Assembly: GCA_965208675.1 (NCBI GenBank) | Contig: OZ242351.1 | Coordinates: 96,001-160,000, forward strand | Length of the DNA: 64,000 nucleotides | Direction: 5' to 3' | Origin: Candidatus Poribacteria bacterium | GTDB lineage: Bacteria; Poribacteria; WGA-4E; PCPOR2b | Shown: positions 1-64,000 of the stretch, one piece after another | How the letters are laid out: the number at the start of each line of letters is the position of its first letter | How positions within the stretch are numbered: position 1 is the first letter of the stretch | Translations under genes and position numbers: made by a program | Notes under the pieces: model-generated | Databases searched by the model: none | Told to the model about the DNA's origin: nothing | Seen by the model: only the letters and a program-made list of their open reading frames with translations

Positions 1-480
1 TTGCAAGGGCGATCCATCCTCCGATTTTTCATCAATAAACCTACTCGGAAGGCACGCAGTAACTGGGAATTACTTTCTCTTTACCTAAAGGAGGTTCGCA
101 ACATGGATGAATCAAGACTTAACGCCATAAAGCAAGTTGGAGACTCGATCGCCGAAAGTATTCGTAAATCCGAACGTGACCGACGGCTCCGACAACTAGA
201 ATCCGCCGCGAGTTATGGGCAATGTCGAAACGTCCTGCGGTTCGTGATTCGAGACCGTATTCAGCAAGGTGAGGAAAAACCACTCTTTTCGCTGGATGAC
301 TACATTGAACATCTGTTTCCGGCATCGGCGGATCAGACGACATTTTGGCGGGAGACTCGTGACCTACTCGTTTTTCGGATTTATGAAACACTTCACGATT
401 GGTTAGTTGCAAGTGGGTTTGCTGATGATACGGACGACCAATCTGAACAATCAACAGATGAATCACAGGAGGAAAATTAA
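1..480 (+). CDS. cas8: Type I-B Cascade large subunit Cas8 (Cst1-like), C-terminal part; 5' end lies outside the window
   Basis: Open frame from the window edge, ending 2 nt before cas7; helical C-terminus with an acidic tail; position in the operon. Confidence 0.75.
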   Translation: MQGRSILRFFINKPTRKARSNWELLSLYLKEVRNMDESRLNAIKQVGDSIAESIRKSERDRRLRQLESAASYGQCRNVLRFVIRDRIQQGEEKPLFSLDDYIEHLFPASADQTTFWRETRDLLVFRIYETLHDWLVASGFADDTDDQSEQSTDESQEEN

Positions 481-482
481 TC

Positions 483-1472
483 ATGTCGAAGCATGTTATA
501 GGTTTGGTACTGATCGATGCACCGCACTCCGCACTCAATAACGCAGGAACTGAGCCATCCCAAGCAACAGAAAACATCGTGGTGGTCAAAACGCTGCGCA
601 AAGGGAATCAAACGTATCCGTACGTATCGGGACAAGCGTGGCGAAATTGGTGGCGCACGACATTAGACCAAGAATTTAATTGGAAAATTTCGCCGATTGA
701 ACGTGACAAGAAAATTGCCTTTACCGCCGCTGATCCTATTGCTTACGATGACGATGATGTTTTTGGTTACATGCGAGCGGTGAAGAAAGAGACTTTGACT
801 CGGCTCTCACCGTTGAAAACCTCACCGCTAATTGCGATTGAACCCCAACGTCCCACGGACGACTTTGGTGTGATGGCACGTCACAAGGGCGATCCAGTCC
901 CCTACGAGCATCAGTTTTACTCATGCCCACTTAAGGGCATCTTTTCCCTTGACCTTGATGCTGTAGGTGCTTTGTGGAACGTTGATAAAACCGGATATAA
1001 AAACATCACTGATACACACATTCCGGATATTGAAGCGATTGGCGGTTTGCAGGTAGACGAAAAATCTCCATGGGTCCTACCGCAAGACATCCGCCAACGG
1101 CGTTGCCGCGAAACACTCGAGGCACTCCCACTACTCAGTGGCGGCGCGAAGTTGACCTCACATTTGACCGACGTGACGCCTAAACTTATCATTCTATCTG
1201 TTCTCAATGGCGGTAATCATCCCTTCATGAATGTGATGGTTGAACAGGATGGACAGGGTAAGTTAAGTATTCCGGCGCTACGGCAGGTTATCGCCGATTA
1301 TGAGAGTCGTTTCCTAGATTCAATTTTTATCGGTCGCCGTGAAGGGTTTATGGATGCATTAGATGAACCATTGCGCCAATTGGCAGAAGATGAAGCCGTG
1401 ATATACGATTCACCTAATCAGGTCATTGCACAACTAGTCGGTGGACTTTCAAAATACTTCGGGGTGGAATGA
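483..1472 (+). CDS. cas7: Cas7 (DevR/Cst2 family), type I-B backbone
   Basis: Motifs ALNNAG, YPYVSGQAWR, DDDVFGYM, RLSPLK. Confidence 0.92.
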   Translation: MSKHVIGLVLIDAPHSALNNAGTEPSQATENIVVVKTLRKGNQTYPYVSGQAWRNWWRTTLDQEFNWKISPIERDKKIAFTAADPIAYDDDDVFGYMRAVKKETLTRLSPLKTSPLIAIEPQRPTDDFGVMARHKGDPVPYEHQFYSCPLKGIFSLDLDAVGALWNVDKTGYKNITDTHIPDIEAIGGLQVDEKSPWVLPQDIRQRRCRETLEALPLLSGGAKLTSHLTDVTPKLIILSVLNGGNHPFMNVMVEQDGQGKLSIPALRQVIADYESRFLDSIFIGRREGFMDALDEPLRQLAEDEAVIYDSPNQVIAQLVGGLSKYFGVE

Positions 1473-2098
1473 TGAAAGTTCTTCGTGTCCTCATCAACGG
1501 CTGGGTGGCATCATTTCGGAATCCGCTATTCATCAGCGGATTCCAACCCACTCTTCCTCTACCGCCACTTTCGACGCTCTACGGCTTGCTATCGGCGGCG
1601 CGAGGCGATTGGGTAACACCTGACGATGCAGCAGTTGGATTTATCTTTCAAAGCCAAGGTAAATTCGTAGACCTGGAAACGGTGTACGAGTTCGATCAGA
1701 CCCGACTTAAGGCAAAACCAAACGTCTGTAAACGTGAATTTCTCGTGTCACCTGAGCTTTATCTCTACACGCCTGCGCTGTGGCTGAGACCCCATCTTGA
1801 ACTCCCTCATTATCCATTGCTGCTGGGGCGTTCGACGGAATTAGCAACGGTTGCGTCGATTGTTGAAATTGAGTTAGAGAAGGTATCCGAAACCAAATAT
1901 CGAGATACACTTCTACCATTTCCAAATGAACAGATTTACGGTCAGATACAGGCGCTGCCAACTCATTTTACACAGGAACGTCCACGTAGTCCGCAAGGCA
2001 TCCGCCCCTTCTACATGCTGACGGACAAAATTTCGTACAGCGGTCCCGCATTACAAGATCCGGAAATGGGTTGGGGAGTGCATTTGCACGGAAATTGA
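1469..2098 (+). CDS. cas5: Cas5, type I-B
   Basis: N-terminal ASFRNP...TLPLPPLSTLYGLLSAA and LLLGRS motifs; overlaps the cas7 stop. Confidence 0.92.
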   Translation: MMKVLRVLINGWVASFRNPLFISGFQPTLPLPPLSTLYGLLSAARGDWVTPDDAAVGFIFQSQGKFVDLETVYEFDQTRLKAKPNVCKREFLVSPELYLYTPALWLRPHLELPHYPLLLGRSTELATVASIVEIELEKVSETKYRDTLLPFPNEQIYGQIQALPTHFTQERPRSPQGIRPFYMLTDKISYSGPALQDPEMGWGVHLHGN

Positions 2099-2105
2099 GT
2101 AAATT

Positions 2106-4334
2106 ATGACAGAACTACTTGCCAAAAGCGCCCCGCCTGAAACACTGATGAAACACACGGAAAACTGTCTTTCAGTCTGTTTCAGTATGCGGGAAACAAT
2201 GCCGTTTCTCGCGGAGATTTCCGGCGATCCGGATTTTTTCGACCATCTTTTCTATACGGTTGCCCTTCACGATTTCGGCAAGGCAGCAGCCGGGTTTCAG
2301 GAACAACTCAAACCAGCTGCCGCCCCGTGGAACTATCGTCACGAAATTTTATCGGCAGGATTTGTGGCTGGGTTGAATCTGCCGTTGCGAATCAAACAAG
2401 CAATCGGTTTGGCAATTCTGACTCACCACAAAGATATTAAAATATTAAGAGATCGTTATCCATGCTTCCCCCCACACAATCCAGGTTATGCAACATGGAA
2501 ATCACGAATGGCAGAATTAGAACCGAATTGGGATGCCTTGATGCGAATTCAAGAGCAGATCGATCTCTGGCGTCCAGACGAGAATTGTCACTTTATACCT
2601 CTGCCCTCGCTTGGTGGATTAATTAACGGGTATAAGGATTTCCTTGTGCCATATCTTAACGATTTTGAGGACGGCGAATTGACGGCGTTGCATGGTCGTT
2701 ACGGTATGTTGTTGCGCGGTTGTATGATTGCGTGTGACCATCTCGCATCAGCAGGAAAAACTAAGATTTACCGTGCGCTTGACAATCTGGATGGGCATCT
2801 TCGCATCCAAATTGAGCAAAAGGGGCGGGTGTTTCGAGGTTGGGATGCATTTCAAGATGCCGCCGCAACGACATCGGGGCACCTATTGCTCTCCGCGCCA
2901 ACTGGTTCGGGCAAGACCGAAGCCGCTATGCTTTGGTCCGATGCAAATGAGAGCGAATCGCATGGACAGCGTGTATTTTATGTTTTGCCCTACACCGCAA
3001 GCATCAATGCGATGTATGACCGCCTGCTCAATCTCGTGTCCAAAGACCGCATCGGATTGTTGCACGGCAAGGCAAATTACTTCCTCTATAGGTCAATGGT
3101 GGATAAAGAATACACCCCAGACGAAGCGAGAGCAGAAACCCGGGAAACGCAAAACCTGACACAAAAAATCTACCGGCCGTACAAAGTATTGACACCGTTC
3201 CAACTGCTCAAATCCTTTTTCGGTACGCGCGGCTTTGAGATGCAATTCGCGGAGATGGCGGGTGGCTTGTTCATCTTCGACGAAATCCACGCCTATGACC
3301 CGCATACTACCGCACTCATTTTGACAATGGTTAAGAAACTTTGTCAAGATTACGGCTCGCAATTCTGCATTATGACTGCAACAATGCCGAAGTTCCTCAA
3401 GGAGATGTTTGTAGATGCTACCGGTGAGACTGCTAAAGTTGAGATGTCTCCTGAGAAACGAGATCAATTCACACGCCACCACGTTCGCTTGTTTGAAGGT
3501 GGAATCATTGACTCAATTCCAAAGATTACCGAACGATTGGAAGGTGGGAAACGGGTATTGGTTGTTTGTAATACAGTCAAAAAGGCACAGACAGTTTTTG
3601 AGCGATTATCCCCACGTGCGACCAATCCGCAGCTTCTCCACAGTCGTTTTATCCTCCGAGACCGAGAGCGAATCGAGAGAGAGCTGGCAGATGCGGACTT
3701 GCTTGTTGGGACACAAGCCGTTGAAGTCTCACTTGACATTGACTTTGATGTGCTGTTTACCGAGCCCGCACCAATTGATGCCCTGATACAGCGATTCGGA
3801 CGGGTAAACCGTAGAGGCGAAAAAGAAATTTGTGATGTGTGCATCTGTCGCGAAGGTGGTGATAACGACAAATACATCTACTCCATAGACCGTATAAAAC
3901 GGACGCTTGATGCTTTCGCCGAAGTTAATATTTTGTATGAATCGAAAGTTCAATATCTGATTAATACGGTTTACGGCGAGAGCTACGATTCAAAGGAACA
4001 GGAAATGTTTGATAACGCTAGAGCGATTTTCAATCAACACGTGCGAAACATCGTTCCGTTCATTGAGGACACATCAGCGCACGAGGAGTTTACCGGCCTC
4101 TTCAAAAGCATAGAAGTAGTTCCATCAGTTTATGAAGATGAATTTCTGATACATATCAACGCAAAGCAGTTTTACGAGGCAATGGCGTACGTCACCTCAA
4201 TTTCTGATGGACAATTCGCGCGACTCCACAAAGAAGGTCAGTTATACAAACAACAGGGGCAATGGTTCGTGCGAGTCCGCTACGATTCTGAGCGTGGGTT
4301 GGCACTTGATGAGTTGGCGGAAAATGTGTTGTGA
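2106..4334 (+). CDS. cas3: Cas3 HD nuclease / SF2 helicase fusion
   Basis: HDFGK HD motif, APTGSGKT, DEIH, MTAT, QRFGRVNR. Confidence 0.97.
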   Translation: MTELLAKSAPPETLMKHTENCLSVCFSMRETMPFLAEISGDPDFFDHLFYTVALHDFGKAAAGFQEQLKPAAAPWNYRHEILSAGFVAGLNLPLRIKQAIGLAILTHHKDIKILRDRYPCFPPHNPGYATWKSRMAELEPNWDALMRIQEQIDLWRPDENCHFIPLPSLGGLINGYKDFLVPYLNDFEDGELTALHGRYGMLLRGCMIACDHLASAGKTKIYRALDNLDGHLRIQIEQKGRVFRGWDAFQDAAATTSGHLLLSAPTGSGKTEAAMLWSDANESESHGQRVFYVLPYTASINAMYDRLLNLVSKDRIGLLHGKANYFLYRSMVDKEYTPDEARAETRETQNLTQKIYRPYKVLTPFQLLKSFFGTRGFEMQFAEMAGGLFIFDEIHAYDPHTTALILTMVKKLCQDYGSQFCIMTATMPKFLKEMFVDATGETAKVEMSPEKRDQFTRHHVRLFEGGIIDSIPKITERLEGGKRVLVVCNTVKKAQTVFERLSPRATNPQLLHSRFILRDRERIERELADADLLVGTQAVEVSLDIDFDVLFTEPAPIDALIQRFGRVNRRGEKEICDVCICREGGDNDKYIYSIDRIKRTLDAFAEVNILYESKVQYLINTVYGESYDSKEQEMFDNARAIFNQHVRNIVPFIEDTSAHEEFTGLFKSIEVVPSVYEDEFLIHINAKQFYEAMAYVTSISDGQFARLHKEGQLYKQQGQWFVRVRYDSERGLALDELAENVL

Positions 4335-4370
4335 TTAGGGCGTTTTGACCTCTGTACAGCCATCTACAAT

Positions 4371-4422
4371 CGTAGAGGCGAGGTTACCTCGCCCGGTGGT
4401 TTTGAAATACCCAACCGCTACG
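4371..4422. repeat. GTAG-type REP-like palindromic doublet
   Basis: CGTAGAGGCGAGGTTACCTCGCCC...CCCAACCGCTACG; related elements at 6147-6213 and 12900-13002. Confidence 0.65.
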
Positions 4423-4430
4423 AAAAATCA

Positions 4431-4472
4431 CACCTCTATCAAGTCCCCCTGACAAGGGGGATTTAGGGGGTT
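4431..4472. repeat. Short palindromic element TCCCCCT-GAC-AAGGGGGATTTAGGGGG
   Basis: CCCCCT/AGGGGG hairpin followed by ATTTAGGGGG; resembles a small dispersed intergenic repeat. Confidence 0.5.
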
Positions 4473-4533
4473 AAATTTAAAATCCGCCATAGTAATATCA
4501 ATAAGCAGTCTAACTGACTAAAAGGATGTATCA

Positions 4534-5043
4534 ATGCAAAACCCAAATGAACCCCGTATCACCGGCACAACAATCGGCTACCTCTACGTCTGTCCGCGCG
4601 AACTCTGGTTCTTTCAGAACCATATCGAAATGGAACACACCTCAGACCTCGTTTCTATGGGGAAACTCCTACACGAGGAGAGTTATCCTCGTGAAAAACG
4701 GAAGGAACGCCCGATTGATGATCGCAACCTCATTGACTTCATTGACAAAGACGGCATCCTGCACGACGTAAAGTCAAGTCCATCAGTGCAGAAGGCTCAT
4801 GAAATGCAAATCCTCTACTATCTCTATCTCCTCAAACAGAAAGGGTTGCCAAATCGGAAAGGGGTGATTAACTACCCGCGCCAACGGCGGACCGTTGAGG
4901 TCGAGTTGACCCCTGAGAAAGAGTGCGAAGTCGAGGAAGCGATCGGAGAGGTCAAGAGAATATCCGACCTGCCTACACCTCCAGATGTGGAGTTCATGAA
5001 TATCTGTAAATCGTGTAGCTATATGGAATTGTGTTGGAGTTGA
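4534..5043 (+). CDS. cas4: Cas4 RecB-like nuclease with Fe-S cluster
   Basis: CPRELWF, IDFID, HDVKSS, QILYYLY, CKSCSYMELC. Confidence 0.95.
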   Translation: MQNPNEPRITGTTIGYLYVCPRELWFFQNHIEMEHTSDLVSMGKLLHEESYPREKRKERPIDDRNLIDFIDKDGILHDVKSSPSVQKAHEMQILYYLYLLKQKGLPNRKGVINYPRQRRTVEVELTPEKECEVEEAIGEVKRISDLPTPPDVEFMNICKSCSYMELCWS

Positions 5044-5051
5044 ACGCCACT

Positions 5052-5083
5052 AAAAACCGAGTTTTTTCTTCAAAACTCGGTTT
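5052..5083. repeat. Intergenic inverted repeat AAAACCGAGTTTT/AAAACTCGGTTT
   Basis: 12-bp stem between cas4 and cas1; possible attenuator or mRNA-stabilising element. Confidence 0.55.
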
Positions 5084-5134
5084 CTCTTTGCATCTTGTAC
5101 TTTATTTTTATAGGAGTTTAGGAGAACAACAACC

Positions 5135-6130
5135 ATGTCTCGTAACTACTACATTAGCCAGTCAGGCAGATTGCGCCGAAAAGACAACACCATCTATCTC
5201 GAAAAAGAAGACGGGTCCCGGGTGCCGATTCCGATTGAAGATGTGGATGCATTCTACCTCTATGGCGAACTGGACATGAACACCCGCATTCTCAACTTCA
5301 TGGCGCAGAAGCATGTACCTATTCATGTGTTCAACTACTACGGCTACTATTCCGGCACGTACTATCCGCGGGAATACCTGAACTCTGGATTCCTCACCGT
5401 CAAGCAGGTGCAGCACTACGAACGAAAATCGAAACGTCTGCCAATTGCCCGCGAATTTGTTTCAGCGGCAGTGGCGAATATCCTGCGAAACCTCCGTTAC
5501 CGTGCGAATCGCGACAGCGATTGTTCCGAGCAACTGAGCATTATTGAATCCATCGAAGCCGAGATTCCGCACGCGCAGACTGTTGACCAACTGATGGGAT
5601 ATGAGGGAAACGTCCGCGAAACCTACTACCGCGCCTTCAACGCCATTATCAATCTACAAACTCCTTTTGACAAACGTGTCCGCCAACCGCCCGATAACCC
5701 CATCAACGCCACGATCTCATTCGGAAATTCGCTAATGTATACCGCCTGCCTGACAGAGATCTACCGAACGCAGCTGAATCCGACGATTAGTTTCCTGCAT
5801 CAACCGGGGGAACGCCGATTCTCCCTGAGCCTCGATCTGGCAGAAATCTTCAAACCGATAATTGTTGACCGAGTGCTATTCCGATTGTTCAATCGAGGGC
5901 AACTCAAAGAATCCAAGCACTTTGAAACCGAGACTGGAGGCTGCTATCTAAACGAGAGCGGAAGGCGCCTATTTCTCCAAGCCTTCGACGAACAGCTCAA
6001 GCAGACAATCGACCATCGGAAATTAAATCGGAAAGTCTCCTACCAACGTTTGATCCGCCTTGAATGCTACAAGTTGATTAAGCATCTTACAGGAATGGAG
6101 ACCTATCAGGCATTTCGGGCATGGTGGTAG
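5135..6130 (+). CDS. cas1: Cas1, type I-B
   Basis: RRKDNTI, GYEGNVR, PPDNPINATISFGNSLMY, LDLAEIFKP, C-terminal RAWW. Confidence 0.97.
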   Translation: MSRNYYISQSGRLRRKDNTIYLEKEDGSRVPIPIEDVDAFYLYGELDMNTRILNFMAQKHVPIHVFNYYGYYSGTYYPREYLNSGFLTVKQVQHYERKSKRLPIAREFVSAAVANILRNLRYRANRDSDCSEQLSIIESIEAEIPHAQTVDQLMGYEGNVRETYYRAFNAIINLQTPFDKRVRQPPDNPINATISFGNSLMYTACLTEIYRTQLNPTISFLHQPGERRFSLSLDLAEIFKPIIVDRVLFRLFNRGQLKESKHFETETGGCYLNESGRRLFLQAFDEQLKQTIDHRKLNRKVSYQRLIRLECYKLIKHLTGMETYQAFRAWW

Positions 6131-6146
6131 GACGAGAAAATCCCTT

Positions 6147-6213
6147 CGTAGGGGCGGGGTTCCCCCGCCCGTAGAATTTGGGGGCAACCGTAGGTAGGGC
6201 TTCCTAGCCCGAC
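6147..6213. repeat. Two GTAG-type REP-like palindromes
   Basis: CGTAGGGGCGGGGTTCCCCCGCCC and CGTAGGTAGGGCTTCCTAGCCCGAC. Confidence 0.65.
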
Positions 6214-6236
6214 TGAATCAATAAACCGTAGTTTTT

Positions 6237-6264
6237 TTACGCATTACTCATTACTCATTACGCA
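6237..6264. repeat. Heptamer tandem repeat TTAC(G/T)CA x4
   Basis: TTACGCA TTACTCA TTACTCA TTACGCA. Confidence 0.7.
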
Positions 6265-6332
6265 TTTTACATACTATACTTTCTTTTTCAATTCACCTCA
6301 TTTATCCATTACTAGCGTAGGAGACCGCCACA

Positions 6333-6596
6333 TTGTATGTCATTATCGTTTACGACATTGACGTAAAGCGGGTTGCGAAAGTCTGCAAATACCTGCGTCA
6401 ACACCTCAACTGGGTACAAAACTCCGTCTTTGAAGGCGAACTGACAAAGGCTCAATATGCACGAGTGGAATCAGGACTTTTGGGAATCATTGATGAAAAT
6501 CAAGATTCGGTGCTCGTTTACCAAATGCGTAATGAGAAATGGATGGACAAGCAGGTTATCGGCATCGAAAAAAATCCGGTCACAAATCTCCTATGA
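6333..6596 (+). CDS. cas2: Cas2 (TTG start)
   Basis: YVIIVYDI, WVQNSVFEG, DSVLVY; GGAG RBS upstream. Confidence 0.96.
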   Translation: MYVIIVYDIDVKRVAKVCKYLRQHLNWVQNSVFEGELTKAQYARVESGLLGIIDENQDSVLVYQMRNEKWMDKQVIGIEKNPVTNLL

Positions 6597-6876
6597 CCGA
6601 ACACTACAGCAAAAGTAGTAGGCATACGCCGTATGCCGTAAAGAGTGTTTCTGAATGGATCGTATGTCGTCAACCCCAGTTTCTGCGGCAATTTTCCTAA
6701 TTCATAAAGCACCATTTTTTCCCGACTATTTTGGATTTGAATCGCAACCACGTGATGTCGTCAACCCCCCGTCTGTTTTGCACAATCGAACGTTGACGAC
6801 TTTTGAGAGCACGGAGAATTTACTCTTTGCAGTCGTGGCGCGGGTTTGCTTTGTTATTTTTCGCCGATTTTGCGGA
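6597..6876 (+). promoter_or_regulatory. CRISPR leader with repeated GTCGTCAAC motifs
   Basis: Between cas2 and the first repeat; ATGTCGTCAACCCC at 6664-6677 and 6755-6768, inverted GTTGACGAC at 6792-6800. Confidence 0.8.
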
Positions 6877-9800
6877 CTTCTAATCGAACCATACTGGAAT
6901 TGAAACGTAAGCTCCTCTTCGGTTCGGTAAGGTTAGGAAAAACTTCTAATCGAACCATACTGGAATTGAAACATTTCCCTTTACTTTTAGCCGAGAGTAT
7001 AGTAGCCTACTTCTAATCGAACCATACTGGAATTGAAACGTTAATCTCTATAATCTCGCCGTATACCTTATTTCCCTTCTAATCGAACCATACTGGAATT
7101 GAAACATTTCCCTTTACTTTTAGCCGAGAGTATAGTAGCCTATCTTCTAATCGAACCATACTGGAATTGAAACTTTACTATCGGCCCTATTCCTAGAGTT
7201 ATATCGTAAGACTTCTAATCGAACCATACTGGAATTGAAACACGTATACGATTACTCCTACTCGTACGGCGAATATACTTCTAATCGAACCATACTGGAA
7301 TTGAAACAGCGACGGCGTTTCGATTTCGCCGTTCTCGTATAACTTCTAATCGAACCATACTGGAATTGAAACTATTCCGTAACGACGGTATAAGTTACCT
7401 CGCCGACTTCTAATCGAACCATACTGGAATTGAAACTTAGTAGACGGCGCGCCCCGTTCGAGTTCTAAGGTTTCCTTCTAATCGAACCATACTGGAATTG
7501 AAACTCGGTTAATTCCTTTTCGGTTAGAGGTTAGGAAACGCCTTCTAATCGAACCATACTGGAATTGAAACTTAAGATTCTTACCGCCATCGGATTTTAG
7601 GTTATTCTTCTAATCGAACCATACTGGAATTGAAACGTATAACCTTATAAACTATATCCCCGTTTTCCGTCCTTCTTCTAATCGAACCATACTGGAATTG
7701 AAACACGCTCCGCCGATATAACCGCCGTAACTATAACTATCTTCTAATCGAACCATACTGGAATTGAAACTATGAAGAGTGGGGAGACGACTGAGATGTT
7801 TAGGAAACTTCTAATCGAACCATACTGGAATTGAAACGATATAACCTCTCTATAAGTTTAACGTTACCGCTATCCTTCTAATCGAACCATACTGGAATTG
7901 AAACTCGGGTGCTCTATCATATAATCCTTTAATCTCTAATCTTCTAATCGAACCATACTGGAATTGAAACATTATTTTACCGATGAAATAACCTTAGATT
8001 CCTATATACTTCTAATCGAACCATACTGGAATTGAAACGGTTTAGGAAAGTTAGAACACAGTAGCACGGGTTTACCTTCTAATCGAACCATACTGGAATT
8101 GAAACTTATTAACCGCTTCGCGTATTCCGTTATCGAATAGACTTCTAATCGAACCATACTGGAATTGAAACACATCCGTTTGTATGGCTAAAGCGAAACG
8201 ATTTTAGCCTTCTAATCGAACCATACTGGAATTGAAACACGCCATTTGCTCATGTGCCGTCTGAATCTTCTTAACCTTCTAATCGAACCATACTGGAATT
8301 GAAACTCCTCTGAGACTAAAGCTCTTGAGACAGCAAACGCCGTCTTCTAATCGAACCATACTGGAATTGAAACAGAGACGTTGCAACCGCTTTCGTTAAA
8401 TCCATTCTGACTTCTAATCGAACCATACTGGAATTGAAACCTTTACAAGGCGGGAATTGTAACAGTGGACGATGTTCTTCTAATCGAACCATACTGGAAT
8501 TGAAACGCAACAAAGCTCTTTTCCATTCCGCAGATTTCATATTCTTCTAATCGAACCATACTGGAATTGAAACTAGAATTATTAAGCAATTCTGGATTAT
8601 CAGATTTATCCTTCTAATCGAACCATACTGGAATTGAAACCCAGCTTTGACTGCGTTATTTGCTGCTCTCAACTTCACTTCTAATCGAACCATACTGGAA
8701 TTGAAACCTTGGATGCGTAAACTATTGATGGCTTCGCTTTTCTTCTAATCGAACCATACTGGAATTGAAACTCATTTCGCCGCGTGCTAGTTGAAAACAC
8801 TCGTCTAAACTTCTAATCGAACCATACTGGAATTGAAACAGATACTTCATTGTGTTACCTCCTTAAAAAAGAGAGCTTCTAATCGAACCATACTGGAATT
8901 GAAACAACTACCGGTGCTGCGCCCACAAGGCTCTCTTTCGCTTCTAATCGAACCATACTGGAATTGAAACAACGAAATTATACATCTTCCAATTGCGCTC
9001 GATATAATCTTCTAATCGAACCATACTGGAATTGAAACGGTGCTTACGACGAGGCGGAGCAGCGGCGCGTCAGCCTTCTAATCGAACCATACTGGAATTG
9101 AAACAGATCTGCGTGTACTGTGACTGTCGCCTTCATCGTAATCTTCTAATCGAACCATACTGGAATTGAAACCAGGCTCCTTAGCAGCTCTTGGATTTGC
9201 GCTTGGACTTCTAATCGAACCATACTGGAATTGAAACCCACCTTATTGCCAGTTGTTTCAATCGCCTCCTTAACACTTCTAATCGAACCATACTGGAATT
9301 GAAACTTTTGTGGTGCGGTTAGAACTGTCCGAGCCAGATGCCTTCTAATCGAACCATACTGGAATTGAAACAGGCTTTCGCCTCGTCTAGTAAATCGTTG
9401 CGTTGTTCCTTCTAATCGAACCATACTGGAATTGAAACCAGGTTGTCAAGCGTTTTTCCGAATTATTTTGCTATCCTTCTAATCGAACCATACTGGAATT
9501 GAAACAAAGTTGCGGGCGTTTGTCTTGGCGCGTCTCGACTTGCTTCTAATCGAACCATACTGGAATTGAAACTAAGCTATTAACATCGCCGTCTGCGATA
9601 TAATCGTGCCTTCTAATCGAACCATACTGGAATTGAAACAGGCTTTCGCCTCGTCTAGTAAATCGTTGCGTTGTTCCTTCTAATCGAACCATACTGGAAT
9701 TGAAACAAAGTTGCGGGCGTTTGTCTTGGCGCGTCTCGACTTGCTTCTAATCGAACCATACTGGAATTGAAACTAATGTGTGCGCTCAAGGTGTAACAGA

Positions 9801-10041
9801 ATTTTTACTTCTAATCGAACCATACTGGAATTGAAACATTCCTTCGGATAGATTTCATACGCGACGCCGGCAAACTTCTAATCGAACCATACTGGAATTG
9901 AAACTTGGCAACCAGCCTTCAGGATATTTGAAAAGCACCATCCTTCTAATCGAACCATACTGGAATTGAAACATTAGCATTACGAATGTGGAAGGAGGTA
10001 GACGGTCGTCCCTTTTAATCGAACCTTACGTTGAATTTCGG
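6877..10041 (+). CRISPR. CRISPR array: 47 identical repeats CTTCTAATCGAACCATACTGGAATTGAAAC plus a degenerate terminal repeat (from 10012); 47 spacers of 34-39 nt
   Basis: Repeats read directly (first 6877-6906, last perfect 9943-9972); the 3' ATTGAAAC handle, the leader side and the degenerate trailer all indicate + orientation. Confidence 0.99.
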
Positions 10042-10226
10042 AATTCCGCCCCAAGTGCAACCTCGCCTGCCTGCTCCCGTATTCCCAATCGTCAATCCCA
10101 ATCCTCCATTTACCCGCAAACCAAATCAATCAAAAGTCCGCCAAAAATAACTTTATATATGTTAAGTATCACTTTCCTGCCGTGGCGACAAATATACCGC
10201 ATCTGAAATATCCAAAAAATTAAACC

Positions 10227-10441
10227 TGTTAAATCTGTTAAATTTTGTAAACTTTTGTAAACCATTTTGCTGCTACTATCCTCGAAAATTCAACGGCGGG
10301 CAGTAAAGAAACCCCATTGCTGTTAATGGTTAGTAACGACAAATACGGGGATTTTACTTTGACAAAATACGTACCCTCAATGTATAATTGCACCCAAAGC
10401 AAAACATGTTAAATCTGTTAAATTTTGTAAACTTTTGTAAA
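10227..10441 (+). repeat. 35-bp perfect direct repeat (10227-10261 and 10407-10441) built from TGT(T)AAA subunits
   Basis: TGTTAAATCTGTTAAATTTTGTAAACTTTTGTAAA twice, exactly 180 bp apart. Confidence 0.95.
10359..10388 (+). promoter_or_regulatory. Consensus sigma70 promoter of the HTH gene
   Basis: TTGACA (10359-10364), 18 nt, TATAAT (10383-10388). Confidence 0.85.
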
Positions 10442-10456
10442 GGAATTGGTTAAATT

Positions 10457-11008
10457 ATGCCTACTAAAACCGAACTGAAAAAACGTGAAGCGATTTCTCT
10501 GATGTTAACGGGAAAGACTACCAAGGAAGTTGCAAAGGCGGTTGGAGTGACCCGCCAAACAATTTGGAAGTGGAAGCAGCAGGAAGATTTTAATCATGAT
10601 ATTGTCGAGGCTGGCGAGAGCATTCTCTCGGAACACACATTGGCAGTTTCAAAACTCGTTGATGAAGCCATCACCGTCATGTCCGAACTGCTTAAAAGCG
10701 AAGACGAAAGCATAAAGATTAAAGCCGCGACGAGCGTGCTGAACGCCGCCAAGAATTGGGGTGCGGATCGCCCAAAGGCCCCGGGGCACTCAAGAGCTGA
10801 AGATGAAATCCACAAAGAACGAATTGAAGCCATAATGCACATTGAGCGGAAGAGGAAAATATTTGAAGAGCAAGGCGGCAAACCCGAAGATTTCTTGATG
10901 TGGTCTTTATTTGGGGACAGCAAAGAGAACGGCAATGGCACAGAGAACTCAACATCAACCGCTTCCGAAAAAACAGAAAAACCGGAATCTGCAAAAACGC
11001 CTGATTGA
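10457..11008 (+). CDS. Helix-turn-helix protein (phage/terminase-small-subunit-like N-terminal HTH with helical C-terminus)
   Basis: TTKEVAKAVGVTRQTIWKWK HTH; AAGGA RBS; LLKSEDESIKIKAA helical segment. Confidence 0.8.
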   Translation: MPTKTELKKREAISLMLTGKTTKEVAKAVGVTRQTIWKWKQQEDFNHDIVEAGESILSEHTLAVSKLVDEAITVMSELLKSEDESIKIKAATSVLNAAKNWGADRPKAPGHSRAEDEIHKERIEAIMHIERKRKIFEEQGGKPEDFLMWSLFGDSKENGNGTENSTSTASEKTEKPESAKTPD

Positions 11009-11076
11009 TGAACGCCGGAACCACCAATCTACCAGATGCCCGCCAAAAATCATTAATGGGGGAAAAACTATTGCCT

Positions 11077-11835
11077 ATGAAAAGCGACCTTAAAGCAGCA
11101 ATTGATCACTTGACCGTTTACGGATACTGCATTCTGGAAGATCGCATTCCCGAGGACATGGCGTTAAGCATGGCGGATCGCTTCCTCGAATTGCACGCTG
11201 ACCCGATGTGCCAGCCCTACAACACGGGGGACGAGCATTATCAGACGCTGTTTGGCATGACGAATTTCGACGACCGAGTCTGGACCTGCGCTAGTCATCC
11301 GGACACCGTTGCAATCGCGGAGCATTTTCTAGGGCAAAACTGCCGCATTCCCGATGCGTGTTCCAAGCCCACGTGGCCCGGTGCGCCGCATGGCGGGCTG
11401 CACGTTGATTCCGCGCACTACTTCAAGGTCGTGCCCAATGTGCCTTGGTTGATCAACAGCATTTGGATGTTAACGGAGTTCACCGAGGAGAACGGCGCAA
11501 CCGGCGTCGTGCCGCTGAGCCACCGCACGCGCCTGCATGAACCTCCGCCGGACATTACTCCAAACAGCCCGCTAGTGAAACCCATCACCGGACGCCCGGG
11601 CACGGTGATGATGTGGCACGGCGGGCTATTCCACATGTCGCGCGCTAACACCACATCCAACGAAATTCGTGTCGGTCTCAACATAGGTTACTGCCCGCGC
11701 TGGTTCAATACCTGGGTAGAGGGCGGACATCAGCCGGTGTGGCACGAGACATACGAGCGAATGCCGTCTGAAATGAAGCGGCTGTGCCTCGGAAAATTGG
11801 GCCGCGACCGTGCAGAACTGTACGAACGGTTTTAA
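11077..11835 (+). CDS. Phytanoyl-CoA dioxygenase (PhyH) family Fe(II)/2OG oxygenase
   Basis: GYCILED, LHVD, ENGATGVVPLSH, distal WHGGLFH; start taken at ATG 11077. Confidence 0.88.
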   Translation: MKSDLKAAIDHLTVYGYCILEDRIPEDMALSMADRFLELHADPMCQPYNTGDEHYQTLFGMTNFDDRVWTCASHPDTVAIAEHFLGQNCRIPDACSKPTWPGAPHGGLHVDSAHYFKVVPNVPWLINSIWMLTEFTEENGATGVVPLSHRTRLHEPPPDITPNSPLVKPITGRPGTVMMWHGGLFHMSRANTTSNEIRVGLNIGYCPRWFNTWVEGGHQPVWHETYERMPSEMKRLCLGKLGRDRAELYERF

Positions 11836-11898
11836 ATAACTATTTGGCTCTTAAATCCTACGAGCGCCGCAAAGGTGGGGTTGTGTGTACCGGCGCCG

Positions 11899-12672
11899 TC
11901 ATGAAAAGATGTCGCGAAAGCGAGTCATCGCCTCCATATCGTCGCCTTTCGGGAACGCTTCCAAACCGATGACCCCGTCATAGTTCAACTCGCGCAAGAC
12001 GCGGCCAATTCCCGGATAATTCATCTCACCGGTGCCCGGCTCGTGGCGCCCGGGCACATCCGCTACGTGCAAATTGCCGATGTAATCGTAATAGTCCCGG
12101 ACAGTCTGGATGACATTGCCCTGTTGGAGCTGCATGTGATACAAATCGCAAAGCAGTTTGATGCGCGGACTGCCAACTTCGTCAAGAAGATTCGTGACAT
12201 CCGCGGTATTAGGGAAGGGATATCCGGCGTGATCAACCTTGATGTTTAGTTGCTCCACATGGTACACGGTATCGTGTTTTTCGGCAAGTTCAGCCACGCG
12301 GCACAGTGTCTTGTAGGCGGTAATCCACATCGTAGCCGGATGCGCCGCAATGGGGTGCACAACATTGCCGGCTTCGTCCAATTCCCCGGTCAATAGGCAC
12401 AGATTCCGGCAGTCCAGCCGCCCGGCAAGGTCGAGGCATTGCTTAACCCCATCCATGAACAGCTCGACGCCGTCGGGGTGTACCATACTCCCGCCCATAC
12501 ATCCCGGTATGGCGTTGACTTCGATATTGGGATCAGCGGCGATTCGGTCAATCGCACTCTCTTCCGAACCCCAAAAATCAACAAGAAACCCGGCTTGGGC
12601 AATCTCTCTAACTCGCTGTTCAAAGGGAATATTTTGCAGAACCGTGCCTGCGGACACAGATAAACGATACAT
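11899..12672 (-). CDS. Hydroxypyruvate isomerase-like TIM barrel (AP endonuclease 2 fold)
   Basis: DLYHMQ, HVADVPGRHEPGTGEMNY, GLEAF; AAGGAG RBS before ATG 12672. Confidence 0.88.
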   Translation of the reverse strand: MYRLSVSAGTVLQNIPFEQRVREIAQAGFLVDFWGSEESAIDRIAADPNIEVNAIPGCMGGSMVHPDGVELFMDGVKQCLDLAGRLDCRNLCLLTGELDEAGNVVHPIAAHPATMWITAYKTLCRVAELAEKHDTVYHVEQLNIKVDHAGYPFPNTADVTNLLDEVGSPRIKLLCDLYHMQLQQGNVIQTVRDYYDYIGNLHVADVPGRHEPGTGEMNYPGIGRVLRELNYDGVIGLEAFPKGDDMEAMTRFRDIFS

Positions 12673-12899
12673 GGACAACTCCTTTTGGGCTTTGGGAGAT
12701 TTATCGGCTGCTAACAACATCGCCGTGAAAAACACTGAGATTGATGGCACACCGAATCAAAGCATTATACCACGTTTTTTGGGAATACTGTCAACCGATT
12801 TTAGCGCGCCGCGCTGCTGCTGAATGTACATTGTGATTCACCGGTATAATGTGGTATCATTCTAGGGCGAGTTGACATTTTTTTGGAGTTGTCCGAAAC

Positions 12900-13002
12900 C
12901 GTAAGGATGGGTAGTCACTGCCCGTTGGCCAATCACGGGAAGCGTATTCACGACCATTAAGAATTGATTGGGAACAAAGGGTTGGGCAGCCCAACCCCTA
13001 CG
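12900..13002. repeat. Degenerate REP doublet
   Basis: CGTAAGGATGGGTAGTCACTGCCCGT ... GGGTTGGGCAGCCCAACCCCTACG. Confidence 0.6.
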
Positions 13003-13214
13003 AATGGTCATGTGGCTGTACGCAGTCCTTGATAGTTCCGATGTGATGAAATGTCAACAGAACTTAATCGGACCCCAAAATTTTGGTCCCGAGATACGAC
13101 AGCGCTTCAACCGATTCACTGGAATTCATCTATCTCATTTTCGGTAGAAGACAACCGCTTTTCCGCATGTAATATTCGTACCGGATTCCGCCCGATTACG
13201 CAAGGAGGCAAAGG

Positions 13215-15014
13215 ATGCAACCCGATTCTGCCGAAGAAACCATACAACGGCTAACATTCAGTCTGTCAGAGCTTGAGCAGCTTGGCGAAGCAATTCTTTC
13301 TGGCGGGGGAAACTTTAATGTGTCAAGTAAAACTTACCTGCGGGTGATTCTTGGAACATTAGGCGTAACTAAGGGCGCAATTTTTTCTTTCGATACGGCG
13401 GAAAGCCATCTCACTATTGAAGCGGAGATTAACCTCAATAATGGTTCGCTAATAATTCCAGTGGCTTCGGACGAAATTTCCATCATACGCGGTTCCTCAA
13501 TTATTGAAATTTCTCAGCCTCCCCACCTGCTGGAACCGTTGTTTAACAGCATTCAGCCGCAACTGCAAAACCTTGACGCTCGACTCTGGGCGCCGCTAAA
13601 AATCCGTGACGAACTTCTGGGAGTCATCAGTCTAGGTCCGTTTCTGTCCGGAATGAGAATTGAATCGTGGGCGCGCGGCGTGTTAAGTGTATTAGCCAAC
13701 CAAACCTCGATTGCAATGGCATATTCACGTTTGATGGATGAGATGCGCGCCGACAAGTTTCACCTCTTTCTCCTTTCTGATATAACCACCCAGATATACA
13801 AACAGTTGAACACGGAACGTCTGGAAGAGGAAATCATAAGCCATGCGGTAACGCTGTTAGACGCCAACTCGGGTTACCTATTCCTCACCGATCCGTTTAG
13901 CCGCCAACTCGAAATGAAGAGCAGCCTTAACCTCAATCCGACAATCGACTCCGACCTGACGGCAAATTCCAGCGAAATGGGTGAATTGTCGGTCCATGCC
14001 ATGGTTAGCGATGTTGCCGCAGACGGGAGAACATTGGTGTGCAATGACGATAAAACCGCCGCGCCTTTCGGCAGGGCGAACCTGATAGCCGCTCCGATTT
14101 TTGGGCGTGAGGAAAATTTGGGGGTTCTCGTTGTATGCGACAAAGAGGATCGGGGCGGCATTCCGCGTAAACTGACTTCTGAGGACAGAATTCTGCTTGA
14201 AGCCTTTTCAAACCAGGCGGGGGTAATTGTCGAAAATGCGCGCCTTTATCAAGAGGCGCTTGAACGTCGGCGGATGCAAGCAGAAATGGAGGAAGCGGAA
14301 AAAATTCAGAGAAACCTCCTCCCGGATGAGCCGCCTGAAATCGCCGGTTATGAACTTGCGGGGATATCTGTACCGCGGGGCGGGGTTGGCGGCGATTACT
14401 ACGATTACATTCGTGAACCCAATGAACGTTGGGGTCTCGCGATTGCCGATGTCTCTGGAAAAGGCATGCAGGCCGCACTGCTTATGGCGACGCTGCGAGC
14501 CGGTTTGCTTTCAGAAGTGGCGCGGCGAAAAGATTTGCCGAGCATGGCAATCACTCTGAACTCTCTGCTTTATGAGAGCAGTACACTCGGCAAATTCGCA
14601 ACCTTCTTCTATGCACAGTTGAATCCGGAAACCGGTATGTTGACTACAATCAATGCAGGGCATAACTACCCCCTGGTTATTCGAAGTAATGGAAGTTTAG
14701 AGCGGTTAAAGATCGGTGGGGTTATGTTAGGCATGTTTCCGGATGATATGATCAATCACGTTTCGGCGTATGAGCAGGAGACGATTAAACTTGATCGCGG
14801 CGACATCGTTTTGTTTTATACCGACGGCGTGACCGAAACATTCAACATCAACAATGAGCTATATGGAGAGAAACGGTTGGAACACCTCGCCAGCCAGATT
14901 CATCACCGAGATGCAAAGGAAATTTGCGGCACAGTACATAATGCAGTGTTGGAATTTCAAGGCGAAGCCCAGCAGTTTGACGATTTAACGCTCATGGTGC
15001 TTAAGAAAACGTAA
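13215..15014 (+). CDS. GAF-GAF-PP2C (SpoIIE/RsbU-like) phosphatase, paralogue 1
   Basis: GGDYYD, ADVSGKG, NAGH, YTDGVTE, DDLT; two GAF-like regions. Confidence 0.93.
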   Translation: MQPDSAEETIQRLTFSLSELEQLGEAILSGGGNFNVSSKTYLRVILGTLGVTKGAIFSFDTAESHLTIEAEINLNNGSLIIPVASDEISIIRGSSIIEISQPPHLLEPLFNSIQPQLQNLDARLWAPLKIRDELLGVISLGPFLSGMRIESWARGVLSVLANQTSIAMAYSRLMDEMRADKFHLFLLSDITTQIYKQLNTERLEEEIISHAVTLLDANSGYLFLTDPFSRQLEMKSSLNLNPTIDSDLTANSSEMGELSVHAMVSDVAADGRTLVCNDDKTAAPFGRANLIAAPIFGREENLGVLVVCDKEDRGGIPRKLTSEDRILLEAFSNQAGVIVENARLYQEALERRRMQAEMEEAEKIQRNLLPDEPPEIAGYELAGISVPRGGVGGDYYDYIREPNERWGLAIADVSGKGMQAALLMATLRAGLLSEVARRKDLPSMAITLNSLLYESSTLGKFATFFYAQLNPETGMLTTINAGHNYPLVIRSNGSLERLKIGGVMLGMFPDDMINHVSAYEQETIKLDRGDIVLFYTDGVTETFNINNELYGEKRLEHLASQIHHRDAKEICGTVHNAVLEFQGEAQQFDDLTLMVLKKT

Positions 15015-15068
15015 TCGCCGTGTAACTGCGCCATTTGGCGCCATGCGCATGATAAGGAAGTTGAGAAC

Positions 15069-15097
15069 TTGACAAAACGATGTATATCAATTAAAAT
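15069..15097 (+). promoter_or_regulatory. Sigma70-like promoter upstream of the STAS gene
   Basis: TTGACA, 17 nt, TAAAAT. Confidence 0.65.
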
Positions 15098-15231
15098 AGT
15101 GTAAGCCAACGTAGAATAACAATCGTCAAGTGATTTGAAAATCAACACGGGACAATTAGCGCGTGCGCGACTAACCACCAAAACAGCACAATTTGCCATA
15201 GATTAGGAATTTACTTTAGGAGGAAATTCTA

Positions 15232-15582
15232 TTGAAAATCAATGTTAGCCAACGCGATGATGTCATCATTTTAACGCCGATTGGCAAAATCATTGGTCCG
15301 GCTGTCAGCGATCTCAGAAAGACGATTGATGAACAACTTGCTAACTTTACCGATGCGCCCAAATTTCTAATCAATTTTGCCGACGTTTCGATGCTGGATA
15401 GTTCCGGGCTCGGAACGCTTATGGGGACGCATGTATCTGTTGTGCGCAAAAATGGACGCATTGCCGTCATAAATGTTGGTGCGAACATCAAGAACCTTAT
15501 AGTTAGAAGCCGATTAATCAGCGTCTTCGAGCATTTTGACAGTGAAGACGAAGCCATCGCATCGCTTACATCGGACGGATAA
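15232..15582 (+). CDS. STAS anti-sigma factor antagonist (RsbV/SpoIIAA-like)
   Basis: MLDSSGLG phospho-serine motif; AGGAGG RBS, TTG start. Confidence 0.92.
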   Translation: MKINVSQRDDVIILTPIGKIIGPAVSDLRKTIDEQLANFTDAPKFLINFADVSMLDSSGLGTLMGTHVSVVRKNGRIAVINVGANIKNLIVRSRLISVFEHFDSEDEAIASLTSDG

Positions 15583-15707
15583 CTGCCCTCATGGGCGGCG
15601 ATGAATAGACAGATTGAAATTTTCGGCAACTCAGAGGAAGTCTAAGAAGGATAAAAACTAACTGCTTTTGCACATCCAATCTGCCTAAATAGAATGGAGA
15701 TGCTAAG

Positions 15708-17519
15708 ATGCAGTCTGCTTCTGCTGAAGAAACCATTCAACGACTAGTCCTCAATCTGTCTGAACTCGAACATCTCGGTGAGGCAATTGTTTCCGGCCAG
15801 GGCAACTTTAGTGCGTCGAGTCAAGCCTATCTACGGATAGTCCTTGAAACGTTGGGTGTGGCAAACGGGGCAATTTTACGCTTCCATCCGAATGCTAACG
15901 AACTTACCATCGAATCGTCAATCAATGTCGATGATGATTCACTCGTGATTTCGGTGCATCCCGGTGAGATTGCCGCCATGATTCAGTTTCCGGTTCTCGA
16001 TCTGTCACGCCCGCCGCTTGTCTTGGAGCCGTTTTTTGATGCTATTCAACCTCAGTTGAAGCTACTTGGCGCCCATCTATGGGCTCCATTAAAAATTGGC
16101 GAGGAATGTTTTGGCGTTATCAGTTTAGGTGCATCTCCCACCCGCATCAAAATGGCATCATGGAGCAGGAAACTTGTGAATGTGCTTGCCGACTATGTCT
16201 CAAGGCAGATTGCACATTCGCGGGCGCTGGAAGAGATGAAAACTGCCAAGTTTCAGCTCTTTCTGCTTTCCGATATCGCCGCACAGATGGGCAAGTTGTT
16301 GGATACGGCGCACCTTGAGAGTGAAATAGTGCACCACGCTGTCAGTCTCTTTGACGCACGCGGCGGTTGTTTACTGCTTATGGATTCAATGAGCCAACGG
16401 CTCGAGATGAAAAGCAGCTTTGTTATGGAGGCAGAATCCAATCCTGAATGGGAAGACCTTTCGATTTCACTTCAAGGCAATGGAGAAGTTCATCCCGCGG
16501 TTTCCCTGCTCCGCGGAGTCGCGGCGCAAGGTAAAACGCTCATTCGCAACCGCGAAAAAGAAGCGGAGTTTTTCGGCGGAAAAAATCTCATGGTGGTGCC
16601 GATTTTTGGACGTGAGATTCTGGGCGTATTGGTTGTTTATGATAAGGAAGAGCAGCACGGAGTTACGGCAGACTTTACGCAACGAGATGGGATTTTGTTG
16701 GAAGCCTTCGCCAATCAGGCAGGGGTCGTCATAGAAAATGCGCGGCTGTATCAAGAAGCTAGAGAACGCCGCCGGCTACAAACAGAAATTGAGGAAGCGT
16801 CAAAAATACAGAAAAATCTCATCCCCGCCACGCCGCCGGAAATCCCCGGTTACGAGGTCGTCGGATTGAGTGTTCCCCACCACGATGAAGTTGGCGGAGA
16901 TTATTACGATTATATTGAAGAACCAAATGGATCGTGGGGTTTTGCGGTTGCTGATGTTTGTGGAAAAGGCATGCAAGCCGCGCTGCTTATGGCGATGCTT
17001 CGGATGGGACTGCGTGCAGAGGTAGCTAGACACAAAGATTTGCGGTCAATGGCGGCAGCGCTCAATGCGCTGCTTTATGAAGGGAGTACCGCGGACACCT
17101 ATGCTACCCTTGTTTACGCGAGGTTGGATCCGGCACGGGGGTTGCTCACTTCTATCAGCGCGGGGCATAACCTCGCGATGGTTGTCCGTCGCGACGGCAA
17201 AATTGAACGACTGGAGAAGGGTGGTCTGGTTATAGGAATGTATCCTGATGACATGCTTCGTCAAATTGTAGAATATGAACAGGAAACAACACTACTGTCG
17301 CGTGGAGACACGGTTCTGCTTTACACTGATGGAATTACCGACACCCTTAACATCCACGATGAGATGTTTGGAGAAGCGCGCTTAGTTGAACTGGTAGTGG
17401 AGCGGCGCAATGCAACCGCCAACGATATTTGCGCGGAAATTTACAACGCTGTACAAAATTTCCAAGGGGAAGCGAATCCATTCGACGATTTAACGCTGAT
17501 GGTTCTCAAGAGAAAGTGA
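15708..17519 (+). CDS. GAF-GAF-PP2C phosphatase, paralogue 2
   Basis: Collinear with 13215-15014 (MQxxSAEETIQRL start); GGDYYD, ADVCGKG, YTDG, DDLT. Confidence 0.93.
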   Translation: MQSASAEETIQRLVLNLSELEHLGEAIVSGQGNFSASSQAYLRIVLETLGVANGAILRFHPNANELTIESSINVDDDSLVISVHPGEIAAMIQFPVLDLSRPPLVLEPFFDAIQPQLKLLGAHLWAPLKIGEECFGVISLGASPTRIKMASWSRKLVNVLADYVSRQIAHSRALEEMKTAKFQLFLLSDIAAQMGKLLDTAHLESEIVHHAVSLFDARGGCLLLMDSMSQRLEMKSSFVMEAESNPEWEDLSISLQGNGEVHPAVSLLRGVAAQGKTLIRNREKEAEFFGGKNLMVVPIFGREILGVLVVYDKEEQHGVTADFTQRDGILLEAFANQAGVVIENARLYQEARERRRLQTEIEEASKIQKNLIPATPPEIPGYEVVGLSVPHHDEVGGDYYDYIEEPNGSWGFAVADVCGKGMQAALLMAMLRMGLRAEVARHKDLRSMAAALNALLYEGSTADTYATLVYARLDPARGLLTSISAGHNLAMVVRRDGKIERLEKGGLVIGMYPDDMLRQIVEYEQETTLLSRGDTVLLYTDGITDTLNIHDEMFGEARLVELVVERRNATANDICAEIYNAVQNFQGEANPFDDLTLMVLKRK

Positions 17520-17603
17520 CCATCAGCAGTCGGAGGCTCATTCACGGGCTGATTCTAAATTGACCGCATTTGAAATTGCGTCGTTCGCAATGCGGAGGGC
17601 ACT

Positions 17604-19841
17604 ATGGATAGAGATGTTTCTAAACGCATGCAGAAGTCTATTATTGCGTATTCTGCATTAGGAATTTGCGCGATCGGCTTGATCGTTTCATTCATCAGCA
17701 TCTCCTCGTTTTATCAAAAACTCAAGGAATTAGCGGAAAATAATCTCGTCCAGACGGTAGATGCCCGAGGTATAGCCGTTGATGAATATCTGTCTCGTTT
17801 GAAAGATATCGCCCAACTAATTACTAGCCAAACCGAAGCGCGCGAAAAACTTGAAGCATACAGCAACGGGGAGGTGAAGCGGGAAGAATTGACCCGTTTT
17901 ACCGGAATCACATTGAATAATGCCATGCAAACATCAGAGCTAGTGGACGGCATCGTTCGGATCGATGCAAATGGTGAATCCATCGTTCGTGTCGGGTTGC
18001 AGATACCGGAAAACGAGTGGCCCTCATACGCTGGAAGATTCAGACGCATGATTGTTCACGGTCCAGTGTCCTTGTATGGCGAACCCTACGTAATTGTCAG
18101 CGCGCCTATTTTTGGGGTAGAAGCAGAACGTATCGGTACTGACTTGGTACTGTTCAAAATGTCTGCCTTGCAGAAACTAGTAAAAGATTACGCCGGACTG
18201 GGAGAGACCGGAGAAATTATTCTGGGGCGGTACAAAACTCGCGGAATTGAAATATTCTTCCCCATGCGGGGGAGTGAAAGCACACTCGTTGAAGATGTCC
18301 CCAAGGATTCCTCGATTGGGATCGCGCTCAAAGCTGCCGCGGGAGGAAGTTTTGGCGTGATCGGTCCTGATAATTTTCCAAATAGCCTGGTCGTTATTGC
18401 CTATAGTCCCGTTAATGATACAGAATGGGGTATTCTTGCAAAGATGGATAAGGATGAGCACTTATCGGAAATCAATCGCAGAATCCTTGAAATCGGCAGC
18501 GTCATTATAGGTCTCACCTTAGTCGGCACCTGCGGAATGGTGCTGCTGCTTCGTCCGCTTACAGGCAGGATTATCATCCATACTGATGAGTTGGAGACCG
18601 AGATTGAAGAAAAGACCGTGGATTTGCAAAATGAAATTGAGGAACGCAAAAAGACCGAAGCGGCGCTCGTTCGATTAGCCTCTTTGCCCGAACAGAGTCC
18701 CGATCCTGTTATCGAAACCGACCTTAAAGGAAAAGTGAACTATCTCAACCCGGCTGCACAACTACAATTTGCGAGTTTGGATGAGATTGGACTTGAACAC
18801 CCGACACTGGAGGGATTGCAGCCAATCATAGCCTCATTTCACGGTGATAAAGAGGAATCCTTCACCCGTGAGATTGATCTTGGCAGTCTCGTATACGTGC
18901 AGAAAATCTGCCATGTTTCGGACAGTCACCTAATCCGAATCTATATGACCGACATTTCAGATCGCAAGTGGGCTGAAGCGGAATTGCAAGGGGCAAAGGA
19001 AGCTGCCGAATATGCCAACCGCGCCAAGAGTGAATTCCTCACAAATATGAGCCATGAACTTCGCACCCCGCTAAACGCCATCATCGGATTTTCAGAGATT
19101 TTGAGAGATGCCATTCTCGGTCCCGTAAACGAAAGTCAGGAAGAGCTGATTCGCGACATACACACCAGCGGGCACCACCTTTTGGATATGATTAACGGGA
19201 TTTTGGATTTGGCAAAAATCGAAGCGGGAAAAATGGATTTACAGCTGGAGATGTTTTCCGTCGAGATGGCGATGGCAGAGGTGAATGCAATCGTTAATGC
19301 AATCGCAAACAAAAAACAGATTGAACCCGCGCTTGAATTCGATCAAGATGTCTCAATAGAAGCGGACAAGGTCAAATTCAAACAAATTCTCTACAATTTG
19401 CTTTCAAACGCTATCAAATTCACCGGTGAACGCGGTCAAGTTACCACGAGATTTAGCGTCTCTGAAAATGAGCTGGTGACTCAAGTGACCGATACTGGAG
19501 TAGGCATGTCGCCGGAGGATCAAGCAAAGTTGTTTCAACCATTCATGCAACTTGATGCCTCCAAGTCCCGCGAATATAGCGGAAGCGGATTGGGACTCGC
19601 CTTAACCAAAAGATTGGTGGAAATTCATGGCGGGACAATTTCGGTTGAGAGTGAAAAAGGAAAGGGGAGCACCTTTCAGTTTACACTCCCTTTGAGTCAA
19701 ATGTCAAAGTCACCGCAGCCTGCAACGGTCGAATTTTCTGCATCAATTCACAGTGATGACACAGTTCACGCCCAAGATGAGAACAGAACAGCGGCCCCCG
19801 CATCGGAGTCTGTTGAATTTTCAGATAACGAAGAGCGTTAA
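17604..19841 (+). CDS. Membrane sensor histidine kinase (Cache-like, PAS, HisKA, HATPase)
   Basis: Two TM segments; [11 protein letters not shown]-box, [21 protein letters not shown]. Confidence 0.94.
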
Positions 19842-19922
19842 TACAAATTTGATACCGATAATTTGATTGCCGGACCTGCAAGCCATGTTCGGAAAACCAG
19901 ATGGGAAGGAGAACTCCTGCTC

Positions 19923-20300
19923 ATGAGTGCCAAGCGCGTATTAGTGGTCGAAGATGTTGAAATGAATCGTAAGCTCGTGCGAATCGTATTGACGACAAAG
20001 GGTTATGAAGTGATTGAAGCCACGCATGCGGAAGAGGCACTCGAAATCCTGCAAACCGAGGTGCCCGATTTGATTCTGATGGACATCGCTCTGCCCGGAA
20101 TAAGCGGAGAAGAATTGACGCGCCAGATAAAAGCTGATCCGCGGTGGTGTCATGTGCCAATCATCGCTTTAACTGCGGCGGCAATGAAAGGCGATCGAGA
20201 ACAGTTTCTCAGTGCGGGCTGTAACGATTATATCAGCAAGCCGATTGATACGCACGCCCTTGGAGATATAATAGATCGGTATCTCTTAAAGGAATTCTAG
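19923..20300 (+). CDS. Single-domain response regulator (DivK-like)
   Basis: VLVVED, ILMDIALPG, ALTA, YISKP. Confidence 0.92.
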   Translation: MSAKRVLVVEDVEMNRKLVRIVLTTKGYEVIEATHAEEALEILQTEVPDLILMDIALPGISGEELTRQIKADPRWCHVPIIALTAAAMKGDREQFLSAGCNDYISKPIDTHALGDIIDRYLLKEF

Positions 20301-20304
20301 TGTA

Positions 20305-21483
20305 ATGAAAGAACCTAGCCCAAAAATTCTCGTTGTTGACGATGAACCCAGAAATATCCGGGTGCTTCAAATTCTACTTGAGGCAAAAGGGTACACTGTT
20401 ATCACCGCAGAGAATGGACAAGAAGCGCTAGACCATGTAAAAGCCGGCCCTCCGGATCTGATTTTGCTGGATATTATGATGCCGCGGATGAACGGTTTTG
20501 AGGTCTGTCAAAGGATTCGTGCGGATGAAGACGCTAAATTCGTTCCAATTGTAATGGTTACCGCACTGACAGAAGCTCATGACCGAATCAAAGCCATTGA
20601 GGTCGGAGCCGACGATTTTATCTCTAAACCGTTTGACAGTTACGAAATTATCGCCCGTGCGCGCTCCCTGTTGCGCGTCAAACAATACCACGACGCACTC
20701 AAACAAGCCAATCAAAAACTCGCAGAGCACAATGCCCGCTTGGATATGGAATTGCAAATGGCGCAAGAGGTGCAGGCGAGCCTGATGCCGCAACGAATCA
20801 CGAATATGGCAGGGTTTCAAATTGTCTCCCACTATTCGCCAGAAATCGCCGTGGGAGGCGACTTTTTCGACCTGTGGGAGGTGGGGCCAGGTAAATTGGG
20901 AGTCTTAATCTCCGATGTGATGGGACACGGCGTGCCCGCCGCTTTCGTTACCGTGTTCATCAAGACTATTGTGGAGGAAATGAGGGAACAGACCGATGAT
21001 CCCGGACAGATACTAGAAGTGTTAAACTCACGTTTCGACAAATCCATTAGCTTAGAATTGGCAATTTTCGCTACAGCTTTCTGTGCGGTTATAGATCAAT
21101 CCGACCAAACGATTCGCTGGGCGAATGCGGGGCATCCCTTCCCATTTCTTATCCGTCGAGGACAGGGCGTCTGTGAAACCGTTGAAAACGACTCCATCGG
21201 TGAAGGGTTGGGAATCCTGTCCGATTCAATCTATCACACGTTTCACGTTCCTTTCAATCCGTCGGACGGTTTGTTTCTTTACACTGACGGTGCGCATGAA
21301 CTTCAGAATTCCCAAGGCGAGGAATTTAGTCCGGAACGCCTTCAGGACGTTCTCGTCGAACAAAACTCAAACCCTGCAACGGTTCTTGTGGATAGAGTCG
21401 TGCAGGCAATCGATCAGTTTAGCGCGGGAATACCAAGGGAAGATGACGTTACAATCGTAGCGATAGATGCGAATGCTGGATAA
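20305..21483 (+). CDS. REC-PP2C fused response regulator/phosphatase
   Basis: ILVVDD...LLDIMMP...SKP; GGDFFD, SDVMGHG, YTDG, DDVT. Confidence 0.93.
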   Translation: MKEPSPKILVVDDEPRNIRVLQILLEAKGYTVITAENGQEALDHVKAGPPDLILLDIMMPRMNGFEVCQRIRADEDAKFVPIVMVTALTEAHDRIKAIEVGADDFISKPFDSYEIIARARSLLRVKQYHDALKQANQKLAEHNARLDMELQMAQEVQASLMPQRITNMAGFQIVSHYSPEIAVGGDFFDLWEVGPGKLGVLISDVMGHGVPAAFVTVFIKTIVEEMREQTDDPGQILEVLNSRFDKSISLELAIFATAFCAVIDQSDQTIRWANAGHPFPFLIRRGQGVCETVENDSIGEGLGILSDSIYHTFHVPFNPSDGLFLYTDGAHELQNSQGEEFSPERLQDVLVEQNSNPATVLVDRVVQAIDQFSAGIPREDDVTIVAIDANAG

Positions 21484-21590
21484 TGTGTACGTTGGGCATA
21501 CTTTACCCTCACGTGCACTATTAGGAAGAATTCCTTTATCACACCTAAAGCGCATCTTCGTCGTGTCCCGTGGAGGAATTCACAGTCTGA

Positions 21591-22046
21591 TTACATGGTA
21601 TGATACACTGAATCAGGTATTACTACGAGCGAAAACGTGATACGAACATCGGTGCCGCCGTGAGGATTGGGTTGCATCTCCATGTGGTCTGAGAGTTTTT
21701 TCGCAAGATAAACGCCGTGGCCGCGATCGGTACCGGGCGTTCGATTTGTAAGAAAATCATCAACCCATCCTTCGGTAAGCCAGTCGTTTTCGGAGTCTTG
21801 TCCTTTATCTCGAACCAAAACCTCTAGTTGGCTTGAGTCGCAATGAAATGTTAAATCAATTCCTGCGGTTTCGCTGGGCGATCCGTGCTCAATTGCATTA
21901 CTGCACACTTCATCGATAACCGATGTTATATCATTCATGCGTGTCTGAGAAAAACCGATTTGTTGAGCCAACCGCCTTGCAAATGCCAGAATAGAACTCA
22001 CGTACAAGAGGCGACTGGGCATCTTGAGGTCAATGTACTCTTGCAT
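21591..22046 (-). CDS. RsbW/SpoIIAB-like anti-sigma Ser/Thr kinase
   Basis: EVCSNAIEHG N-box, DKG, RGHGVYL. Confidence 0.9.
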   Translation of the reverse strand: MQEYIDLKMPSRLLYVSSILAFARRLAQQIGFSQTRMNDITSVIDEVCSNAIEHGSPSETAGIDLTFHCDSSQLEVLVRDKGQDSENDWLTEGWVDDFLTNRTPGTDRGHGVYLAKKLSDHMEMQPNPHGGTDVRITFSLVVIPDSVYHTM

Positions 22047-22244
22047 TTTTTTCCTGTCCTTGGGTTTTTATTTTGAGATGGTTAATGTATTCAATAGAGG
22101 CTCGGCATAGAATCGTACCCTCTGTGCTAAGCCCTAGACTGAATAGTTCAAACGCTAACGTGACAAAAGCGGAATCCAAATCAATCCGCTGCAATCTGCC
22201 GCAACATCCTTGACTGAAACCAGAATTGGAGGCAGCCAGAGGTA

Positions 22245-22589
22245 CTATTTAAAACCAGCTAGCGCGCTGGTCTCCGATTCATAAAGTTCGAGAACTCTGG
22301 ATGCGCCAATCATATCGAACGTCCGCTTGATATGATCAGCAGTTCCGAAAACCTTAAGGTCTCCACTTTTCTGGCGTAGCCGCTTTGCAACGCCAACTAA
22401 TGCGCCGACTGCGGTACTGTTGATATGTTGAACTCCGTTCAAATTGACAACAATTTTCTCGGCTTCCTGACCAATCAACTCCTGAAGCCCTCTCCGTAGT
22501 TCGGCAGCCTCATAGCTTCCAAGGTCGGTGTTGACATCAACGATTATTACGTCTGAATCTTCACGCAAGGTTAAAGATTTCGTTGGCAT
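22245..22589 (-). CDS. STAS anti-sigma factor antagonist 2
   Basis: IVVNLNGVQHINSTAVGALV. Confidence 0.9.
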   Translation of the reverse strand: MPTKSLTLREDSDVIIVDVNTDLGSYEAAELRRGLQELIGQEAEKIVVNLNGVQHINSTAVGALVGVAKRLRQKSGDLKVFGTADHIKRTFDMIGASRVLELYESETSALAGFK

Positions 22590-22777
22590 AACGAAGACAT
22601 CTGCTCCTTTCAATTGGTGTGCTCTTGAGTACACCCCATGCAAAATTGATGGTTGTACCTAAATGTCCCTCAAGAGGTAAATTAGTGATTTCTCAGAATT
22701 TGGATGGCTAACGATTAGGATTAAAAGATAACATTTTACAAAAAAAAATGCAAGAAATTTAATTGCAAGAGGATATA

Positions 22778-23542
22778 ATGAAATTTGGAGACAATTGCTG
22801 GGTTGACATTCAACAAGCGGATAAGAATAAGATTGTCGTGATACCGCTCGGATCGATGGAACAACATGGTCATCACTCTCCGCTTTTAACTGATACATAT
22901 CTTGTGACGGAAGTTGCGGTACGGGTGGAAGAACATCTCGGCGAGCAAATCTACATGCTGCCGACGATGTGGCTCGGTGCATCGGATCATCATTTGGATT
23001 TACCCGGCACCGTAAGCGTTACAAACAGCGTCTACACCGCTATAATCAAAAACATCGTTAGGTCAATCGCCCAAGCGGGCTTTCGCCGACTTGTCTTTCT
23101 TAACGGTCATGGCGGAAATGTCACGCCCGGCACGCAAGCGATCACGGAACTTACTAACGAGTCTGACGTTTACAACGACATGTGGATAGCACTATCTTCT
23201 TACTGGACGGTAGCTGCACCGGCGATTTCGCCGGAAAATCACGGTATGCAGACCAAAAAGCTTACGCATGCTTGCGAATATGAAACTTCTATGATGTTGT
23301 TCCTGCATGGCGAAATAATGCGAATGGATCGAGTCGAGTCAAGTCCTCCGTTAATCAATTCTCCGTTTTTCCACAGCGAACATGGCGGACGCCTCAATGT
23401 CGCAAAACGGATGGCAACACGCACGCCAACTGGGGCAATGGGTGAACCGCAATATGCAACACCGGAAAAGGGCGAATCACTCCTGAATGCCATCACTGAT
23501 GAGGTGATTGCTTGTATCGAGGATTTTGCAACTTGGTCGTAG
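22778..23542 (+). CDS. Creatininase / creatinine amidohydrolase family
   Basis: GSMEQHGHHSPLLTD, NGHGGN, HACEYETS. Confidence 0.92.
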   Translation: MKFGDNCWVDIQQADKNKIVVIPLGSMEQHGHHSPLLTDTYLVTEVAVRVEEHLGEQIYMLPTMWLGASDHHLDLPGTVSVTNSVYTAIIKNIVRSIAQAGFRRLVFLNGHGGNVTPGTQAITELTNESDVYNDMWIALSSYWTVAAPAISPENHGMQTKKLTHACEYETSMMLFLHGEIMRMDRVESSPPLINSPFFHSEHGGRLNVAKRMATRTPTGAMGEPQYATPEKGESLLNAITDEVIACIEDFATWS

Positions 23543-23642
23543 TCAACACGTAATCGCAGTTATATTGAGAACGACTCATTTCGACGCAACGTAGTTTCAA
23601 CTGTCAACTTTTACCGAATCCGCAAACGGCTACAACACCTTT

Positions 23643-24137
23643 ATGAACAAGCTGACTCATTTTGACCAAGAAGGTCGCGCTCGAATGGTCGATATCACTC
23701 CGAAATCCGAAACACTGCGGGTAGCCGTGGCGCGCGGCCATATTTCCGCCAAACCGGAGACAATCCGATTAATCGCTGAACATAGCATTGCAAAAGGGGA
23801 TGTCCTTGAGACAGCGCGGCTCGCAGGCATCACGAGCGCCAAGCGTACGGGAGATTTGATTCCGCTCTGCCATCCGATACCGCTGACGGCTGTCAGAGTA
23901 GATCTGTCGATCAACGAAGCGGAATGCCGGATCGAGATTGAGGCAGAGGTGCGAACCATCGGTCGTACTGGGGTGGAAATGGAATCTTTAACCGCCGTTT
24001 CGGTTGCTGGTTTGACTGTCTATGACATGTGTAAAGCGGTCGATCGAGAGATGGTTATCTCCGATGTTCGGTTAATCAAAAAAGTTGGCGGCAAAAGCGG
24101 GTCGTTTACTCGCGGTGATTGCGGCGCGGATTACTGA
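23643..24137 (+). CDS. moaC: Cyclic pyranopterin monophosphate synthase
   Basis: LTHFD...MVD, KGDVL, LIPLCHP, TGVEMES, YDMCKAVD. Confidence 0.97.
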   Translation: MNKLTHFDQEGRARMVDITPKSETLRVAVARGHISAKPETIRLIAEHSIAKGDVLETARLAGITSAKRTGDLIPLCHPIPLTAVRVDLSINEAECRIEIEAEVRTIGRTGVEMESLTAVSVAGLTVYDMCKAVDREMVISDVRLIKKVGGKSGSFTRGDCGADY

Positions 24138-25030
24138 TGACCCCGGCTTTTGTTTTTCTGGTTCTACTTTCTGCCTGCATTCACGCCCTGTGGAACTGCT
24201 TCAGTAAAGCCAGCCGTTCACCGCAAATCTTCTTCTTCTGGACCGGTGTATTTACTGCAACAATTGCAATTGTCATCTTTGTGGTTCGGCAGCCAACTAT
24301 CCCCCCGTCCGTTCAATTGTACGTCGCCGCGTCCGGGTTGGTTCATTCCGTATACTGGTATTCATTGAGCCAAGCCTACTCGTCAGGCGATGTGTCCTAT
24401 GTCTACCCTATCGCTCGATCGGCACCAGGGTTTGTACCTCTATTTGCGTACCTGTTTTTGCACGAGGCAATCTCAGCCCGAGGTCTGATTGGTATCCTCT
24501 GCGTGGTATTCTCCATTTATCTGTTTCAACAAGGAGGCGGCCGCTTACAGCTTTACGATCTCATCCGGCGTATTGGACAACGAGATGCAATTTGGGCGAT
24601 TTCAACGCTTGGCACGGTAATTACTTATTCGCTGATTGACAAGAAGGGTATGTCCGAATTCCATGCCGCCGGCACAACCCAACTCGCTGTTTGGCACGCC
24701 GTAAGCTACTATTTGACACAAGCGGCAATTTCCGCCGTATTTTACGGTGTGTTTACCTTTCGGCGTTTTGAAAAGCGGGAAATTACGGATATCGCACGGA
24801 GAGAGTGGAGGACAATCATTTTGGCATGCTGGTTGGTACTCATTTCTTACACGATAATTCTATATACATTTATCACGCAAAAAGTGAGTTATGTCGTGGC
24901 AATTCGTCAGAGTTCCGTGATTTTTGCCGTGTGGTTGGGAGCCTATGTGTTAAAGGAATCCAATGCAAAATTGAGATTCGCCGCGGCCGGCGTGATGGTT
25001 GTCGGCGTGTTTTTAATCTCGACAGCGTGA
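24137..25030 (+). CDS. EamA/DMT family transporter
   Basis: About 10 TM helices; HALWN, DVSYVYPIARSAP; coupled to moaC via TGATG. Confidence 0.88.
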   Translation: MTPAFVFLVLLSACIHALWNCFSKASRSPQIFFFWTGVFTATIAIVIFVVRQPTIPPSVQLYVAASGLVHSVYWYSLSQAYSSGDVSYVYPIARSAPGFVPLFAYLFLHEAISARGLIGILCVVFSIYLFQQGGGRLQLYDLIRRIGQRDAIWAISTLGTVITYSLIDKKGMSEFHAAGTTQLAVWHAVSYYLTQAAISAVFYGVFTFRRFEKREITDIARREWRTIILACWLVLISYTIILYTFITQKVSYVVAIRQSSVIFAVWLGAYVLKESNAKLRFAAAGVMVVGVFLISTA

Positions 25031-25061
25031 ATTTTCGGTAGGTTGAAAAATTGGTGAGCAT

Positions 25062-25727
25062 TCAGAACGGAAGGGATTTAATAGTATCCCCTATCCAATC
25101 ATTCACTAAAAAATCTACGCGTTGAATCAGCAACGAAACACGCCCCATCACAGTATTGCCGAACGCTGAACCAAATCCGACCATCAGGAATACAATTCCA
25201 ACTTTGGAAATCCCGCCGACAACTCCGCGATGTTCGACCGAGAAAAAGAAATAGGTCAGAGTCGCAACGACTCCAATGAACATTAGTATTGCGCCAAAAA
25301 TTTCAAACGGACCTAGTTTTCCAGCGTAAATCTGCGCGAACGGCACGAGTGTTCCATGAAGCTGACGAAAAATACTTGCATCCATTACATTGGGGATTGC
25401 CAAACCAGAACCTACGCCGATTAGGATTGCGAACGGATATCGAATTATCCATGCGTGTTTTGGAACGAGGCGCGCAAAAAACATCAGGCCAATTGCAATA
25501 GGGATGAGTTTCAGTAAACCTGCAGGCTCCCGCTCCGTCACCGCCTTCCAGAATGGATTCCACGCAAAAGGAATCAACCCATCATGGATTGAAAGTACGA
25601 TGCCGTAGCCTACCGAAACTCCGAGGAAAAGATGCTCGGCGAATCGATAAAATGGATTGTCACGGTAAAGGAAACTGTAGATGCAGAGTGTGAGAAATGC
25701 GGCTACCCAAACACCAAATAATTCCAT
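25062..25727 (-). CDS. Uncharacterised multi-TM membrane protein (gene 4 of the four-gene operon)
   Basis: SFLYRDNPFYRFAEHLFLG and FGSAFGNTVMGR segments; hydrophobic throughout. Confidence 0.8.
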   Translation of the reverse strand: MELFGVWVAAFLTLCIYSFLYRDNPFYRFAEHLFLGVSVGYGIVLSIHDGLIPFAWNPFWKAVTEREPAGLLKLIPIAIGLMFFARLVPKHAWIIRYPFAILIGVGSGLAIPNVMDASIFRQLHGTLVPFAQIYAGKLGPFEIFGAILMFIGVVATLTYFFFSVEHRGVVGGISKVGIVFLMVGFGSAFGNTVMGRVSLLIQRVDFLVNDWIGDTIKSLPF

Positions 25728-25743
25728 ACGCAACCCTCCAGGT

Positions 25744-26559
25744 TTATTGTTCTTTGCGGCGCCGAATAAAAAATGCCATATTGCCGAAAATTACCAATAC
25801 GACGATTAGCAGGTGCACAAAAGATTGAACGCTCATTCCTTCGGTCCCCTTCTCGGGTGTGTTAATCAGTTTTTCGTATTCCGCCGCTCCTAAGAGTCCA
25901 GGCATCAGTCCCACCAACTGCTTCGTTTGGAGATAGGGATACAACTCCGATACCATCACACCGGTCACGCCCGCAGCAATCTGTTGGTTATACCGCGTAT
26001 TCGTGTAAGTAATCCACCAAGCCGGTGATGAAGATGACGCCAGGTCTAAAACCAAGTCTATCTGATCATAGTTTTTGATGTCTGCCATCATGGGTATGTC
26101 TCGCAACGGCTTATCGGCATAGTCGCGCTCGTAAACACTTTCGATTGAACTGCCCATACCGAGAAGTACTTGTATCCTGCCGGGGCGATATCCCAAATAC
26201 ACATATTCTTTACCGTTTACCGCGCCTGTTTCTTCCGCGACGTCTTTTATAACTTCATCTCCCAACGTTGCTCCATCCGGAAAAAGCGTCAAACCGATAA
26301 CGCGAAGCCCCTTCTTAAAGCAGTGCCGCAATACAGCGGCCGCCATTGGTTCTAGTTCCGCTAGCGATGAGGGGCCATAGTTAAACGCCATCAAAACGGT
26401 GGCGTTCGGTGGAAGTTCTTCAATGTAGTTGTAAATTTGGCGTGTCGGATCTGAGACTGTGATGGGAAAACTGACTTTTAAGAATGTCGGGATGATTACC
26501 GCGAGTGCTACCAAAATGAATATAATTCGTCGATCGATATTCATCAATCTTTGAAGCAT
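25744..26559 (-). CDS. Uncharacterised protein: TM, soluble alpha/beta domain, TM (gene 3)
   Basis: Terminal TM segments; ELEPM, YLGYRPG, GLLGAAEYE. Confidence 0.8.
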   Translation of the reverse strand: MLQRLMNIDRRIIFILVALAVIIPTFLKVSFPITVSDPTRQIYNYIEELPPNATVLMAFNYGPSSLAELEPMAAAVLRHCFKKGLRVIGLTLFPDGATLGDEVIKDVAEETGAVNGKEYVYLGYRPGRIQVLLGMGSSIESVYERDYADKPLRDIPMMADIKNYDQIDLVLDLASSSSPAWWITYTNTRYNQQIAAGVTGVMVSELYPYLQTKQLVGLMPGLLGAAEYEKLINTPEKGTEGMSVQSFVHLLIVVLVIFGNMAFFIRRRKEQ

Positions 26560-26564
26560 CGCCT

Positions 26565-27209
26565 TTAATCTCCTCCACCAAGGTAGGACCGCTCAATCCC
26601 CAAAATAATGCGGATTGATTGAGAAATAACACCGAGGCTGATACCAAGTATGATTCCTCTCCTGGACGAAAGGTTCGGATTATCCAAAATCCACTGCCGC
26701 GCCGTGGACGGCAGGTCATCTCCGAATGGAATTATCTTATTCCAGATAAAATCACCCACCGGCACATTCCCAATCATTACGATCAGCGCGGCTGCAAGTA
26801 GCAATGACGCTTCAAACGTACGTGCCCGGAAGGCGCGGTATGCCGCAGACGCTATAATGAAAGCCAGAAGCGAAAACATGGTTGCATCCATTGGAACTTG
26901 GACATTTTCAAACATCCACACGAATGCAGGGTGACGCTTCCCAAAGGGAATACCAATCACCACCATGGCAATCATTCCAATAAAAACTAGATAACTGTAT
27001 TGCCAATATTCGGCGCGGCGTCGAATACGAACCCAGTGTGTGTGGACAAGGGAGGCAACCGCTAACACGAGTGCAAATGGCCATATGATCAACGACCAAT
27101 CGATAATCTCTTTCCTGATTCCTTGAGATACAGGGTGTGGACTAAACTCGGCGAGCATCATCACAAGACCAAAAAAGAAGCATAGTGCCAACGGAACTTG
27201 TCGTCTCAT
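26565..27209 (-). CDS. Uncharacterised multi-TM membrane protein (gene 2)
   Basis: FSLLAFIIASAAYRAFRAR and RRGIILGISLG...IRIILGIER; GGAGG RBS. Confidence 0.8.
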   Translation of the reverse strand: MRRQVPLALCFFFGLVMMLAEFSPHPVSQGIRKEIIDWSLIIWPFALVLAVASLVHTHWVRIRRRAEYWQYSYLVFIGMIAMVVIGIPFGKRHPAFVWMFENVQVPMDATMFSLLAFIIASAAYRAFRARTFEASLLLAAALIVMIGNVPVGDFIWNKIIPFGDDLPSTARQWILDNPNLSSRRGIILGISLGVISQSIRIILGIERSYLGGGD

Positions 27210-27275
27210 TCCACCTCCATATCGAAAGCTTGCAACATAAAACGGATTGGGATATTGTGCGTACGGTAGAGATAA

Positions 27276-28442
27276 TCAGACTCGCTGAAAAAACGTGGTT
27301 ACCCACGTTATCCCGAAAAGTTCAAGAATGACTCCAACGATGAGGGCGCCAAAGATTATTAACTTTCCATAATCCTGCCCTCGTAAACTCCCGATCAACA
27401 TCGGCTCGCGTGACAAATACGCGCTTGCGGCGTACAATTCTTCCCCAATCAGCGTGTAGTCGCATGCAGCGATAAAGAACGGCAGTTGCGAGTCAGAGTC
27501 AGTGCCAGCTATTTGTATTGCACCAACAGAATTTCCAGTTTCGGCAAGAATTAGAGATTCCGCGTAGAATGTACCCTGCATGAATATGGCGGCGGGTTTT
27601 TCGCGAATCATCATCCCATCAACGCCAGCCGCATAAGCGAACTGACTTTCAGTTAAGAAAAAGATATCATCCTCCTGATACGCGTCCGGGCGGCCTTCGT
27701 TAACATATGCAGTTCTCACCATCTCACGAACGACGTTCAACACAATTGGATCGTTGCACGGTACCCGTAATGGCATTTCGTAGTCAGCGGTTTTCCGTGC
27801 AACTTGGCTGAGAATGTTCATGCTCGCAATTGTTGCGACGTCACTCACACTTCCCAAGCCCAATATGTACATAATTGGGCGTCCCATCTCGGTCGATCTC
27901 CCGATTGCCTCATCTACTGCCTCAAGCCCAGGAATGCGGCGGATGAATATTTCCTTCCCGCGGCGAGCATGGTAGATAGAGTAAACTACAGCAACCGAAA
28001 ACAGAATAAGCGCGAGGAAAATCCATTTTTTCCCGACGTGGAACCAGTTCCCAACCGCTTTCACAGGCGCTGTCTCTGCGGAATTTACTGCTGCTTCGGA
28101 AGCAGTGATAGCTTGGACGGTATATGTATAAGCAGGACCGCCTTTGGCGCTTTTATCGACATAACGTGTTTCACCCGCTTTGAGAGGGGATTTTGTAATC
28201 ACCTCAAACTCCGAGTCACCTGACTTGCGAAGGACGTGGTACCCGGTGACAGATTCTGAGCCCGCACCATCGTCGGGTGACTTATCCCATGTGATGGTAA
28301 TACTCGCTCCGTCATCATTGGGTGTATCGAATGCGCTAACGTTTTCCGGTGGCCCCGGCGGCTGCGAAAAACCGACACTACAGCCGAAAACTAGTATGAG
28401 AGCGTACACAACAAATTTTTGACGCATCTGTTCAAAATTCAT
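27276..28442 (-). CDS. Signal peptide, fibronectin type III domain, membrane domain (DUF6754-like from memory) (gene 1)
   Basis: FN3-like DTPNDDG...ITW...YHVLR...YTYTVQA; IRRIPGLEAVDEAIGRSTEMG; QLPFFIAACDYTLIGEELYAASAY. Confidence 0.8.
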   Translation of the reverse strand: MNFEQMRQKFVVYALILVFGCSVGFSQPPGPPENVSAFDTPNDDGASITITWDKSPDDGAGSESVTGYHVLRKSGDSEFEVITKSPLKAGETRYVDKSAKGGPAYTYTVQAITASEAAVNSAETAPVKAVGNWFHVGKKWIFLALILFSVAVVYSIYHARRGKEIFIRRIPGLEAVDEAIGRSTEMGRPIMYILGLGSVSDVATIASMNILSQVARKTADYEMPLRVPCNDPIVLNVVREMVRTAYVNEGRPDAYQEDDIFFLTESQFAYAAGVDGMMIREKPAAIFMQGTFYAESLILAETGNSVGAIQIAGTDSDSQLPFFIAACDYTLIGEELYAASAYLSREPMLIGSLRGQDYGKLIIFGALIVGVILELFGITWVTTFFQRV

Positions 28443-28580
28443 TCGCTTTCACAGCCTCCTAACGATTCCCATTGTGTCTCTGATTGTTGCCGCGGCAATT
28501 GGCTGCGTCCACCAATCTACCGATAAAACTGTCAACACCGCTGTATTCTAACACATTGGCGCCATCTTTCCAAGACCTAA

Positions 28581-29642
28581 TTAAACCCGCGGTGTCGGGA
28601 CACCAAACGAGGATGCTGTTTCAACTAGTTGATTCCATGTTTTCTCTTCAATTGGAATTCCGGATTTCAACCGTTCTTGCCGGCTTAGAATTTCGTATTC
28701 ACCCGGGGCATAGATGTCTTCAATGCCCGGCAACCGTGGGGACGATTTTACCCAATCAATTAGAGCTTCGATCTCCTCACAATATACTTCTATATCGATA
28801 AAGTCCTCTATTCGTATAGCAATCATAACGATACCGCTGGCACCGCGTGTCGGATTGGCTTGGCTGCATCCCGCCCATGAGAGGCCTCCAGCGATAGCAT
28901 CAATCATGAATCCCAGGCCGAAGCCTTTGTGGCCGAATTGGAAACCGCCGAGCGGCATAATCGCAGAACCGTCCGGGCAATCCCGTAGTACAGATGGATC
29001 AGTTACGGCGTTCCCGTCCCGATCAATCATCCATCCCTCCGGCATTTTTTCATTCCGTGCTGCCTTGAGGAGAACCTTACCGCCCGCCACAACAGTAGTT
29101 GTCATATCGAGTGATAATGGTTCACCACTTTTGCGGGGAACAGCAATGGCAATCGGATTGGGAGGCAATCGCCGAGCGGAACCGCCAAATGCGTGCATCA
29201 ATTGACCGCCGCCATTCAGCAGTACGATGCCAATCATCCCCTCCCTTGCAGCTCTCGGCGGATAATCTCCCATGCGGCCAGCATGCCCGCAGCCGTGCAG
29301 CCCAATGGCGCCAATCGTGTTCGTTCTTGCTTTTTCTATTGCGAGTGCCATCCCCTTGCACGCCGCTACCATCCCAAGCGCCCCGTTCGCATCAATAACG
29401 GCACTCGCCGGTGTCTCGCGAACAATCTCCAACTTATTCGCAGATGCGCCGCCTAGCATTTCATTGACATAAGTAGGGGCGTTAATTACGCCGTGAGAGT
29501 CGTGTCCTGCAAGATTAGAGTCTACAACGTGGTCGCTGACGATTCGGGCATCTTCCTCAACACCGCCCGCCGCAATGTACATATCATTTACAAATTTCCT
29601 GAGAACATTATGTTGAATTACATGCATGAATTTCCTCTTCAC
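28581..29642 (-). CDS. Ldh_2 (malate/L-lactate/sulfolactate dehydrogenase) family oxidoreductase
   Basis: GHDSHG, HAGRMG, NPIA, LDMTT, GHKGFGL. Confidence 0.9.
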   Translation of the reverse strand: MKRKFMHVIQHNVLRKFVNDMYIAAGGVEEDARIVSDHVVDSNLAGHDSHGVINAPTYVNEMLGGASANKLEIVRETPASAVIDANGALGMVAACKGMALAIEKARTNTIGAIGLHGCGHAGRMGDYPPRAAREGMIGIVLLNGGGQLMHAFGGSARRLPPNPIAIAVPRKSGEPLSLDMTTTVVAGGKVLLKAARNEKMPEGWMIDRDGNAVTDPSVLRDCPDGSAIMPLGGFQFGHKGFGLGFMIDAIAGGLSWAGCSQANPTRGASGIVMIAIRIEDFIDIEVYCEEIEALIDWVKSSPRLPGIEDIYAPGEYEILSRQERLKSGIPIEEKTWNQLVETASSFGVPTPRV

Positions 29643-29691
29643 TAATACTCAGTACCCCGCAAAATCATCTATGCAAGGTCATTATGATTCG

Positions 29692-30774
29692 TTACGCATC
29701 ATATTTCGGCTGGTTGGCTCCACGGTTTCTTTGCAGTCGCAACTTGCATTCCTTTAACGGAATATCTACCCGAGCGCCATTTTGCAGATGCGATTCCATG
29801 AACGCAAAGATTAACTCTGTGCTTGCGTGTGCTACCCGCACACCGCCGCGCGTCGGTTCGCCGGTATCTAAAGCGTGAACCAAATCCTTAATGAGATTCG
29901 CCGTGCTGCTTGTGTTTTCAAATTCGGGAAATCGCTCAAGTGCAAAACTAGCGCCCCATCCGGGAATATTTGTTTGGCGGCGCAAATTCCACCGCCAGCC
30001 GTTGTTGAAACACGCGAGACTGCCTCTTTCACAAATGGCTTCCCATTCGCTCGAACGCGGCGATAAAAGCGCGTAACCCGTTACGCCGTTTTGGAACTGA
30101 ATCATTCCGTGAGCTACAGGATCTTCACGCACAATATCACCGTCGAATACCCCTTCGCTATTGGGGACATGTGCCGACACCCATGACGCAGGCACATCAG
30201 AATTTAATCGAAGGATCAGATCAAAGTTATGACTGGCGGTGTTGAAAAGGGTTCCATTAGCGTAGACAATCAAAGTTTTGAGCGAGCCTAACTCGCCGCT
30301 GTCGATGATTTCTTTCATTGTGTCGAAGCCCACATCCCAACGGCGGTTTGTACCCAAGTTAAAAAAGACACCGTTGCGTTCAACGGATTCTACCATCGCC
30401 TCCGCTTCGTCCATTGAGGCAGCCATTGCCTTTTCAGCGTAGATTGCTTTTACATTGTGTTCAGCAGCATGGATGACGATTTCTGCACGTTGTTCCGGCT
30501 GCGTCGCGATACTCACGATATCGGGTTGTTCCTTCTTGATTAACTCTCGGTAATCGATATATTGCCGTTTTTTTGGCACTTCGTACCGCGTCCCGAATAC
30601 CGCCATAACTTCAGCGCGAAGATCCGAGCAGGCGATAAGGTCAATTCGCTCTTCCGCGTAGAAACCCGCTGCGTGCGAATACGGTAGTGCAATCCCGCAG
30701 TTGCCGATAACTTCGTTGTCAATGAATGCTCCCATTCGGCTACAGCCAATTACAGCAGCACGGTATGTTTTCAT
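29692..30774 (-). CDS. Gfo/Idh/MocA family oxidoreductase
   Basis: AAVIGCSRMG, PDIVSIAT, AEKAMA. Confidence 0.9.
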   Translation of the reverse strand: MKTYRAAVIGCSRMGAFIDNEVIGNCGIALPYSHAAGFYAEERIDLIACSDLRAEVMAVFGTRYEVPKKRQYIDYRELIKKEQPDIVSIATQPEQRAEIVIHAAEHNVKAIYAEKAMAASMDEAEAMVESVERNGVFFNLGTNRRWDVGFDTMKEIIDSGELGSLKTLIVYANGTLFNTASHNFDLILRLNSDVPASWVSAHVPNSEGVFDGDIVREDPVAHGMIQFQNGVTGYALLSPRSSEWEAICERGSLACFNNGWRWNLRRQTNIPGWGASFALERFPEFENTSSTANLIKDLVHALDTGEPTRGGVRVAHASTELIFAFMESHLQNGARVDIPLKECKLRLQRNRGANQPKYDA

Positions 30775-30828
30775 AATCTAAACTCCTATACCTCGAACTT
30801 GAGCACGAGTTTAAAAATTTTACCTGAT

Positions 30829-31944
30829 TTACACAAGTGCCTCACCTGTTTCGTTGTCAAAAAGATGTATCCGTTCAGGAACGAAACTCATCCAAATCTT
30901 CTGTCCATTCCGGACTTCATGGGTAGGAGCTGTACGGGCTTTTACGATAACATCTGTACCTTCTTCATTTTTTCCAAGCAATATATCAACAATAGTTTCG
31001 GCGCCGAGAGGTTCAAAGCCATAGACCTCCGCAGCGATGCTGCCTTCATCCTGTTCGGAACTTACCACCACATCCTCTGGATGCACTCCCAAAATTAGCT
31101 TGCTACTCACACTAGACTCGATCAGATCGTGAGCAATCCGCTTATCTTTAATCTCAATCTGGGGTTTTCCAATTAGTGTCAATACTGTACTCTCATCAAC
31201 GATAGCAAAATTACAAGGGATTAGGTTTATGCTGGGATTGCCAATAAAGTTCGCGACGAGAATATTGGCCGGTGATTGATAAATGTCTGTTGGCGTACCG
31301 ACTTGCTGGATGCATCCCCGGTCTAACACCGCGATTCGATCTGCCATCGACATGGCTTCAATCTGATCATGCGTAACATATAACGTAGTTGCCTTTAGTT
31401 GACGCTGCCGCCACTTAATTTCCGCCCGCATCTCGGCGCGAAGTTTTGCATCAAGATTAGAAATTGGTTCGTCCATTAGAAAAAGCCGCGGGTGCCGCAC
31501 CATGGCGCGGCCTAGCCCAACGCGCTGCGTTTCACCGCCGCTAAGTTGATTCGGTTTGCGCTGCAGGAGGTGCCCGATGTGCAACATCTCGGCAATGTCG
31601 TTCACCCGACGATTGATTTCTTCTTCCGGCATTTCACGTGGATACAGCGGGAATGCCATGTTCTGGTAGACCGTCAGATGCGGGTAGAGTATGTGCGATT
31701 GAAACACAAAGGCGACATCTCGTTCAGCCGGGATAAAATCGTTGATTCGCTCACCATCAAAATAGATTGAACCCTCATCGGGGCGGTCAAGTCCAGCGAT
31801 GCACCGCAGTGAGGTCGTCTTACCTGCTCCCGTTTGACCAAGTAACACGAAGAATTCCTCGTTTTTTATCTCTAAATTGATGTTGTCAAGGGCTACAACT
31901 TCATCAAATCGTTTCGTGAGGTTTTCCAGTTTAACGGCTGTCAT
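30829..31944 (-). CDS. Sugar ABC transporter ATPase (MalK-like, TOBE domain)
   Basis: GQTGAGKT, LSGGETQR, MDEPISNLD, VTHDQ. Confidence 0.94.
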   Translation of the reverse strand: MTAVKLENLTKRFDEVVALDNINLEIKNEEFFVLLGQTGAGKTTSLRCIAGLDRPDEGSIYFDGERINDFIPAERDVAFVFQSHILYPHLTVYQNMAFPLYPREMPEEEINRRVNDIAEMLHIGHLLQRKPNQLSGGETQRVGLGRAMVRHPRLFLMDEPISNLDAKLRAEMRAEIKWRQRQLKATTLYVTHDQIEAMSMADRIAVLDRGCIQQVGTPTDIYQSPANILVANFIGNPSINLIPCNFAIVDESTVLTLIGKPQIEIKDKRIAHDLIESSVSSKLILGVHPEDVVVSSEQDEGSIAAEVYGFEPLGAETIVDILLGKNEEGTDVIVKARTAPTHEVRNGQKIWMSFVPERIHLFDNETGEALV

Positions 31945-32001
31945 AGGACGATTGTAGAGAAACAGGGACATTTACAAACGACAATATGCTCAATTATGAA
32001 T

Positions 32002-33219
32002 CTACTTTTTCACTGCTCCGAACGTAACGCCGCGAAGGAGATGCGCCCGCATAAGGAACGTGAAAATCGCAACGGGCAACAGAAACACAAAGGTCTTTGC
32101 CGCAATCTGCCCCCACTCTATGCCGCCAGAACCAATTTCGCTCGGTATTGAAGGTGGTGCCGTTACTGCTTTTCCGCCAACTTCCGTCAAGACTAGCGCA
32201 AACACAAACTCATTCCACGCGGTGATTAAACAGAAGACCGCCGTGGCAGCGATACCTGTCACGGATTGTGGGAGAACAACCTTGACAAAAGTTTGAAAGC
32301 GAGTATACCCGTCGACAAGTGCGGCGTCTTCATACTCTTTCGGGATTTCATCAATGAAGCCTTTCATCAGCCAAACAGCGAAGGAGACGTTAAAAGTTGT
32401 ATAAAGTAGGATGAGTCCAAAGTGAGTATCGCGCAACCCCAGCGCACTGTACATCAGATAAATCGGGATGACCACAACCACGGGCGGAAGCATGCGGGTA
32501 CTCAGAATAAAGAAGAGCAAATCTTCTTTTCCCGCTACCTTAAACCGTGAAAAAGCATAAGCCGACAATGTGCCTAACGAAACGGCGAGTAGAGTGCTAG
32601 CAAATCCAATGATGATACTATTCGACAGTTGATGGAAAAATTTTGATCCGCTGTAGGCAAGCGACAAGCAAACTGCAATGACTGACAGGATGACATGGCT
32701 AATAAAAGAATACCGAATTAGTTTGAGGTCTGTTCTCTTTTTCGGAGAGATCAACAGGTAAGCGGCGACGCCGTAGATAATTAGCATCAGGAAGTTATAG
32801 CGGAGTGTGGCTACAAACGCATACATGCAGGTTAAAACCAGCACCCCGCTCCAAATATGCGTGAACCGGAACATGAGTGCCTTACTTCGAACAAGTGGGA
32901 GAAGGCACAATATTCCCACAAAAGCCTGTGTTACAAAAATATACGTGAGGATTTCCACTTCAGCCGGCATCAAAGCTTGATAATGATCTGACGTCCATTC
33001 AAATAGTAACAATTTTGGCGTTTTGTCATGAATATCGCCCGATGCCTTCAATGAGGTGGTCACGATCCAGTAGATCGGGATCAAATAGACAATAGCAGCT
33101 ATCGCTATCAGAACCAGCGCTGTGTGATGCCGCAGTCTTTTGCGCCTTGCTCCGTGCGATCGGATTTTGGGGCTTTTAATGCCGTCCCGCGGAATTTCAC
33201 CTCCCGCAATTCGAGACAT
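32002..33219 (-). CDS. Carbohydrate ABC permease (MalG-like) with an internal hydrophobic insertion
   Basis: EYEDAALVDG EAA motif, WNEFVFAL; 405 aa. Confidence 0.9.
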   Translation of the reverse strand: MSRIAGGEIPRDGIKSPKIRSHGARRKRLRHHTALVLIAIAAIVYLIPIYWIVTTSLKASGDIHDKTPKLLLFEWTSDHYQALMPAEVEILTYIFVTQAFVGILCLLPLVRSKALMFRFTHIWSGVLVLTCMYAFVATLRYNFLMLIIYGVAAYLLISPKKRTDLKLIRYSFISHVILSVIAVCLSLAYSGSKFFHQLSNSIIIGFASTLLAVSLGTLSAYAFSRFKVAGKEDLLFFILSTRMLPPVVVVIPIYLMYSALGLRDTHFGLILLYTTFNVSFAVWLMKGFIDEIPKEYEDAALVDGYTRFQTFVKVVLPQSVTGIAATAVFCLITAWNEFVFALVLTEVGGKAVTAPPSIPSEIGSGGIEWGQIAAKTFVFLLPVAIFTFLMRAHLLRGVTFGAVKK

Positions 33220-33220
33220 T

Positions 33221-34135
33221 TTATGCCTCCCGCAATCGGTTCAGATATTTAACATAGATGTTGCTGAGTGCCACAATGACAATTAAAAGAATGTATGCCA
33301 TAGCACACGCTTTTCCTGTGTTGTAGCTTCGAAACGCCAACCTGTATAAATTCATCGAAACAGTCTCGGTCGCGGTGCCCGGTCCCCCTTCATGCGTGAG
33401 CACATAAACGATGTCAAACATTTTGAAAGCGTCCATCGTGCGAAACAGCAGGGCAATTAGGAGAAGTGGGGACACCAACGGTAAGGTAATTTGACGAAAT
33501 TTGAACCAGCCGGATGCGCGATCCACGTCCGCTGCTTCATAGAGGTATTTTGGGACAGCCGAGAGTCCGGCTAAAGAGATAAGCATCATAAATGGCGACC
33601 ACATCCACGTATCGACAATAACAACAGCAATCATCGCCATGTTTGGACTTGTTGTCCAAGGAATCGAATCGCGGTTTAAAGCGTTCAGGAGTGGGCTTAG
33701 AAAATAGTTGACCAATCCTGAAGCATCAGAGGCCAAAATGAAGCGCCAGAACAACCCGACAACTACGGGGGAGAGCATCATCGGAAGGAGAATCAGCGTT
33801 GTCACGAAACCCTTATATCTAAATTTGCGGTTAAGCAACAGTGCCAGCCCGAATCCGATGATAAATTGCGCCGTAACCGCGAGCACGACAAAATAAGCAG
33901 TCGTTCGGAAATACTCCCATATTTCGGGATCTGAGAGCAATTGCGCGTAGTTGCGAACGCCGATGAATTTTGGGAGGCGATTGGGAAGTGAAGCCTTATA
34001 ACGATGAAAACTTAGATATAACGACCACAGAAGCGGGAATATATTCATCAAGATGAGCAATATCATCGTTGGCATGATAAACGCCATCTTGATTTGATAA
34101 TCGCTCAATCCACGAGCAAAACGAAGTTTTTGCAT
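33221..34135 (-). CDS. Carbohydrate ABC permease (MalF/UgpA-like)
   Basis: LYEAADVDRA, DAFKMFD, GGPG. Confidence 0.93.
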   Translation of the reverse strand: MQKLRFARGLSDYQIKMAFIMPTMILLILMNIFPLLWSLYLSFHRYKASLPNRLPKFIGVRNYAQLLSDPEIWEYFRTTAYFVVLAVTAQFIIGFGLALLLNRKFRYKGFVTTLILLPMMLSPVVVGLFWRFILASDASGLVNYFLSPLLNALNRDSIPWTTSPNMAMIAVVIVDTWMWSPFMMLISLAGLSAVPKYLYEAADVDRASGWFKFRQITLPLVSPLLLIALLFRTMDAFKMFDIVYVLTHEGGPGTATETVSMNLYRLAFRSYNTGKACAMAYILLIVIVALSNIYVKYLNRLREA

Positions 34136-34168
34136 AGATTCTATTGTGCAAATCAGTCAAGACGTAAA

Positions 34169-35485
34169 TTACTCGTCGTAGTAGCCCGCTTCTTCAAAAA
34201 TATGTTCATGTTTCCGGGCAATCTGATCCAAAGCCGCTTTTGGCAATTTAGCGCCGACAATCACCGCGTTCCAGTTTGTTTGGCATACTTCTAGAAGGTC
34301 TGCGTACTCAGGCACTGCCCAGAAGTCCTTTAGGTAAGGCATGCTATCTGAAAACTCCTGATTGAACGGGGTTGCGTTCAGGAAAGTTTCCGACTGTAAA
34401 ACCTCCCTATGCGGTGTGAAACCGCCGAGCATTGCCCATTTTTCCTGTACCGCTTTCTGAATAAACCATTTCATGTACTGTTTAGCGACCGATTTGTTCT
34501 TCGAATAAGAAGAAATAGACATCCCTTGACCGCCGATGCTGATGCAGTGACCTTTAGGGCCTTTCGGCGCGATAAAGAAACCCGTCTTATCGTAATACTT
34601 TGGATTCTGCTTCGGATCAATCGCTCCGGCGAAAAAGGCAAAATAATTCATAGCCATTGCGACCTTCCCTGCCTTATAGGCATCTAAAACCTGCTGCCAA
34701 TAGTAATTCGGTGCATCGGGAGGGGCGAACTTTATGAGTCGCGCGTAATATTCCAACGCCTTCACGGAATCTTCGTTGTTAATATAACCGTCGACCCTGT
34801 ACGTGTGCGGGTCGCCGTAAGACCCGCCAAACGACCACATCACCTGCTGGAACCCCATGGTGATGCCGTCGTATTCTTTACTGAAGTATGCCGCAATCCC
34901 GTAGAGATCTGGAGCTCGAGTGAAGAATTCGGCAATATCGCGCAGTTCCTTGTATGTTGCCGGCGGGGCTAACGCATATCCGTATTTGGCTTCGAACGCC
35001 GCTTGTTCCTTCGAATCTTCAAATAGGTCTTTTCGGTACATAAATCCGTTGATGTCCACTTGCGCAGGAAGCGCCCAATATTTCTTGCTCCCTTTCGGAT
35101 ACTCTGCAAAGGCTGTCACTGCTGTATCGGAAATCGAACTGACATCAATGTTGCCATTCATCCACTCCGTCAGCTCAATGTAATGTCCACCAACAGAGTT
35201 TCTGCCAAGCCACTGGCTATCGCCAATGACAATATCATAGAGATCGCTCTTTCCAACAAACGCGGCAGAAATCTTCTCCTGAAAACTCCCCCACGGAATT
35301 TGAACTACGTTGACCGCAATCCCCGTTTCTGCCGTAAAATCCTTTGATAGCTCATCAAGATAGTCCGCGGGCGCCCATTCTGCCCAAACGACGGTCAACG
35401 GTTTTTGTGCATTTGTCGAGGGGGCGAGCAAAATTATAGCGCTTATGGCAACTACGAAAATATAGATGTGTGATTTTTTCATCAA
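34169..35485 (-). CDS. Sugar ABC transporter substrate-binding protein
   Basis: Signal peptide; FTAETGIAVNV, MYRKDLF, IGGQG. Confidence 0.92.
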   Translation of the reverse strand: MMKKSHIYIFVVAISAIILLAPSTNAQKPLTVVWAEWAPADYLDELSKDFTAETGIAVNVVQIPWGSFQEKISAAFVGKSDLYDIVIGDSQWLGRNSVGGHYIELTEWMNGNIDVSSISDTAVTAFAEYPKGSKKYWALPAQVDINGFMYRKDLFEDSKEQAAFEAKYGYALAPPATYKELRDIAEFFTRAPDLYGIAAYFSKEYDGITMGFQQVMWSFGGSYGDPHTYRVDGYINNEDSVKALEYYARLIKFAPPDAPNYYWQQVLDAYKAGKVAMAMNYFAFFAGAIDPKQNPKYYDKTGFFIAPKGPKGHCISIGGQGMSISSYSKNKSVAKQYMKWFIQKAVQEKWAMLGGFTPHREVLQSETFLNATPFNQEFSDSMPYLKDFWAVPEYADLLEVCQTNWNAVIVGAKLPKAALDQIARKHEHIFEEAGYYDE

Positions 35486-35722
35486 TCTCCTCCTAAATTA
35501 GTCGTTGAGGTAAAGCAGTTCAGAAATAAAAACTAAGGAAACTGCCGTGCGGGGTTATAACAATTCGTCATCTAACATTAGATTTTTCTGATCAAAATTG
35601 GACCAATGCCTGAGAATATTCGAGCGTACAAAAGGGTGCAATGCGTGCCGAGAAAATGTTAACGTGCAGCGCATTGGTTAGGTCTTTCGCTGCATTTGCT
35701 CAACGGGATATTATCACGATTT

Positions 35723-37753
35723 TCATATTTCATTCAATGAAAAATCCTCCTTGCGGGGTGGATTTTGACTTTCCGGGAAATCGAAAAGATCGGCAATCTG
35801 CGCGATTTTTTCGGGATGCCCAAGCAGATATACTTCATCATCAACCTCTATCCGCATGTCTCCATGTGGATTCGGTAAAACTTGTCCGTTCCGGAGGATT
35901 GCAACGACCGATACCTGGTATGCCTTTCGTAAAGAAATTTCCTCAAGTGTTTTGTCAACAAAAGGGGATCTCTTATCAACGCGTAAAACTGAAATCTCAA
36001 AATCGGGAAGATGCACGTCCCGGTTGGGAAGGGACAACGAATCCTTCGATGGAGTGCGGAATATCTTATAACCATCGGCACGCACGTCGGCAATGAACCG
36101 TTCTATCTCATCGTGCGGCACGAGGTATTCCATCAATACCCGAGTGAATATCTCGACCGAAGTCTCAAACTCCTCCGGAATCACTTCGTTCGCACCGGCA
36201 TGATATAGCGGTTCTACCTCAGCTATATGGCGAGTTCTGACGATTATATGCGCCACGGGATTCAATGCACGGGCGGTTCCTACGATTCGGCGCGAGGACG
36301 CGTCGTCCGAAATTGCTACGACAACGACACGCGAGGACTTGATGTTTGCATGGTGTAGCACAGCATCGTGAACAGCATCACCGAAGAAAATGGGCTCGCC
36401 ATTTGTCCGGGCAGAACGCACAATTTCATTATTCATTTCAATAACGACATACGGTAGGTCTGCTGCCGCAGCCGCCTTTGCAACGTTTTTGCCGTTGATA
36501 CCGAAGCCGATAATTATGATATGGTTACTTTGCTCCGGATTGGGTTTCGAGTGGGTTTGCCTCAATCCTGACACCAGTCGTTTCGGAAGCCGCAATCGCA
36601 ATATCCCGTCGGCAACTCGCCCGGATACCGAGACGATAATCGGTGTTGCCGCCATTGTTATAACTGATACAGCTAGAAACAGTTCATAATTTGCTTCGCT
36701 GAGTAAACCGTGTTTTATACCCTCATTCGACAGGATAAATGCAAATTCTCCAACTTGACTAAGTGTGAGTCCCGCAAGGATTGCCGTGCGCAATGGATAT
36801 CCAATACTGGAGGTTACTGCGCCTGCGACGATGCTCTTTGCAACCAATACGCCGATTGTAAGGCCGGCAATCAAAAATGGCTTTTCGATTAGAACGTGAA
36901 AATCGAATAGCATTCCTACTGATACGAAGAAAAAACTGGTGAACACATCCCGAAACGGTGAAATATGACCCAGCGCGTCGTGGCTGGATTCCGATTCGGA
37001 GACAATCAGTCCTGCGAGAAATGCGCCAAGTGCCAATGAGACACCGAAAATTGACGTCACCCACGTGACAGCTAAGCATATGGCGAGAACGCTCAATAAA
37101 AAAACTTCGCGGCTCCGCGTCCGCAGCACCTGCGAAAGCATTAACGGGACAACGTATTTTGCTCCCACAATTACCACGACAACCATCACCGCGCCCTTTG
37201 CCAACAGCGAAATGAGCGCTTGGTTCACGTCACTCGCTTCGCCGGCAAGAACTGGAGTAATCAATATCATGGGTACAATTGCGATATCTTGGAAAATTAG
37301 GATTCCCAGTGCCGTACGTCCGTGAGGTGTTCGCGTTTCATCTCGCTCTTGTAGAAGTTTCATCACAATAACCGTACTGCTTACGGCCGAAAGGCATCCT
37401 ACGAATATCGCTTGGTTGGCAAGCATGCCAAATTGCCGAGCGATGATAAACGTTGTTAATAGCGTAAATCCAACCTGCAGCGGTCCGCCTATAAGTACGG
37501 TACGCTTGGCCTGAAGCAGATAACCCAACGAAAATTCAATCCCGATAGTGAACAACAGCAAGATGATTCCCACCTCCGCTAGAATCTCTACTTCACCATC
37601 GGCCTGAACCAGCGCCAAACCATGAGGTCCAGCTATCAGTCCCGTCAAAAGAAATCCGACAATCGCAGGCACATGGAGCCTATGGCAGATAAGCAAACAA
37701 CAAATAGATAAGACGAAAATGATGCAGATGTCGTAAAGCAAAGGAATTTCCAT
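35723..37753 (-). CDS. CPA2 cation/H+ antiporter (KefB/KefC-like) with TrkA-N and TrkA-C domains
   Basis: LLFTIGIEFS, LIFQDIA, SQVGEFAF, IIGFGING. Confidence 0.92.
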   Translation of the reverse strand: MEIPLLYDICIIFVLSICCLLICHRLHVPAIVGFLLTGLIAGPHGLALVQADGEVEILAEVGIILLLFTIGIEFSLGYLLQAKRTVLIGGPLQVGFTLLTTFIIARQFGMLANQAIFVGCLSAVSSTVIVMKLLQERDETRTPHGRTALGILIFQDIAIVPMILITPVLAGEASDVNQALISLLAKGAVMVVVVIVGAKYVVPLMLSQVLRTRSREVFLLSVLAICLAVTWVTSIFGVSLALGAFLAGLIVSESESSHDALGHISPFRDVFTSFFFVSVGMLFDFHVLIEKPFLIAGLTIGVLVAKSIVAGAVTSSIGYPLRTAILAGLTLSQVGEFAFILSNEGIKHGLLSEANYELFLAVSVITMAATPIIVSVSGRVADGILRLRLPKRLVSGLRQTHSKPNPEQSNHIIIIGFGINGKNVAKAAAAADLPYVVIEMNNEIVRSARTNGEPIFFGDAVHDAVLHHANIKSSRVVVVAISDDASSRRIVGTARALNPVAHIIVRTRHIAEVEPLYHAGANEVIPEEFETSVEIFTRVLMEYLVPHDEIERFIADVRADGYKIFRTPSKDSLSLPNRDVHLPDFEISVLRVDKRSPFVDKTLEEISLRKAYQVSVVAILRNGQVLPNPHGDMRIEVDDEVYLLGHPEKIAQIADLFDFPESQNPPRKEDFSLNEI

Positions 37754-38155
37754 AATTAATCCATGCTTTAATAAATGGTGACAACAAAGATTGGTTCAAT
37801 TAAATTCGTCGTAGGGGAACCCTTCATTCAAATCACCGATCAAACTCTCCCGCCAAAAGCACTACCTGCGAAAGTTCTATCCAAATTTTTGCGCGCTGCA
37901 TTCTTCTAATGCCGGATACATGTTTGAATCGGGGTAATCATTCCAGAATCTACTGATAGCAGCAAACCGCGATTTGCGGTGAAAAGGCAGGAAGTCGTTC
38001 GGGTTGATAGTTGAGACAATGCTTACTTGAGGTAAATTACTAATTCACACTTCTTCGAGCCGCATCGACTGTAATCATATCAATGATGCGTGAACAACTA
38101 AATTGACAATATTCCCCGCTTTACATGCTCGCATTGGCAAATTGCTTGCATCGTG

Positions 38156-38584
38156 TTAATTCGGTTGCACAAACTCGATGAGGATACCGTCAGGGGCTTT
38201 TGCGCAAGCAACGCCCACAGCATCCGGTGCGTCGACAGGATCAGCCACAAACTCTACTCCTTTCCGTTTGAGTTTTTTGACGGTTCCCTCAATATCGTCG
38301 ACGAGAATTGTTAGCCAACCTAAACCGGCACCAAAACTGTGTTCGGGAGGCGATGGCGGCATTTCAATATCCATCAGTTTAATCAGTGTGTTACCAGCCT
38401 GCACTCGGACTTGATGAAATCCACGCGGCGCAAGACCGACTTTTTGCGCCAACGGCGCGGAAATGTCGAGTTCCATTACAATCTCCAAGCCTAGCAACTC
38501 GTGGTAGAATCGAAGCGATTCCTCGAAATTACTGCAGGTGATGGCAATATCAACGGTTGGACGTTTCAGTTTGAGTATGGACAT
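38156..38584 (-). CDS. VOC/glyoxalase family protein
   Basis: DIAITCSNFEESLRFY, APDGILIEFVQ; GGAGG RBS. Confidence 0.88.
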   Translation of the reverse strand: MSILKLKRPTVDIAITCSNFEESLRFYHELLGLEIVMELDISAPLAQKVGLAPRGFHQVRVQAGNTLIKLMDIEMPPSPPEHSFGAGLGWLTILVDDIEGTVKKLKRKGVEFVADPVDAPDAVGVACAKAPDGILIEFVQPN

Positions 38585-38747
38585 AAAAACCTCCGTTTTT
38601 TTTTTGGATTTCAAGATTGGAATGCGAATATCGCTCAAAAATCACCCGATCGAAATGGCACCGACTACCGCGCGGGTGTCCGTCAGGTAGGAAAACTCGG
38701 CGGGATTGGTGTAGCCCTTCCAAAGGCTATCCGCTTCTGAAGGGCTT

Positions 38748-39806
38748 CTAATCATGACAGTGTCCATAGTGATAGTGCAGGCGGAGTAGATCCAAACCGA
38801 AATCATCCTCCAAATGGCGCCAGACCGAATGGATATGATTCGCGTCGTTTTGCGTATTGTCATATTCCACAAAAAATGACGGTCCGTGAATCCGATAGTA
38901 ATGCGCTGCGCCGCGTTCCAATCTGCCTGCCCAGGCGAAGTGAATGTCGTTTAATCCGTCATGACGCAACTTTTGTGTTTCAATTGCAGCCAGTGAATCT
39001 GGAAGCCGATCGATGTACGTTCGTACGAGATTCATCAATGAGCCGCGCTGGTCGGAAGTCATCAAATCCGCTGCCAACCCTTCAGCAGCCTCAAACTCTA
39101 ATTTCGGGGCAGCCTTCGTGATAATGTCTCTGGGCGCTATCGTCGTGATAACGGTTTTCTTTTTTTGTTCACCGTTCAGACTGTCCAAAAGAAGACGCGC
39201 AAAATCTTCCTCCGTCGATAAGATGCGCAAACCCGTCTTGGGTCCGAATCTCACCTGTGCGGGGTTGGATCCGAAGAAGAAAGGTGTCGGTGCGATTAAC
39301 GCTCGGTTCACGATTGTATAATTAACCGAGATATGATGCCCTTCCGTGCGCCAGCCCCATGGCTTTGTGTTTGTGGGATCGCCGAACACGCTGAAATAAT
39401 AGAGATTCGGTATTCGGGCAAACCGAGCCGTACCGTCCATGCGCTCCAGGTCGCCTAGGGTGGATTCCAAGTCTATAATTGCCCTAGCCTTTTCGTACCC
39501 CTTTTGACTTAATCCGCAACTGAGCAACCCAAGTGCCGCTGCCTGCTGCCTTTCATTCATCTCTTTCAGCGGTAAACCCTTGCGTTCAAAATTCTCCCGC
39601 GGAAAGTAATGCCAACGGCGGCGCTCATCCACGTCGAATGCAAACTCTGCCTTTTGTCTCAAATTCGGCGTCAGTGAATCTAAGAATTGTACGCAGAATG
39701 ACGCCATCTTATCTGCGACTTCTGACGCGGAAATCAGCGATGGAACGGTCGGTATGCGCGTATTTTCTTGTGTATGCGTGTGTTCTGCCATGCTGTAAAT
39801 CTCCAA
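38748..39806 (-). CDS. DUF3500-like protein
   Basis: WGWRTEGHHISVN, YYRIHGP, EYDNTQNDANHIHSVWR. Confidence 0.82.
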   Translation of the reverse strand: MEIYSMAEHTHTQENTRIPTVPSLISASEVADKMASFCVQFLDSLTPNLRQKAEFAFDVDERRRWHYFPRENFERKGLPLKEMNERQQAAALGLLSCGLSQKGYEKARAIIDLESTLGDLERMDGTARFARIPNLYYFSVFGDPTNTKPWGWRTEGHHISVNYTIVNRALIAPTPFFFGSNPAQVRFGPKTGLRILSTEEDFARLLLDSLNGEQKKKTVITTIAPRDIITKAAPKLEFEAAEGLAADLMTSDQRGSLMNLVRTYIDRLPDSLAAIETQKLRHDGLNDIHFAWAGRLERGAAHYYRIHGPSFFVEYDNTQNDANHIHSVWRHLEDDFGLDLLRLHYHYGHCHD

Positions 39807-39988
39807 TTAAACGCTAATGACAATACCGCGTGAATACACGATCGCCGTAATTCTCAAAATTATGCGGCAATTGCACACACAACAGTGTCTCTTAAATGTC
39901 AAATCTTCTTATTTCACGATTTAAAAACTGACGCAAATTTGATTCAGATTAGACAGGTTATATGAATACCTTCAAATCCGTGGGCTTC

Positions 39989-40999
39989 CTAATCGTTCTT
40001 GGATGATTTTTGCCGATCACAATCATGCTCAATCTGATTTACTGGATAACGGGGACGCTCACCGCTCAATACCCGCACCACCTCTTCCGCGGACCAGGCG
40101 CGCATATCTCGGCCTGAAGCTTCCGAGTACCAACCAATATGCGGCGTAATCATAATTCTCTCGTCGCGCAAAAGTGGGTCATCAAGCGGCGGTGGTTCGG
40201 CCAACAATGCGTCGAGTGCGGCACCTGCAATTTGCCCAACTTCAACCGCACGCAGCAGCGCATTTTCATCAACTAGGCCGCCCCTTGCAGTGTTAATTAG
40301 GAACGCTGACGGCTTCATGAGCGACAACGCTTTCGCATCAATGATGTGGTGAGTGGCGTTTGACAGAGGCATATGCAGCGTCAAAAAGTCGGAGGTGCGA
40401 AGAATTGTTTCAAAATCAACTGACCGCACGCCCATCTCCCGCATTGATGTTGCATCAACGAAAGGGTCGTGGGCGGTAACCGAAAGGCCCAACCCAATCC
40501 CTTTTTTCGCAACTGCGCGGCCGATTCTGCCAAACCCCAAGACACCCAATTTCTGGTCTGCGAGCCGCTCAAGCGGCCGAACTAACATCGAATCCCATAT
40601 TCCTTGGCGGGTCATTTCGACCAGACGCGGGATTCGTCTGACATAAGCCAGCAGCAGTGCAATGGCGTGCGTAGATACCTCGTCCACTGAGTAATCAGGT
40701 ACGTTCGTCACCCAGATGCCGTATTTGGTCGCGGCTCCCACATCAATGTTGTCAACGCCTGTACCCGCGCGGCTCACGATTCGACACCGGCGCAGACGAC
40801 TCAACAATTCGCCGGATACCATTTGTCTTGCGACGATTAAAGCATCAGCCTCGATAGCGGCTTCAATCGCTTCTGGTGTGGTGAGGTTTCGCAGGTATAA
40901 TACGGTTGCTCCAATAGCGCTAAGTACGCTCTCTTCAACGGTCGCATCGGTAAATTCGTCGTGGGCAACTACGACGATTGGTTTCATGGCATACCTCAT
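39989..40999 (-). CDS. D-2-hydroxyacid dehydrogenase (CtBP-like)
   Basis: GTGVDNID, GFGRIG, NTARG, TPHIGWYS. Confidence 0.92.
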   Translation of the reverse strand: MRYAMKPIVVVAHDEFTDATVEESVLSAIGATVLYLRNLTTPEAIEAAIEADALIVARQMVSGELLSRLRRCRIVSRAGTGVDNIDVGAATKYGIWVTNVPDYSVDEVSTHAIALLLAYVRRIPRLVEMTRQGIWDSMLVRPLERLADQKLGVLGFGRIGRAVAKKGIGLGLSVTAHDPFVDATSMREMGVRSVDFETILRTSDFLTLHMPLSNATHHIIDAKALSLMKPSAFLINTARGGLVDENALLRAVEVGQIAGAALDALLAEPPPLDDPLLRDERIMITPHIGWYSEASGRDMRAWSAEEVVRVLSGERPRYPVNQIEHDCDRQKSSKND

Positions 41000-41038
41000 G
41001 TATGGGAATCAAGTGGAGTAACATCAAAAGGAACAAAA

Positions 41039-42010
41039 TTACGCCGCTTCTGCATTCAATATTTCAAGGAAAGCCGTCATGTAACCAATCGTATACGCCC
41101 GTCCTCGATGGTCCCACGGTGTATCATCGACGACATGCGGGACGTGATCGGGAATCATGAAACCGTTAAATCCGACTGACTTCAAAGTCTTCATGACTGC
41201 AAACATATCGCAGTTGCCTTCATTGACGAACGCTTCGGCAAATTTCGGCACATGACCTTGGACATCGCGGAAGTGTACGTAAAATATTTTACCTCGCTCG
41301 CCAAAATATCGTATCGCATCGATTACTCCAGGGCCCATCTCCGACCATGAACCGACGCAGAAATCCAAGCCGTGTATTTGACTGTCCCCAATTTCCATCC
41401 CTCTCTTGAATCCCTCAAAGTTACGGAAAAGACGCGGCACGCCGGCCAACGATTCCACCGGCGGATCGTCCGGATGAAGCGCAAGTTTCACGCCAACCTC
41501 TTCGGCAACCGGGAGAATCGCCTTCATGTAGTATTCATAGTTATCCCACATTTCTTTTTCACTGAAGACCCGTCCGTGAGAAAGTGGCGCGTCTTTGACA
41601 AGCGCTAAATCGAAGCTTGTGACGGTTGCACCGCCCCGACTAGGCGTTTTACTGGAAGTGCGCCACACACTATTCGGCATCCAATGGTAACCGAATGTCT
41701 CTACGCCTGCCCTTCCCATATTGCGGATGGTAATCGCCATGTTCTCAATTTGTTCGTCCCGGCCAGGCAAACCGAGCATAATCTTGTCGTAGAATTGAAT
41801 CGGAACATTTTCAAGCGCACCTAACCGTAAACCGGCATTTTCAATCTGGGTGCGTAGGTGCAGCACATCCTCAAATTCCCAGCGCGTGTCACCGGGCAAC
41901 GCTGGGGTATTGAGAAGTACATCATCAACGCCAAGTTGCTTGATAAACTTGAGCCGTTCTTCGCTTAACTGGTTGAATTGGCCCAAACCGAGCCGCATTT
42001 GACGTTCCAT
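41039..42010 (-). CDS. uxuA: Mannonate dehydratase
   Basis: LALHPDDPP, VHFRDV, PDHVP. Confidence 0.88.
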   Translation of the reverse strand: MERQMRLGLGQFNQLSEERLKFIKQLGVDDVLLNTPALPGDTRWEFEDVLHLRTQIENAGLRLGALENVPIQFYDKIMLGLPGRDEQIENMAITIRNMGRAGVETFGYHWMPNSVWRTSSKTPSRGGATVTSFDLALVKDAPLSHGRVFSEKEMWDNYEYYMKAILPVAEEVGVKLALHPDDPPVESLAGVPRLFRNFEGFKRGMEIGDSQIHGLDFCVGSWSEMGPGVIDAIRYFGERGKIFYVHFRDVQGHVPKFAEAFVNEGNCDMFAVMKTLKSVGFNGFMIPDHVPHVVDDTPWDHRGRAYTIGYMTAFLEILNAEAA

Positions 42011-42023
42011 AGCTCATCCTTAC

Positions 42024-42323
42024 TTAATGAAATGTTGCCACCTGAATTAGATTATTGCTAGAAATTGAACCTTCCTCATAGCAAGAATACCATTCGTTAG
42101 CATTTGGGATATTCACCATGTCCGCTTCCGCCTTCTTAGCATCGTCCTTTGATTTCCAATAAACGATGTCGGTATAGCCTCCATCGGTGTTTTTGTGAAT
42201 CTCCCATTTGATAAAACCCGATTGTTTACTCATCCAATTTTTGGCGATATCATTTGCGACATTTAATAATTTCTCTTCAGAAATATTCTCTGCTAACTTG
42301 TAACTAATCACATCCTTGTACAT
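42024..42323 (-). CDS. Small AT-rich gene, ABM-like dimeric alpha/beta barrel
   Basis: QSGFIKWEI...YTDIVYWKSKDDAKKA pattern; AAGGA RBS before ATG 42323. Confidence 0.65.
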   Translation of the reverse strand: MYKDVISYKLAENISEEKLLNVANDIAKNWMSKQSGFIKWEIHKNTDGGYTDIVYWKSKDDAKKAEADMVNIPNANEWYSCYEEGSISSNNLIQVATFH

Positions 42324-42388
42324 AACCAACATCCTTAGGAAATTCCGACAAACCACCGATTAAACTTGAGTGCTCATTCGATGATGCA

Positions 42389-42838
42389 TTAGAATAGCTT
42401 AGTGCTGTCGAGCATTATTGTAACTGGACCATCGTTAATCAACTCGACATCCATCATCGCTTGGAAAATACCCGCTTTGACCGGCACATTCATACGCGTG
42501 ACGGTTTCTATGAATTCTTGATAGAGTGCGTTTCCTTTTTCTGGGTTCGCCGCCGCAATGAAGCTTGGACGCCTGCCTTTCCGGCAATCGCCATAGAGTG
42601 TAAATTGAGAAACAACAAGGAGTTCACCGCCGCTCTCAAGAAGTGATTCATTCATGCGGCCCGTTTTGTCTTCAAAAATTCGGAGATTGGCAATTTTATT
42701 TGCCAGATAAATTACATCGTTGGAGGTGTCATCCTGCCCAACGCCGAGGAAAACAAGCAAACCCTGACAAATCTCAGAAATGCACTCTCCCCCCACCTTT
42801 ACATTTGCAGATTTTACCCGTTGAACAACAGCTCTCAT
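42389..42838 (-). CDS. dtd: D-aminoacyl-tRNA deacylase
   Basis: MRAVVQRV, SQFTL, NDGPVT. Confidence 0.97.
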   Translation of the reverse strand: MRAVVQRVKSANVKVGGECISEICQGLLVFLGVGQDDTSNDVIYLANKIANLRIFEDKTGRMNESLLESGGELLVVSQFTLYGDCRKGRRPSFIAAANPEKGNALYQEFIETVTRMNVPVKAGIFQAMMDVELINDGPVTIMLDSTKLF

Positions 42839-42977
42839 CGTTAACCGAAATTGTTGATAATCATTCAGATTTCCTCATCTTCGTGCGCATTATTCTAGCA
42901 CCGTTGATATAATTGTGCAAGCGAAACAAGCATGCGCACGGCATGGTCGCCGATCGCATGAATTAGGTGTTCAACGG

Positions 42978-44228
42978 TTAATTGCCGTGATTCGCGGAAT
43001 CTATGATTTGCCCGCAACGGACGGCTTCGTTATAAACCTCTTGAAGCGGAATGTGATACTGCTCCGCGAGGCGTTTACAATCTTCGTATTCGGGTATACT
43101 TTTGAGTAGCTTGTCTCCCAAATACCCGTGTTTCACTCGAATGATACCCCATCGCGTCTTGACTTTGGTGAAATTGCGGGACAGTTTATATCTTTGAACG
43201 GTCGAACATCTGACGCCAAATGTTGTTGTTTCCGTGAGTAGCGATTCCATCATCGCCTCCCGGAGCGTGACATTTGCGAGCACACTCAGTTTCGTCGCCG
43301 GCCGCCCTTTCTTCATGAAGATTGGTGTCAGGAAAACGTCAAGCGCCCCTTGATTAAAAAGTTTCTCCGTGACGTAGGCCGTAATCTCCGGCGAAACGTC
43401 ATCAAGGTTCGTTTCGATGAGACAGACTTGATCGTGCTCGAAGCCGCTCCTCTTTTCACCGGTAACCATACGTAGGAGGTTCGGTTGTTCCTCAAGGTCG
43501 CGCGTTCCTGCACCGTACCCGATTCGACCTATAACCATTTCTGGCATAGGTCCAAATCCACTTCCGAGCGTTGTTACGATTGCTGCGCCCGTGGGTGTTA
43601 CGAGCTCCTGCCGGATTTCGGTGTGACGTACCGGGACGCCCTGCAGCAGTTCTAGCGTCCCCGGCGCCGGGACGGGCATCAGCCCATGATCACAGCGGAC
43701 AAACCCGCTTCCCAGCGATAATGGAGATGCATAAATCTCCTCAATTCCCAGAAGGTGAAGTCCAATCACGACGCCGGTGATGTCTACTATTGAATCAACA
43801 CCGCTCACCTCGTGCAGGCGAACCCTTTCTTTTGGCGTATTGTGGATTTTTGCCTCTGCTTCTGCGAGCCGATCGAAAATCCGTTTCGCACGCGAAACTA
43901 GTGATTTCCCAAGAGTGCTGTTGTCAAGGATAGCTAGAACGTCTGAAAGGCATCGACTCGGCTGATGGGTGTGTGCTTGGTGATGGGCGCCGCCATGAGG
44001 ATTCTTGGAACATGTTGCCGCTGATTTTAATTCGGTTGTTTCCACGATGGCTCGTGTCCCGGTAATGCCATGTTTAGTCGACTTTTCGAAATGCAAGGCG
44101 AATTCGTCAATTTTTAATTTAGCCAACTCCGCCTTCAGTGCGTCTGGGTGGACGCCCGCATCAACCAACGCACCTAGCGCCATATCACCGCTGATGCCCG
44201 AGAAGCAATCAAAATATGCGATTTTCAA
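42978..44228 (-). CDS. larC: Nickel-pincer cofactor biosynthesis protein LarC
   Basis: YFDCFSGISGDM, His-rich loop, HEVSGVDSIVD, VTPTGAA, ETNLDD, PEYED. Confidence 0.94.
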   Translation of the reverse strand: MKIAYFDCFSGISGDMALGALVDAGVHPDALKAELAKLKIDEFALHFEKSTKHGITGTRAIVETTELKSAATCSKNPHGGAHHQAHTHQPSRCLSDVLAILDNSTLGKSLVSRAKRIFDRLAEAEAKIHNTPKERVRLHEVSGVDSIVDITGVVIGLHLLGIEEIYASPLSLGSGFVRCDHGLMPVPAPGTLELLQGVPVRHTEIRQELVTPTGAAIVTTLGSGFGPMPEMVIGRIGYGAGTRDLEEQPNLLRMVTGEKRSGFEHDQVCLIETNLDDVSPEITAYVTEKLFNQGALDVFLTPIFMKKGRPATKLSVLANVTLREAMMESLLTETTTFGVRCSTVQRYKLSRNFTKVKTRWGIIRVKHGYLGDKLLKSIPEYEDCKRLAEQYHIPLQEVYNEAVRCGQIIDSANHGN

Positions 44229-44679
44229 TTGATTCTCCTTTCGGTTTGTTTCCTTCCAATGAGTAATGTACCATCAATACGTAGGAAGATTTTCATTCTC
44301 GCTTTCCGCCGGTCAGGTTCTTGGCGTTCGCATGTTGCCGTCTGGCACGCTAGGAGCGCGGTACTCCTAATATACTGGTAGTGGGGCGGTGAATCAAATT
44401 GGACTACAACCAAGAAAAAAAACAGCGCAATGGAACTAGTTCGCTTCAATCTGGTAAATTTTATAATGGATTACGTTCCGTCTCCTACAGCGGGACCATC
44501 TCTATTGTACCAGATTCATTATACTGCTTCAACACGAATGAAAGTGACACATTGCATTGAGCGATGTATTATCTATTCGAAAACGAGGAAGCCTCAATAA
44601 TACCGTGATTCATGTTTTAGCAGGTAAAATTATCGCGCATCTGCTATAATTACGATAGTTCAATTCCCGGAGGAGAGTT

Positions 44680-45000
44680 ATGCAAACTTATGCTGTCATC
44701 TTCACCTTTGTGCCGAATGCTATGGAACGGCGAAAACCCTATCGTGAGGCGCATCTGAAACACTTTAATGAACTTAGAGACGCTGGCAAAATTATTATGG
44801 CCGGTCCGTGGGCGGACACATATGATGGAGGACTTATTTTATTCCGGGCGGAATCTCAGACGGAAGTAGAGGCGATAATTCAGGACGACCCCTACTATCA
44901 AGCTGATCTTTGGCCTGAGATACATATTCGTGAGTGGAACGTGGTTTTATCGTCGCAATCGGCGTTTTTGGATGCAATAGCCCTGCCTTATCAGGTATGA
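44680..45000 (+). CDS. YciI family protein
   Basis: RKPYREAH, AGP, DDPYY; GGAGG RBS. Confidence 0.88.
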   Translation: MQTYAVIFTFVPNAMERRKPYREAHLKHFNELRDAGKIIMAGPWADTYDGGLILFRAESQTEVEAIIQDDPYYQADLWPEIHIREWNVVLSSQSAFLDAIALPYQV

Positions 45001-45064
45001 ACATCTACGCTACGCAGGCAAAGCATAAGAGCAGGCGAAAATTGAACATTTTCAGAGAGTAGGC

Positions 45065-46108
45065 ATGAAAGCAGTTGTATTTCACGCACGTAACCAGCCC
45101 CTGCTATTGGAAGAAATAGAGTCGACTATTCCTGGACCTGATGAGGTGCTTGTGCAGGTTATGGCGTGCGGTGCTGACATAACAGACTGGAAGATACTTG
45201 ATGGGTTTGCTTACATACCGAAACTGCCAATTGTGCTTGGCCACGAGACAGCAGGAGTTGTGGCAGAAGTCGGAAGCGAGGTGACAGGTTTCAAGCCCGG
45301 TGACCGTGTTGCGGTCTACAACTATTTCTATTGCGGCAAATGTTCATATTGCCGTGCCCGCCGGGAGCAGCTCTGCTTGAACATGGCTGGGCTCTTAGGA
45401 ATACTAGAGCGAGACGGCGGTTACGCGGAGTACACCACGGTGCCCGCCCGGCAACTTGTCCGCGTTCCAGAAAACGTTGCGTGGCATGATGCTGCGGTGT
45501 GCTGTGATGCGGGCATCACTGCAGTTCATGCAGTTGATAGGAGCGGAGTGAAACTGGGCGAAACTGTACTTGTCATCGGCGTTGGGGGTGTGGGCGCAGT
45601 AGTAACGCAGCTCTGCAAGCTTGCAGGTGCTCGTGTCGTGACCGTTGATCAGTCCGAGTTGAAAGTGCAGCGCGGCCGCGAAATGGGCGCCGATATTGCG
45701 GTCAACTCGCGTGAGGTAGACATCACTGAAGCCGTCCTTGACCTCACAGCAGGAAAAGGCGCAGACTGTGTAATGGACGTTGTCGGGGTTAAGGAGACCG
45801 TAACCTACGGAATGGATTCACTGCGGCCCGGCGGGCGGTTCGTACTTGTCGGATATACCGAGGAACGATACCCGCTGAAAGGGGAACAGCTTGACCAAAA
45901 CGAACTGACCATTATTGGCACTCGGGGCGGCCGGATGCTAGACCTAATCACTACCGTTCAACTGGTAGCCGCGGGCAAGATAAAGTCCATCGTCGCCGAT
46001 TTTTTCCCCCTAGAAAAAGCCAACGACGCCCTTGCCTTCTTGCGGGCTGGACAGGCGCTGGGCAGAGTTGTGTTACTAACACCAGCCGGCAGAAAGGCGG
46101 TTCGATGA
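45065..46108 (+). CDS. Zinc-binding alcohol dehydrogenase (MDR)
   Basis: GHETAG, CGKCSYC...C, GVGGVG. Confidence 0.92.
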   Translation: MKAVVFHARNQPLLLEEIESTIPGPDEVLVQVMACGADITDWKILDGFAYIPKLPIVLGHETAGVVAEVGSEVTGFKPGDRVAVYNYFYCGKCSYCRARREQLCLNMAGLLGILERDGGYAEYTTVPARQLVRVPENVAWHDAAVCCDAGITAVHAVDRSGVKLGETVLVIGVGGVGAVVTQLCKLAGARVVTVDQSELKVQRGREMGADIAVNSREVDITEAVLDLTAGKGADCVMDVVGVKETVTYGMDSLRPGGRFVLVGYTEERYPLKGEQLDQNELTIIGTRGGRMLDLITTVQLVAAGKIKSIVADFFPLEKANDALAFLRAGQALGRVVLLTPAGRKAVR

Positions 46109-46366
46109 CGCTCTACCGTACCGCCAATGGCATAAGAATTGACGAATCGCTCGTAATTGAAAATTTCTACACTACTCATCCATGCGTTAAATTGCCTCTT
46201 TCGGCTGCCAATTCGTCAATCACCACCTCCATTTCTGTCAATGTACAGAATCTAAACTCACACACATAGATTATCACCAATTCTGTGTGTCAAATTCGAT
46301 CCTTTTCCCCTATCCTTTCGAAAGTAAGGTTCAATTTCAACGTCGTATAAAGGGAGATAACAAAAA

Positions 46367-47284
46367 ATGGATAAACTAATCATCACTATCACCTCTGACT
46401 CAACGATGTGCTGGCCGCGCAATCCCTATTGCCCCAAGCCGTCAGATACCAAGGGCGTTGCGCAGGAATACATTCGGTCGGTCGACGCCGGGGCTGCTAT
46501 CGCCCACACGCACGGATCATACGAGATTGATACCGAGATACAGCCCGACGGACGCCAGTTGCAAGTTCCAATCATGGACGGTTGGCGGGACATTACCGAT
46601 AGAATACGGGCTTCAGGCAACCCGATTTTACAGTTTGGGCTGGCTAGTATTCGGTTAGAGCAAAAGGTCGAGATGTGGAAAGAATTTCGCCCCGAGATGA
46701 CTTCCATTAATTTTAACTCTCATGACGAATTTTTTCAGCCCGACCCTGAATATCCGCCGATTGCCTGCTACTCCGTTCACCCAATTAACGAATTGCGGGA
46801 ATACGCCCGATTGGCTAATAAATATAATGTCAAACTAGAAGTTGAGTGCTTTAGCCCCGGGGGTTACTGGGCTGTCAGCAAGATTCGTGAGGGTAAGTTT
46901 TTCAATGACGACGGTACCTACCAGGAAGAGATGGGACTTTTGCCAGATCCGCTTTGGATCGAACTACTGTTTGGATGGACTGGGCAGGGATGGATGCCGC
47001 CAACAGCGCGTGCGCTCAACTTCATGGTAGACCACTTACCACCTCGTGCAAATTACCATGTGAGTTGTTTGGATCCGGACGCATACTGGCGCTTGATAAC
47101 ACATGCCATTGCACTCGGCGGCCACGTACGTATCGGTTTCGAGGACTGTCCCTTCATCGAACCGGGCACGTATGCGAAGAGCAACGCTCAACTCGTGGAA
47201 AAAGCGGTCAAAATCGCGAGATCCATGGGGCGAGAAATAGCATCACCTGACGAGGCGCGGGCAATTATAGGCCTGAACAACTAA
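46367..47284 (+). CDS. Beta-keto acid cleavage enzyme (BKACE / Kce) family
   Basis: KLIITIT, AGAAIAHTH, EVECF, GGHVRIGFED. Confidence 0.9.
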   Translation: MDKLIITITSDSTMCWPRNPYCPKPSDTKGVAQEYIRSVDAGAAIAHTHGSYEIDTEIQPDGRQLQVPIMDGWRDITDRIRASGNPILQFGLASIRLEQKVEMWKEFRPEMTSINFNSHDEFFQPDPEYPPIACYSVHPINELREYARLANKYNVKLEVECFSPGGYWAVSKIREGKFFNDDGTYQEEMGLLPDPLWIELLFGWTGQGWMPPTARALNFMVDHLPPRANYHVSCLDPDAYWRLITHAIALGGHVRIGFEDCPFIEPGTYAKSNAQLVEKAVKIARSMGREIASPDEARAIIGLNN

Positions 47285-47398
47285 GCTTAAACGGCAGTAA
47301 ATGTTCAGGTTCATTTAGACAGATGGTGCAATTAGAATTTGGAAAATCCATTTGAATTCATGGTATTGCTATTGATGCGTTGACAGTCTGTAAGTATG

Positions 47399-48328
47399 TT
47401 ATGCGCTCGAACCGGTATGCGATTCTTCCAACACCTCCCGCAAAAATCCCTTGTGCCGTTCCAATTGGGCAATGGCATCATCTAAATCAACCCCTTTTAC
47501 TAACATGACAATTGCAACCTTCGCGTTGCCTTCGGCGTGGTCTAAAGCCAATCTCGCCGTTGCGTAATCCGTACTCGTAATTTCCATGATGATGCGTGTG
47601 CCTCGATCTATCATCTTTGCGTTGGATGCTTGAACGTCGACCATGAAGTTGTTGTAAACCTTACCTATTTTAATCATTGAAATGGTAGTCAGCATGTTCA
47701 GAACGAGCTTCGTCGCCGTACCGGCCTTCATGCGGGTTGAACCTGCGACAATTTCTGGTCCTACAATCGGGGTAATGAATACGTCCACAAACGTCGTTAT
47801 GCCGCCCGTTGGCGGGACACAACTGAGGAAGATGGTCTTTGCTCCGATTTGATGTGCCTCCATTAGTGCGCCAATCACGTAGGGAGTGCGCCCACTGCTG
47901 GCGATGCCCACAACTGCATCTCGATGTGTAACGCCGTGTTCGCGGATTGCGCACACACCCGCGTCAGGATTGTCTTCCGCCCCTTCCACGGACTGCCGCA
48001 GTGCACTATCCCCGCCCGCGATGATACCATGCACCATACCTGGATCAGTGCTGAAGGTCGGTGGACATTCAGAGGCATCAAGGACACCGAGCCTGCCGCT
48101 TGTCCCGGCTCCAATGTAAATCAGTCTGCCGCCGCCACGAAACACGGTTGTAATCAACTCCGCGCCTTCCACGATTGACGGCGAAGCGGATTCAACAGCA
48201 GCGAATACATTTCGATTTTCATCATTGAAGATCTGTACGATTTCATCGGTCGTTTTGAAATCTATATCAATTGAACTTGAATTTCGTGCTTCGGTGATGA
48301 GTTTAGACAGATTTTCTGGCATATTCAT
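47399..48328 (-). CDS. murQ: N-acetylmuramic acid 6-phosphate etherase
   Basis: GAGTSGRLGVLDASECPPTF, EGAED, GSTRMKAGTA. Confidence 0.97.
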   Translation of the reverse strand: MNMPENLSKLITEARNSSSIDIDFKTTDEIVQIFNDENRNVFAAVESASPSIVEGAELITTVFRGGGRLIYIGAGTSGRLGVLDASECPPTFSTDPGMVHGIIAGGDSALRQSVEGAEDNPDAGVCAIREHGVTHRDAVVGIASSGRTPYVIGALMEAHQIGAKTIFLSCVPPTGGITTFVDVFITPIVGPEIVAGSTRMKAGTATKLVLNMLTTISMIKIGKVYNNFMVDVQASNAKMIDRGTRIIMEITSTDYATARLALDHAEGNAKVAIVMLVKGVDLDDAIAQLERHKGFLREVLEESHTGSSA

Positions 48329-48331
48329 TTA

Positions 48332-49255
48332 TCATGGCGTAACAGGCGGAAATTGAGACATTGCCAACAGGACAGCGCCATAAGCCGGCTCGTGTTTTGC
48401 CAAGTCAATCCGTGCATTCGGTGCAATAGGTTGTAAACGCTCGCGCAATAGACTTACAAACCCCGGATGATGCGTCAAATTTCCCCCGCTGAGAATGATG
48501 TTGGCCGGATGCTCTGGTCCTAATTCGGTAATAACCGCTTGGGCGGCGAGCACAAGCTCATCGGCAGCGTGTTGAATAATTCGTCGGGCGACCAAATCGC
48601 CGTCATTCATCGCAACAAAAACCAAATTCGCAAGTGTGGAAACGCAATCTATGCTCGCACCGTGAACCCAACGAATGAGATCGCCCGGTATTTGCAGTCC
48701 AATTTCGCTTAGCATCATATCCGTCAGTTGTGTACCTGAGCTTCGTCCATCCGATGCCCGGGCGATCGCGCGTAGGCCGGAAACTGCGATGCCGTAGCCG
48801 CTCCCCTCATCGCCAAGCAGATGTCCCCACCCGCCGGAGCGCACCTCCATGCCGTCGGAGTTTATCCCGTAGACAATCGACCCCGTCCCCGAAACTATAA
48901 TCACACCTTCTAGTTTCCCTGTGCCGCCGACTAGTGCAATTTGAGCGTCATGTGTCAGAATACAGTTTCTTCGAAAACCAATTTCGCGGCAGATTTGCCC
49001 TATTACTTGCTGATCAGCTCGGCAACCAAGTCCTGCCATGCCGAAACACGAACCGATACAGTCCTCAAGCGTAAAATTTGTCTGTAAAAGCAATTGTGAG
49101 ACGAGGTCTTCCAGAACTTTTTTCGTTTGCGTTTGCCCGGCAGTGTGATAGTTGGACGCACCAACTTCAACTCTTGCGTGAAGTTGTCCTGTTTCGTCCG
49201 CTAGAATCCCAACCGTTTTCGTGCCGCCGCCATCAATACCAATAACAAAACTCAC
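48332..49255 (-). CDS. BadF/BadG/BcrA/BcrD-type amino sugar kinase (GlcNAc/MurNAc kinase-like)
   Basis: GIDGGGTKT, SGTGS, GGWGHLLGDEGSG; adjacent to murQ. Confidence 0.9.
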   Translation of the reverse strand: MSFVIGIDGGGTKTVGILADETGQLHARVEVGASNYHTAGQTQTKKVLEDLVSQLLLQTNFTLEDCIGSCFGMAGLGCRADQQVIGQICREIGFRRNCILTHDAQIALVGGTGKLEGVIIVSGTGSIVYGINSDGMEVRSGGWGHLLGDEGSGYGIAVSGLRAIARASDGRSSGTQLTDMMLSEIGLQIPGDLIRWVHGASIDCVSTLANLVFVAMNDGDLVARRIIQHAADELVLAAQAVITELGPEHPANIILSGGNLTHHPGFVSLLRERLQPIAPNARIDLAKHEPAYGAVLLAMSQFPPVTP

Positions 49256-49381
49256 TCATGTCTCCGCGTGGAAGCGATATCATTTACATCAATCGCCATC
49301 ACCAATGATACCCGAAAATATAGGACAATTTATCGTAGTTCAGGTAGAATTGTCAAGTGCTTAATGAACCACAAAGCGTAC

Positions 49382-49410
49382 TTGACAAATTCGGCAACTT
49401 TCGGTATCCT
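49382..49410 (+). promoter_or_regulatory. Sigma70-like promoter
   Basis: TTGACA, 17 nt, TATCCT upstream of the SMP-30 gene. Confidence 0.5.
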
Positions 49411-49551
49411 TGAGTCGATATTTTGTTTCTCATCCCCGGCGGATAACTAACCCCTATACATGCGGCGCGAGGCATGACACAAAGGATAGTGGAAGGACGA
49501 ATCCTTTATGATAAGACCGTACGTCATAATTAAATCGAGTGGAGGTTAAGC

Positions 49552-50409
49552 ATGACACCAGAACTAATCGCCGACTACGAATGCGTGATAGGTGAAGGCC
49601 CCTTGTGGCATCCTGGCGAAAAGTGTGTATATTGGACTGATATTCCTATGGGACGGATGTTCCGTTACAATCCATCCACAGGTGCCCATGAACAGTTTTA
49701 CGACGGTGAAGTAGTGGGTGGATTCACAATTCAGGAAGACGGTTCCCTGCTGCTTTTCATGGCAAAGGGTGCTATTGCCATCTGGCGGGACGGGCGTCTC
49801 GAGTATGTGTACGAAGAAATCCCGAATGAACGCGAAACACGCTTCAACGACGTAATTGCCGATCCGGCCGGTCGTGTCTTTTGCGGAACTATGTCGACGG
49901 CGGACCGGCCCGCTCGCCTATTCCGCCTCGACGTTGGTACTCAGTTAACCGAGTTGTTGGATGATGTCGATATCTCGAACGGCATGGGATTTACACCTGA
50001 CCGAAAGCAGATGTATTACACTGATTCGCCGACTCGCGAAATTTACCTATTCGACTACAATCAAGATACGGGCGGCATCACAAACAAGCGGGTATTCGTC
50101 CGGACGCCCGAAGGCGAGGGCGTGCCTGATGGAATGACCGTGGATGCGGAGGGCTATGTTTGGTCTGCACGCTGGGATGGGAGTTGCCTCGTCCGCTACT
50201 CGCCTGACGGCCGGGAGGACCGCCGCATCGAATTTCCGGCAAAGAAAGTGTCCAGCGTAATATTCGGCGGCGAAGATTATACGGACATGTATGTCACAAC
50301 GGCGGGAGGAGACAACAAAGTGGACGAGGGTTACGGCGCTGGTGCGCTGTTTCGAATTAACCTGGGCATCCGAGGAGTGCCAGAATTCCTGTCCCGAATA
50401 TGTCCCTAA
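49552..50409 (+). CDS. SMP-30/gluconolactonase family protein
   Basis: GEGPLW, RFND, SNG, PDGMTVD. Confidence 0.93.
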   Translation: MTPELIADYECVIGEGPLWHPGEKCVYWTDIPMGRMFRYNPSTGAHEQFYDGEVVGGFTIQEDGSLLLFMAKGAIAIWRDGRLEYVYEEIPNERETRFNDVIADPAGRVFCGTMSTADRPARLFRLDVGTQLTELLDDVDISNGMGFTPDRKQMYYTDSPTREIYLFDYNQDTGGITNKRVFVRTPEGEGVPDGMTVDAEGYVWSARWDGSCLVRYSPDGREDRRIEFPAKKVSSVIFGGEDYTDMYVTTAGGDNKVDEGYGAGALFRINLGIRGVPEFLSRICP

Positions 50410-50569
50410 TGAGATGATCGCTTGATGACAGTTATGTCCAAAATCGTAGTACGATTGTCAGATTAACGCGAATCGTTTTTGCTGCGTCGAACCACACACC
50501 GTCTCAGGTAATCGGTTGATATGCGGGTTCCTGTCACCGTATGCTTATGCGAACAAATATTGGTCTTTA

Positions 50570-51391
50570 TTACCGTCTTGCAGCATGAACTTCTAACCGA
50601 TTTTCGCCCCATAGGGCGAATTCGCGCTTAATTGTCTGCTCAAGGTGCAGCATGATTTCTGGCGAGGCACGCTCAAGTATTCGCATCGAATAGAAAGGTT
50701 GGCTGGTCCGGCGTTGAACGGATAGAAACCAATTGCGATCTTCTACCTCGGCTTCGGTCTGCGCCCTGCGTCCTACATTGATTGCGAACATACGCCTGTA
50801 TGTATTTCCACCAAAAGACGCGTGAAAGGTTTTGTGGTTTATTAGCACAACGTCTCCCGGCTCATTCTCCAACGCCATAGCGGGCATCTTCGTTCTGAGT
50901 TCGGGTAGGTTATCTTTATCGCTGCTCATCCGGCGTTTCGATTGTTTTCCCCATTCGTACAGACAATCGCGCAATGGTCCCAAGTGGTGGCTTCCGGGCA
51001 TCACTCTCTAGCATCCCGATTCTCGTGTCAGTGAATCCAAATACATGCCGAACTTCACGAACAAACACGCATGACGGTCACCATCCGGATGAAAATCTAC
51101 GTCGTCAGCGTAGTAATGGCCGTCGCTGCCAAGATAATTGAAATCTTCCCCTACCGATGGGTTAAGCGCGCCGAGTACCTTAGGGTGCTCTAGCAGGTCC
51201 ATCAAACGGTCGCTTTGGGCGATAAAAGGGATTAGGCCTACCGTGCGCTCACCGCACGGCTCAATGTTAAATTCAACGAAAAGCCTTGCGTGCTCTTTGC
51301 GAATGCAGTCAAGCTCATCGCGCATGTAGCCCGGTAGATGTGGGTAACCAAACGCCTCGAAAAATGTCGCTTGCGCATCTGTCAACGCCAT
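50570..51391 (-). pseudogene. PhyH-family gene interrupted by an in-frame TAG (51008-51010); paralogue of 51653-52486
   Basis: ESGC*RVMPGSH aligns with DTGCLRVIPGSH; both ORF halves are in the same frame; RBS changed to AAAGCG versus AAGGAG in the intact copy. Confidence 0.85.
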
Positions 51392-51488
51392 AATTTACGC
51401 TTTCGGAACGAGTCCCATCTATTTCAGGAGATTTCTTTCGCCCTTGCTTCCAGCCAAATCTTTTAGCCGTAATCCGTTGTTTCCAATT

Positions 51489-51571
51489 TTACTCATTCCC
51501 AGCAATCACAACGGTGGATTTTCCGGTGGAATTACTGCTTGATATGTCTCGATGGCTTAGTTAACGTTCGC
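51489..51571 (-). repeat. Degenerate copy of the rsmI 3' end
   Basis: TTACTCATTCCCAGCAATCACAACGGTGGATT... aligns with CTACTCTTTCCCGGCAATCACAACGGTGAATT... at 52584. Confidence 0.8.
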
Positions 51572-51652
51572 ATTAGCCGTAAACGCTCAAGGAGCGCCTT
51601 AGCATATCATCGGCTTTTGAACTACGGACACAACACACCCCAGTTGACCACG

Positions 51653-52486
51653 TTATGCTGCCTTTTTTCGCCTATTGGCATGTACGTCCAATCGGTGTTT
51701 ACCCCAAAGCACCAACTCTCTCTCCATTGTCTGTTCAAGATGAACCATTATTGTGGGCGAGGCTTGCTCAAGCATACGCTTTGTATAGATCGGTTGCCCC
51801 GTCCGGCAGGTGAATTCGAGAAATGAGTCGAGATCTTTTAGTTCGGATTCTGTACGAGCCCGGCAGCCAACGTTGATAGCGAACATACGCCGGTAAGCGT
51901 TGCCGCCGAATGACGCATGAAAGGTGTTGTGGTTGAAGAGCACAACATCACCGGGTTCATTCTCCAGCGCCATTGATGGCATCTTCTCTCTAAGCTCCGG
52001 CAAGCTGTCACGACCGCTCGTATTCCGGCGGACCTGCACGTTTGCCCATTTGTACACCTGGTTCCGCCACGGTCCTTGAAGGTGACTACCCGGAATTACA
52101 CGAAGGCAGCCAGTGTCTTGTGTCAAGGAATCCAAATACATCCCGAATTTCAACGACATACACGAGTGGCGGTCGCTATCGGGGTGGAAATCAATCTCGT
52201 CCGCGTAGTAATGGCCGTCGCTGCCAAGATAATTGAAATCTTCCCCTACCAACGGAGTAAGTGCGCCGCGCACCTTCGGATGCTCCAGCAAAGCCGTGAA
52301 ACGGTCGCTCAGTGCGATAAATGGTATGAGATCTACTGTTCGCTCACCGTCCGGCTCAAGATCGAATTCAACGAACAGCTTAGCGTGCTCTTCGCCGATC
52401 CATTCAAGCTCATCTTGCATATATCCCGGTAGATGTAGGTATCCAAACGCCTCGAAAAATGCCACTTGCGCTTCTGTCAACGCCAT
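51653..52486 (-). CDS. PhyH family Fe(II)/2OG dioxygenase
   Basis: FGYLHLPG, FHPD, GCLRVIPGSH, PGDVVLFNHNTFHAS. Confidence 0.9.
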   Translation of the reverse strand: MALTEAQVAFFEAFGYLHLPGYMQDELEWIGEEHAKLFVEFDLEPDGERTVDLIPFIALSDRFTALLEHPKVRGALTPLVGEDFNYLGSDGHYYADEIDFHPDSDRHSCMSLKFGMYLDSLTQDTGCLRVIPGSHLQGPWRNQVYKWANVQVRRNTSGRDSLPELREKMPSMALENEPGDVVLFNHNTFHASFGGNAYRRMFAINVGCRARTESELKDLDSFLEFTCRTGQPIYTKRMLEQASPTIMVHLEQTMERELVLWGKHRLDVHANRRKKAA

Positions 52487-52583
52487 AATTTACTCCTTCC
52501 GAACGAGTACCATCATTCTCGGAAAATTTCTGTCTCCCGTGCGTCCGGCCTAAAATTTAATCCGCAATCCACCGTGTCCGACT

Positions 52584-53291
52584 CTACTCTTTCCCGGCAA
52601 TCACAACGGTGAATTCACCGCGCGGCAATACTCCTTGAAATTTCTCAATGGCTTGGCTTACATTCCCTCGAAAAACTTCCTCAAATTTTTTCGTCAACTC
52701 CCGTGCAACGGAAATCCGCCGATTCCCGAAAAGCTCCATGACCGCTTGTAGAAATGGGATTAGGCGGTGGGGGGATTCGTAAAAAATAAGCGTTCGCCTT
52801 TCATTACTTAGCCCCTCCAAGTGTCGTTTTCGTTTGCCCGACTTCGGCGAAAGGAATCCTTCAAAGACAAAGTTATGCAGCGGAAGCCCCGCAACCGAAG
52901 CTGCTGCTATGCAAGCGGAAACTCCGGGAATCGGAACCACTGGGATTTCTGCTTCGATACACCGAACCACGAGTTGGTAGCCGGGATCCGAAACTGTCGG
53001 TGTGCCTGCATCCGAAACCAAAGCCAGATTGTCGCCGCCTTTCAGTCTTGAAATTAGTTTTTCCCCTTTCCGCAACTGATTGCCTTCAAAGAAGCTGGTG
53101 ATGGGTGTGTGAATATCGAAGTGTGCAAGAAGTTGACGGGTATGGCGCGTATCCTCAGCAGCGATTAGATTCACCTCTCTAAGCGTGCGTATGGCTCGTA
53201 GGGTGATGTCTTCCAAGTTTCCGATTGGTGTGCTTACGACGTAAAGCACGCTGTTTTTGGAGTTGGAGTTTGCGGCAGTCGACATTTTCAT
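52584..53291 (-). CDS. rsmI: 16S rRNA (cytidine-2'-O)-methyltransferase
   Basis: LYVVSTPIGNLEDIT, AAEDTR, SDAGTP, YESPHR, ARELTKKFEE. Confidence 0.96.
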   Translation of the reverse strand: MKMSTAANSNSKNSVLYVVSTPIGNLEDITLRAIRTLREVNLIAAEDTRHTRQLLAHFDIHTPITSFFEGNQLRKGEKLISRLKGGDNLALVSDAGTPTVSDPGYQLVVRCIEAEIPVVPIPGVSACIAAASVAGLPLHNFVFEGFLSPKSGKRKRHLEGLSNERRTLIFYESPHRLIPFLQAVMELFGNRRISVARELTKKFEEVFRGNVSQAIEKFQGVLPRGEFTVVIAGKE

Positions 53292-53437
53292 TCCTTCGTT
53301 TGGGCATAGGGCACGGCGAAACGAAGATTCCCACGTTCATTTCTAAAGCCGGAGAAGATTTTCGAAATTTTGGTGAATCCCGATAGCCCGACATCTTGGG
53401 ATCACATTTTGCCAAAGTCTGTCAAGGTATTACGTGC

Positions 53438-54043
53438 TCAATAGGTACGGAATAATATATCAAACACAGGACGCTCATCGACGCGATAATCGAAGGTATC
53501 TCGGCACATGATCGTTTTCCCGTGCTGATCGGTGAATTTCAGGCGAATTTTAATCTTGGTACTGGGAATTAGTTCATCAAGCGCAAACGCTTCGTAGAAA
53601 TCCTGCCGTTCATCAGGTTTTAACGTTAAGGGAAGGTTATTGCGGAGCAAACTCGGAAAGATTACCGCTTGAGGAACATCATAAAGTTTGGTACCGTACC
53701 ATTTGCGGCCTATCTTCGATTGTAACCGGGATTCTTGAACTGAAACGGCAACTTGATCGTTATCATTGTAAATCCGGAATGAGGTCAGAAACAATAAATT
53801 CCCGCCGCGCGTCATGAAGCAATTCGTCTGGCCTTCCAAAAGTTCCACCCTAATATCCGAAGCCCGCCACCTACGCCGACGGCTTCCCCGATTTGGTTGG
53901 TCAGTCCGAAAATCATAAATCCATTTTGCGCTTGAGATTAAGATAGCTGCAATGCCGAATATGAGAGCAATTGTCGCACGGTCCACTTGTAAGTAAATCC
54001 CAGAAATCAAAGAGACAACTTTGCTTCTACTTGGTAATGTCAC
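53438..54043 (-). CDS. Hypothetical membrane-anchored protein (one TM, beta-rich domain)
   Basis: IALIFGIAAILISSA TM; 201-aa ORF filling the gap; start uncertain. Confidence 0.6.
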   Translation of the reverse strand: MTLPSRSKVVSLISGIYLQVDRATIALIFGIAAILISSAKWIYDFRTDQPNRGSRRRRWRASDIRVELLEGQTNCFMTRGGNLLFLTSFRIYNDNDQVAVSVQESRLQSKIGRKWYGTKLYDVPQAVIFPSLLRNNLPLTLKPDERQDFYEAFALDELIPSTKIKIRLKFTDQHGKTIMCRDTFDYRVDERPVFDILFRTY

Positions 54044-54183
54044 AGTCTTTGGCGTTCCGGACGCTGAAGCGGCGTTTCTCGTCCATTCCTTTTGACTTTT
54101 GTATTGCAGTTGGGTAAAATTTTGGACATCAAAGCCAAACGCAGTTTATGGAGAGAAGACAGATTTTGTCTTGTTAACCAACA

Positions 54184-54669
54184 ATGCCGCGAAGAAACAA
54201 AGTCCTCAACATCGGTGACAGTGCACCGCTTTTCACCTTGCAATCCGCTCAACGAGAGGATGTTAGTCTCGCATCGTATCGCAATAGGCGGCACGTCATT
54301 TTAGCTTTTTTCCGAGGCACATGGTGACCCAATAGCCGCCGCCAGTTAGGCGATTTACAAACTCACTTGAATGAATATGTCAGATTTGGCGCCGCAGCCA
54401 TCGCGGTCGCCGGGCAGTGGCCTCGAGAAGTTCGCCGTTATGCTCAGAGGCACGGTATCGCCTTTCCATTACTCATTGATAAGCACCGGACCGTCATCAA
54501 AAGCTACGGCGTTTATAATTGGCTAGGACTCGACGCTTATAATATTGCACGCCCCTCGACATTCATTGTTGATAAGGAGGGAATAATCCGATTCATTCAT
54601 GTAGGCTCACACCAGTTTGACCTTCCTAAACATGCAAGTCTCATCGCTTGTGTAGAATCCTTGGAATGA
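54184..54669 (+). CDS. Peroxiredoxin-like (AhpC/TSA) probable selenoprotein, in-frame UGA at 54325-54327 (UxxS)
   Basis: MPRRNKVLNIGDSAPLFTL...FFRGTW-TGA-PNSRRQL continues in frame into ORF 54367-54669 (FPLLID, ARPSTFIVDKEGIIRF); SECIS-like hairpin follows. Confidence 0.85.
54331..54355 (+). promoter_or_regulatory. Putative bacterial SECIS element
   Basis: CGCC-AGTTA-GGCG stem-loop; loop G is 18 nt after the UGA. Confidence 0.6.
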
Positions 54670-54702
54670 ATGAATATGTAACGGCGCCTGATGACTCTGC
54701 AA

Positions 54703-55707
54703 TTATAGCGTATCGCGAGTCAGTTGGTTCAATATTCCCAACTGCCTATTATCCGCGATGACAATAAGCGCGTCGCCCTCATCCAGCCTGAGATTGCCAG
54801 AGGGATTGTATATGATATCGCCGGCTCGATTGCGGACAGCCACGACGACGAGACCTGTTTCATCCGGGATTCGGGCATCGTTGAGGGTAAGCCCCAAAAA
54901 AGGTGATTCGCTCTGGATTGTGGATTCGGCAAAGCGCGTCGTCACTTGGTGTTTGAGCATATCATCCAAAAAATCAACGACAATTGGACTTATGACTGTC
55001 GATACTAGACGCAATCCGCCAATCTGATCCGCGAGTACGACATCATCCGCACCCGCTTTCGTCAACTTTGCCCGTGAACTCTCCTCGACAGCCTTCGACG
55101 TTATTCTCAAGCTCCGATTTAGCTGTTTCGCCGATAAAACAACGAAAAGATTGTCTTGATCCGTCGAAAGAGAAGCAATCAACCCTTGCGCACGATCGAT
55201 TCCAGCACGGATGAGCACTTCGTCTTCTGTTGCATCGCCTTGTACATAGTGGAAATGTCTTGTTTTCAGTAAATGTTCAATTTGCACTTGCTCTCTCTCA
55301 ATTGCGACGAAGTCGGCGTTCAGGTGGATGAGTTCATCAAGCGCATGTACCCCAGTGTCGCCTATCCCGCAAACGATGTAATGGTTTGAAAGTTTGTCAA
55401 TAGATTTTTCCATGCGTCTCTTCAAAAAAACTTCTTGTAGCTGTCCTTCAATAATGAATGTAGCTGTTATACTAATACCGTATCCAAGAACGCCAATCCC
55501 TCCAAGAATCAGCGCAACTGTGAAAATCTTTCCCTCATCCGACATATTGTAATCTGCATAACCGACTGTTGTCAATGTGATTACCGTCATGAAAATTGAG
55601 TGAAGCAGTGTCCAATCCTCCTCAATTATTTTATATCCCGTGACGCCAATGGCGAAAACGGCAATCATCGCAAATACTGCGATAACAATGTTGCGTTGAT
55701 ACTCCAA
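54703..55707 (-). CDS. Potassium channel protein with RCK (TrkA-N/TrkA-C) domains
   Basis: Two TM segments with pore motif TLTTVGYAD; HYIVCGIG, GDAT. Confidence 0.9.
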   Translation of the reverse strand: MEYQRNIVIAVFAMIAVFAIGVTGYKIIEEDWTLLHSIFMTVITLTTVGYADYNMSDEGKIFTVALILGGIGVLGYGISITATFIIEGQLQEVFLKRRMEKSIDKLSNHYIVCGIGDTGVHALDELIHLNADFVAIEREQVQIEHLLKTRHFHYVQGDATEDEVLIRAGIDRAQGLIASLSTDQDNLFVVLSAKQLNRSLRITSKAVEESSRAKLTKAGADDVVLADQIGGLRLVSTVISPIVVDFLDDMLKHQVTTRFAESTIQSESPFLGLTLNDARIPDETGLVVVAVRNRAGDIIYNPSGNLRLDEGDALIVIADNRQLGILNQLTRDTL

Positions 55708-55850
55708 TTTCCTCGCCTTTCAAGATCAAATGACCAAAAACTCCTGCCCGAACAAGTTTCAAGTTTCGGGACGTGAAAATTACATTCAACTGATGGCACA
55801 CAACCGGTAGACCATCAGTTTGGCCCGCGGTTTAAGCAATATACCGCGCT

Positions 55851-56537
55851 TCACGTTCCCTCCATCTGCTGATACTGAATGGTTTCTAACCGCGATTTCA
55901 GCCGTTCGGTTTGGTAGCGCAACATTAGTAAAAACACGTAGAGAACAGTAAACGCCAGCCATGCAATCACCCAGGTTTTGAACATTGTCGGTGGAAGGTT
56001 CATTTTAGTTTCTATTCCTGGATGCAACTTGTCTTTCCAGAGCTCAACCGAGAAGTAGACAATCGGTACATTAAGATACGCAAGGATACCTAAAACCGCT
56101 GAATAGACTCTTTTTTTCTCTTCAGGCAACGCCGATCTCAGTATAAAATAACCGATATACATGAGCCAGAGGATAAGTGTGCTGGTTAATCGTGGTTCCC
56201 AATTCCACCACGTATTCCAAGCAAATTTTGCCCAGATGGGGCCTGTCGTCAAAACGACTGTACAGAAAACGATGCCAAGTTCCGCTGACGCAACAGCAAG
56301 CAAATCAAATTTGTCATTACGTTTTGTCAGGTAAAGAACACTGCACAAACAAGTTACACCAAATGCAAAGAAAACAGTTAACGCTGAAGCGACATGGAAG
56401 TAGAAAATTTTCTGGACTTCCAGCATCGTCTTTTCAATCTGGGCGTAACTGAATACAAAACAGAGGGCAGTAAACAGGCAAATTGCTGCAAGAATGCCTA
56501 TGAGTTGTGTAAGCGTCATTTTCGTCAATTGCTCCAA
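55851..56537 (-). CDS. ccmC: Cytochrome c biogenesis heme chaperone/exporter CcmC
   Basis: IFYFHV, GPIWAKFAWNTWWNWEPRLTS (WWD domain), LHP. Confidence 0.92.
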   Translation of the reverse strand: MEQLTKMTLTQLIGILAAICLFTALCFVFSYAQIEKTMLEVQKIFYFHVASALTVFFAFGVTCLCSVLYLTKRNDKFDLLAVASAELGIVFCTVVLTTGPIWAKFAWNTWWNWEPRLTSTLILWLMYIGYFILRSALPEEKKRVYSAVLGILAYLNVPIVYFSVELWKDKLHPGIETKMNLPPTMFKTWVIAWLAFTVLYVFLLMLRYQTERLKSRLETIQYQQMEGT

Positions 56538-56612
56538 TTCGTAACTTAAATTTTTTTTGTCAGCACTGCGTATCGTTACCGTTAGGTTTTACACACCTAA
56601 TGCCGGTAATTG

Positions 56613-57329
56613 TCAATCTTCAATAACGAACTCAAAGAGAAGATAAGAACTCGCCATAAACACGAGGCTATAGGCGGCTAATAGCGTAATCCAAAACATC
56701 CCTTTTAGCGTGCCGATTGTCAACAGAGAGACTGTGCACTTTGCTCCAGCCATAATGACGGGAAGAATCATCGGCAGTAATATTACTGAAAGTAGACTTT
56801 CGTTCCCATGTGTACTAGTACAAACGCCGGATATCACTACCCCCACCGCGCAGAAACCCAGTGCGCCGATTGCAAGCACGCCCATAAGCTGGAGCAGTAT
56901 CTGAGGGAGCTTTTCTTGTAAATCCGGTGTCAAGGTATCGAACACATCCAAAAATTGCAGCCCAACTAGCAGGACTACCACTTCCAGCCCGGTTAGCAGA
57001 ACCAAGTTGCTCAAAACCTTGGCTAGGTAGAAATTTCCCGGATCAATACCTGTTAGTCTTATCCCATGTAAGGCGCCGTCTGCACGTTCAATCTCGAAGG
57101 AACGGTTAAGTGTAATGATACCCGCAAACGCAAATGCTGACCACAGTGCACTCGCCGCGAGTTTTCCACGCTCGGAGGCAGCTTGGGGAAAGATGGATCC
57201 AAATGCAAAAATGAAAATAAGTACAACCAGTATGCTGAATACGAATATTAAGACGAGTGTATCCTTATTACGAAATTGAAGAGCGAGATCCTTGCGAATG
57301 AGCCAACCAACCTGATGGATTCCAGTCAT
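56613..57329 (-). CDS. ccmB: Heme exporter permease CcmB
   Basis: KDLALQFR, LNRSFEIERADGAL, LLSVILLP; adjacent to ccmC. Confidence 0.88.
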   Translation of the reverse strand: MTGIHQVGWLIRKDLALQFRNKDTLVLIFVFSILVVLIFIFAFGSIFPQAASERGKLAASALWSAFAFAGIITLNRSFEIERADGALHGIRLTGIDPGNFYLAKVLSNLVLLTGLEVVVLLVGLQFLDVFDTLTPDLQEKLPQILLQLMGVLAIGALGFCAVGVVISGVCTSTHGNESLLSVILLPMILPVIMAGAKCTVSLLTIGTLKGMFWITLLAAYSLVFMASSYLLFEFVIED

Positions 57330-57801
57330 ATTGGGTATTGCGTAAAACGAGATTTCCTTATCTCAAATGATATCATTCACGCCAAAAAAAGGTAGGTAAG
57401 TATATCACGTGCATTTGAAAAAGGACAAGGAATATTGGCATTTCGACCATCCCAAAAATGTTTTCCGTTCTCGGCATAAAGCCGTCTTTTTACACATTGT
57501 CAAAACGATAAGATAGTAAAACATGGAAAATCGCAATTTTAAAGTCCTACACACAAAAGTACAAGCGTTTTGCACTTGAAGAATCGCGAAATTCTGAGGT
57601 AAGATACAACACTTACACGGTTTCCATTAACCGGAGTAAAATCCGTCCTGAAAATTGGCGGCGCTTTACGCTTACGAATACCCACCGTCTGAACTGCTAA
57701 GCTCATGAACGATGACAATTGGACGTATTAAGAATTGGCGTTTTAATGCAAATGGTAGCTCTTCAGTTTAATGGTTTACGCACTTCAAACACGAGTGTTT
57801 C

Positions 57802-58296
57802 ATGAAGACATTATTGCTTTTACGTCATGCGAAATCAAGTTGGAAATACCCAGAATTACCGGATCACGACCGGCCGCTCAATAAACGCGGCAAGCGAGAC
57901 GCACCGCGTATAGCCAAGATTATCCGCGATAATGGGTTGGTCCCTGACTTAATATTGAGTTCAACAGCCAAACGTGCCCGCAAAACGGCAGAAATCGTCG
58001 CCAAGACCTGCGGTTATGCAAAGAATGTTGATTTGACGCCGGCGCTTTACCACGCCGCCCCGAGAACCTATATCGGTACATTATCCAATCTAGCTGACGA
58101 TTACCAACGCATTATGGTGGTAGGGCATAATCCCGGCCTAGAGGAGCTGCTAAAAATATTAGTGGGACGGAAGGAACTCTTCCCCACTGCTACTTTAGCG
58201 CTTGTTCTGTTGCCGCTTGCCAAATGGCGGGAACTCAATTATGAAACCACGGGTAAGTTAATCAACGTGTGGCGGCCAAGAGAAATAGCGCGGTAG
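57802..58296 (+). CDS. sixA: Phosphohistidine phosphatase, SixA-like
   Basis: LLRHAKSSW, DHDRPL, SSTAKRA, VGHNP. Confidence 0.88.
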   Translation: MKTLLLLRHAKSSWKYPELPDHDRPLNKRGKRDAPRIAKIIRDNGLVPDLILSSTAKRARKTAEIVAKTCGYAKNVDLTPALYHAAPRTYIGTLSNLADDYQRIMVVGHNPGLEELLKILVGRKELFPTATLALVLLPLAKWRELNYETTGKLINVWRPREIAR

Positions 58297-58328
58297 AAAT
58301 CGATAGCATCAGCGGGATACAAGCGAAG

Positions 58329-58357
58329 TTGACTTTCGACGCAACCGTTGCTATAAT
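58329..58357 (+). promoter_or_regulatory. Sigma70 promoter with extended -10
   Basis: TTGACT, 17 nt, TATAAT with TGn; implies the downstream gene starts at ATG 58388 or 58397 rather than TTG 58361. Confidence 0.7.
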
Positions 58358-58387
58358 GGATTGCCGAGGTACAAGCCGCGGCACCGG

Positions 58388-59134
58388 ATGAATGAGATGA
58401 AAACGGCTTTACCACTCATCGAAATGAATGGCGGCACCGAAAAACCGAAATTCATTGAACCCAAGATGGTCGTCATACCTGAAGGCGATTTTCTCATGGG
58501 CAGCGTAGGCGGCGCACCAAATGAAACCCCGATTCACCGTGTGTGGGTCAATGCGTTTGCAATTGCCAAATACCCCGTGACAAACCGCGAGTATAAACTC
58601 TTTATGGATATGACGGGTCATCCTCCGCCCCGGTTTTGGGGCAATCCCAAATTTCAGGAGGATTATCAGCCGATTGTCGGGCCAAGTTGGTACGATGCAG
58701 TTGCCTATTGTGAATGGTTGCGCGATTTGACATGTAAGGGGTATCGTCTGCCGACCGAAGGGGAGCGCGAAAAGGCTGCGCGCGGTGGATTGCAAGGATG
58801 TGAGTATCCGTGGGGAGATGAACTACCTCACGATCACCTAGGCGGACGGAATGCCCCGCATTTCCTCATTGGAACGGATGGCCCAAACGGTTACGGACTG
58901 TACAACACGTCAGAGGGTGTTCACGAATGGTGCGCCGACTGGTACGATGCCGTTTATTACAATATCTCGCCGACTCGAAATCCAAAAGGTCCGAAGTACG
59001 GGAACCGCCGTGTAGCGCGTGGAGGGTCGTGGCGGCACCGCATCCGTTTCGCCCGGTGTGCTGCACGCAGCAGTCTTGCGCCCGATAAACAGTTCAGTGA
59101 TTTCGGATTTCGCTGTGCGTTGACAATTTATTGA
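58388..59134 (+). CDS. Formylglycine-generating enzyme (SUMF1)-like domain protein
   Basis: FLMGS, YPVTN, RLPTEGEREKAARGG, NGYGLY, RGGSW, GFRCA. Confidence 0.88.
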   Translation: MNEMKTALPLIEMNGGTEKPKFIEPKMVVIPEGDFLMGSVGGAPNETPIHRVWVNAFAIAKYPVTNREYKLFMDMTGHPPPRFWGNPKFQEDYQPIVGPSWYDAVAYCEWLRDLTCKGYRLPTEGEREKAARGGLQGCEYPWGDELPHDHLGGRNAPHFLIGTDGPNGYGLYNTSEGVHEWCADWYDAVYYNISPTRNPKGPKYGNRRVARGGSWRHRIRFARCAARSSLAPDKQFSDFGFRCALTIY

Positions 59135-59144
59135 AGAGGGGATT

Positions 59145-60179
59145 GTGGAATATAGCGCCAACACGGAAGAAACGGCCTCAAATCTTCTCCTCAAGGCTAG
59201 TGGGTTAAAAAAACATTACCCGGTTAAAATGGGCCTGCTACAGCGCACGCAGAAATTTGTGAGAGCGGTCGACGGCGTAGACCTAAATGTACAGCGAGGC
59301 GAAACGCTCGGACTTGTTGGTGAAAGCGGGTGCGGTAAAACCACTATCGGTCGGCTATTGGCGCGTTTAATCACTCCGACCGCCGGCAAAGCGGAGATGT
59401 TCATTCATTCCGATAAGCACCGAGCCGAACATGAACACTATCGCATCTTTGAACTCAATAAGACGGATTTACGCCGGTTCAGGCGCCATATTCAGTTGAT
59501 TTTCCAAGACCCTTACGGTTCGCTTAACCCGCGCATGACCGCTGGTCGGATTCTTGGTGAACCGTTGAAAATTCACCGAATCGTACCGAAAGCGGCACGG
59601 GTAAATCGCATACGCGAGCTGCTTGAAATCGTCGGACTGCACCCAAACCATACGCATCGGTACCCGCATGAGTTCAGCGGCGGGCAGCGGCAGCGAATCG
59701 GCATTGCGCGGGCTTTAGCAGTAGAACCCGATTTGATCATTGCTGATGAACCAGTTTCGGCGTTGGATGTTTCTGTCCAGTCTCAAGTCATCAACCTGCT
59801 GCAAGAACTGCAGAATCGTTTTGATTTAAGCTACATCTTTATTTCACACGATCTCAGTGTTGTGCGGCATATTAGTCACCGCGTCGTGGTGATGTACCTG
59901 GGTCAGATTGTCGAAATTACGGACAAAGAAAGTCTATTCGAGAAACCTCAACATCCATACACACGCGCATTACTGTCGGCCATACCCGTCGTTGACGCGA
60001 AAACCTCCCGGACGCGCACGGTTCTGAGTGGCGATACGCCAAATCCTGCGGATGTGCCGTCGGGCTGTCGATTTCACCCTCGATGCCCAATGGTTCAAGC
60101 TGACTGTGCAACTCGAGAGCAACATCTCGTCCAAGTCGATCCAGGGCATCAAGTCGCGTGTCATGTCGTCACTGGATAG
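59145..60179 (+). CDS. Oligopeptide/dipeptide ABC ATPase (OppF/DppF-like)
   Basis: GESGCGKTT, FSGGQRQR, HPYT, GCRFHPRC. Confidence 0.94.
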   Translation: MEYSANTEETASNLLLKASGLKKHYPVKMGLLQRTQKFVRAVDGVDLNVQRGETLGLVGESGCGKTTIGRLLARLITPTAGKAEMFIHSDKHRAEHEHYRIFELNKTDLRRFRRHIQLIFQDPYGSLNPRMTAGRILGEPLKIHRIVPKAARVNRIRELLEIVGLHPNHTHRYPHEFSGGQRQRIGIARALAVEPDLIIADEPVSALDVSVQSQVINLLQELQNRFDLSYIFISHDLSVVRHISHRVVVMYLGQIVEITDKESLFEKPQHPYTRALLSAIPVVDAKTSRTRTVLSGDTPNPADVPSGCRFHPRCPMVQADCATREQHLVQVDPGHQVACHVVTG

Positions 60180-60337
60180 CCAAGACAATATTGCAGGCTT
60201 AGCTGGGAAAGAAGGGTTTTTGCCCCGGCAGAGCGGTATGAAAACATGAATGACAAATAAAAACCTTAGTAAGCGCGCCCTTCGCCGGTGTCCGCCCGAC
60301 CTACAACATATAACAGATTTGAAGGAGGATTATTCAC

Positions 60338-61168
60338 ATGCAACCGATGTCTGTTGGCATTATGCTAGGTGTTGGCGACGACCCCAACACTAGCTTTGAA
60401 AAAGCAAAATCCATTGGCGTAGACAACGTCCAAATGGGCTGTCCTTCTGACCAATACTTCACCCTCGAAGCACAAGAAAAGTTAAAGCAGGCAATCTCTG
60501 CCTCGGGCATCACGATTACGACGGTATTTTGTGGCTTCGTAGGAGAGAGCTATGCCGATATTCCGACCGTCAAGCGAACCGTTGGCTATGTGCCCGCCGA
60601 TTCCCGCCCGGAACGCATCGAAAAAACCAAACGCATCTCCGATTTCGCCAAAAATCTCGGCGTGGACCAAATTGCAGCCCATGCCGGTTTCATCTCTGAA
60701 AACCATACCGATCCGCTCTACCCGGTAATGGTGAAAACGATACGGGAGATTGCTGACTATGTGATTGATAATGGGCAAAACTTTGCGCTTGAAACCGGGC
60801 AAGAAACCGCACCGGCACTACTAAGTTTTTTGAAAGATGTCAATCGCAACAACGTTAAGGTCAACTTCGATCCGGCTAACATGATTCTTTATGGCTCCGG
60901 TGAACCGATTGAAGCCCTTGAACTCCTCAAGGACTTCATCGTGAGCGTACACTGCAAGGACGGAAAATGGCCCACTGAAGATTATCAATTGGGGGTCGAA
61001 ACTCCGCTTGGCGATGGTGATGTTGGTATGGACAAGTTTGTCAATAAACTTAAGGAGATTGGCTACCATGGGCCATTGACTATCGAGCGAGAAATTTCTG
61101 GCGACGAGCAAATCCGAGATTTGATTAAAGCCAAGGAATTGCTCGAGAACTTAAGGGACGGGGAATAA
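60338..61168 (+). CDS. Sugar phosphate isomerase/epimerase (TIM barrel)
   Basis: ALETGQE, NFDPANMILYG, HCKD, TIERE. Confidence 0.9.
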   Translation: MQPMSVGIMLGVGDDPNTSFEKAKSIGVDNVQMGCPSDQYFTLEAQEKLKQAISASGITITTVFCGFVGESYADIPTVKRTVGYVPADSRPERIEKTKRISDFAKNLGVDQIAAHAGFISENHTDPLYPVMVKTIREIADYVIDNGQNFALETGQETAPALLSFLKDVNRNNVKVNFDPANMILYGSGEPIEALELLKDFIVSVHCKDGKWPTEDYQLGVETPLGDGDVGMDKFVNKLKEIGYHGPLTIEREISGDEQIRDLIKAKELLENLRDGE

Positions 61169-61229
61169 CCAACTAGCGGGAGCGCAGAGAGAGTAGAAAA
61201 ATCGACACATCACGCATCGCGTCTCACTT

Positions 61230-62171
61230 ATGAAGTCTCCACTGATCTTTATTGTTGGTCCCACCGCCGTCGGTAAAACGGAAATCTCGATTCGTCTAGC
61301 GCAACGCATCAATGCCGAAATCGTCTCTATGGATTCGCGGCAAATCTTTCGGCAAATGGACATCGGCACGGCGAAGCCGACTGTCGAGCAACAACAAGCC
61401 GCCCCGCATCATCTAATAGACTGCACGGACATCGAGCAGCCTTTCACCGTTGCGGATTATCAACGGCGGGCAGATGCAGCTATTGAAGACATCTGTAAAC
61501 GAGAGAAACAGCCGCTGGTGGTCGGTGGCGCAGGTTTGTATTTCCGCGTTCTGATTGATGGACTCTTTGAAGGTCCCGGCGGAAATGAGGATATCCGTTC
61601 CAGACTCGTGCGCGAATCAGAGGATCAGGGTGCGGCGGCGCTGCACAATCGTCTTTGCGGCTGCGATCCTGAAGCCGCGCAACGCATCCACCCAAATAAC
61701 CTGGTGAGGGTGATTCGTGCGTTGGAAATTTATGAATTGACGGGAAAACCGATTTCGTCATTTCAACAGCAGTGGACGTGCTCTGCCTTGCGTTACCCGT
61801 TCCGCGCTTTCGGACTTTGTTTACCCAGAGATTGTCTCTACCGCCGGGTTGAAACACGTGTGAATCAGATGATTGAAAGGGGATTGATTGAAGAGGTAAA
61901 AGGGCTGCTAGATGGCGGATGTCCGCGAAATTGCGTCGCCATGCAGGGCATCGGATATAAGGAAATTGTCGGTTATCTCGACGGACAGCAACCGCTTGAC
62001 GAGGCGATTGCACAGTTAAAGACGAACACCCGCCGCTTAGCGAAACGGCAGTTGACATGGTTTCGCAACGATTCGCGCATTCTATGGGTTGAACTCACCC
62101 AATATGAATCAATACATCAAGTAGTCGACTACCTATTGTCGCAAACCGACGTACGTACCTCAAAGGGTTAA
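61230..62171 (+). CDS. miaA: tRNA dimethylallyltransferase
   Basis: GPTAVGKT, DSRQ, DIGTAKP, RVIRALE, IGYKE, AKRQLTW. Confidence 0.97.
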   Translation: MKSPLIFIVGPTAVGKTEISIRLAQRINAEIVSMDSRQIFRQMDIGTAKPTVEQQQAAPHHLIDCTDIEQPFTVADYQRRADAAIEDICKREKQPLVVGGAGLYFRVLIDGLFEGPGGNEDIRSRLVRESEDQGAAALHNRLCGCDPEAAQRIHPNNLVRVIRALEIYELTGKPISSFQQQWTCSALRYPFRAFGLCLPRDCLYRRVETRVNQMIERGLIEEVKGLLDGGCPRNCVAMQGIGYKEIVGYLDGQQPLDEAIAQLKTNTRRLAKRQLTWFRNDSRILWVELTQYESIHQVVDYLLSQTDVRTSKG

Positions 62172-62406
62172 GTGCTAAAGTCGGCGATACCACGTTCCTA
62201 AATGCCATCTGTAAAATTTTGCATTCGTTAAATTTTTAGGTGAAAGTTGGGTAAGCACAAATGAAAATGCACAACCCTTCCTTTCCAATGGGGGTTAGGA
62301 GCGGTTTGTAGGCAGAGCTAATTCCCGTATTTGATTGATATAAGGGCAAAGAGTCGTTACTAGTTGCAGTGACTCTATGAGTTGCAAAGGAGTAAGAGAG
62401 ACGCTT

Positions 62407-63474
62407 ATGGGGGAAAACTCAGAAACGTACACAACAGTCTCGGCTGAATACCTGCGGAAGCTAGGTGCGGCGGTGTTGGAAAAGGCGGGTGTGCCGGTAG
62501 ATGACGCCAATGTTACGATCGACAGTCTCGTAGAAACCGATCTTCGCGGTGTACACTCCCACGGAATGATTCGCCTGCCTGGCTACGTCGGAAGACTCAG
62601 AAAAGGGGGAATCAACCCCAATCCGAATGTGCAGGTGGCGACTGAATCGGAAGGGACAGCCGTGATAGACGGGGACAATGGATTCGGACAAGTCGTGAGC
62701 AATCTCGCTATGGGGATTGCGATTGAAAAGTCTAAGGCTGTCGGCGTCGGTATTGCCGGTGTGCATAACAGCGGTCACTTCGGTGCTTGTGCCCATTGGG
62801 CACAGATGGCGCTGCCCCACGACATGATCGGAATCGCTACCACAAACGGCGGACCGATTATGGCGCCCTGGGGCGGTGTGACGCCGACAATGGGCAACGA
62901 CCCGCTTGGCGTGGCTATCCCGGCGGGCGAAGAATTGCCCATTGTGCTGGACATGGCGACCAGCGTCGTCGCAGGCGGAAAGCTCGATTTAGCCATCCGC
63001 AAAGGGGAAAAAATCCCAAAAGGATGGGCGCTTAACACGCAAGGCGAACCGACGGAAGATCCAGCGGAAGCCAGAGCCGGCCTCGTTCTCCCCATCGGCG
63101 AATACAAGGGCTACGCGCTCACAATCGTCTTTGAGGTCCTCGCTGCTGTGCTCATGGGTGCAAATTTTGCCCGCCAAGTTGTCCGCCACGAAAGCGCCAA
63201 ACTCGTCAGGAATGTCGGCCACTTTTTCCAAGCCATCAACATCGCTGCATTCATGCCCGTCGCCGAATTCAAAGCAAGGGTTGACAACCTAATTCAACAG
63301 ATGAAGTCGTCAAAACTCGCTCCCGGTTACGATCGCATCTACTTGCCGGGCGAGCCGGAACACGAAAAACGCGCACGGTACCTTAAAGAGGGTATTCCGA
63401 TGCTCTCGTCAGTCATCGCAGATTTGATTGCCCTCGCTGCAGAGTTAGGCATTGTGGCGCCTGAACCCGCGTGA
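62407..63474 (+). CDS. Ldh_2 family oxidoreductase (second copy in the window)
   Basis: GVHSHG, DGDNGFG, HFG, LDMATS, YKGYAL. Confidence 0.92.
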   Translation: MGENSETYTTVSAEYLRKLGAAVLEKAGVPVDDANVTIDSLVETDLRGVHSHGMIRLPGYVGRLRKGGINPNPNVQVATESEGTAVIDGDNGFGQVVSNLAMGIAIEKSKAVGVGIAGVHNSGHFGACAHWAQMALPHDMIGIATTNGGPIMAPWGGVTPTMGNDPLGVAIPAGEELPIVLDMATSVVAGGKLDLAIRKGEKIPKGWALNTQGEPTEDPAEARAGLVLPIGEYKGYALTIVFEVLAAVLMGANFARQVVRHESAKLVRNVGHFFQAINIAAFMPVAEFKARVDNLIQQMKSSKLAPGYDRIYLPGEPEHEKRARYLKEGIPMLSSVIADLIALAAELGIVAPEPA

Positions 63475-63540
63475 ATTGCAAAAACCCCAGGTGTGTTGGA
63501 ATTTATTTCAGAGATACTGCCGCAAAATCGGCGGAGCAAC

Positions 63541-64000
63541 ATGGACAAAGAAACTGACATTGCGACCCGAAATTCAGCCGACCATCAAATCCAATTTACC
63601 TCCGGCAGGACAATTTACGTTGAAGCTTTGCTAGGCGATCGATGGGTTGGACGGTATTGGAACGCCAATGGCCGCTCCAATTGGGCGTACGAACTCTGGG
63701 AGCAGAATGCCTTCCATCTGGAGATTGATAGTGCCATGCTTGCCGCCGGCTGGCGGTGGATTTCGTGGGGCGAAGTCGCGGTGAACAACCGCGGAGCTCG
63801 ACATTTTGTGGTTGAAATTTCCAACGCGGCCCGCCCTGTCAGCGTCCGAATGCATACTGTACTCGACGGGACACCGGTGCTGACACGTTGGCTCGAAATA
63901 ACAAACAACGGTGACGTACCCATGGCGTTGACGAAGGTCTTTCCCTGGTCAAGCCTTTTAAAAGCGCACGCAGGGCATAGGCATTTTCCGCCCGATGGAC
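63541..64000 (+). CDS. Partial ORF absent from the track; probable GH36 alpha-galactosidase-like N-terminus
   Basis: GGAG RBS, ATG 63541, open to the window end: MDKETDIATR...DGTPVLTRWLEITNNGDVPMALTKVFPWS. Confidence 0.6.
   Translation, partial: MDKETDIATRNSADHQIQFTSGRTIYVEALLGDRWVGRYWNANGRSNWAYELWEQNAFHLEIDSAMLAAGWRWISWGEVAVNNRGARHFVVEISNAARPVSVRMHTVLDGTPVLTRWLEITNNGDVPMALTKVFPWSSLLKAHAGHRHFPPDG

Follow-up and report, generated by a model that had tools for sequence, protein, structure and literature searches.

The newest spacers of the sole CRISPR array in this 4.89-Mb Candidatus Poribacteria genome, a metagenome-assembled chromosome of a sponge symbiont, contain almost no CA or TG. Spacers 1-13 (6907-7740) included one CA (in spacer 11) and no TG in 474 nt, and the ordinary spacers 20-46 (8172-9942) included 115 CA/TG (CA 48, TG 67) in 991 nt. 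The depletion is confirmed as real and far beyond chance. With about even confidence, we attribute it to a single family of foreign DNA that was truly purged of the CA:TG step, over all of its length or over a few kb. Positions are those of the window, the whole stretch of 64,000 nucleotides that was analysed, and all features lie on its plus strand.

The array (6877-9972) is composed of 47 repeats of 30 nt and 46 spacers of 34-38 nt. Through a script recount over these positions, the 47 copies of the repeat CTTCTAATCGAACCATACTGGAATTGAAAC showed 0 mismatches, and such regular, identical direct repeats with spacers of even length identify a CRISPR array. The putative leader (6597-6876), between cas2 and the first repeat, was assigned from its position and the repeat orientation (the repeat ends in ATTGAAAC).

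Behind the first block, unusual and ordinary spacers are interleaved. Spacers 14 (7771-7807; four TG) and 18 (8039-8075; three CA) are ordinary. Spacer 15 (7838-7874) has no CA/TG and seven TA, and spacer 19 (8106-8141), the oldest of the unusual kind, also has no CA/TG; spacers 16 (7905-7940; two CA/TG, five TA) and 17 (7971-8008; one TG, seven TA) are possibly from the same source. Pooled together, the unusual spacers (1-13, 15-17, 19) hold 4 CA/TG in 621 nt, a depletion of roughly 20-fold or more, and the counts in spacers 20-27 are 3, 6, 4, 4, 5, 5, 3 and 7. In spacers 1-13 there are 64 TA (odds ratio 1.71) and 42 CG (odds ratio 2.08). The preliminary description had counted the near-absence of CA/TG by hand, as well as six to seven TA in each of spacers 2, 3, 5 and 6; the script agreed with it spacer by spacer, and gave 6, 6, 7 and 7 TA.

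CA/TG-free 36-mers are rare elsewhere in the window (152 of 60,329, 0.25%), no CA/TG-free run in the host genome exceeds 85 nt, and over the rest of the genome the odds ratios of CA and TG are normal (1.03 and 1.07). A change-point test and a screen of other arrays had been proposed with the first count, and both supported it. The array splits best after spacer 13 (log-likelihood gain 36.7) and next best after spacer 19 (33.5), and this was reached in 0 of 5000 permutations. In related genomes with the same CRISPR family, 10 of 4041 spacers (0.25%) were CA/TG-free, never adjacent to each other, and 86 of 4041 had at most one CA/TG; seven 'odd' repeat groups (L034, L044, L045, L047, L048, L050) were excluded from this count, and 12 of the 4041 'spacers' came from REP-like false arrays (L007, L044, L049). 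Arrays beside a Cas1 of 93-95% identity contained no such block.

The bias is therefore a property of the source of the spacers, as had been supposed, and not of chance, of the array or of the acquisition machinery in general. Neither a general filter nor a process within the array fits, because the ordinary spacers 14 and 18 are interleaved and each of the 47 repeats keeps one CA and two TG. For the same reasons an error of assembly or base calling, or a mutation of the array itself, is barely credible. The chromosome was assembled from a metagenome, and the sole other data with the array, one public run (X1), may be from the same sample; against this, the 47 repeats are identical with CA/TG kept, spacers 14 and 18 are normal within the block, and the remainder of the genome is normal. 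Array pieces with spacers 4, 6, 11, 13 and 17 were identical in contigs of X1, these five spacer-bearing pieces agreeing letter for letter; since X1 may be the sample of origin, the agreement gives no independent support.

Pyrimidine-purine steps are as frequent as normal (24%) in spacers 1-13 and the others of their kind, and all of them are TA or CG. We compared the 13 unique, strictly CA/TG-free spacers (1, 2, 3, 5-10, 12, 13, 15 and 19; spacer 4 was omitted as a duplicate, and spacers 11, 16 and 17 since CA/TG is present) with tracts that lack CA/TG by chance. In the spacers the fraction was 0.243 for pyrimidine-purine steps and 0.143 for TA. The corresponding values were 0.199 and 0.075 in CA/TG-free 36-mers of the host (n=2258), 0.185 and 0.097 in tracts of related loci (n=729), and 0.174 and 0.116 in tracts of a 41% GC cyanophage (n=13). 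By resampling, a pyrimidine-purine fraction at least as high had P <=0.00045 and a TA fraction at least as high P <=0.0015, against null pools that are bacterial DNA and one phage rather than relatives of the actual invader.

This comparison bears on a filter, in which the invader has normal sequence and only its rare CA/TG-free tracts become or remain spacers. Capture or the binding of Cascade might be blocked by a bulky modification at CA/TG, or a nuclease might cut at CA/TG and leave only intact fragments of 36 bp or more for capture. Eligible tracts exist in any genome (0.25% of host 36-mers, and 0.15% in the 41% GC phage, or 13 per 50 kb), few eligible sites would account for the repeat captures (spacers 2/4 and 1/10), and no odd proteome is required. 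Forbidding CA/TG by itself also lifts the odds ratio of CG to 1.9 and that of TA to 1.2, so that much of the TA/CG excess is a plain consequence of the absence of CA/TG. But chance tracts are lower than the spacers in pyrimidine-purine (0.17-0.20 vs 0.243) and in TA (0.075-0.116 vs 0.143; P <=0.0015), and spacers 14 and 18 exclude a filter by the host in general. One exact duplicate in 15 draws points to a pool of ~100 sites, which by our estimate would need a very large genome once a PAM is demanded as well. With a leaky filter, spacers with one CA/TG should be ~8 times commoner than those with none; here they stand at 2 to 14. The type III-A partner, moreover, targets RNA, so modification of DNA would not dictate the choice of spacers at interference. 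Taken together the filter seems rather unlikely, though a source that was already TA/CG-rich, combined with a filter, would also pass the composition test.

The kind of replacement was judged from typical invader spacers. When their CA/TG were switched 65:35 to TA:CG, the result (TA 0.144, CG 0.104, GC 0.41) came close to the newest spacers (TA 0.143, CG 0.100, GC 0.424), in good agreement with a roughly 2:1 replacement of CA/TG by TA and CG. A RIP-like change of C to T alone, which for typical invader DNA would give TA 0.190, CG 0.057 and GC 0.32, is a poor fit. The RIP-like signature of the preliminary description is therefore not supported in the form given: CG is gained alongside TA (0.100, vs 0.057 in typical invader spacers), the C-to-T-only prediction misses TA, CG and GC alike, and the spacers do not show a gain of TpA only, with no gain of CpG and with lowered GC. 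In RIP, TpA/ApT is above 0.89 and (CpA+TpG)/(ApC+GpT) below 1.03. The spacers pass both thresholds, with 64/35 = 1.83 for the first index and 1/54 = 0.02 for the second, which any CA/TG-free sequence passes. The likeness to fungal RIP is in the near-total loss of CpA/TpG and the high TpA/ApT. RIP, however, changes C to T only, lowers GC and wrecks reading frames, whereas these spacers gain CG and have 42% GC, and here the host is bacterial and the target an invader rather than a genomic repeat.

Hypermutation remains to be weighed in the form of a RIP-like, CA-directed cytosine deaminase, of the host or of the element, which would have converted both strands of a GC-rich invader in the course of repeated replication. 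In that case the spacers would come from damaged, possibly defective DNA, and the mismatch-tolerant type III-A system, whose module is present, could still target the unmutated parent. Besides the extreme RIP indices, a hand count of the best frames suggests an excess of NTA codons and of Ile, Val and Tyr, and a source of 56-64% GC predicts TA 0.159 (P=0.09) and CG 0.099 (P=0.47), near the observed values. Even so, such a source is marginal, as it leaves GC too high (0.465 +/- 0.015 vs 0.424), and C-to-T-only conversion of sources with 30-56% GC is rejected on TA and CG (P <=0.01). Deamination of a single strand before capture removes CA or TG, not both, so many cycles would be needed. Ala at 3.6% and the many Ile, Asn, Lys and Tyr (by hand count, in uncertain frames) suit an AT-leaning source instead. 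We know of no bacterial enzyme with such CA-directed deaminase specificity, and we regard hypermutation of this kind as unlikely.

Relations among the spacers suggest a narrow source. Spacer 4 equals spacer 2 with one additional T, and the two are one protospacer captured with a length difference of 1 nt. Spacers 1 and 10, both without CA/TG, are homologous, with 23 matching positions, 2 mismatches and a single gap of 3 nt. Duplicates also occur among the ordinary spacers, in which 38 = 42 and 40 = 43. The 8- to 10-mers common to spacers 1, 10, 14 and 18 (TTAGGAAA), as well as ATAACC in spacers 11-13, 15 and 17, are within chance by our estimate.

On the purged-source reading, the 15 to 17 newest spacers (1-13, 15, 19, and probably 16 and 17) would have been captured by the Cas4-Cas1-Cas2 module from a phage or plasmid of this Poribacteria lineage, at least partly protein-coding. 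Nearly every CA:TG step in it would have been replaced by a transition, giving TA about twice as often as CG, while GC stayed near 42% and pyrimidine-purine steps kept their total number. Because spacers 2/4 are the same protospacer and spacers 1/10 diverged homologues, both pairs CA/TG-free, we infer a single source family with a small pool, such as a small replicon, a few kb that enter first or are primed, or hot spots might provide. The most likely cause, with about half of the weight of this reading, would be selection on the invader to shed the two-base target of an attack at the DNA level, mainly by transitions that leave the encoded protein unchanged (NTG to NTA, NCA to NCG and, over the codon border, NNC-A to NNT-A and NNT-G to NNC-G). 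The other half goes to a CA-directed mutational process that may have acted on the replicating lineage. To our knowledge, no nuclease or deaminase has CA dinucleotide specificity.

Signs of coding in the unusual spacers are weak. Three-base periodicity had P=0.038, and under table 11 each spacer can be read through in one frame or more, with protein-like open frames in these 36-nt pieces; the four peptides quoted earlier turned out to be exact minus-strand translations of spacers 3, 7, 8 and 15. When frames were chosen by position-specific base use, stops made up 6 of 182 codons in the newest spacers and 9 of 314 in the older ones, which does not separate the models; in controls, windows with a stop were 12% for normal, 46% for converted and 19% for CA/TG-free host windows. 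The mixed gain of TA and CG fits silent transitions, with reading frames that are uncertain in 36-nt pieces.

The open frames also bear on a change of decoding, such as stop-codon reassignment, which would permit drift from CAR to TAR in the invader, as the preliminary description had suggested. DNA free of CA/TG can contain no stops other than TAA and TAG, and the spacers are rich in TA. Reassignment would cover the loss of Gln codons at most, not that of ATG, CAY, TGY and TGG; it also leaves over the gain of CG and the absence of CA/TG from codon positions 2-3 and from the junctions between codons, and each spacer has a frame open without in-frame TAA or TAG. We consider this very improbable.

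Several further ideas were set aside. RNA-derived spacers were dismissed as the locus has no reverse transcriptase, and a dinucleotide preference of a Csm6/Csx1 RNase because a cause at the RNA level would not strip both CA and UG from one strand. A codon- or tRNA-level cause was rejected on the ground that CA/TG is missing across codon borders too. A modified base that the host copies as another base was also dropped, none of this kind being known to us. Avoidance of many palindromic restriction sites was rejected because GCGC, GTAC, CTAG and TCGA occur in the spacers.

An entire invader genome of this composition, as first suggested, exceeds the data, in which ~620 nt possibly come from one small region. 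It is also hard to believe because a CA/TG-free replicon cannot encode Met, His, Gln, Cys or Trp, and in CA/TG-free DNA no ATG, GTG or TTG start is possible. The purged-source reading therefore retreats to a region, or to a strong but incomplete depletion. Its fullest form we offer tentatively, as a doubtful possibility: a phage or plasmid of a sponge symbiont was purged of CA:TG, perhaps by evading a defence with a two-bp target or perhaps through CA-directed deamination of C (giving TA) or of A (giving CG), and over at least several kb its genes are nearly without codons for Met, His, Gln, Cys and Trp. The composite III-A/I-B array is so far the sole witness to such an element.

The source is foreign: in the host genome, as in 1.44 Mb of related loci, no match was found even when each TA/CG could stand for any pyrimidine-purine pair and as many as 4 mismatches were allowed. 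The search for the invader that had been proposed with the newest spacers yielded no protospacer in the phage, plasmid, IMG/VR, JGI and Poribacteria collections. By blastn of 6877-8171, 50,697 phage records gave chance matches of 24-30 nt in 6 records (E 1 or more), and 72,556 plasmids gave 2 records without a protospacer, one of them a chance match and the other a plasmid of Fulvitalea axinellae with a similar CRISPR repeat. In IMG/VR there were 0 matches to spacers 1, 2, 3 and 6 (exact), to the consensus of spacers 1 and 10, or to back-translated peptide patterns of spacers 3, 7 and 12; in JGI metagenomes the spacer 1/10 consensus and the spacer 3 peptide pattern had 0 matches each.

The exact repeat had 0 occurrences in 185,579 species genomes beyond the host's own. 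Among 176 genomes of the Poribacteria phylum, spacer 2 with up to 3 mismatches was found in the host's own array only (1/176). The stretch of spacers 1-19 matched 152 of the 176, and the 150 matches listed (1959 more exist, with two candidates scored per genome) were all long array-to-array matches through similar repeats; in three genomes of the same genus the best E was 0.11-0.81. In run X1 (0.22 of sampled words) the best 8 of 20 records were array pieces or repeats of other arrays, none of them matching a spacer by itself, and absence there carries no weight. In the protospacer search for a PAM, spacers of the relatives matched only REP-like host repeats and duplicates of their own arrays. 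The empty searches, made with the newest spacers as queries, say little about the existence of the invader elsewhere.

In the literature covered by full-text searches, no replicon or spacer set lacking CA/TG is described, and a composition poor in CA/TG with TA and CG in their place was found described for no virus or plasmid. Known avoidance of motifs takes the form of a modest depletion of 2-6 bp motifs or the complete removal of 4-6 bp sites. CpG depletion in vertebrates is about 4- to 5-fold. The latter, which methylation and deamination produce in vertebrates and their small DNA viruses, resembles the present case in that a dinucleotide is lost via context-dependent transitions; the direction is opposite, with CpG lost and TpG/CpA gained there but TpG/CpA lost and CpG/TpA gained in the spacers, and the extent here is 20-fold or more. 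Avoidance of restriction sites or PAMs resembles it as well, since a mobile element under attack sheds a short motif mostly by silent changes; PAM depletion in Pseudomonas phages is a reported example (PMC12174588). For a dinucleotide step to become at least 20-fold rarer, at the cost of five amino acids and all the usual start codons, no precedent was found in the literature searched.

If the source truly lacks CA:TG, some force in the symbiosis acts on a target of two base pairs, far shorter than the restriction sites or PAMs known to shape phage genomes, and such a force would also limit the amino acids that the element can encode. It might be a new defence or a new context-specific editing of DNA, either of interest to phage biology and genome editing. 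If the bias arises at capture or selection of spacers instead, it would point to a rule, so far not described, by which spacers against this one invader are chosen. CRISPR arrays can thus record compositional oddities of elements that are absent from databases.

The array adjoins a type I-B set, identified through Pfam and NCBIfam profiles. cas8b1, which encodes the type I-B large subunit, begins before the first position of the window, with its 5' part on L096 (19098-20000), and its 3' part occupies 1-480 (NCBIfam TIGR01908 Cas8b1/Cst1, E 7e-13). It is followed by cas7 of the DevR/Csa2 family (483-1472; PF01905, E 2.5e-10), cas5 (1469-2098), cas3 with HD nuclease and helicase (2106-4334; Pfam Cas3_HD, DEAD, Helicase_C and Cas3-like_C_2), cas4 (4534-5043; PF01930, E 7.5e-51), cas1 (5135-6130; PF01867, E 9.5e-95) and cas2 with a TTG start (6333-6596; PF09827, E 2.3e-24). 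The match of cas5 is weak (PF09704, E 1.3e-4, 22.5 bits vs a cut-off of 23), and its operon position fits. The Cas1 protein is 93-95% identical to Cas1 in other Candidatus Poribacteria genomes.

A type III-A (Csm) module was recognised at the same locus by a cas10/csm1 profile above its cut-off (TIGR02578, 553 bits), together with Csm2, Csm3, Csm4, Csm5, Csm6 and a TM1812-family protein. The locus reads, in order, csm6, cas10, csm2-5, a csx1-like CARF gene, cas6, cas8b1, cas7, cas5, cas3, cas4, cas1, cas2, leader and array, and related Poribacteria loci have the same csm4, csm5 and cas6 upstream. Judged from this gene content, a composite type III-A and type I-B cas locus serves the single array, with use of its crRNA by Csm predicted. 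The layout is that of known composite III-A and I-B loci, which have a common Cas6, one adaptation module and one array; compared with these the machinery here is ordinary, and the oddity is confined to the content of the newest spacers. The genes 3' of the array (10.4-44 kb) belong to ordinary metabolism, transport and signalling.

The CRISPR array lies at window positions 6877-9972 and is composed of 47 repeats (CTTCTAATCGAACCATACTGGAATTGAAAC) with zero mismatches, separated by 46 spacers that measure 34-38 nt. The same strand carries, upstream of the array, the 3' end portion of cas8b1 followed by cas7, cas5 (its match is slightly below the Pfam cut-off), cas3, cas4, cas1 and cas2, and a presumed leader of 280 nt between cas2 and the array. 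In Cas1-Cas2 integration the leader-proximal spacer is the newest, and spacer 1 (6907-6942) adjoins the leader and is therefore the newest spacer. The host contig is single (4.89 Mb, 49% GC), and the window covers its bases 96001-160000. Directly upstream of the window (L096 9070-20000, which is G000:C1:85070-96000 of the host genome) is a complete type III-A module with cas6, in the order csm6, cas10/csm1 (553 bits, over the NCBIfam cut-off), csm2, csm3, csm4, csm5, a TM1812-family CARF gene, an ORF of 126 aa without family assignment, cas6 and the start of cas8b1; csm4, csm5 and cas6 are also located upstream in related loci. The locus is a composite of type III-A and type I-B that has a single Cas6, a single adaptation module and a single array. 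Through a k-mer scan no second array was found in the host genome, and since the III-A module precedes the I-B genes, the single array probably serves both systems. The nearest Cas1 proteins (93-95% identity) assign the host to Candidatus Poribacteria, a phylum whose members are sponge symbionts.

By scripted recount, spacers 1-13 (6907-7740, 474 nt) contain one CA, no TG, 64 TA and 42 CG. Spacers 15 and 19 have no CA/TG, 17 has one and 16 has two, with four and three in spacers 14 and 18. Taken together, spacers 1-13, 15, 16, 17 and 19 carry four CA/TG in 621 nt, and spacers 20-46 carry 115 in 991 nt. The hand counts of the preliminary description, TA included, were all right, and the four peptides quoted there were correct on retranslation. 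CA/TG-free sequence makes up 0.25% of the 36-mers elsewhere in the window (152/60,329), 0.25% of the spacers in arrays beside Cas1 relatives (10/4041) and 0.15% of the 36-mers in a 41% GC cyanophage. A Poisson change-point scan placed the break after spacer 13; the next-best position followed spacer 19, and the observed gain was reached by 0 of 5000 permutations. The depletion in the newest spacers is thus confirmed as real and highly significant. Contigs of one public sequencing run (X1), which may be the sample of origin of the host genome, carry spacers 4, 6, 11, 13 and 17 with flanking repeats at zero differences, and we regard an artefact as extremely improbable. The best-supported reading, which is the core inference of the preliminary description and to which we give about an even chance, is that the most recent spacers derive from a source with almost no CA/TG.

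One CA and two TG are preserved in every one of the 47 repeats, and the leader has an ordinary composition, by which the array itself is rejected as the seat of the bias. A general host property at acquisition time is rejected by the ordinary spacers 14 and 18, taken up in between, and the acquisition-protein family by the relatives' spacers, where the 10 CA/TG-free ones are scattered singly. Self DNA is rejected as well: a search that let each TA/CG stand for any pyrimidine-purine pair and accepted up to 4 mismatches gave no match of spacers 1-19 in the host genome, and host CA/TG is normal (odds ratios CA 1.03, TG 1.07; longest run without CA/TG 85 nt). With these four ruled out, the cause lies in one particular spacer source. 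Spacer 4 is spacer 2 plus one T, a single protospacer captured twice. Spacers 1 and 10, both without CA/TG, agree at 23 aligned positions, with 2 mismatches and a 3-nt gap (score 17 vs 12 for the best unrelated pair), and look like one RBS-bearing intergenic site in two diverged variants. These two pairs suggest a single source family. From one exact coincidence in about 15 draws, a rough estimate of the pool of usable sites is about 100, which would point to a small replicon, a few-kb region or hot spots.

The preliminary description also noted TpA gain with CpG kept. The gain is present, but it is not independent, as it in large part follows from the missing CA/TG: host CA/TG-free 36-mers have odds ratios of 1.89 for CG and 1.22 for TA, so that the excess of both is largely due to CA/TG being forbidden. 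Chance CA/TG-free tracts mostly have fewer pyrimidine-purine (YR) steps overall. The YR-step and TA fractions were 0.199 and 0.075 in 2258 tracts of the host genome, 0.185 and 0.097 in 729 tracts of related loci, and 0.174 and 0.116 in 13 tracts of cyanophage syn9; the YR-step fraction of ordinary DNA overall is about 0.245. For the 13 unique spacers strictly free of CA/TG the fractions are 0.243 and 0.143, values reached by at most 0.045% (YR) and 0.15% (TA) of 20,000 draws of random 13-tract sets, and GC-matched subsets came no closer. Because both fractions exceed those of random tracts, the spacers resemble ordinary DNA whose CA/TG steps have been replaced rather than ordinary DNA free of CA/TG by chance, the null pools being bacterial DNA and one phage. 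A filter specific to the source and acting on ordinary DNA is, considering these fractions, held to be unlikely.

As a proxy of typical invader DNA we used the 4041 relatives' spacers (TA 0.057, CG 0.057, CA+TG 0.134, GC 0.45). Conversion of all CA/TG to TA predicts TA 0.190 +/- 0.014, CG 0.057 +/- 0.011 and GC 0.32; the observed TA 0.143, CG 0.100 and GC 0.424 are outside this prediction (P<=0.0004), and replacement by 65% TA and 35% CG predicts 0.144, 0.104 and 0.41. The proposed RIP-like signature of CpA-directed C-to-T mutation is therefore not supported in the form proposed, since CG was gained and TA-only models fit poorly. TA-only conversion is rejected for source GC of 30-56%. Only at 56-64% does it become acceptable for TA (P=0.09) and CG (P=0.47), and there the predicted final GC of 0.465 +/- 0.015 is too high against the observed 0.424; hypermutation of a GC-rich element by a deaminase is accordingly viewed as a rather doubtful alternative. 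The four implied changes, CA to TA or CG and TG to TA or CG, are all transitions, and in genes silent fixes exist at 4/6 positions (NTG->NTA, NCA->NCG, NNC|A->NNT|A, NNT|G->NNC|G). For a source almost devoid of CA/TG, selection against the CA:TG step would be expected to produce such changes; deamination of C or A in 5'-CA-3' on either strand would produce the same ones. The remaining probability falls to causes outside the readings considered here.

Protein-like open frames occur in most of the newest spacers, for the greater part on the minus strand, and three-base periodicity is present but weak (P=0.038 vs P=0.0013 for older spacers). In-frame stops counted in chosen frames did not set the models apart. 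Met, His, Gln, Cys and Trp are absent from these frames because the CA/TG dinucleotides are missing. CA/TG are missing across codon borders too, so a codon- or tRNA-level cause is rejected, and altered decoding in the invader, which would act on codons, is very improbable. A whole replicon without those five amino acids and without ATG/GTG/TTG starts is hard to credit; therefore depletion of a region only, or strong incomplete depletion, is expected, and four CA/TG in 621 nt are compatible with the latter. Some phages and plasmids keep their first-entering DNA free of restriction sites, and CRISPR adaptation draws on the end that is injected first and on the neighbourhood of a priming site. 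Either would fit repeated sampling of a small CA/TG-free region. On the transcribed strand, pyrimidines are in excess in the spacers of the whole array (6907-9942; T 0.32-0.34 vs A 0.23-0.24; CC 36 vs GG 16 in spacers 1-13), and relatives' spacers are far less skewed (T 0.282, A 0.268). The crRNAs would therefore be complementary to purine-rich coding strands, the orientation to be expected if the III-A partner selects for RNA targeting.

No match of the CA/TG-free spacers to an invader was found in phage and plasmid collections, in IMG/VR scanned by spacer, consensus and peptide pattern, or in JGI metagenome scans. No protospacer appeared among the matches listed for 176 genomes of the Poribacteria phylum or among the X1 records shown, and the array repeat had no match in the species-genome collection. 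These blank searches are weak evidence against the invader existing elsewhere. No replicon or spacer set of this composition was found in the full-text literature, judged by titles and abstract starts. According to the abstract of PMC11282364, TpA is the most depleted dinucleotide across >15,000 bacterial genomes, and on that account a TA-rich, CA/TG-free sequence is the opposite of what is usually seen. The finding is sharp, and the source metagenome offers a cheap way of testing it.

The host genus has four long-read genomes, and the other three (G033-G035) are without this array (best E 0.11-0.81). The host Cas1 nevertheless shares 95% identity with its counterpart in a genus that has larger genomes and belongs to the same family; the arrays of loci L001 and L086 (genome G050) are the same. 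A recent transfer or loss of the locus is possible, and a change of host background could have gone along with the switch in spacer content. Two 13-nt stretches of spacer 10 (7505-7541) are identical to other Poribacteria sequences (related locus L025 9917-9937, 10999-11020, 11065-11086 and 11129-11141), one within a REP-like hairpin GCGAGGTTAGGAAACCTCGC, the other immediately before the start of cas2; both are neighbours on opposite strands in L025 and L058. The hairpin was not found in the host genome, with 2 and 3 loose matches at <=3 mismatches. These matches may be chance, or a hint of an invader circulating among Poribacteria.

The gap between cas1 and cas2 (6130-6330) is unusually long, about 200 nt; hairpin-like elements rich in GC gtaggggcggggttcccccgcccgtag lie within it, together with an AT-rich repeat cattactcattactcattacgcatt. 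At 9372-9743, inside the old part of the array, a duplication made spacer 38 equal to 42 and spacer 40 equal to 43. A dispersed repeat with CTCTACCCAACCTACAAG has 25 copies in the host genome (660929-4419516) and was rejected as a CRISPR array, the detector being triggered by the 45-110 nt spacing of some copies. An array with a repeat similar to that of the host is located on plasmid NZ_AP025322.1 (56768-57257) of Fulvitalea axinellae, whose species name suggests a sponge isolate. The gene cluster at 13215-21483 of the window encodes two paralogous GAF-SpoIIE phosphatases (599 and 603 aa), a Cache-domain histidine kinase and a response-regulator-SpoIIE fusion.
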